Positions 1 to 31,859 of a DNA stretch of 31,859 bases are shown here, piece by piece. This stretch comes from an uncultured archaeon (GTDB taxonomy: Archaea; Asgardarchaeota; Heimdallarchaeia; Heimdallarchaeales; Kariarchaeaceae). The translations under genes were made by a program, and so were the position numbers. The notes under the pieces are model-generated. The model saw only the letters and a list, made by a program, of their open reading frames with translations. It ran no database searches and was not told where the DNA came from. The DNA is taken from assembly GCA_964645535.1 (NCBI GenBank), contig CAZYCQ010000037.1, positions 1 to 31,859 of the forward strand, read 5' to 3'. The stretch's first letter is position 1; each line of letters begins with the position of its first letter.

Positions 1-1
1 A

Positions 2-1012
2 TCTTATCTGATCTTTTTGGTTCTTATCTTTCTGGTTGTTTCTCCATCTTCAGCTACTATTCTCCCTAATTTACAAATTAAGATTGATTACAAGGTTGGC
101 ATTTTTGTGTCTAAGGATTTACTCGGTCCAAAAATTTCAGCTAATATTTTCAAAAAGTATCTTGGATCTGCAACAATTATTGAATTCAACGATCTGCCGA
201 CTGCTTTGAATTCAAAATTACCGTTATTTATCTTTTCACATGGAAATTCCGAAGGATTGCTGATTGATGGTACAGAATTATCTTATTCAAAACTTAGTTC
301 TATGGTTCCTACTTTTCGGAAAAATAAAATTTTCCTAATTGCGTGTCAAAGCGCTAACATTAAGGCTATTGATACAAAAGACTTATTTGATGGTTTCACT
401 GATAAAATCGATGCTACTGTTGCAGGATTGGTTGCAAGTTTAATTGTTGCAGAAAAGATCGGTATTTTCTGGGATGTTTTTCAAATTATCAAAAGGTTAG
501 GTGAAAGAGTTACTGAATTGATCAACGGGGATGTCCCGATTCTATTGGAAAACACTGAATCAGGATATGAAATTGCAGTTAAAAGAGAACATATAGAAAA
601 GAAAAAATGGGGAACCCCTTACTATGTTGAAAATGTTTTGTGGTTTAATTTGGATAAAACAAATTGTGATTTATATTTCGGCTTGACCTCAACATTAAGT
701 GGGATCACGTCACTTGTTTCCTCTATTGCCGCTTTAGGTGGTTCTTCAGTTGGCATTATTTCTGTTATTGCGGCAGTTCTTTTTCTCTATGCAAAAACTG
801 TTCACTTAACTAGCAGTCAAAGAGATTTAAAAGATTGTATGGCTGGAGTAGGCGGACAATTAATTCCTGGTGGTGTGTCCTTCTGGTATGATTTTGGCAA
901 TGATGGCGGTTTGAATGGTAAATTCTTTTATACAACTGCATATGGCTTGGGTCCTTTAATCTACAACAAATTGAAGGAAATCCCCGAAGTTTGGGTTCCT
1001 GTACACGCCTAA
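2..1012 (+). CDS. 5'-truncated exported protein with caspase/CHAT-like (clan CD) His-Cys protease domain and hydrophobic Gly/Ser-rich C-terminal domain
   Basis: The frame is open from position 2 (SYLIFLVLIFLVVSPSSA, signal-peptide-like), so the true start probably lies left of the window. Motifs LFIFSHG (His ~239) and IFLIACQS (Cys ~344). Hydrophobic segment GITSLVSSIAALGGSSVGIISVIAAVLFLYA. Confidence 0.6.
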   Translation, partial: SYLIFLVLIFLVVSPSSATILPNLQIKIDYKVGIFVSKDLLGPKISANIFKKYLGSATIIEFNDLPTALNSKLPLFIFSHGNSEGLLIDGTELSYSKLSSMVPTFRKNKIFLIACQSANIKAIDTKDLFDGFTDKIDATVAGLVASLIVAEKIGIFWDVFQIIKRLGERVTELINGDVPILLENTESGYEIAVKREHIEKKKWGTPYYVENVLWFNLDKTNCDLYFGLTSTLSGITSLVSSIAALGGSSVGIISVIAAVLFLYAKTVHLTSSQRDLKDCMAGVGGQLIPGGVSFWYDFGNDGGLNGKFFYTTAYGLGPLIYNKLKEIPEVWVPVHA

Positions 1013-1022
1013 GTGAGTCGTA

Positions 1023-2021
1023 ATGAAACGGAGTCAATTTTTAATCGGTATTGGTGGCATTTTTGTTTTAATCAGCATTTCAATGGATCTAGGACTGATT
1101 CCAATCTTTTTTTTGAAACCTAGTTCATTGTCTATCATATCATTTGTATTTGGCATAATAGGCGCAATCTTGTTGGTTGTTGGGAATTTTTTCATTGTTT
1201 TTGAATATCCGAATGAGGGTCATTTGATGTCTTTTGATCCTGATGAAGTTTCTCAAACAATCTTTTTTGGGACACTCTCTACAACCATCAAAAACATTGT
1301 AATCCATCCAGTTATTTATTTTGAACTGATTTTTGCCTTATTGGGTTATTTTGGAATTTTAGGTATTGGAAGCTCTTCCAATCACTCCTTTGGTGTTCGG
1401 TATTTCAATAAGATATTTCCCAAGGCATTCCTTTCATTCTTATACTTGATTAACATGGTCTTATATTCTGTAATTAGTCTAATTTCTATTTTTCTGTTGA
1501 CAAGATGGCTGTATGGCTATTTCCTGCGCATCAATGGAATTTCAAAAATTGAACGAAAACACCAGGTTCGTTTGTTTGAACGAAGAATGGGATTACTGCT
1601 GGAACTTTATGCTGTTCAATATTTGGTTGCTATTTTCTCTGATATTCTGTCGTTCTTGATCTTGAATAGCCAAGACTTGTCTATTCTTGAATTTAGAAAT
1701 TCCCTATTCATTTCGTCGATTTTTGTTTTTTGCTTCTTTTTCGTCTCAGTCTTGCACGATAAGCTCTTTATTGATTTATGTTTCTTATTCTCGCTTTCCC
1801 CTCAGCATTTTTCCTTCTGGAACGGCTTATCTTCTATTGGCACAAATTTTAAGATAAACCTCATATTTGCTGTTATTCGTTCCGGAATTATAACTATTAT
1901 TTGGTTTATTTCTTCGGTTATGTTTCCCGGGATTCTAATAGAATTACTCTTTCTGAGTAGTTTCTTAACCTCCATTCTAAACGTAATTGTTATTTCAAAA
2001 TGGAACCGGTTTCGGTTGTAG
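1023..2021 (+). CDS. Multipass integral membrane protein, unknown function
   Basis: 332-aa ORF with about 8-9 hydrophobic stretches, 10 bp after the upstream gene, sharing its AT-rich composition. Confidence 0.7.
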   Translation: MKRSQFLIGIGGIFVLISISMDLGLIPIFFLKPSSLSIISFVFGIIGAILLVVGNFFIVFEYPNEGHLMSFDPDEVSQTIFFGTLSTTIKNIVIHPVIYFELIFALLGYFGILGIGSSSNHSFGVRYFNKIFPKAFLSFLYLINMVLYSVISLISIFLLTRWLYGYFLRINGISKIERKHQVRLFERRMGLLLELYAVQYLVAIFSDILSFLILNSQDLSILEFRNSLFISSIFVFCFFFVSVLHDKLFIDLCFLFSLSPQHFSFWNGLSSIGTNFKINLIFAVIRSGIITIIWFISSVMFPGILIELLFLSSFLTSILNVIVISKWNRFRL

Positions 2022-2072
2022 ACATATTCATCAGACAATATTCTTATGCTTTCATTTCTACATGAATGACTG

Positions 2073-2137
2073 AAATAATCTGATTATTTAGATTACTCTC
2101 TACATATTATCCCAATACATATGCTTGCAGTACATAT
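2073..2137. promoter_or_regulatory. Intergenic palindrome plus 15-bp-period direct repeats (candidate binding sites)
   Basis: AAATAATC-T-GATTATTT perfect inverted repeat at 2073-2089. TACATAT at 2101, 2116 and 2131. Confidence 0.3.
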
Positions 2138-2257
2138 TTTCATGATGTTTTCTCTTTTGGCAACTGAGTAGAAATAGCTTGACAGTTCTGAACCTGTTGC
2201 TAACCGCATGGATGGACTTCTTTCCACTTCTTCTATCAACTCAAGATTTTTCTATGT

Positions 2258-4219
2258 TTGACCGAATTGTATCTCATGGAGCAACAACGGGTTCTTCGCA
2301 TCCCTTCTCCGATTATTCTTGAAAATGGTCGGGGTAAGCTTGTAATCTTGCCATCGGTTCATAATTCCCTGCTTTTTTCCCAATCCGTTGTTGCCTTGTT
2401 TGAAACGTACAATTTTACGAAGGTTTTGGTGGAGTTTCCTTCGGAATTGGAAAGTATTTATCGGTTTTCCTTGCGCAGATTTCCTGTGCCTACTGTCATC
2501 CATCCTTCATTTCAGGAAACACTTCCTCTTCCCCTTACAGTTCCAACCTATATTGTACATCCTGGAGATTCCATCCATATGGCTTCCCATTTGGCAATTC
2601 GTTCTAAAGTCCCGTTTTTTGCCATAGATACCTTGGTTGATGTCCCTGAAACGTTGTCCTTACGTTTTGATCCTGCAATGGTTCCCTTTATGAATTGGGT
2701 GGATTTTTACGGCAAATTGGATATTGATCTGCATCTCACCTCAATCCATGCATTACGCTCCCATATCATGGCGGAACGGATCTTGGAGCGTTTCATTCAG
2801 GATGATGAAATTCTTGTGGTTGTTGGGCTGATGCATGTGCCAATATTGATTCATGTTCTCAGATCCAAATTTCCTGACCTGAGGGGGATGAATTTGCCTC
2901 AATCAATTGAGAAGAAGCTTTCCTCATATATTCCGTCCTCGTCAGAAAGCAAAACTTTGGATCCCACGGAATTCATTGCCTCTGACATCCATCCTCATAG
3001 CTTCTACCTTGTTTCGGGTGATTTTCCATTTCTTGTGGGTCGTTTGATGAAATTTGTGGAGGGGGAGCTCCCTTCATTCGACCTTCTTGAATCCTTGCAT
3101 GAAATGTTGCTTCTTGCAGAAACTGTCTATCGTGAACAGTTTGAGGATACGATTTCTCCAGCTACCTACAAACGGATGTTCCAATTTATGAAGAACTTGT
3201 CTTGGCTTGACGGTGAACTACTTCCTTCTCTAAATACGGTGATCATGGCGGCAAAGGGGATGGTTGATGATGATTATGCCTTTGAGGTATTTAGGACATT
3301 GGTTTCTTATCCTTACTTTCCTAAGGAAGATGAGGGATTACCCCTGCAATTAAGGGTTGTTCCCGATAAAGATGCCATGCAATTGCTTTCCATTGCCTTC
3401 AAAAGAAGAATGAAACGACCCGTCCTCAAACGGATCAAAAATTTCGAGAAGTTTCTTGAAAGCCGTAATTTTGATGATCTCGATCCAATCCCGGAAGAAG
3501 AATATCCTGGTCATTGGCGAGACATCTGGGATCAACTCTCCCCATATTCCACTGTTTCTTATCCTCCTGAGGATGAATTCATAGAGGCATATTTCATGCA
3601 TCTCCGAAAACAAGGTGAACGAATCCTGCAAGAGGAAAAAGCAAGGGTGGAAGAATTCAGGGTGAGTATGGAGGATGGCATTGCTTGGAGAGAAACCATC
3701 CGTAATTTTCATGAAAAAAAGATCTACATCAAGAAGGTTCCAAAACTAAAAGAGGAGATTGGTGCCCTGATTGTTCAATTCGTAGTGGAACAGGATGAGG
3801 AGTACGATCACCACTCCGTTCTTTATGCAGAACATGACAAGGAAAGTGACATCTCGATTGTTTCAACAAGCCCTGGCGACATCATAGTCGGTCCTGGTAT
3901 TACAAGAATCAAATTGGCGGCTGTTGTCTCGGTCTTTCCTCCTCAAGGTTATGGTGTCCGTGTCCCTTATGGAGATCGTGATTTGACTGCTCGGTTACTT
4001 TTCACCGCAATGAGTATGGCAACCTCAAAAATTATTCTGTTGGTCTCTCCCCATCCTCCAAAGGCACACCATAAACAGTTTGTAGAAAGTGAAGGCTTTC
4101 GCCTTATCTACTTGCCAATGGCTAACCTTTCAAAGGCAACCCTCCATCGCCTCAGAATTTTCCATCTCTTGGCTCATCCTGACCTGAGGGATATTGCTCG
4201 AGAATACATCGGTTATTGA
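2258..4219 (+). CDS. Conserved hypothetical protein, N-terminal TraB/TIKI/ChaN-like fold suspected
   Basis: 653-aa ORF, ATG at 2276 is a plausible start. Motifs ILPSVH, VLVEFP, RSHIMA and LVVVGLMH resemble the TraB/ChaN/EreA metal-binding pattern. C-terminal segment EDGIAWRETIRN. Confidence 0.6.
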   Translation: MTELYLMEQQRVLRIPSPIILENGRGKLVILPSVHNSLLFSQSVVALFETYNFTKVLVEFPSELESIYRFSLRRFPVPTVIHPSFQETLPLPLTVPTYIVHPGDSIHMASHLAIRSKVPFFAIDTLVDVPETLSLRFDPAMVPFMNWVDFYGKLDIDLHLTSIHALRSHIMAERILERFIQDDEILVVVGLMHVPILIHVLRSKFPDLRGMNLPQSIEKKLSSYIPSSSESKTLDPTEFIASDIHPHSFYLVSGDFPFLVGRLMKFVEGELPSFDLLESLHEMLLLAETVYREQFEDTISPATYKRMFQFMKNLSWLDGELLPSLNTVIMAAKGMVDDDYAFEVFRTLVSYPYFPKEDEGLPLQLRVVPDKDAMQLLSIAFKRRMKRPVLKRIKNFEKFLESRNFDDLDPIPEEEYPGHWRDIWDQLSPYSTVSYPPEDEFIEAYFMHLRKQGERILQEEKARVEEFRVSMEDGIAWRETIRNFHEKKIYIKKVPKLKEEIGALIVQFVVEQDEEYDHHSVLYAEHDKESDISIVSTSPGDIIVGPGITRIKLAAVVSVFPPQGYGVRVPYGDRDLTARLLFTAMSMATSKIILLVSPHPPKAHHKQFVESEGFRLIYLPMANLSKATLHRLRIFHLLAHPDLRDIAREYIGY

Positions 4220-5260
4220 TCATGAATAGATAGCAAAGATGGTAAGCAATGTGAAAAACACTGTCAAGAAAGTTGCGAATGCAAATGGAAATGATACTGA
4301 ACGTCTGTCCCTGAAATAGTGGATCCCGAAATTCAAGAGAATGAGGGGTATGCCAATGAGAACCTTCAAGATGTTCTCAATGTCAAGAAACATGAAGAGG
4401 ATTATTGCGGCAAAGACACCCCATTGAATGATCTTGAGCTTGCTAAATTTCGGAAATTCTGGCTTGAGAGGTGCTAAGCCAATCATATGGTCTCTAAGAA
4501 ATATGATTATTTCAACCAAAATCCAATTTATGTACCAAAATTCCATCAGATTTTGGAATTCGATACTACCCCATGGACGATAGACATGAATAGCAGACCA
4601 ATTCATTGTTATGGCCATCCCTAACATCATCAATCTGAATGCATCACGGAGCTTGACTGTCGTACTATACCGAAAACCGGTTCTGCCAGTAATTCCCGAA
4701 TATAATTCTACTGCGATAAAAGCAATGAGGGATAGAACCGGTGGTGAGATGTCATTATATGATCTCCCCAAAAGAGGTGCTGTATTAAGAACTGCGATGA
4801 AAAGGAGAAATAGGGGGAGGAGGAAAAATCCCTGTTCCGTATTTGTAATGATAAATTCCTTTATGGTGAGATTTTCATCAAGCTTTCTTCTTGGTAAATG
4901 CCTTGCGTTAGGATCTATATGGATGCCATTCCTGCCTCTTGTGGGTTTTTTGGTTGAAATGGTGGTCTGCTCCATATTATTTTCTTGCAGTTTTGTGTCT
5001 CCTCCATAATTGGTGGCGATCTCTACAGGTGTTCCAAATTTCGCCAATACGTTCTCTATTTCGTCAATTGTGATTTTTGTAGTTTTTCCGAGCTGTTTAA
5101 GCTCTTCCAACAATGCGTCTTCAATTTCATAAGTGATGGAGAATGCCTCTTTTACTCCTCTTTTAGCCAACTCAAAGTTGACCTCTTCAAGAAATTGAAA
5201 TAACCGTTCTGAGGCATCTCCCGAAATCGGTATGTTTGTTTGTTCAAGTTTGTTCTGTAT
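4220..5260 (-). CDS. Membrane protein with N-terminal HAAS-type domain (PadR-associated), probable ATA start at 5260
   Basis: FGTPVEIA motif followed by about 6-7 TM segments, directly downstream of padR. The ORF track starts at TTG 5170 but the frame stays open to 5275, and AGGAGG precedes ATA at 5260. Confidence 0.7.
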   Translation of the reverse strand: MQNKLEQTNIPISGDASERLFQFLEEVNFELAKRGVKEAFSITYEIEDALLEELKQLGKTTKITIDEIENVLAKFGTPVEIATNYGGDTKLQENNMEQTTISTKKPTRGRNGIHIDPNARHLPRRKLDENLTIKEFIITNTEQGFFLLPLFLLFIAVLNTAPLLGRSYNDISPPVLSLIAFIAVELYSGITGRTGFRYSTTVKLRDAFRLMMLGMAITMNWSAIHVYRPWGSIEFQNLMEFWYINWILVEIIIFLRDHMIGLAPLKPEFPKFSKLKIIQWGVFAAIILFMFLDIENILKVLIGIPLILLNFGIHYFRDRRSVSFPFAFATFLTVFFTLLTIFAIYS

Positions 5261-5261
5261 C

Positions 5262-5627
5262 TTAATCTCCTCCTGTCAAGGTTGATTTGAAAGATTTAAG
5301 GAGTTCATCTGCCTCCTTTTGCATACGTTCCATTGCCTCCCACCCGTTTTTTGTGGGGATGATGACTTTTCTGACACGATTGTTCTGTATCTCTCCTTCG
5401 ATTCGAATGAGACCTGCCTGCTCCAATCGATTGATTGTGGAATATATGGTTGGTAAAGGGGGAGCGGAGGTCCATTTTCCTTCAAGATACTTATGGATTG
5501 AATAGGCATGTTGTTTTGTTGGTGCAAAGGCGGCAATATAGAGGATGGCCAAGTCAAGAAAGGTTCCTTTGAGTCTTCCATTCCATTGATCCAAATAATT
5601 TGCAAGTGCGTCATCTGGCTCATCCAC
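5262..5627 (-). CDS. PadR-family transcriptional regulator
   Basis: KGTFLDLAIL...HAYSI...PTIYSTINRLEQAGLI...RKVIIPTKNG, the PadR wHTH pattern. Confidence 0.85.
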   Translation of the reverse strand: MDEPDDALANYLDQWNGRLKGTFLDLAILYIAAFAPTKQHAYSIHKYLEGKWTSAPPLPTIYSTINRLEQAGLIRIEGEIQNNRVRKVIIPTKNGWEAMERMQKEADELLKSFKSTLTGGD

Positions 5628-5757
5628 ATCTAATGGTGATGTTCCCTGTATTAAAATATTGTGAATTTCATAATATTATATGTCTCGAAATTCTCAAATT
5701 TTTCACCACATGCATGTTCCCAAAATGCTAAATAAGTGAGACCCCTACAAGATTTGT

Positions 5758-7008
5758 TTGAATCGGGAAAAGGCTGTTCTCATCTCCCATCTTCCCAAGC
5801 ATGGTCTTCCAGAGGATCCTGAAATTCATGATCTGGCTGTTGCCGCAAACTACGAAATTGTGCATGAATTCAAGTATCGTGGTTCAAAGATCGATCGGAT
5901 GAATTTTTTGCCCCAGTCTTGGTTGGAAGATCTGCAATTTGAGCTTGAGGAAAAGCAATATGACTTAATCATTGTGAACAAAAGTCTAAGTCCAATGCAG
6001 GTGTCCAATCTGGAAACTCATTTTGAAAGAAGAGTTTTAGACAAAATCATGTTGGTGCTTGAAATCTTTGACAAGAAAGCAAGTACGAAAGAAGTCAAGC
6101 TCCAGATTGAATTGGCTAATCTTCTATACACTTATCCAAGAGCTCAATCCTCACTTCAACGCAACCTCATGTCAGAGAGGCAGGCAAGGATGATGGGAAG
6201 GGGAGAACAGCTGAAGGACATTGTTGAATCAAATGTTCGGCATCGGGTTGCCAAACTTCGGAAAAAAATCGAGGAGCTGGAACGCCAAGGTCTTTCACGA
6301 AAGGAAGGGGAAGCCGTCAAAATTCCCATTGTCGGTTTTTATTCTGCAGGTAAGTCAACCCTGTTCAATATTCTTGTGGGAGAGGACATTCAGGATGTTC
6401 ACCATGAAGCATTCACCACTATGTTTGCAAAGACCAGCCGAACGAAGATTTTTGGTTATCCGGTTGACCTTCTTGACACTGTCGGTTTGGTTGATCTTCC
6501 TCGGAATGTATTGAATGCCTTCAATCAGATGCTCAAACCAATCATGACTGCAAGGGTTATTGTGATCGTTTTTGATTCAAGCCTAGATCTTTCAATTTTC
6601 GAAGATCAACTCAAATATGTCCGAAGAATCTTTACGACCTCTGAAGAAACAGTTCCCAGGAAGTTTTTGGTAATATTGTCGAAAGTGGACCTTGCCTCAA
6701 AAGTACAGATTGAGGAAAAAAGACGAATACTTTCTGAAGAGGAATGGTTGGGAGGATCAGAAACACGTATTATGAAAACAAGAATGGATGATCCTGATTG
6801 CATCCGATCAAAATTTGTGGAGAATTTTGAATTCTTGATGAGTGATGAAATTATTGAATTCTCATTTGTTGGGGTTCATCCAAGAAACTTGACAAAATTC
6901 TATGATTGGTGCAGGGTAGATGATGTCCAATGGCACGATGACGGAACTTGCACAGTAAAAGGAAAGACAACACGTGATTGGTTTATCAAGTTAAACAGGC
7001 TCGATTGA
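5758..7008 (+). CDS. hflX: HflX-family ribosome-associated GTPase
   Basis: N-terminal LSPMQVSNLE, VLDKIMLVLEIF, EVKLQIELA. G1 GFYSAGKST, G2 FTT, G3 DTVG, G4 SKVD. Confidence 0.88.
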   Translation: MNREKAVLISHLPKHGLPEDPEIHDLAVAANYEIVHEFKYRGSKIDRMNFLPQSWLEDLQFELEEKQYDLIIVNKSLSPMQVSNLETHFERRVLDKIMLVLEIFDKKASTKEVKLQIELANLLYTYPRAQSSLQRNLMSERQARMMGRGEQLKDIVESNVRHRVAKLRKKIEELERQGLSRKEGEAVKIPIVGFYSAGKSTLFNILVGEDIQDVHHEAFTTMFAKTSRTKIFGYPVDLLDTVGLVDLPRNVLNAFNQMLKPIMTARVIVIVFDSSLDLSIFEDQLKYVRRIFTTSEETVPRKFLVILSKVDLASKVQIEEKRRILSEEEWLGGSETRIMKTRMDDPDCIRSKFVENFEFLMSDEIIEFSFVGVHPRNLTKFYDWCRVDDVQWHDDGTCTVKGKTTRDWFIKLNRLD

Positions 7009-7048
7009 ATGGAAGTAATAATAAACGATAGGGTCAGAAGTACCTCAA

Positions 7049-8419
7049 ATGAAAACAATTGGTATCGTGGGATTGGGGACCATGGGATATAATTTAGGTT
7101 TGAACCTCAAGGAAAAGGGTTTCAAACCTGTTGGTCATGACAAGGATGAAAACAAGGTGAAGATGGCTGCCGAGCATGGCATTCCTTCTTTCATTGATTT
7201 GCGAAAGATGATTGCAGAACTAGAATTCCCACGTGTAATCATTGTCCTTGTTCCTGCATCCTATGTTGACTTGGTTCTCCATGAGCTCCAAGGGATCTTA
7301 GAAAAGAATGATATCGTCATAGATGGTGGCAATTCCAACTGGAAAGATACGGAACGTAGGGTAAAGGAATTTAACGGATTCCGGTTCATTGGAATGGGAA
7401 TCTCTGGCGGAGCAGAAGGTGCAAGAACAGGTCCTTCTTTGATGCCTGGAGGTGATGAAGCTACATATGATGTAGTCAGACCCATTCTTGAAGCAATTTC
7501 TGCCAAATTCGAAGACACCCCTTGTTGTGCATGGATGGGACGCGGTGGGGCAGGTCATTTTGTAAAAATGGTTCACAATGGGATTGAATATGCTGATATG
7601 GAATTGATATGCGAAGCATATGATTTTCTCAGAAGGTTTTACGGCAATGATGAAATTGCATCTGTCTTCTCTCGATGGAATCAAGGGATGTTGCAATCGT
7701 TCCTCATGGAAGCATCTTCAGATATTCTCAAAACAACAGAGGGTGGGAGCTTTCTGATTGATGATATCATTGATGAAGCAGGTCAAAAAGGGACTGGAAA
7801 ATGGACCGCTATCAATGCTCTTGAACTTGGAATCCCTCTGAATGTGATCGGTACTTCTGTAAACCAAAGGTTTGTTTCATCATTGCGAAAATTGCGAGAA
7901 GACCTTTCTTCAACCTACATAAAGGCAAAATATGAAATTTCCGACAAAACAATGGTTTCGGATTTGGAGAATGCTCTTCTTTTTGGACGGATTATGGCTT
8001 ATGCAGAAGGTCTCCACCTCCTTTACGAAGCTGAACGTGTTCATGGATGGGGGTTGAAACCAAGGAATGCTGTAAAGGTTTGGCGTGCGGGATGTATTAT
8101 CCGTTCTTATCTTTTAAAACCAATTCTTGACGTCTTGGATAAACCTGGTAGTGTTCATCTTCTTCAATCTTCTGAATTTGCTGAGCTTATCCATAAAACT
8201 CTTCCTTCGGCGAAGCGTATCCTGAAATTGGCTTTGTCAATGAATGTTCCCATGCCTTCTCTTGCTGCTGCAATTGCACAATTTGAATCCCTGACTACCT
8301 TCCGGTTGCCTGCAAATCTAATCCAAGCTCAGCGGGACTATTTCGGTTCCCATGGTTTCAAAAGGTTTTCAGATCCTGATATCGTCTCCCATTGGCAATG
8401 GAAAGGAAAGGAAACTTAA
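7049..8419 (+). CDS. gndA: 6-phosphogluconate dehydrogenase, decarboxylating (long form)
   Basis: GLGTMG, IDGGN, GMGISGGAEGARTGPSLMPGG, GHFVKMVHNGIEY, QKGTGKWT, WRAGCIIRS, ANLIQAQRDYFGSH. Confidence 0.95.
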   Translation: MKTIGIVGLGTMGYNLGLNLKEKGFKPVGHDKDENKVKMAAEHGIPSFIDLRKMIAELEFPRVIIVLVPASYVDLVLHELQGILEKNDIVIDGGNSNWKDTERRVKEFNGFRFIGMGISGGAEGARTGPSLMPGGDEATYDVVRPILEAISAKFEDTPCCAWMGRGGAGHFVKMVHNGIEYADMELICEAYDFLRRFYGNDEIASVFSRWNQGMLQSFLMEASSDILKTTEGGSFLIDDIIDEAGQKGTGKWTAINALELGIPLNVIGTSVNQRFVSSLRKLREDLSSTYIKAKYEISDKTMVSDLENALLFGRIMAYAEGLHLLYEAERVHGWGLKPRNAVKVWRAGCIIRSYLLKPILDVLDKPGSVHLLQSSEFAELIHKTLPSAKRILKLALSMNVPMPSLAAAIAQFESLTTFRLPANLIQAQRDYFGSHGFKRFSDPDIVSHWQWKGKET

Positions 8420-9252
8420 AGACAGCGGAGATTGTCATTAAATTTGTGGATACTGTTGAGATTGATGGAGTTGAACTGATTCTTTCCCATCCGACCGAGA
8501 TTCGATCCAATTGGATAGGGCAGGACATGCTCATGAAACAGTTGCTTGCCGCTTGGTTAACCCTAGATAAAGAAGATATCCCTCTTACTCCTCGTATTAT
8601 TGGTCCTCCTGGTGTGGGAAAGACTACCTTGGCCTATGCTGCCGCCAAAACCATGGGACAGGAAGTGTATTTCTATCAAGCCACTGTCGATACCCGGCCA
8701 GAAGACCTCATTATTTTTCCAGTGATCGGCGATCAACAACAGATCAGGTATGTTGCCTCTCCACTTGTCACCGCCATGATTAGAGGTGGTATTGTCATTC
8801 TTGATGAAGGAAACCGGATGCCTGAAAAAAGTTGGGCATCACTTGCTCCGCTCATGGATCACCGTCGCTATGTTGAAAGTCAGATTGCAGGTATTACTGT
8901 AAAGGCTCATCCGAAATTCAGAATGGTCACCACAATGAATACGGATGCAAGTACGTTTGAACTTCCTGAATACATCTCGTCTCGTCTTCAACCAGTGATT
9001 GAGCTAGACTTTCCCAATGAGAAAGAACTGTTGCGTATCATCAAGTACAATCTTCCTTATGCCCCTGAAGATGTCATTGGGCATGTGATTTCCATCATGA
9101 ATGAAGGACGTGCCGCAGGCAAATTCTACAGCATCCGTGCTGGGATTCAGGTTGTCCAATATGCCTTGCGTTTACAGAAAGTACTTGATCTCCCCATACA
9201 TACCTGTGTTGCTCATGCAGTTGAGCAGGTTTTCGGTGATCCTGACTATTAG
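8392..9252 (+). CDS. MoxR/AAA_5-type AAA+ ATPase
   Basis: Walker A GPPGVGKT, Walker B ILDEGNR, sensor TMN, SRL arginine finger. Start uncertain (8392, 8398 or GTG 8446). Confidence 0.88.
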   Translation: MAMERKGNLKTAEIVIKFVDTVEIDGVELILSHPTEIRSNWIGQDMLMKQLLAAWLTLDKEDIPLTPRIIGPPGVGKTTLAYAAAKTMGQEVYFYQATVDTRPEDLIIFPVIGDQQQIRYVASPLVTAMIRGGIVILDEGNRMPEKSWASLAPLMDHRRYVESQIAGITVKAHPKFRMVTTMNTDASTFELPEYISSRLQPVIELDFPNEKELLRIIKYNLPYAPEDVIGHVISIMNEGRAAGKFYSIRAGIQVVQYALRLQKVLDLPIHTCVAHAVEQVFGDPDY

Positions 9253-9253
9253 T

Positions 9254-10099
9254 TTACTCGATGTCGAAATTCTTTGCCATAAGTATCTTCCCCTCATCAA
9301 TCCTGTAACCTGTAATCCAATGGAGGAGTTTTGCCTCTTCGATGATTTCGATACCATTATCTGCGAAAAACTGGTTCAAATTCAGCACATCTCTTATAAG
9401 AAAGAGTTCTGCATGTGGGTGGGAATTAAGAACTGATTGGGAGACGTCAATAATATAGAATTGTTGGTTATCCTCTCTGAAGAGGATGTTGAATGGACTT
9501 AGATCTCCATGAACCAGTTTTGCCTCACGGTACATGATTTGAACCGCTTTCATGACGTCTTTGTAGAGTCTTGCATATGAATCAACCTTGGCTTCCACCA
9601 ATTTGGGGAGTGCATATTCTCCATCTCCCAAAAATTCCATGAGTAAGACGTTTCTTTCGACCTCAATCGGTTCTGGTACCGGGATCCCAACTTCCTTCAT
9701 TTTCTTCAGGTTTTTGAACTCCTTCTTTGCCCATGCTTGGATAAACCCTACCCTTGATTTCCTGTATGACTGAAATCGATGATCGCCTTCCACGTAGATC
9801 TTCATTTTTTTGAATGCAGGAGAGTTTATTCGATAAATCTTACAGGCAAGTGGGGGATTGCCGGGACAGTAGTAGACATTGGCTTCCTTTCCTGTAGAAA
9901 TTGCCCCTTCAATACCGTCGATCAATCCTTGCTGAAAAAACTTGTTGAGTATCTGAAGTGTTCTTTCATCAAAAACGGTTTCCACAGTGGAAAAAACTTC
10001 AGGATCAATTTTTCTCCGAAGATCCTCACTTATCTTTCCCTCTAGCTTTTCGATTGCCTCATCCTCAATGTCCATGGCATCTTTCTTTTTTTTTCCCAT
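9254..10099 (-). CDS. rio1: RIO1-family serine protein kinase/ATPase
   Basis: ISTGKEANVY, CKIY, WAKKEFKNL, LVHGDLSPFNIL, IIDVSQSV. Confidence 0.93.
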   Translation of the reverse strand: MGKKKKDAMDIEDEAIEKLEGKISEDLRRKIDPEVFSTVETVFDERTLQILNKFFQQGLIDGIEGAISTGKEANVYYCPGNPPLACKIYRINSPAFKKMKIYVEGDHRFQSYRKSRVGFIQAWAKKEFKNLKKMKEVGIPVPEPIEVERNVLLMEFLGDGEYALPKLVEAKVDSYARLYKDVMKAVQIMYREAKLVHGDLSPFNILFREDNQQFYIIDVSQSVLNSHPHAELFLIRDVLNLNQFFADNGIEIIEEAKLLHWITGYRIDEGKILMAKNFDIE

Positions 10100-10138
10100 T
10101 CAAGCTATTGACTTTCTTCATCCTAATAAAGATTCCAA

Positions 10139-10402
10139 TCAAAGGAGTTTGATCACACCTTTGTTCTGCTGTTCATCTAGGACTTTGAAAAAGGAAAGGA
10201 CAAATCCAAAGAAAGACAAAATCGTGACAACAGCTGATGCTCCTGTATAAAAGGCTGGAACAAATGATGCAGGGATCAGAACAAGGATCACTAGAACCGC
10301 ATAGATTGCCGCCGTATATCCGACCACCCTCAAGGCGGGACCAAAGGCTCTCCTCCATCCATTGAAATCCAGAAGGGTCTGGGAAGATGTTTCACTCATC
10401 AA
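10139..10402 (-). CDS. Small two-TM membrane protein
   Basis: 87-aa ORF with two hydrophobic segments, filling the gap between nmd3 and rio1 on the same strand. GAGG precedes the start. Confidence 0.65.
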   Translation of the reverse strand: MMSETSSQTLLDFNGWRRAFGPALRVVGYTAAIYAVLVILVLIPASFVPAFYTGASAVVTILSFFGFVLSFFKVLDEQQNKGVIKLL

Positions 10403-10434
10403 TCGACCTCAGTCCTTCTGGTATATCTCTTTTT

Positions 10435-11508
10435 TTACTTTGTCAAAAATAGCTTTCCATGCCATTCTAAAAATGTCAAGGTTTCCCCAATGGGGAGGTC
10501 AATCATGAAATCTGATGCAGGCACCTCGAAAATATGGTAGTCCGTCAGATCCATCAACTCATAAGATTGGGTTCCTTGGTCATAGGAGACGATAAGATAT
10601 TCCACTTTCCGAGGTAAAGGATCTGCATGCCTAATATGTTGCCAATCCTTGATAAGTAAGGGTTCTCCATTTTTTAAGTCAATGGCATCAACTCCTTGGG
10701 CATTGATTCCCCTGACTTTCAACAGTCGATCCTGCTGAACGATGAAATCTCCTCGAACTACCCCTGGTATTCTATAAAGGTAGGTTGTGGCATATTTTCG
10801 GATTCCGTCCTTGTCTTCACCTACTAATTTGAAATTTTTCTTCTCTTCTCCAATCCACTTTTTCTTGATCTCTGTAAGGATGTTTTCCGCAAGTAGACGT
10901 GATGCCAATTTCAAATCAAGACCATATCTTGTCTCAGAGAAGCCTACAACGAAAGACATAGGGTTATTGGGTTGGGTTCTTTGGACAATGTCTGTGACCA
11001 TCTGTTCAAACTCATTCATCTCCCAATCGGTCAATTGTCTGTTCATTGCTCGCATCTGGAAGGTGACATTTCCTCCTGATCGCTTGGTGGCACATGCTTT
11101 GCATGTTCCCCAATGAAACACAACTTCCGCAAAATGCTGTTCTTCATGAGGTGGGAAGACTTCAATTCTTGCATCCGATGCAGTTATTCTGACAGTCATT
11201 GATGGCTTCCCATCTTCCCAGCGGGGCTCGTTTTCTGCCTCTGCCCAAATCTCGACATCTGGATCATGATCGACCCAGCGATACATATTTTCAAGTACTG
11301 CTTCGATGGCTCGTTCCGGTGTATTTGAATTGGTCCATCCTGAAGGTAGCTGAACTGCCCAACATTCCAGACAAAGATTCAGCTCGATGCGCTCCGCTTT
11401 TAAGGTAACACTGCTGAACTCTTTCCAATAGCAATCTTCACAGAAAGATGTATGTAACGGAACGTTGCTCTTTCCGCAAACAGCGCAGAACGCACCTTTT
11501 TGTGTCAT
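10435..11508 (-). CDS. nmd3: NMD3-family large ribosomal subunit biogenesis protein
   Basis: Four CxxC pairs (CAVC, CEDC, CLEC, CKAC), FQMR, GLDLKL, KLVGED...TTYLYR, and C-terminal LMDLTDY OB-like region. Confidence 0.85.
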   Translation of the reverse strand: MTQKGAFCAVCGKSNVPLHTSFCEDCYWKEFSSVTLKAERIELNLCLECWAVQLPSGWTNSNTPERAIEAVLENMYRWVDHDPDVEIWAEAENEPRWEDGKPSMTVRITASDARIEVFPPHEEQHFAEVVFHWGTCKACATKRSGGNVTFQMRAMNRQLTDWEMNEFEQMVTDIVQRTQPNNPMSFVVGFSETRYGLDLKLASRLLAENILTEIKKKWIGEEKKNFKLVGEDKDGIRKYATTYLYRIPGVVRGDFIVQQDRLLKVRGINAQGVDAIDLKNGEPLLIKDWQHIRHADPLPRKVEYLIVSYDQGTQSYELMDLTDYHIFEVPASDFMIDLPIGETLTFLEWHGKLFLTK

Positions 11509-11546
11509 GTCTGATTGCTCTAGGTGAATTCATGTGATTTTAACTT

Positions 11547-12317
11547 TTACAAAGTTTTGTTCTTCAATCCGTGAAATTTCGGTGCTCCAAAATAGGCCAA
11601 TGCTCCACTTACTACGGTTGCCACGGCAACAAAAGCAATTTCAAAAGGAGTATTGTCGGTTCCCAATTCACCAACTTTCAATTCAAAAAAGATTTTTCCG
11701 CCGATGTCCCTATTGATGAAGACATCCGCTGAATGTGGTGGTTGGTCATCCCAAAATGCAACCATTACTTGATAGGTGTCTCCTTCCTTTAGGTTGATAT
11801 CATATCCATTAGTATCTCCGGAATCCAATGGCTTGGAGAATTCCACAATGATTGTTCCATTCTGTGCACCAATTGTTCCTTCTGCATCGTCTCTTCCTCC
11901 ATTTTCCGTATCTTCATAAACCTTGAAGGTATGGGTATAGAAATCAACAGCTTTCTTTTCGAAATAGTTAACCAAGACCATGTCATCAGGTGATGCAAGA
12001 GAGCCATGAATCGCGTTGTCGCCGTTTCTATCAAACTCAATTCCAAAATAATCATGGGGTTGAGATGGATCCAATTGGATCTCATCTCCCGGACCATTGT
12101 GGGGGATTTCTGCCAAAAAATATGCCCGTTCTTTAGTGTAGATTATGGAAAGTTTCATTGTTACTCCATTTGTCAGTTGGATGTCAATTGTTTCACTATC
12201 GGCCCATTCTCCATTTTCAACCTTTCCGTCAAGATTGGGTAAGGCAGATGCTTGGGTACTTCCTTGCAAAAGCATGAGATTAATTACAAAAAGGAAGAGA
12301 AAGACCTTTTTCATCAA
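11547..12317 (-). CDS. Membrane-anchored exported DOMON/EB_dh-like domain protein (possible heme b binding)
   Basis: Signal peptide, PNLDGKVENGEW, DDMV, VEFSKPLDSGDTNGYDI, AFWD...H, and a C-terminal TM anchor. Confidence 0.7.
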   Translation of the reverse strand: MMKKVFLFLFVINLMLLQGSTQASALPNLDGKVENGEWADSETIDIQLTNGVTMKLSIIYTKERAYFLAEIPHNGPGDEIQLDPSQPHDYFGIEFDRNGDNAIHGSLASPDDMVLVNYFEKKAVDFYTHTFKVYEDTENGGRDDAEGTIGAQNGTIIVEFSKPLDSGDTNGYDINLKEGDTYQVMVAFWDDQPPHSADVFINRDIGGKIFFELKVGELGTDNTPFEIAFVAVATVVSGALAYFGAPKFHGLKNKTL

Positions 12318-12356
12318 GCCAATTCAACATTAAGCCTTAAAGGATGTTTGCTAAAG

Positions 12357-14333
12357 TCACACTTCAACAGCCAACATTCTCTTGAGATCTTTGATTTTGT
12401 CCCTTAATTGGGCTGCAAGTTCAAATTCCAGTTTTTCTGCGGCTTGGTTCATCTGTATGGTCAATTCCTCGATAAGGACATTTACATCCTCAGTCTTCAT
12501 CTCATCTACATTTGGCAATTCCACTTTAGTGGTCTTCAATTCCTCGATATCATCAAGTACACTCTTGAGACCCTTTACCACGGTCTTCGGGGTGATGTTA
12601 TGTTCCTTATTGTATCGGATCTGGATTCTTCGTCTTCTGTTCACTTCATCAATCGCCTGTCTCATGTTATCAGTAATCTTATCTGCATAAAGGATGACCT
12701 TTCCTTCGACATTCCTTGCCGCCCTACCCATGGTTTGGATAAGGCTTCTTTTTGAACGGAGGAACCCTTCCTTGTCTGCGTCAAGAATTGCTACAAGAGT
12801 AACTTCTGGGAGATCAAGACCTTCCCGAAGCAGATTGATTCCAACAATTACGTCTATCTCCCCTTTTCTCAAATCTTGAAGGATTTGAACCCTTTCAAGG
12901 GAATCTACATCACTATGCAAGTGTGATGCCTTTATCCCCATATCCAATAGATATTCTGCCAATTGTTCTGCCATTCTTTTGGTCAATGTAGTCACCAATG
13001 TCCTTTGTCCCTTCTGCACTCGTTTCTGGATTTCGTTGATAACATCGTCTATCTGATTCTCGGTCTTTCTGACATCAATTTCCGGTTCTGTTAATCCTGT
13101 CGGTCGGATGATTTGTTCCACAACCAACTGGGATTTTTGTAATTCATAGTCTCCTGGCGTAGCGCTCATGAAAAGCGTATATGGCATTCGCCGTTCAAAT
13201 TCCTCGAATCTAAGTGGTCGATTGTCATAAGCTGTCGGTAACCTGAATCCATAATTAACGAGACTTTTCTTTCTGCTGAAATCTCCACCATACATTCCTC
13301 GAAGCTGGGGAATGGTAACATGGCTCTCATCAATAATGAGCAGGAAATCTTTTGGGAAGTGGTCTATGAGGGTAAACGGTGGATCTCCCGGACTTCTTCC
13401 CTCAAAATGCAAAGAATAGTTTTCAATCCCGGAACAATACCCAAATTCTTCCAATTGTTCCAAATCATAGTTGGTGCGTTGGAGTAGTCGTTGTGCCTCT
13501 GCGATTTTGCCCATGGAAAGGAGTTCTTCATATCGTTGGTTCAATTCTTCCCTAATAGATCTGATTCCTCTTTCCAATGCCTGTTGCTGCGTGAGATATT
13601 GTGCACCGGGGAAAATGCGGACTTCATCAAGTTCTGCAAGTTTGTGGCCTGTCTTGGGATCCTTCAAAGTTATTCTCTCAATCTCGTCCCCAAAGAACTC
13701 GATCTGAATGGTTTCGTCTTGATAGATGGGGAACAGTTCCACAATGTCTCCTTTAGCTCGGAATGTTTTTGGTTTAAGCTCATACTCATTTCTTCTATAT
13801 TGAAGCTCTACTAATTTCCTGAGCAATTGATCCCTTTCCATCTCCATCCCTACATGAAGATCAAGAGCCATGCTTCTGTATACTTCCGGTATACCTACGC
13901 CATATATTGCCGAAACTGTTGCAACCACGATTACATCATCCCTTTCGGCCAATGATCGCGTGGTTGAGTTTCTTAACTTCTCTATTTGCTCATTTATACT
14001 GAAATCCTTGCTAATGTACAAATCCTTTGTTGGAAGATATGCTTCCGGTTGGTAGTAATCATAGAAGCTTACAAAGTATTCGACTTTTGCCTCTGGAAAG
14101 AATTCTCGGTATTCTGCATAGAGTTGTGCTGCCAATGTTTTGTTGTGGGCAATCACAAGGGTGGGCAGTCCCACCCTTTCAATGATGTGGGAGGAAACAA
14201 ACGTTTTTCCACTCCCTGTAACGCCTAGAAGGGTCTGGAACTTATTTCCATTAAGAAATCCCTCGGATAGTTTTTCAATGGCCGTGATTTGATCTCCCAT
14301 AGGTTCAAAGGGTGCATGGACTTTCAGGGGCAT
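12357..14333 (-). CDS. uvrB: Excinuclease ABC subunit B
   Basis: GVTGSGKT, HNKTLAAQLY, FVSFYDYYQPEAY, IIDESH, GINLLREGLDLPEV, QTMGRAARN, and C-terminal UVR domain LEFELAAQLRD. Confidence 0.98.
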   Translation of the reverse strand: MPLKVHAPFEPMGDQITAIEKLSEGFLNGNKFQTLLGVTGSGKTFVSSHIIERVGLPTLVIAHNKTLAAQLYAEYREFFPEAKVEYFVSFYDYYQPEAYLPTKDLYISKDFSINEQIEKLRNSTTRSLAERDDVIVVATVSAIYGVGIPEVYRSMALDLHVGMEMERDQLLRKLVELQYRRNEYELKPKTFRAKGDIVELFPIYQDETIQIEFFGDEIERITLKDPKTGHKLAELDEVRIFPGAQYLTQQQALERGIRSIREELNQRYEELLSMGKIAEAQRLLQRTNYDLEQLEEFGYCSGIENYSLHFEGRSPGDPPFTLIDHFPKDFLLIIDESHVTIPQLRGMYGGDFSRKKSLVNYGFRLPTAYDNRPLRFEEFERRMPYTLFMSATPGDYELQKSQLVVEQIIRPTGLTEPEIDVRKTENQIDDVINEIQKRVQKGQRTLVTTLTKRMAEQLAEYLLDMGIKASHLHSDVDSLERVQILQDLRKGEIDVIVGINLLREGLDLPEVTLVAILDADKEGFLRSKRSLIQTMGRAARNVEGKVILYADKITDNMRQAIDEVNRRRRIQIRYNKEHNITPKTVVKGLKSVLDDIEELKTTKVELPNVDEMKTEDVNVLIEELTIQMNQAAEKLEFELAAQLRDKIKDLKRMLAVEV

Positions 14334-14393
14334 TATCTCATTTCCAATCTCAAATTACCTTTAATTGCCTTACGTAAGGAGACCTAACTACAA

Positions 14394-15533
14394 CTAAAGA
14401 GGAGGGACTGTCTGTGAAAGGTTTGCAACAAGAAGTATTGCAGAAATTGCATAGATCAATCTTTTCCGTTGTTTTCCAAGGGTGGGAAATATAGTGTCAA
14501 GTAGTTTTTGGCCATCTGAAAAGGGAACCGGCAAGAAGTTGTAGAATGCAAGGAAAAGATTCACATTCAGCAACCACTGAACAAATAATGTGAAATAGAA
14601 TGGAGTGACCGACACAGCTCCTGTAATCTTTCCCACATAATGGTGGTAGACCGTTGCTCCAATTGTCGAACCATTTGGAAAGAGCTTGTTTTGTGCCGTC
14701 GTCAGCACAAAATTCCCAAAATTGGTTGTCAATTCAATAAGGCTTTCCGGTGGTGTCTGCCGCAGGTAATTTATAAGGTCATAATACGTTGTAATAATTT
14801 CCGAATTGGTTCTGATCTGACCAAAAAGAGTTGAAATGCCGGTGATGACCGTTCCAGAAGTGATGTTTGCTTTCTCTGCTGGTCCTAGTGGATAGACGGC
14901 TATCACCAAAGCACCCGGTCTCTTTTCATAACCTATCGCGGTGATCTGATCCGAGAAAACCGCTATTGGTATAATGAAGGTCACCATCAATAAGTTTGCA
15001 AGTATCCCTCCAATGATAATGATGGTTTTTGTTCGTCTTGGAATTGATGGAAATGATGCTTTTGGGAATTGTGTAAATGCCACTGCAAAAAAACCAAGAA
15101 TACCTATCCCTATTGTTTCCACCTCTTCCCCCATTGCAAATGCAATGGCTGCATGTGCAATCTCATGGACAATCAGTGCAATGAAAAGGCTGGTGCCGAA
15201 AAGAAGCAGGTTTTCGAGGGTCAATGCAGTAATAGGAACTGCGGACAATATGGGGGCCTTAGAGATGAAAAGATTTACTATTAGCGATATCGGAAGGGCA
15301 ATGAATATTGCCAATCCCAATGCAGTAATTGTTCGTTCGGCTTTTTTCAAGGGTTTTTCCAATCGTTCTCCAATCCAAAAAGCAAGGTCGCCCAATTTAT
15401 CTATCTTCAAAAGGATAAACAGTGGTGAAACGTACACGCCAAATTTCTTCAAATCTACAAAATTTGCAGCAGTGAGCATCACTAACCAAAAAATGGTCAA
15501 TACAATCAGGAACGAGAGGAAGGAGATTGACAC
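14394..15533 (-). CDS. Site-2 protease (M50 metallopeptidase) with PDZ-like insert
   Basis: HEIAH, GGILAN, NFLPVPFSDG, PDZ-like GALVIAVYPLGPAEKANI, and multiple TM segments. Confidence 0.9.
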   Translation of the reverse strand: MSISFLSFLIVLTIFWLVMLTAANFVDLKKFGVYVSPLFILLKIDKLGDLAFWIGERLEKPLKKAERTITALGLAIFIALPISLIVNLFISKAPILSAVPITALTLENLLLFGTSLFIALIVHEIAHAAIAFAMGEEVETIGIGILGFFAVAFTQFPKASFPSIPRRTKTIIIIGGILANLLMVTFIIPIAVFSDQITAIGYEKRPGALVIAVYPLGPAEKANITSGTVITGISTLFGQIRTNSEIITTYYDLINYLRQTPPESLIELTTNFGNFVLTTAQNKLFPNGSTIGATVYHHYVGKITGAVSVTPFYFTLFVQWLLNVNLFLAFYNFLPVPFSDGQKLLDTIFPTLGKQRKRLIYAISAILLVANLSQTVPPL

Positions 15534-15590
15534 AATCCTCCTACTTCCCCAGACCTATATGAATTTAGGTGGTGTCGCATGTATTTGCAA

Positions 15591-16442
15591 TCATTTTTCT
15601 ATACGTTTACTGTCGAGATAGGCACTAAAAATCAGCAAACCGAGAACAATTAGGTTGGTTACCAACAATGAATAAATTCCCAACGGTATCACCTTGGAAA
15701 CCGCTGCATCAAGCTCTTCATAGAAAAAGAGCCGTATTGATGAACCATTGAGAATTAAGGCGATCTGAATAAGGGAGATCAATGTTCCTAGAGCACCATA
15801 GAAAAAAGCAACTACGATAAATACTTTCTTCAAAGGCTCCATCGTTATTTCGGTAGTCTCAACCTTGGCCATCAACCTATCAATTTCACCAACTAACTCC
15901 TCCTCCTTCAATGAGGATGGTGTCTTTTCTGATTCTTCTTGTTTGACAGGTACGGTCTCTTCTTTGGCCTTTTCATTGGATATCTCCTCCGATTCAATTT
16001 TTTCAGTTTGCTTTTTAGTTTCTTCCGGCAATTGTTCCGTTTCCTGATCTGTAGATGGTTCTTCCTCTTCAACTAATGGTTCCTTTTCTTTATCGTCTTC
16101 TTTTTGTTGTGTCTCGGTCAATTCTGATGGCATTTGAGTCTGCGTTTCCGCCTTTTCTTTTATTTCAGGTTCATCGTGTTTTTCCTCTTCTTTTTGCGCT
16201 ATTTGTACTTCTGTTTCTTTCTCCTCTTTTATCACAGGTTCTGTTTCTTCACTTTGATTCATGTTTGCATCATTCTGTTGCTGATCCGTCTTCATGTGTT
16301 CTCTATTCTCAATGTCTTCTGGAAGTTCCACTTTCTCTTTTTCTTGACCTGAATTCTGGCTGTTTTCTGTCTTTTCCTTCTCAACACTTTCTTCCATTGG
16401 ACGATGCTCTTCCTCATTGTTTCTTTCAGAATCCAAATCCAT
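15591..16442 (-). CDS. Protein with long acidic low-complexity N-terminus and C-terminal two-TM hairpin
   Basis: About 200 aa rich in E/K/Q/T, then two hydrophobic helices. Confidence 0.8.
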   Translation of the reverse strand: MDLDSERNNEEEHRPMEESVEKEKTENSQNSGQEKEKVELPEDIENREHMKTDQQQNDANMNQSEETEPVIKEEKETEVQIAQKEEEKHDEPEIKEKAETQTQMPSELTETQQKEDDKEKEPLVEEEEPSTDQETEQLPEETKKQTEKIESEEISNEKAKEETVPVKQEESEKTPSSLKEEELVGEIDRLMAKVETTEITMEPLKKVFIVVAFFYGALGTLISLIQIALILNGSSIRLFFYEELDAAVSKVIPLGIYSLLVTNLIVLGLLIFSAYLDSKRIEK

Positions 16443-16550
16443 TATACCTTTTGATCACTTCCACAAAATAAAGTTTGTCCGAATAAGTTGGCAGATATGG
16501 TAAATCACATTAGCAATAGATACATAAATTAGGAAAACGAGGATGATCAA

Positions 16551-17300
16551 ATGAGTAAAATCCAAGACCTTCTTGATCGGTTGAATGATCCAGAAGAAGA
16601 CCCTTGGAAAAGGGCTGAAGCAGCTTTGGAACTTGGGGATTGGGGAGATGAAACAGTGATCCCCCACCTCATCAAAAACTTGAAGGAAGCCAACCATGAT
16701 TTCATTAGAAGAGACTGTGCTGAAGCTCTTGGACTTTTAGAGATCCCTTCCCCTGAAGTTATAGAGGCTCTGATCGAAGCAACAAAAAACGACCCGTTTA
16801 GATATACCCGCAATGAAGCTGCTGAAGCGCTTGGAAAACTTGAAGCTTCAGAAGCTATCCCTTCCCTCCTGGAAATGCTGAAGACCGAACCTTGGGATTT
16901 CGGTCGAGCCAGTGCAGCTCTTGCTTTGGCAGAAATCGGGGATAATTCTGTGGTTCCCCAAATCATTGAACAGGTCGAAAAGGAAGAGGAATTTTATGTG
17001 AGGAGAGACATGCTGATTGCCTTAAAAAAATTCAGGGACAAACGTGCTGTTCCGCTTTTCATCAAACTTTTATCCAGCGACCCCAATTGGGAAGTGAGAA
17101 AACAGGCTGCCGACAATCTTGGCTGGCTTGCCACTCCAGAAGGACTTGAAGCGCTTGTGACTGGTCTTAAACAAGACCCTCATCTGTTGGTTAGAAAGGA
17201 ATGTGAAAATGCTCTGATCCGAATTGCAGGAGACAATCGTATTCCTTGGACAAGTGCAGAAGACCTTCTAGCGAAGAAGGATTTGATTCAATTCGTTTAA
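16551..17300 (+). CDS. HEAT (PBS-lyase-like) repeat protein
   Basis: About seven units of the form R-x-x-AA-x-ALG (RAEAALELG, RRDCAEALG, RNEAAEALG, RASAALALA, RKQAADNLG). Confidence 0.9.
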   Translation: MSKIQDLLDRLNDPEEDPWKRAEAALELGDWGDETVIPHLIKNLKEANHDFIRRDCAEALGLLEIPSPEVIEALIEATKNDPFRYTRNEAAEALGKLEASEAIPSLLEMLKTEPWDFGRASAALALAEIGDNSVVPQIIEQVEKEEEFYVRRDMLIALKKFRDKRAVPLFIKLLSSDPNWEVRKQAADNLGWLATPEGLEALVTGLKQDPHLLVRKECENALIRIAGDNRIPWTSAEDLLAKKDLIQFV

Positions 17301-17605
17301 CCTCTTAATTTACGCGTCAAAACCTCAAGCAATTTCATTTCATCTTCTGAAACACCGTCTGATTCCTTTGCCAAGTCCCATGACGATTGAATCAATTGTT
17401 CCTTGATTCCGTCCAGAAGCTCCTTTTCTTCTTGGGTGATAATTCCATCCTCCAAGGCTTCATTCAGTGCTTGGTCATAAAGCATTAAATTAACCTGTGC
17501 TTCAACAAGAAGGGCCTCTTCTTCTTCAGTGATTTTTCCATCTGCTTTGGCCATTTTGGTAAGTTGCTCAATAATTTTGCTGAAGATTTCGTCATCCGTT
17601 GCCAT
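17297..17605 (-). CDS. Small acidic helical protein, TerB-like
   Basis: MAKADGKITEEE, EDGIITQEE, SDGVSEDE. The ATG at 17605 (MATDDEIF) is preferred over the ORF-track start at 17677. Confidence 0.65.
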   Translation of the reverse strand: MATDDEIFSKIIEQLTKMAKADGKITEEEEALLVEAQVNLMLYDQALNEALEDGIITQEEKELLDGIKEQLIQSSWDLAKESDGVSEDEMKLLEVLTRKLRG

Positions 17606-17772
17606 AGTGGAATTTGGTATATTCCTTCCTAAAAACCTTTCTCTCTTCATAGGGGGTGTAACTTGATTATTCTTCAATCATTCTTTTTCTGGTTCATTCT
17701 TCAATTCTTCAATTTACTCATGAGGAAGAAGAAATAAAATATTTTATATTCTTAAAATGGAACCACGACATA

Positions 17773-18846
17773 ATGACAGATAACGGAATTTCTGTCCTCG
17801 TCAATGGGACAGGTACTATCGGTGAACCGTTGATCTCCCTTCTTTTAGGTGTCAAAGACAAAATAGGAATCGACGAGGTTGTTTTCTATAAACATACTCC
17901 CCGTCTGACCGACAGGCCAATGTTGCAAGACCTTATTCGAAGGGGTGGGAAACTTTGTGTTGAAGAATCAAAAAGGAAAGAATTTGAGGAACTCGGAGTA
18001 GATGTAAGCTATTCCTTTTCAGAAGCCCTAGAATCTGTCGATGTGGTTGCTGATGCAACAAAAGAGGGTGTTGGACTTCGAAATAAGCAAGAATTCTACT
18101 CCAAGGTTGAAGATAAGGTCAAAGGATTTCTTGCACAAGGCTCCGAGGCAGAATTCGGAACCATCTACGCAAGCGGGATCAATGATGAGATTTTCATCTC
18201 TGCAAACTCCCCTCCGAAATATGTACAAATCGCCTCCTGCAACACCCATGCTTCTGCTGCTGCCGTCAAACATTTCGGGTTTTTGAAGGGAAACATTGTG
18301 AAACGTGTCAATCTGACTCTCATACGGCGAGCAAGCGATGTTTCACAAGAAAAAAGTGTTCCTGCTCCGACAGTCACTGGATACAAATATGGTGATTTCG
18401 GAACCCATCATGCAAAGGATGTCTACAGGCTGTTCGAAACCTTGGGTCACGACCTTGACATTTTCAGCAGCGCCATGAAAGTCAATACACAATATATGCA
18501 CAGTCTTCAAGGTCATTTTGAAATGGAAAAACCTGTTACGCGTGAAGAAATCCTTGAGATTATTGAAAATACTCCCCAATTGGCGGGCACTGAAAAGACC
18601 AGCGTTAATCGTGTTTTCTCCTTTGGTCGTGACCATGGTTATTATGGACGGATTTTGAACCAATTGGTCGTCGTTAAACCTTCAATAAAAGTTACAAAGA
18701 ATCATCTCTACTTTTGGGGTTTTGTCCCACAAGATGGAAATTCCATCCTTAGTTCCGTCCAAGCCATCCTCTATTATCTCTACGAGGTCGACGAGGCTCA
18801 TGAGATGATGCATGTTTTCGACAGATGGATCTTTAACGAAGTATAG
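17773..18846 (+). CDS. Divergent archaeal-type (type II) glyceraldehyde-3-phosphate dehydrogenase-like oxidoreductase
   Basis: NGTGTIG Rossmann motif, catalytic ASCNTH, RRASD, HHAKDV and YMH match the type II GAPDH layout. Confidence 0.75.
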   Translation: MTDNGISVLVNGTGTIGEPLISLLLGVKDKIGIDEVVFYKHTPRLTDRPMLQDLIRRGGKLCVEESKRKEFEELGVDVSYSFSEALESVDVVADATKEGVGLRNKQEFYSKVEDKVKGFLAQGSEAEFGTIYASGINDEIFISANSPPKYVQIASCNTHASAAAVKHFGFLKGNIVKRVNLTLIRRASDVSQEKSVPAPTVTGYKYGDFGTHHAKDVYRLFETLGHDLDIFSSAMKVNTQYMHSLQGHFEMEKPVTREEILEIIENTPQLAGTEKTSVNRVFSFGRDHGYYGRILNQLVVVKPSIKVTKNHLYFWGFVPQDGNSILSSVQAILYYLYEVDEAHEMMHVFDRWIFNEV

Positions 18847-18910
18847 GATTTAGACAATTTTCCTTATCATATGGACAATATTTATTATCACTGAAAACCA
18901 ATTTACATCA

Positions 18911-19756
18911 ATGGGCACAGCTTCCTCAGATAATGATCTCATGGACGTCTTACGGGACATCAGTTCAAAGTTTGATCTCATCACTGATAGATTGGACAAT
19001 CTTGACGGGAGGGTCAACGAGATTACCAAAAGCATTGATCAGGATCTCAAGTTAAATTATCTTAATTCTGTCGTCCGTTTCCTTGAACGTGAGGCTATCG
19101 ACCTGATCAATACCATGTCATGTAGTTATAAGCCCGAAACGGAAATCCACTGTAAGTCTTGGGTTACTCTGAACATCAAAGGATATTTGGACAATCTCTC
19201 CATGGGAAATCTGACTGGTGCCTATGTAATGCTGAAACAATTCTTGGGGCAAGTCAAGAAAAATTCATTGGATGTCGAAAAAAACATTCATTGCCGAAGC
19301 GAATGGCTCCAATTACTGGACACCTTGGAAAACCATCTTGACTTCATTCAGGAAATTTCGACATTATTCGTGCCTAAGCATCTTGCTAATTCGTTGGATG
19401 AGGGGGATTTTGATCCGGATTTTGTTAGCGATATGTTTGTAGTACCTCTTTCACATCCTCTCAGAATAAAGATTATTCATTCGCTTATGAATTCGAGTAA
19501 GCGGTTTACGGCCCTGAAAAAGGAATTGGATATCAAGAATACCGGATTGCTTGTCCACCATATGAAACCTCTTACTGATGCTGGATTTGTTACACAAAAC
19601 TACAAGAAGGAATATCTTCTGACTGAAAGAGGTCATCTGATTGCCCGGTTCCTTTCTCAGATCGATGCAAGTCTCCGACCCAATAGTTCCTTGAGTTTGG
19701 AGAGTCCTGTAATCAGTAACCTCAATGTCACTGAATTAAAGGTAATCAATGACTGA
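18911..19756 (+). CDS. Transcriptional regulator with C-terminal ArsR-like winged HTH and helical Cys-containing N-terminus
   Basis: PLSHPLRIKIIHSL...RFTALKKEL...LLVHHMKPLTDAGFV...YLLTERG. Confidence 0.8.
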   Translation: MGTASSDNDLMDVLRDISSKFDLITDRLDNLDGRVNEITKSIDQDLKLNYLNSVVRFLEREAIDLINTMSCSYKPETEIHCKSWVTLNIKGYLDNLSMGNLTGAYVMLKQFLGQVKKNSLDVEKNIHCRSEWLQLLDTLENHLDFIQEISTLFVPKHLANSLDEGDFDPDFVSDMFVVPLSHPLRIKIIHSLMNSSKRFTALKKELDIKNTGLLVHHMKPLTDAGFVTQNYKKEYLLTERGHLIARFLSQIDASLRPNSSLSLESPVISNLNVTELKVIND

Positions 19757-19790
19757 AACCAGTCCTAGGCAAAAGCGCTTCCTTTTTTAA

Positions 19791-21080
19791 TTGTCCCTGA
19801 AATGCCAGTTTATGGAATTTTCATCTCGAATTCAGGGTTTCCACAAGCTTTCCCAAGAGGAACGAATCAACAAAATCAAGGAACTCTGCCAATTATCGCA
19901 AGACGACGTAGATGTTCTTCTTGTCAAAACTCCTGCTTTGGATCTTTTTGATAGGATGATTGAGAACAACATTGGCGTCATGCAGGTTCCGATCGGTGTT
20001 GCTACTAACTTCATCATTGACGGAAAGGAACGTCTGGTAACCATGGCTGTTGAGGAAGCAAGTGTCGTTGCCGCTGCTTCTAATGCAGCTCGAATGACTC
20101 GACCCCATGGAGGCTTCTTTACATCATCAACCGGATCTCATATGATCGGTCAAATACAGGTACTTGATGTAACTGCACCAGAATTTGCAGCTCAGGAGGT
20201 TCTTTCCAACAAGCAGAAGATTCTGGATCTTGCAAATGAACAGGATCCGATTCTTGTGAAATTTGGTGGTGGTGCCGTTGATCTTGAGACACGAATTATC
20301 GGCTCTGCAATTGGAGATATGCTTGTGATCCATCTGATTGTGAACACACTGGATGCCATGGGCGCAAATGCAGTCAACACAATGGCAGAGGCTGTTGCTC
20401 CATTGATTGAGGAAATTACCGGTGGTAATGTGAGGCTGAGAATACTGAGCAATCTCGCTGATAGACGCATCGTTAGGGCAAGAGCCATATTTGACAAGGA
20501 ACTTCTTGGTGGGGATGATGTCGTGGACGGAATCATTGAGGCTTGGGCTTTTGCCGATGCGGATCCATATCGGGCAGCAACCCATAACAAGGGTATCATG
20601 AATGCCATTTCCGCCATTACTCTGGCAACTGCAAATGATTGGAGGGCAATTGAGGCTGGTGCTCATGCATATGCTGCACGCAATGGCTATTACGGTTCAC
20701 TTACCACATATGAAATCACGGATGATGGGCATCTTGCCGGCACCATCGAATTGCCCTTGGCACTTGGAACCATTGGTGGAGCAACAAAGATCCATCCCAC
20801 TGCCCAAGTCAATCTAAAGATCATGGGTGTAACTGGTGCACAAGATTTGGCTTCGATTGTTGCATCTGTAGGACTTGCCCAAAATCTTGCCGCGTTACGT
20901 GCTCTGGCAACTGAAGGTATCCAAAAGGGCCACATGAAACTCCATGCCCGAAATTTGGCCGCCCAAGCTGGTGCAGTTGGGGATGAAGTGGATCTTGTTG
21001 CCAAAAAGATGGTCGAGGAAGGAAAAGTTCGAGCCGATCGAGCAGCCGAGATTTTGGAAGAAATCCGAAAGCAGGCCTAA
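19791..21080 (+). CDS. mvaA: Class II hydroxymethylglutaryl-CoA reductase
   Basis: MIENNIG, EEASVVAAAS, DAMGANAVNT, RILSNL, RAATHNKGIMN, GLAQNLAALRAL, GIQKGHMKLH. The ATG at 19812 is a likely start. Confidence 0.95.
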   Translation: MSLKCQFMEFSSRIQGFHKLSQEERINKIKELCQLSQDDVDVLLVKTPALDLFDRMIENNIGVMQVPIGVATNFIIDGKERLVTMAVEEASVVAAASNAARMTRPHGGFFTSSTGSHMIGQIQVLDVTAPEFAAQEVLSNKQKILDLANEQDPILVKFGGGAVDLETRIIGSAIGDMLVIHLIVNTLDAMGANAVNTMAEAVAPLIEEITGGNVRLRILSNLADRRIVRARAIFDKELLGGDDVVDGIIEAWAFADADPYRAATHNKGIMNAISAITLATANDWRAIEAGAHAYAARNGYYGSLTTYEITDDGHLAGTIELPLALGTIGGATKIHPTAQVNLKIMGVTGAQDLASIVASVGLAQNLAALRALATEGIQKGHMKLHARNLAAQAGAVGDEVDLVAKKMVEEGKVRADRAAEILEEIRKQA

Positions 21081-21691
21081 CGCTCGTTTTCTCTAACTAA
21101 TCTGCCCACTACAAGATATCTATTCTGATTGAGGGGGAGCTCTCTTACCTTGTTGTTGACATATTTTATGAATTTATTGCATTTATAGGGTCTATGAATA
21201 ATGGAAAGGGTTCCAAATCCAAATGGAAGGAAAATGTAACTGTCTGGTGGTTTATAATAGGTTACAATACCTCCACATTCCTGTTTCCAATTTGGAGTCA
21301 AATCCAGACAAAATTCTAGGTAATCGCCTCTTTGTGTTTCTTCATGCATGATCGTATAGTCCTTCCATCCCAGTTTAAGGATCTGTCCTTTTACATCTAT
21401 GATATGTTCCTTTGTGATTTCCCCAATAAGATCCTTGAACTCAATTGATTTGAGGAATCCTCGTAACCTTGGGGTCATTCTTGCCTTCAGGAGATTGTAT
21501 TTGATTGGATTTCTTTCCCTGACATAGTTTGCCTCTGCAACTTCTTCAAAAAGTTTCTTTGCGAATTCTCCTTTCAGAAAATTGACCATTGAAAAGCTAG
21601 GAAGCACATCATATTCAAAAAAATGCTTTTGCAAGGTTTTTATTGCCTCATCTTCAAAGTATGCGGAATTGATATACTCACTCTGCTGCAT
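21077..21691 (-). CDS. Degenerate 2OG-Fe(II) oxygenase-fold protein resembling the OGFOD1/Tpa1/Ofd1 C-terminal domain
   Basis: YINSAY...NFL, YTIMHEE, WKQECGGIVTY, LSIIHR...KFIKYVN. The distal iron-binding His is absent. Overlaps the upstream paralog by 14 nt, with GGGTGG before the ATG. Confidence 0.75.
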   Translation of the reverse strand: MQQSEYINSAYFEDEAIKTLQKHFFEYDVLPSFSMVNFLKGEFAKKLFEEVAEANYVRERNPIKYNLLKARMTPRLRGFLKSIEFKDLIGEITKEHIIDVKGQILKLGWKDYTIMHEETQRGDYLEFCLDLTPNWKQECGGIVTYYKPPDSYIFLPFGFGTLSIIHRPYKCNKFIKYVNNKVRELPLNQNRYLVVGRLVRENER

Positions 21692-22313
21692 GGAACCACC
21701 CTGTTAATGTCGCTCGAAATGTCTCTCCAACCACTTCATCCACTTCATGAAATGAGTGGGGGGTTACCTCAAAAAAGACAAACTTATTGAATTCAGGTCT
21801 AATGCTTTTCACGATTCTGGCCGGTCTATCTCCTACACAATCAAAAAAATTCAAGGTTCCACCTTCTTTTTGCTCTAGATCTGAAAGATAGATGATAAAT
21901 GCAATTTTTCGCCCAGGGATTTGGTCATCATGACAAAGGAGATAATCCGTATCTGAATAGAGATTGGCAGTTAAATCAACTTTATTCCTTTTCAGTCTCA
22001 AACCGGAGACGGTTTCCATCCAAATCATAAAGTCTTCCGACATAAGAAATTTCTTGAAATCTCGAAGAAACTTCGAATTTGAATTTTCTAGGTCATCGGT
22101 TTGCAGGAATTGAAACAAGTCAGAATCCTTTCGTTCAAAGTGTTCATCTTGCAGTGCATCGATTACTTCTAGAAGGATGTTTTCATGAAAGAAGTTATCA
22201 ATCTCTAGATGCTTGAATGGAGAAGCCTCCTTAAAATCCTCATGAAGTTTTTGCATTGCGCCCTCATTGAGGTATTCTTTATTGACAAACTCATCGAGGA
22301 TTTTCCCTTCCAT
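21678..22313 (-). CDS. 2OG-Fe(II) oxygenase resembling the OGFOD1/Tpa1 catalytic domain
   Basis: SPFKHLEIDNFF, DLFQFLQTDDL, LLCHDD...RKIAFIIYL, GGTLNFF, FNKFVFFEVTPHSFHEVDEV, RATLTGWFH. HxD...H triad and 2OG-binding Arg intact. Confidence 0.9.
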   Translation of the reverse strand: MEGKILDEFVNKEYLNEGAMQKLHEDFKEASPFKHLEIDNFFHENILLEVIDALQDEHFERKDSDLFQFLQTDDLENSNSKFLRDFKKFLMSEDFMIWMETVSGLRLKRNKVDLTANLYSDTDYLLCHDDQIPGRKIAFIIYLSDLEQKEGGTLNFFDCVGDRPARIVKSIRPEFNKFVFFEVTPHSFHEVDEVVGETFRATLTGWFHAAE

Positions 22314-22388
22314 TTATGTCTCCTTCATTTGGGGACTACAAAAGGTTTCTCCCCGACAATTGGCTGGGATAAAGCTAATCTATTTTAA

Positions 22389-23678
22389 GTGTCCTTTTAT
22401 GGACATTATGTGAGCGGTCAAACCATTGCGGAAAAGATCCTTTCTTCTCATTCGATTGACGGAAGGGATGTCTATGCAGGAGATCGTGTAGATGTCCAAC
22501 CCGCGTCCATTTTGACGAATGAAATGCTTCCTATGGTCGCTATTCCAAAATTTTACAAAACAGGTGCAAAACGTGTCAATGAGCACTTCGCTAAAAATAC
22601 TCTTGCAATTTTGGATCATGGTGGATTTGGAACAACTGATAAGATGATAAATCTCCATCAAATCGCAAAACATTTCGCCAAACAGTTTGGCATTGAGCTT
22701 GCTCCTGCGGGTGCAGGAATCTCACATGTGGTCTTCCACGAACGAGGGATGGTTCAGTCAGGCGATCTGATCCTTGGAAGTGATAGTCATACTGTCAGCC
22801 ATGGTGCTTTCAATGCGTTTGCCAAAGGCATCGGCGGCTCCGATCTCGTTGAACTTATGGTCAAGGGAACAACTTGGCTTGATGTGCCTGAAACTATTTC
22901 AATTGAGGTTACAGGGAAGCTCCGAAAGGGTGTTTACAGCAAAGACCTCCTGTTGACCATGCTCGGAGAAAAAACAACAGAATGGGGTACTGATCGATGC
23001 TTTGAATATTCTGGCGAAGGTATTTTGGATCTATCTATAGAGGCACGCCTAACTATGAGCAATATGGCTGTAGAAATGGGTGGTGTTGCAGGAATAATGC
23101 CCAATGACCGAAAATTGGAAAATTATCTGGCCTCAGTTCCTGTGAGAAGACCACCAAATCCCATTAGTCCTGATAAAGACGCTCAATACTATGAAGAATA
23201 CACGATTGATGCAGGGGAAGTGGTTCCAGTTGTGGCCTGTCCCCACTCTCCCGACAATGTCAAACCTGTAGAGGAAGTGGGCGATGTTGAATTGGATCAG
23301 GTATTCATAGGCTCTTGTACTAATGCCAGAATTGAAGACTTGGAAGTGGTCGCCAAAATTCTGAAAGGGAAAAAGGTAAGTGTGGAGACACTTATTATTC
23401 CTGGATCTTCTGCAGTAGGGCTGGAAGCTGTCAAAAGAGGGTATGTTGAGATATTCATGGAAGCTGGCGCTACTTGGGCCTACTCCACATGTGGTGCATG
23501 TTACGGTGGTACTCTTGGACGCGTTGGTCCTGGAATGACCGCTTTGAGCACAACAAACAGAAACTTCATCGGAAGAATGGGTGGCGATAAAACAAGCAAA
23601 ACATATCTTGCCTCTCCGGCAACCGCAGCCGCTTCTGCAATTGCAGGCAAGATCGTAACTGCTGGATATGGTGATTGA
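22389..23678 (+). CDS. 3-isopropylmalate dehydratase/homoaconitase family large subunit (LeuC/HacA-like)
   Basis: TIAEKIL, DH, GISH, GSDSHT, FIGSCTNARIEDL, CGACYG, STTNRNFIGRMG, YLASP. GTG at 22410 is a probable start. Confidence 0.92.
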   Translation: MSFYGHYVSGQTIAEKILSSHSIDGRDVYAGDRVDVQPASILTNEMLPMVAIPKFYKTGAKRVNEHFAKNTLAILDHGGFGTTDKMINLHQIAKHFAKQFGIELAPAGAGISHVVFHERGMVQSGDLILGSDSHTVSHGAFNAFAKGIGGSDLVELMVKGTTWLDVPETISIEVTGKLRKGVYSKDLLLTMLGEKTTEWGTDRCFEYSGEGILDLSIEARLTMSNMAVEMGGVAGIMPNDRKLENYLASVPVRRPPNPISPDKDAQYYEEYTIDAGEVVPVVACPHSPDNVKPVEEVGDVELDQVFIGSCTNARIEDLEVVAKILKGKKVSVETLIIPGSSAVGLEAVKRGYVEIFMEAGATWAYSTCGACYGGTLGRVGPGMTALSTTNRNFIGRMGGDKTSKTYLASPATAAASAIAGKIVTAGYGD

Positions 23679-24225
23679 AATGAATGATGCAATAAATCTT
23701 TCTGAAATCAAGGGTAAAGCAATGAAGTTCGGTGACGGAATGAATACCGACATCATTATCCCATCACAATATCTTGAGGATTCCGATCCCAATGTATTCT
23801 GTAAATATGTAATGGCTGCTGTAAGACCAACGACATACGAAGAAATCCAACAGAGGGGAGACACAATATTTGTAGGGGGAAAAGATTTTGGATCAGGGTC
23901 TTCCCGCGAACAGGCTCCTGATGCAATTAAATATGCGGGCGTGAAGGCTGTGGTGGCTGAATCGTTTGCCTCTATCTTTTTCAGAAATTGTGTTAATGTA
24001 GGTCTTCCTTTGCTTGAAGTACCAGACATTACGTCTCATATTGATGAGGGAGATGAGATCATTGTCAATCTTGAGGAAGGGACTGTAACAAAGCTAGCAA
24101 CTAATGAGGTTTTCAAAGGTGAAAAAATAGAGCCGTTTCTGCTCAACAAGTTAAGAAAAGGCGGTTTAATCCCTGAATTACGTGAATTTGTGAAGGAACA
24201 TGGCTTAGATGTTCCACAGCAATGA
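23668..24225 (+). CDS. 3-isopropylmalate dehydratase/homoaconitase family small subunit (LeuD/HacB-like)
   Basis: NTDIIIP, FGSGSSREQA, AESFASIFFRNCVNVGLP. Overlaps the large-subunit gene. Confidence 0.92.
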   Translation: MVIEMNDAINLSEIKGKAMKFGDGMNTDIIIPSQYLEDSDPNVFCKYVMAAVRPTTYEEIQQRGDTIFVGGKDFGSGSSREQAPDAIKYAGVKAVVAESFASIFFRNCVNVGLPLLEVPDITSHIDEGDEIIVNLEEGTVTKLATNEVFKGEKIEPFLLNKLRKGGLIPELREFVKEHGLDVPQQ

Positions 24226-24279
24226 TGTACGAACGATTCCCGACAATTTTTAAAAGAAGAAAGACATAATAGGATTGCA

Positions 24280-25053
24280 ATGTCTGAAGAGGTACCGAAA
24301 CCAGACCCAAATGTTCCTAGCGCTGAGGCGCTCAATAAGGAAATTGAAGAGCTGAAATCCAAACTTTCTGCTGCAGAAAGCCAAATTGCAGAAAAAGATG
24401 CTAAAATAGCTGAATTAGAAGCCAAGGTCGGAGAGCTCGAATCTGCTAAAGCTAAAATCTCTGAACTTGAAAGTAAAGTCTCTTCTCTTGAATCTGCCCT
24501 CCAAGAAAAGGATGCAAAGATTGCTGAACTGGAAACCAAGGCAAATGCAGCAGAATCTGATGCCCAGAAACTTGCTGAATTGCAGGCACGCCTTCAAGAA
24601 CTTGAGACATCTGCCAAGGAAAAGGATGCAAAGGTTTCAGATCTTGAAGGCAAACTTTCCTCTGTAGAGAGTCGAGCAAAGGAGATGGAACAGAAAACTG
24701 CTGAAATGCAATCTCAAGTTGAAGAATTCAAAAAAGAAATAGAGGCTAAAGAAAGTGAACTCCGTGAGAAGGATGCCAAGATCCAAGAACTTTCCGAGAT
24801 TGCAGAACGTGCAAAGGCAACAGAAGGATCTGCCCAAGAACTGAAAGTGCTCCGTGTGCTTGCCAAGATATCCGATGTCTATGATATCTGGACAGTGCTC
24901 AATGACCAAAAACGTATTTCTGTCAGAAAATTGGCCATGCAGGCAGGCAGGAATATCAATTCCGTTCAAGAAATGGTCGAGGGTCTTGAGAAAGCAGGTT
25001 TAGTAAAATTTGAAGACAGTGATGAAGGAACTCTTGTTGTAATCGTCGAATGA
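24280..25053 (+). CDS. Repetitive coiled-coil protein with C-terminal winged-helix-like domain
   Basis: Recurring EKDAKI/VxE/DL units in heptads over about 170 aa, then ISVRKLAMQAGRNINSVQEMVEGLEKAGLVKF. Confidence 0.8.
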   Translation: MSEEVPKPDPNVPSAEALNKEIEELKSKLSAAESQIAEKDAKIAELEAKVGELESAKAKISELESKVSSLESALQEKDAKIAELETKANAAESDAQKLAELQARLQELETSAKEKDAKVSDLEGKLSSVESRAKEMEQKTAEMQSQVEEFKKEIEAKESELREKDAKIQELSEIAERAKATEGSAQELKVLRVLAKISDVYDIWTVLNDQKRISVRKLAMQAGRNINSVQEMVEGLEKAGLVKFEDSDEGTLVVIVE

Positions 25054-25959
25054 TTACAGCAAATGGGGTGTTTTTCCGCTTACCCTAGTTATATGGGATC
25101 TCAGATTGTTCTTGTTTATCCACTCGTCCACTTGACTTTGATCTTGTGGCAAAATTATCAATGTCTCTCCAATCATGGCCATAGTGACATAATGTTCTCC
25201 AATGCTCTCCAATGATGAAATTAGTCTTTGTACTCTCCTTGTTTGGAGGCCGCATGTTTTCATGAAACGCTTTCCGACAGTAAGAAGCTCCTCCAATGTA
25301 AGGGACTCACGATCTCTAAGTTCATCAACTGCCTTGATGCCAGCTTTTGTCACCAATTCCATCTGTTGTTCTGAGGTGAGAACATCCGCAGTTGACAATG
25401 GAGCAATAGGTACAATTATCAATTCTCTTCTTTCATCAAATGACTTTACCGTGGCAATTCCTGGAGCACCTTGGGTGATTCTGAGCTCAATTCCCTTGAC
25501 TGATTGGCCCAAAACGGATCCTAGTCCCGTATGGTTTTTTGCATCAGCTATGTGTGCAATCTGAAGTAGTTCCATGTAACTTAATCCCGTTTCCAAATAT
25601 TCATTCAAGGCAAGTGCAGTTCCTATAGCTCCTGCTCCGCTTGTTGAAAGGCCATGACCAATGGGCAGGCGAGATTGGTGTTCGACGGCAAATGTTCCTT
25701 CAGTATTTGTTCGAGTGAAAAATTCCTTCATCACCGTTTTGGTAACTTTTCCATCAATAGGTTCCCCATTAAATGTAACCGACATTTGGTCTGCTTCCAT
25801 CAATGTTGTTGTCATTCCCGTCTCAAAATTGATTCCTCCACCAATGCTTCCCATTTCCAGCAGGTCCGTTTTTTGTTCAGGAACTGCAAAAAATAGGGTT
25901 GCATGTGTTGGCGCCCAAGCTGAGGCTTTATGTTTCATCCATACCTGTGCTGAATTCAT
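25054..25959 (-). CDS. Pantoate kinase-like GHMP kinase
   Basis: WAPTHATLFF, GSIGGG, LPIGHGLSTSGAG, HIAD...TGLGSV, RITQGAPG, MAMIGET. Confidence 0.8.
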   Translation of the reverse strand: MNSAQVWMKHKASAWAPTHATLFFAVPEQKTDLLEMGSIGGGINFETGMTTTLMEADQMSVTFNGEPIDGKVTKTVMKEFFTRTNTEGTFAVEHQSRLPIGHGLSTSGAGAIGTALALNEYLETGLSYMELLQIAHIADAKNHTGLGSVLGQSVKGIELRITQGAPGIATVKSFDERRELIIVPIAPLSTADVLTSEQQMELVTKAGIKAVDELRDRESLTLEELLTVGKRFMKTCGLQTRRVQRLISSLESIGEHYVTMAMIGETLIILPQDQSQVDEWINKNNLRSHITRVSGKTPHLL

Positions 25960-25986
25960 TCCGTTTAAGGATTGCTTAAAGTTACC

Positions 25987-26811
25987 TTAACGGATATGGA
26001 ATTCCAAGGTTCCTATTCCTTCAACTCCACAAACTACCTTGCTTCCTCTTTGAAGTGTCTGTTTCGGTTCCATATAGTACCCAACACCTGAAGGCGTACC
26101 TGTCAATACAATGTCTCCCGGATACAAGGTGATGGCCTCGGAAATGAATGTAAGCAATTGATCAATAGGGTATATCATTTGGCTGGTAACGGCTTCTTGA
26201 CGTCTTTCTCCATCAACATCAAGCCATATCCTGAGATTTTTCGGATTTTGGATCTCATCTGCTGTCACAATCCACGGTCCAATCGGCAGGCTTTGATCAA
26301 AGGCTTTCCCTCGTGTCCATTGTTTCTCAGACTTTTGAACGTCCCTTACTGTCAAATCATTTGCCACTGTGTATCCAAAGATAGAATCCCATGGATCACT
26401 TCCCCTTTGCATCTCTTTACCTATAATGACTGCCAATTCCACCTCATAGTCCAGATACTTTCCATGTTTTGGGAAATCAATCGATGTTTTGTGCCCCACC
26501 ATGTTTGAGGGGTATTTTGAGAATAATAGTGGTTTTCCTTCAGGGGTCTTCCCTTGCTCAGTAATATGTTCCATGTAATTTCGACCGATACAGATGATTT
26601 TTCCCGGTCTAGATATTGGTGGAAGCCATTCGATGTGCTTCGAAATATCTATTGGATCGGAAAGTTTTACCTTCTGCAAAAAATCATCTTCTAGAAGAAA
26701 CCGTTCAATACCCAAATCATTTCTTACTTGATCCTCAATCAGTTTAACTCCGTCCTTCTCATGGATTGAATAGAATTCCTTACCATCGATCCTTATTCTT
26801 GCAATTTTCAT
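25987..26811 (-). CDS. Fumarylacetoacetate hydrolase family protein
   Basis: KIICIGRNYMEH, LDYEVELAVIIG, GYTVANDLTVRD, GKAFD, PGDIVLTGTPSGVG. Confidence 0.95.
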   Translation of the reverse strand: MKIARIRIDGKEFYSIHEKDGVKLIEDQVRNDLGIERFLLEDDFLQKVKLSDPIDISKHIEWLPPISRPGKIICIGRNYMEHITEQGKTPEGKPLLFSKYPSNMVGHKTSIDFPKHGKYLDYEVELAVIIGKEMQRGSDPWDSIFGYTVANDLTVRDVQKSEKQWTRGKAFDQSLPIGPWIVTADEIQNPKNLRIWLDVDGERRQEAVTSQMIYPIDQLLTFISEAITLYPGDIVLTGTPSGVGYYMEPKQTLQRGSKVVCGVEGIGTLEFHIR

Positions 26812-26843
26812 ATCTAAACGGATTGGCCGTAATTAAAATAAAT

Positions 26844-29096
26844 TTAGGAAACGGCAGTCAATATTGGGGATAGGATTACAAAATTATATGTGAGATGAGC
26901 CAATATGGGAAAAAGAATGGATCCCGTCCTTTTTCTCAGCAGTACTAGGATTATTCCAGATGCAAAGGCGTTTACCATGGATGTTATGGATGTGAAATGT
27001 AAAATTCCAAAAAGAATTGATGTAGTTACCATGGCAGTTGGCATATCCCCTCTTTTTTCGATGAAATCCAGAAGAAATTCCCTAAAAAACAATTCCTCTA
27101 CAATGACCGAGATGGAGACCATTACTGCCAATATTCCTATTGAAAGCTGAGTGATGAACGGCTGAATCGGAATCTGTTGTTTTTCATCGACAAAAAGGAT
27201 TAGCAGAGTTCCTGCTATAAGCAACATTGCAATTACTGCCAAACATGTTTCAAGGAGAGCCTTTCCTTTTTCTTTGGTGGGCACTATCCCCAATCCATTG
27301 AAATTGAAGTAAACCAATGGGATAATAACTGGAATTGTTGCTGAAAGAAAAATTTGACCGAGAACCTCACCTGTAAGGAAGAAAAATACCCCACTAAAGG
27401 CAGGAAGAACGATCCATCCTGCAAATGTAAGGACTGACGCCAAAAACACCCCTTTAATGTTTTCAGACAATGGAGAAGAGAGTGTTTCAATATCCATGTC
27501 ATCCAAGGACTTCACTCCCAACAGCAGAAATATCATTGAGATGGATAGGAACACGAAAATGAATGAAATTGAGGTTGTCGTCAATGAATTGGTGGTAATG
27601 ATTGAAGAAACAGGAATGGTACCCACTGCAAAGGTGATGCCATAAAATATAATCAGATTGATGAAATTTGTAAGGTCCTCTTCATTATCGGAAGGGTTGA
27701 GGAGAAAAATTGCAAGGACTGTACATGTCAATGCAAAGACGGTTACCGCCAGGATTCCCGCAATTCGCACTAAATCTTTGATTGGAGCATAATCAATCAT
27801 CCAAAGGGTTGCCATAATAAGTGCAAATATCGGAATCTCAAGAGAAATCATCTGAAGCAATTTTGAAATTACAAACTTTACTGGACCGCTTGGGGAAGAC
27901 TTGACAATTTCAAGGAAACTCTTGTGTTGAACTGTAAAACTGGCCGCTTCAATGAAAACAACGGTTGATCCCGAAATGATAAGGGTGAATAACAATATTC
28001 CATTTTCAATCTCACCACTGAAACCTGTTGCAGTCCTAAATAATCCTCGGCTTGAAAGAGCAAAGAGCATGAAAACAGTGACTGCAATTCCCATAGTTAG
28101 ACGCGAGAGGTTTTCAACATCACGCAACGATGCATAGAGCTGGCTCTTGTACATCTTCCGTAGAGATGGATTAGGAATTATTCTCAATGCCTTCTCAAAA
28201 ATCTTTTTTGGTGTTGAGGAAACAACTGTAGTGGTATTGGAGGAGGCAATGCCTTCCCAATCGTAAAGCCTGTCCGCAAACTTTATTCCCAGAAAAATGA
28301 GGAAAATGACCATCCCCGACAAAATTCCGATTGCATTTGTGGCTTTCAATCCAATTTGCACTCCATAAATACCTTCAACAATTATGGAGGCAGCAAGTAC
28401 AAACGGAAGGAATTCAATCCATCCAAGATTCCCTCCAGTTTCAGTTACATCCAGCAAATATCTGAGGAGAGGAAGGGATACAATCATTGACAACGATATA
28501 AAGAGGGTTACAATCGCCCGTGCAGTTTCGGTTGTCCGACGTGCAACCAGTTTGAAAATGAATGGGGTCAATAACGTTCCTCCCAAGAGTCCGATAAGAA
28601 TCAACAAAACCAACCCCACAAAAACATATGCGGTGACAATCAATGGTGATCTATTTGAAATCCCTGTAAACGGAAGGAGGGAAACTGTTCCAACAAGGGT
28701 ATAAAATGGGAGAAAAAACACAAGGTTTGCCAATGAATTTCCCAATAACAGTTCAGATGCTTTGACTGGGCTTGCCAATGCTACTTCTCTTCTTGATTGG
28801 GCACTTCCATCATAAACAGATCGACCTAATGGGCTGACGAATGGTCCAAACAGGGTGAAGAATGAAAACATTGCAATGATGGAAAAAAAAGTTCCGATTG
28901 GCGGAGCAATTTGATCCTCCAAAAGTGCATTGTTCTGAAGGTAATCTATCAAGACCCTCAGAAAGAAAGAAAAAAATATCACTCCCGAAAAGAATAGGAT
29001 TGGTATCCATTTTCTGATTTTTCTGAATTTGGCCGTGGTGGTATAGTATTCCGCCTTGAACACTGCAATCCAACGTCTTCTGTTCATTTCAATCAC
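26844..29096 (-). CDS. ABC exporter permease fused to C-terminal CPBP/Abi (CAAX-type) intramembrane protease
   Basis: Two permease-like halves (LASPVKASELLLG, VKSSPSGPVKFVISK) and C-terminal EELFFR, FGILH, AHLTYN motifs. Overlaps the ABC ATPase gene. Confidence 0.8.
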   Translation of the reverse strand: MIEMNRRRWIAVFKAEYYTTTAKFRKIRKWIPILFFSGVIFFSFFLRVLIDYLQNNALLEDQIAPPIGTFFSIIAMFSFFTLFGPFVSPLGRSVYDGSAQSRREVALASPVKASELLLGNSLANLVFFLPFYTLVGTVSLLPFTGISNRSPLIVTAYVFVGLVLLILIGLLGGTLLTPFIFKLVARRTTETARAIVTLFISLSMIVSLPLLRYLLDVTETGGNLGWIEFLPFVLAASIIVEGIYGVQIGLKATNAIGILSGMVIFLIFLGIKFADRLYDWEGIASSNTTTVVSSTPKKIFEKALRIIPNPSLRKMYKSQLYASLRDVENLSRLTMGIAVTVFMLFALSSRGLFRTATGFSGEIENGILLFTLIISGSTVVFIEAASFTVQHKSFLEIVKSSPSGPVKFVISKLLQMISLEIPIFALIMATLWMIDYAPIKDLVRIAGILAVTVFALTCTVLAIFLLNPSDNEEDLTNFINLIIFYGITFAVGTIPVSSIITTNSLTTTSISFIFVFLSISMIFLLLGVKSLDDMDIETLSSPLSENIKGVFLASVLTFAGWIVLPAFSGVFFFLTGEVLGQIFLSATIPVIIPLVYFNFNGLGIVPTKEKGKALLETCLAVIAMLLIAGTLLILFVDEKQQIPIQPFITQLSIGILAVMVSISVIVEELFFREFLLDFIEKRGDMPTAMVTTSILFGILHFTSITSMVNAFASGIILVLLRKRTGSILFPILAHLTYNFVILSPILTAVS

Positions 29097-29862
29097 CTTT
29101 GAAGAACCTCAAATATGCTTCCTCTGGTGAAGGGGAATCTCCAATAAAGTCATTCACATTACCGATGAATCTGATTTCTCCCTCATTGATGATTGCTATG
29201 GAATCACATAGCTCGACAACATTCTCTAAAAGATGAGTTGCAATAATGATCAACTTTTCATCTTTTTTATATTGCCTGATGATTTCTTTCACTTTTATCT
29301 GTGCAACAACATCGAGATTCGCCATAGGTTCATCGAGAAGAAGAACCTTAGGATCATGAATCAAAGCCGCAATTAATGCTACCTTTTGCTTTTGCCCCTT
29401 GGAAAGCGTTTCTATTAAACGATCTCGCAATCCATAAATACTGAGTTCCTTTGAAAATTTGGTGAATCTTTCCAAAATCAGGTTATCTTGAACGCCATAG
29501 AGTGCTCCTATGAATTCGATGTATTCCCAGACACTGAGTTTTTCAAAAAGAGCGGTTTCTTCCGGGAGGAGTCCGGTAATTGCTTTCACATTTGATCTAT
29601 TGGCTTTCAAATCGTAGTCATAAAGTCTTCCTTTTCCATTTGTGGGTCTCATAACACCTGATATTAATCGTATCAATGTGGACTTCCCTGCACCGTTAGG
29701 ACCTACCAAAGCAATGATCTCACCACTTTTCAATCTCAATGTCACGTTCTTGAGAGCCCATGTTTCACCAAATTGTTTGGATACATTAACCATTTCAAGC
29801 GCCATTCGGGAAGATTGCAATTGCACTGATCTATTTTCATTTCCAAAATTATTAAGAATCAC
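29089..29862 (-). CDS. ABC transporter ATP-binding protein (exporter type)
   Basis: GPNGAGKST, LSKGQ, LLLDEP, ATH. The start may be the internal Met (MALEM). Confidence 0.95.
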   Translation of the reverse strand: MILNNFGNENRSVQLQSSRMALEMVNVSKQFGETWALKNVTLRLKSGEIIALVGPNGAGKSTLIRLISGVMRPTNGKGRLYDYDLKANRSNVKAITGLLPEETALFEKLSVWEYIEFIGALYGVQDNLILERFTKFSKELSIYGLRDRLIETLSKGQKQKVALIAALIHDPKVLLLDEPMANLDVVAQIKVKEIIRQYKKDEKLIIIATHLLENVVELCDSIAIINEGEIRFIGNVNDFIGDSPSPEEAYLRFFKGD

Positions 29863-30117
29863 TTATGACCAACCTACCATGCTTTCTATGTTCAACGTTT
29901 CTCCCAACTTTTCTGTAAATATTTCAATTAAAATTGCGCATTTTCATTTTGACCTTAAATTATACCCTTTTCTTTTCACTACTTCGCGCTCATTTTTTCA
30001 AGATTTACACGCGAAATTTCGTTCCTCCTCTCTTCTGAGAATTTGCAGGAATCAACGCCTGAGACATCATCCATAAATCCTCCAAAGCTATCTGGAAAAG
30101 AGATTCAATCTCATGTA

Positions 30118-30163
30118 AATTCTAAATACTTATATTCAAGGAATCCATAATAAATTTAGAATT
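30118..30163. promoter_or_regulatory. 10-bp inverted repeat bracketing a TATA-like element upstream of the small GTPase
   Basis: AATTCTAAAT (30118-30127) and ATTTAGAATT (30154-30163) flank CTTATAT. Confidence 0.3.
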
Positions 30164-30193
30164 AGAGGCGGCTAAAACGCCGAAAGGAAAGGT

Positions 30194-30967
30194 TTGGGGC
30201 TTATGTTAAATCAAATTTTCAAACGAGATGCTGAGGGGATTCCCACCATTAAACTGGTCATTTTCGGACCATCCTTGGCAGGAAAGACCTCGCTTTTGTC
30301 TATATATTCCATTCTAAAAAAGGTGGAATCTCCTGAACAAGTATATTCCGATCTCAAAAAAATTGAGGATCCAAGTGGTCGGACTGCATTGTTTGATCAA
30401 TCTGTGTTCGAATTGCCCAAAGGTCAAGGAACCACTCTTCCCCTCATGAGATATGCGCTTTACTCCGTAGCGGGTCAGGATAGATACAAGGAAACTAGGA
30501 AAGTGGTTCTGAGAGGAACAGACGGGCTAATGATAATGCTTGATCCTTCAATTGAACAGTATGATTCCAACAAGGCTTCTCTTCAGGAGCTAGTTGAGCT
30601 CTTGGGTGATCAGCTGAAAAATGGAGACCTGCCTTGGATCTTGGTGATAAATAAAATCGATCTCCCTCCTGAGCAAAGATCAAGTACTGAAGATATCCTT
30701 AAACTCATGATTGATGTTGGTCTTGTTGAAAATATTGGGGAAGCGTATCAACGATTGCATGAAATGTCATGTCTCCAAGCACGTGATGATCTTTTGGCAA
30801 TGCCGAAACGGTCTGATTGGAAAGAACTTTTGGACACCAGTGGCAGATTGAGAAAAGATGCTCGACCCCCTTCAGTTGTCAAGGCGGCCCTTCCTATTGA
30901 ACACTTAACGAGGATGGTCATTGAACATAAGATCAGAAAAATCAAGGAACAAGTCAACAAACGATAA
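30194..30967 (+). CDS. Small Ras-superfamily GTPase, MglA/Arf-like
   Basis: G1 GPSLAGKTS, RTALFD, YSVAGQ, LRGTDG, G4 NKID. The ATG at 30203 is a likely start. Confidence 0.85.
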   Translation: MGLMLNQIFKRDAEGIPTIKLVIFGPSLAGKTSLLSIYSILKKVESPEQVYSDLKKIEDPSGRTALFDQSVFELPKGQGTTLPLMRYALYSVAGQDRYKETRKVVLRGTDGLMIMLDPSIEQYDSNKASLQELVELLGDQLKNGDLPWILVINKIDLPPEQRSSTEDILKLMIDVGLVENIGEAYQRLHEMSCLQARDDLLAMPKRSDWKELLDTSGRLRKDARPPSVVKAALPIEHLTRMVIEHKIRKIKEQVNKR

Positions 30968-31615
30968 TTATATCTCCACCTCTCTCCTTTCCGTCAAAAT
31001 TGTTAGTGGTTTGTTTTCAAATTTGAAAATCCCTGTTTCAATAACTCCTGGTATCAATTTTACTTTCTTTTCAAATTCAATCAGATCTATTTCCTCGTAA
31101 TGGACATCTATTATCCAATTGCCATTGTCGGTATGAAAGGGAATTCCATGGGATGTCATTCTCACCATTGTTCTTGTCACTTCTTCCATTCCATCTAGCT
31201 TTTCCTTGATGAAAAGATGAGCGAAAGGCAGGACTTCAATCGCTATTGGATAGCTCGGTTTTTCAACCCATTTTCTTTCCTCAGCGACAACAATGATTCT
31301 TTTTGCCACTTCCCATAAGATTTTTTCCCGGAATAGGGCTCCTCCACCTCCTTTGATAAATAGTTTTCTGTCTCCAATGATTTGGTCTGCTCCATCCACA
31401 AGTATTCCAATTTCCTTAGCATAATTGATTTCACTTGTTCCTGCTTTTGCCAATTGAATTGAGGTACTTGATGATCCAGAAAGACATTTTTTTATGTCTA
31501 ACTGATCTATATATTCCAATACACAATTTACTGTTGATCCACTGCCGAATCCTGCTTCAGAAATCCCATTGAGGTAATTCAATGTTTTTTTTGCGATTAT
31601 CTTCTTCGCATTCAC
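30968..31615 (-). CDS. rpiA: Ribose-5-phosphate isomerase A
   Basis: GFGSGSTV, VDGADQ, IKGGGGALFREKI, IEVLPF, TDNGNWIID, IPGVIETGIF. Confidence 0.95.
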   Translation of the reverse strand: MNAKKIIAKKTLNYLNGISEAGFGSGSTVNCVLEYIDQLDIKKCLSGSSSTSIQLAKAGTSEINYAKEIGILVDGADQIIGDRKLFIKGGGGALFREKILWEVAKRIIVVAEERKWVEKPSYPIAIEVLPFAHLFIKEKLDGMEEVTRTMVRMTSHGIPFHTDNGNWIIDVHYEEIDLIEFEKKVKLIPGVIETGIFKFENKPLTILTERREVEI

Positions 31616-31652
31616 AATTTTTTGATTTTCCTCTTCTATTTCATTCTATCTC

Positions 31653-31859
31653 TTATTGTTCATCCTCATTGATATACTTCTTCAATCTTGCTAATTCCTT
31701 TAACATATCCATTCTTAAAGCTGCAATGCTTGTTGTTTTTGCAAATTTTGATTCATCTGATTGTGGTTTTGGCATCATCGGTTGCTCCGCAGAAGGAATA
31801 ACTGGTTTATTCACTTTAGGTGGTTCTGGTGATGGAATAGATGATCTGGAAGGTGGTTG
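31653..31859 (-). CDS. 3' end of a gene (5' part outside the window): proline-rich linker plus C-terminal amphipathic helix
   Basis: Not in the ORF track. Hand translation from the window edge: QPPSRSSIPSPEPPKVNKPVIPSAEQPMMPKPQSDESKFAKTTSIAALRMDMLKELARLKKYINEDEQ*. Confidence 0.75.
   Translation of the reverse strand, partial: QPPSRSSIPSPEPPKVNKPVIPSAEQPMMPKPQSDESKFAKTTSIAALRMDMLKELARLKKYINEDEQ

Follow-up and report, generated by a model that had tools for sequence, protein, structure and literature searches.

Two overlapping genes of an uncultured Kariarchaeaceae archaeon appear to encode, as separate polypeptides, the catalytic and the non-catalytic halves of the tandem prolyl hydroxylase represented in eukaryotes by OGFOD1, Tpa1 and Ofd1. 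In the explanation that best accounts for the data as a whole, the two genes would form a translationally coupled operon whose products pair as a heterodimeric hydroxylase of ribosomal protein uS12, and we give this reading, substrate included, a probability of roughly 0.55; that the pair is a split heterodimer of the OGFOD1 family we regard as very probable. Both genes lie on the minus strand of contig CAZYCQ010000037.1 (assembly GCA_964645535.1), and all coordinates refer to the window, the whole 31,859-nt stretch of DNA that was analysed. Gene 1 (22313..21678, 211 aa), which ends in TGA, would encode the catalytic Fe(II)/2-oxoglutarate (2OG) oxygenase, and gene 2 (21691..21077, 204 aa), in the +1 frame, its non-catalytic double-stranded beta-helix (DSBH) partner; the 14 nt that they share (21678..21691) take in the stop of gene 1 and the start ATG of gene 2. 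A Shine-Dalgarno-like AGGAG can be read in the sequence 6 nt 5' of the gene 1 ATG (22320..22324, minus strand), and a second such motif, GGGTGG, within the 3' end of gene 1 and 4 nt 5' of the gene 2 ATG (21696..21701, minus strand). A preliminary description of this DNA had placed both open reading frames at exactly these coordinates and had noted their overlap and a motif before each start. The pair is surrounded in the window by unrelated genes of metabolism, which encode HMG-CoA reductase and subunits of the aconitase family, and a sigma-70 promoter scan of the locus, with a model unsuited to archaea, gave no match.

It might be supposed that the split is unreal, with a fused gene interrupted by a sequencing or assembly frameshift or else read as a single protein by programmed frameshifting, given that the two frames stand one base apart across the 14-nt overlap and that the gene 2 frame is open for only four codons upstream of its ATG. 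However, the order gene 1 then gene 2 was found in all 20 prokaryotic loci inspected, which were independently assembled, and the two-gene layout recurs in 75 DPANN genomes, an arrangement far beyond chance. The two domains are not joined by a linker in one polypeptide here but occupy two open reading frames, each with its own start codon and Shine-Dalgarno-like motif. The junction itself varies, with an overlap of 8–20 nt in 13 of 14 other loci and a 43-nt gap in the remaining one, and 14 of the 15 loci have gene 2 in the +1 frame and one has it in the other offset. Neither an X XXY YYZ slippery heptamer nor an RF2-like shift site occurs in the 14-nt overlap, and of 1603 profile matches the best 150 are almost without exception standalone proteins of 170–210 aa. 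The conserved split and the missing shift site led us to reject an assembly artefact or programmed frameshift, an account to which we would assign a negligible probability; the gene split is genuine, and the unfused state that had been proposed from a single locus extends to every prokaryotic locus inspected.

Several comparisons indicate that gene 1 is the orthologue of the OGFOD1 N-terminal domain, with an intact active site. Its product matches the Pfam family 2OG-FeII_Oxy_4 (1.9e-28) and, by phmmer, human OGFOD1 (4nhx residues 77–259; E 8e-38), and its AF2 model (pLDDT 89) returns OGFOD1 and Tpa1 as the top Foldseek matches (TM 0.86–0.90, 1e-19, 34% identity), with a TM of 0.86 to the OGFOD1 fold. 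The motifs quoted for it in the preliminary description (LLCHDD, with H128 and D130; FHEV, with H189; R200; GWFH) are all present. The codons of H128-D129-D130 (21924..21932, minus strand) supply the HxD metal ligands and align to OGFOD1 H155 and D157, and those from H189, the distal metal ligand, to R200, the RxT ligand of the 2OG C5-carboxylate (21714..21749, minus strand), align to H218 and R230. This HxD...H plus RxS/T constellation is that of OGFOD1, and H128, D130, H189 and R200 are invariant across all 37 N-domain sequences compared. The groove is likewise kept: mutation of OGFOD1 L95, Y96, L152 or R162 reduces uS12 hydroxylation in yeast, and Y169 and R230 are 2OG ligands (PMC4396695). 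The gene 1 equivalents of these six residues are L66, F67 (phenylalanine in place of tyrosine), L125, R135, Y142 and R200, and among 14 gene 1 proteins the first four are invariant and Y142 is present in 12. Gene 1 would, by the content of these residues, be a working Fe(II)/2OG/O2-dependent oxygenase.

Gene 2 encodes a domain of the Ofd1_CTDD type that lacks a metal site. In the profile search that had been suggested for it, its product matched Pfam Ofd1_CTDD (PF10637) with 51.4 bits, the cut-off being 27; phmmer aligned it to residues 457–542 of the OGFOD1 chain (E 3e-7), and its AF2 model (pLDDT 91.6) has the Ofd1 C-terminal domain, 6e0t, as its best Foldseek match (1e-11), followed by Tpa1 and OGFOD1. 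The motifs YTIMHEE, ECGGIVTY and FIKYVN were found as quoted, and the distal histidine is absent, as had been claimed. The equivalent position is K/R in gene 2, and K, R or Y in all 15 split partners, while none of 22 fused C-domains has His there; the first His of the metal site is retained in only 7 of the 15 split partners. As in the eukaryotic C-domain, the loss of the metal site is accompanied by the K/R and by KYVN-type features: the FxKYVN motif (F174-I-K-Y-V-N179; codons at 21155..21172, minus strand) lies where gene 1 is predicted to make contact, and F174, K176, Y177, V178 and N179 are invariant in the 15 split partners. The proposed likeness between the N-termini of the two proteins is also borne out, in that gene 1 residues 4–131 align to the beginning of the Ofd1_CTDD profile as well (30.5 bits), and gene 2 would be a catalytically dead paralogue with the fold of gene 1. 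Profile, fold and phylogeny agree with the original assignment of the two products to the catalytic N-terminal and inactive C-terminal domains.

The two proteins are also predicted to bind one another. Their co-fold gave an ipSAE of 0.86 (0.88, 0.86 and 0.86 in three runs) against 0.00 for the best control, a pass that may reflect memory of the solved OGFOD1 and Tpa1 structures because the pair corresponds to the halves of a known two-domain protein; in calibration of the tool 58 of 80 solved complexes attained this co-fold mark, as did 2 of 110 mismatched pairs. The runs had at least 97% of their contacts in common, and partner pLDDT was at least 91. The predicted contacts involve residues 65–68 (the beta4-beta5 hairpin), 121–129 (strand II) and 188–196 (strand VII) of gene 1 and residues 110–115 and 174–181 of gene 2, employing strands II and VII in each protein together with the hairpin, and thereby reproduce in the model the minor-sheet packing and hairpin contact described between the N and C domains of OGFOD1 (PMC4396695). 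Conservation is higher at this interface than elsewhere, both in gene 1 (0.71 versus 0.54, p 0.006) and in gene 2 (0.65 versus 0.41, p 3e-4). The heterodimer that had been postulated thus gains the backing of a controlled co-fold and of interface conservation, and gene 2 would bind gene 1 minor sheet to minor sheet, like the C-domain of the eukaryotic enzyme, and it probably stabilises the archaeal oxygenase or aids its docking on the target.

The nearest known counterparts are the uS12 prolyl 3-hydroxylases OGFOD1, Tpa1, Ofd1 and Sudestada1 (from human, S. cerevisiae, S. pombe and Drosophila; PDB 4nhx, 3kt7 and 6e0t), and both of their domains are present in the archaeal pair, orthologous one to one. 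The eukaryotic enzyme, however, is one chain with a linker of about 30 residues, whereas the archaeal host is prokaryotic and its two polypeptides are compact, without the acidic or other insertions of the animal and yeast C-domains. A search for an Nro1/Ett1 partner gave no match, but control genomes were equally silent. Pseudomonas PPHD (4j25/4iw3), which hydroxylates EF-Tu, and PHD2/EGLN1 share the DSBH prolyl-hydroxylase fold and the Fe/2OG ligands, and PPHD is moreover a prokaryotic enzyme that acts on the translation apparatus. Yet neither has an inactive partner domain, both carry a long mobile finger loop rather than the short rigid hairpin of the OGFOD1 type, and Foldseek matches of this kind to gene 1 (1e-9, TM ~0.6–0.7) are much weaker than those to OGFOD1 and Tpa1. 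The JmjC-type enzymes YcfD/RoxA, NO66 and MINA53 are likewise 2OG oxygenases that hydroxylate a ribosomal protein, in bacteria and eukaryotes, but they belong to another subfamily and modify Arg or His in a large-subunit target, and they gave no sequence match or top fold match to the pair.

By orthology, the target would most likely be the conserved proline in the KQPNSA loop of uS12 at the decoding centre, and its hydroxylation may render translation fidelity or termination responsive to O2, Fe and 2OG. We consider uS12 as substrate to have somewhat better than an even chance, judging from the homology of the pair. Host uS12 carries KQPNSALRKCVRVQLIKNGK, and the KQPNSA proline loop is present in it; the PNSA loop is, to our knowledge, universal, and for that reason its presence in the host does not discriminate the substrate. 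The host genome encodes haem-copper oxidases, with two COX1 genes, and cytochrome bd was not found in it (89% complete); a putative role of the pair in O2 sensing is suggested by homology only.

There is some reason to think that the same heterodimeric oxygenase might act on something else, whether another protein such as a translation factor, a nucleic acid, a small molecule or a peptide. Oxygenases of the 2OG class often shift substrate, the fold matches of gene 1 include related single-domain prolyl hydroxylases whose targets are EF-Tu or HIF, and the pair is patchily distributed, evolves quickly and has no ribosomal genes beside it in the window. A weak match to the NCBIfam YhhC cyclophane-peptide oxygenase (NF041706) points in the same direction, but at 38.7 bits it falls far under the equivalog cut-off of 150, and no precursor-peptide or biosynthetic genes adjoin the pair; identity as a YhhC-type peptide maturase was rejected on this score. 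Weighing further against another substrate, the groove residues relevant to uS12 are invariant in gene 1, and no other hydroxylase comes near OGFOD1 and Tpa1 in the quality of its sequence and fold match. The invariant residues include L125, the OGFOD1-type leucine equivalent to L152, which Horita et al. mutated to tyrosine with the aim of making the enzyme more like HIF prolyl hydroxylases (PMC4396695). A substrate other than uS12 is on balance unlikely, if the most substantial of the alternatives.

Among archaea, the split pair turns up often in DPANN and seldom in Asgard lineages. As paired adjacent matches it occurs in 75 of the 401 genomes sampled from one DPANN phylum; its Asgard carriers are 6 of 400 genomes, which belong to two of 85 genera and to a single family. 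A patchy distribution of this kind implies that the function is dispensable. At 50% identity the split clan has 1603 representatives, and 279 of these match at E <= 1e-30. Among 401 CPR bacterial genomes sampled, only the seed genome carries the pair, on a 5.7-kb contig, and CPR bacteria were set aside as a second home, the lone carrier being a case of sporadic transfer or mis-binning. No relatives were found in the viral contigs searched. Between genomes whose flanking genes are 83–89% identical, gene 2 is 30–42% and gene 1 59–63% identical; by sequence, the pair changes much faster than its syntenic neighbours, a pace that is out of the ordinary for a core ribosome modifier. A pelota/aRF1-family gene lies upstream of the pair in the second Asgard genus, where a PP-loop tRNA-thiolation-like gene is also close by.

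In the joint tree the gene 1 proteins all cluster with the N-domains of eukaryotes and the gene 2 proteins all with the C-domains (SH-aLRT 100 each), the N-type and C-type halves are separated at 100/100, and each half holds prokaryotic and eukaryotic members. The duplication that produced the two domains predates the divergence of split and fused forms, from which it follows that there was either a fusion of two genes in eukaryotes or a split of one gene in prokaryotes. The preliminary description had raised the former as a possibility, with the Asgard pair reflecting the pre-fusion ancestor; on this reading the pair would be vertically inherited, and eukaryotes would have obtained both genes from their archaeal host. 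The age of the duplication fits this, as do the membership of the host in the Heimdall group, the lack of any compositional anomaly at the locus and the synteny kept around the pair within the genus, and an AU test does not reject a clan that unites Asgard archaea with eukaryotes (delta lnL 7.6, p 0.199). Against it stand the scarcity of the pair in Asgard and its frequency in DPANN genomes, and the best tree nests the Asgard copies within a DPANN-dominated split clan, with woesearchaeote or other DPANN sequences between them and the eukaryotes (97/97 in the concatenated, 99 in the C-domain and 90 in the N-domain tree), in trees whose eukaryotic sampling is thin. The ancestral claim is accordingly compatible with the AU test and at odds with the patchy presence and the nesting, and we hold it to be quite doubtful. 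Just as doubtful is the wider proposal that O2-dependent prolyl hydroxylation at the decoding centre arose in archaea as a two-subunit enzyme, of which the Heimdall-group pair would be a vertical descendant of the version passed to eukaryotes and fused there.

The opposite course, in which a prokaryote acquired a fused eukaryotic gene that underwent a single split before spreading in DPANN and a few Asgard archaea, seems improbable, if a little less so. Split and fused forms fall into clearly distinct clans (100/99), the joint tree leaves the root unplaced, the base of each half being a polytomy when the N and C paralogues root one another, and the uniform +1 junction would fit a single origin of the split. 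A compact fused protein of 426 aa (P0077), encoded in a dense, intron-free, bacterial-like context, also groups weakly with a protist sequence. However, the trees give no polarity to the direction of change, and the great diversity of the split clan and its spread across one archaeal phylum suggest considerable age. DPANN archaea are the main home of the split pair, and its Asgard copies most likely reflect horizontal acquisition or retention through massive loss, and direct Asgard descent of eukaryotic OGFOD1 is not favoured by these trees.

The OGFOD1 family was called eukaryote-only in a 2015 structural paper (Horita et al., PMC4396695), and no literature linking it to Asgard or DPANN archaea was found. 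Automated JGI names already call gene 1 'Tpa1-like', so the sequences were not unknown and it is the analysis that is new. The pair and its relatives would amount to a prokaryotic counterpart in full, in which the active and dead domains each have a gene of their own, in a family of over a thousand metagenomic representatives. They offer a natural experiment on the role of the C-domain, since the subunits can be expressed together or apart, and they make the origin of the tandem enzyme testable. They may also represent a new layer of translation control, through which O2, Fe and 2OG may adjust translation in DPANN archaea with genomes of 0.7–1.8 Mb and in some aerobic members of the Heimdall group.

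Gene 1 (P0001, 211 aa, 22313..21678, minus strand) and gene 2 (P0002, 204 aa, 21691..21077, minus strand) are open reading frames in the window that overlap by 14 nt, with gene 2 in the +1 frame. Sequence inspection places an AGGAG on the minus strand 6 nt upstream of the gene 1 ATG and a GGGTGG, on the same strand and within the end of gene 1, 4 nt upstream of the gene 2 ATG; both reading frames lie where the preliminary description had put them, and every motif it quoted was found. The pair has a convergent HMG-CoA reductase gene on one side and divergent genes for the large and small subunits of an aconitase-family protein on the other, and its G+C does not differ from that of the rest of the window. 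Two predicted DNA-binding proteins also flank the region (24280-25053 and 18911-19756, both plus strand), one combining a long coiled coil (DUF7310) with a winged-helix end (HVO_A0114/MarR-like) and the other carrying a DUF7347 winged-helix domain.

The pair had been described as an active oxygenase with a degenerate partner of C-domain type, and profiles, PDB matches, Foldseek and active-site residues agree on this assignment. Gene 1, already marked as Tpa1-like by automated annotation, matches Pfam 2OG-FeII_Oxy_4 (1.9e-28) and, among PDB sequences, the N-terminal domain of human OGFOD1 (8e-38) and yeast Tpa1 (7e-19). Gene 2 matches Pfam Ofd1_CTDD (51.4 bits, cut-off 27), the OGFOD1 C-terminal domain (3e-7) and the Ofd1 C-domain (1e-3). 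The N-terminal motif common to the two proteins is confirmed by a further match, between the N-terminal half of gene 1 and the start of Ofd1_CTDD (30.5 bits). AlphaFold2 models made from small alignments are confident for both (pLDDT 89.2 for gene 1 and 91.6 for gene 2); the best Foldseek matches are OGFOD1 and Tpa1 for gene 1 (E 2e-19, TM 0.86-0.90, 34% identity) and, for gene 2, the isolated Ofd1 C-terminal domain (6e0t) followed by Tpa1 and OGFOD1.

Residues H128, D130, H189 and R200 of gene 1 align with H155, D157, H218 and R230 of OGFOD1 and are invariant across all 37 N-type sequences compared. Mutations of OGFOD1 L95, Y96, L152 and R162 lower hydroxylation of uS12 in yeast, L95 and Y96 being residues of a short beta4-beta5 hairpin, and Y169 is a 2OG ligand (Horita et al. 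2015, PMC4396695). All 14 prokaryotic gene 1 proteins compared have the corresponding L66, F67, L125 and R135, and 12 of them keep Y142, the equivalent of Y169. Just 7 of 15 gene 2-type split partners retain the first histidine, and the acidic ligand position varies; the distal-histidine position is K, R or Y in the 15 split partners, is histidine in none of 22 fused C-domains and is K or R in 17 of the 22 eukaryotic ones. Because its metal-ligand positions are variable and the distal histidine is absent, gene 2 is predicted to be a catalytically dead paralogue of the C-domain type.

That the two frames result from a frameshift artefact or from programmed frameshifting is very unlikely, since the same layout recurs across loci and the best-matching relatives mostly stand alone; the overlap also has neither a slippery heptamer nor an RF2-like shift site. 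Gene 1 (190-230 aa) is always directly followed by gene 2 (175-220 aa) in five related genomes and at 14 loci from a scan across genomes of 185,579 species, so that the split proposed earlier is genuine. By label they come from Heimdallarchaeota, Kariarchaeota, Woesearchaeota and Nanoarchaeia, along with three small "Methanosarcinales" MAGs and a single CPR bacterium. Among 15 distinct loci compared, the window included, the junction is an overlap of 8-20 nt in 14 and a 43-nt gap in one, and gene 2 lies in the +1 frame in 14. An exhaustive search using a profile of relatives of gene 2 returned 1603 representatives (279 at E <= 1e-30), and among the best 150 of these nearly all are standalone proteins of 170-210 aa. 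One metagenomic representative, P0147 (1004 aa), bears about ten partial N- and C-domain profile matches, two C-domain ends among them, and may be a tandem multi-copy form or a mis-called fusion of several pairs.

There is reason to think that this split OGFOD1-type enzyme, with its active-type oxygenase and degenerate partner, probably forms a heterodimer. A controlled co-fold of the two proteins gave an ipSAE of 0.86 (runs 0.88, 0.86 and 0.86; best of three controls 0.00), a pass that the model may owe to structures already solved for the protein of which these two are halves, and that indicates likeness, short of proof of binding. The runs share at least 97% of contacts with a partner pLDDT of at least 91, and in the calibration of the tool 58 of 80 complexes of solved structure reached the mark, as did 2 of 110 mismatched pairs. 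Predicted contacts fall on gene 1 residues 65-68 (beta4-beta5 hairpin), 121-129 (strand II) and 188-196 (strand VII) and on gene 2 residues 110-115 and 174-181, matching the minor sheet to minor sheet packing and hairpin contact reported for the OGFOD1 domains (PMC4396695). Conservation is higher at the predicted interface than in the rest of gene 1 (0.71 vs 0.54, p 0.006) and of gene 2 (0.65 vs 0.41, p 3e-4), and five of nine invariant gene 2 residues (G140, F174, K176, Y177, N179) lie inside it. The OGFOD1-like contact surfaces and conserved interface residues thus favor binding independently of the co-fold score.

The split pair belongs chiefly to DPANN and is rare in Asgard archaea. It occurs in 75 of 401 sampled genomes from the phylum of a Woesearchaeote carrier, typically as two adjacent matches, and in 6 of 400 from the Asgard phylum, where it is confined to two genera of one family (5 of 11 genomes of that family, the window's own not counted). 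None was found in the viral contigs searched. In CPR only the seed genome carries it (1 of 401 sampled from its phylum); this locus, on a 5.7-kb Yanofskybacteria contig (L022), is either a sporadic acquisition by transfer or a DPANN contig that was binned wrongly. Three loci titled 'uncultured Methanosarcinales archaeon' (L013, L015 and L024, binchicken MAGs) have DPANN-like pair sequences, one in a genome of ~1.1 Mb (G404), and the label is probably a placeholder or wrong. With one exception, fused forms come from eukaryotes: animals, the fungi Basidiobolus, Rozella, Smittium and Zancudomyces, and transcriptomes of protists. The exception is P0077, a compact N+C form of 426 aa (L038:6001-7281, plus strand) on a Logan contig of SRR6202010. 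Its context is dense and intron-free, with bacterial-type neighbours (radical SAM, ArsB/CitMHS, AhpC, pyruvate kinase, acyl-CoA dehydrogenase), G+C is 40%, SD motifs are absent, and the protein clusters weakly with a protist sequence; it may be a prokaryotic fused OGFOD1.

Separate N- and C-domain trees and a concatenated tree all part the fused clan from the split clan (concatenated support 100/99). The concatenated "careful" tree comprised 37 taxa and 393 columns, leaving out near-duplicates, fragments and the fused P0170, P0177, P0185 and P0182 with very long or half-empty C-domains. A Woesearchaeote is the earliest branch of the split clan. The Asgard copies (81/50) and the other DPANN and CPR copies come next as sister groups, and the group that joins them has 97/97 support. 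In a joint tree of both domains the N/C duplication is older than the split/fused divergence (100 and 100), with a polytomy at the base of each half; the change may have been a fusion of prokaryotic genes in eukaryotes or the splitting, in prokaryotes, of a gene from eukaryotes. The suggestion that the window pair reflects a pre-fusion ancestor is weakened: an AU test did not reject Asgard and fused sequences as one clan (delta lnL 7.56, p 0.199), but the predominance of DPANN carriers and the 6 in 400 Asgard genomes tell against it, and direct descent of the eukaryotic enzyme through the Heimdall lineage is neither favoured nor rejected. The locus is syntenic inside the window's genus and hence vertically inherited there, and despite this synteny the pair evolves fast: between genomes (window, L005, L006) identity is 83-89% for the neighbouring HMG-CoA reductase and aconitase genes, 59-63% for gene 1 and only 30-42% for gene 2.

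The MAG of the window (3.6 Mb, 89% complete) holds one 2OG-FeII_Oxy_4 gene and two haem-copper oxidase subunit I genes, the latter making O2 use by the host plausible. Its uS12 includes KQPNSALRKCVRVQLIKNGK, nearly the same as the loop that surrounds Pro62, the target residue, in human RPS23. Orthology makes uS12 hydroxylation or O2 sensing a reasonable reading of what the pair may do. In the second carrier genus (Asgard g3; L017:505-1569, L018:14-943) a pelota/aRF1-family gene with eRF1_1/2/3 domains lies upstream of the pair, and downstream is an Ncs6-like PP-loop ATPase resembling tRNA-thiolation enzymes; this neighbourhood, absent around the window pair, is a mild hint of a role in translation. 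Adjoining uS12 on contig C9 of genome G000 is a 209-aa protein (L025:1837-2466, minus strand) with sub-threshold matches to the ubiquitin-conjugating/UEV fold (22.6 bits) and to Mod_r/Vps37 (18 bits); it may be an ESCRT-I-like protein of Asgard archaea.

A literature search found no published analysis of the pair. The subfamily has been stated to be eukaryote-only (Horita et al. 2015, PMC4396695), and the prokaryotic split OGFOD1-type pair would stand beside it as a new variant.
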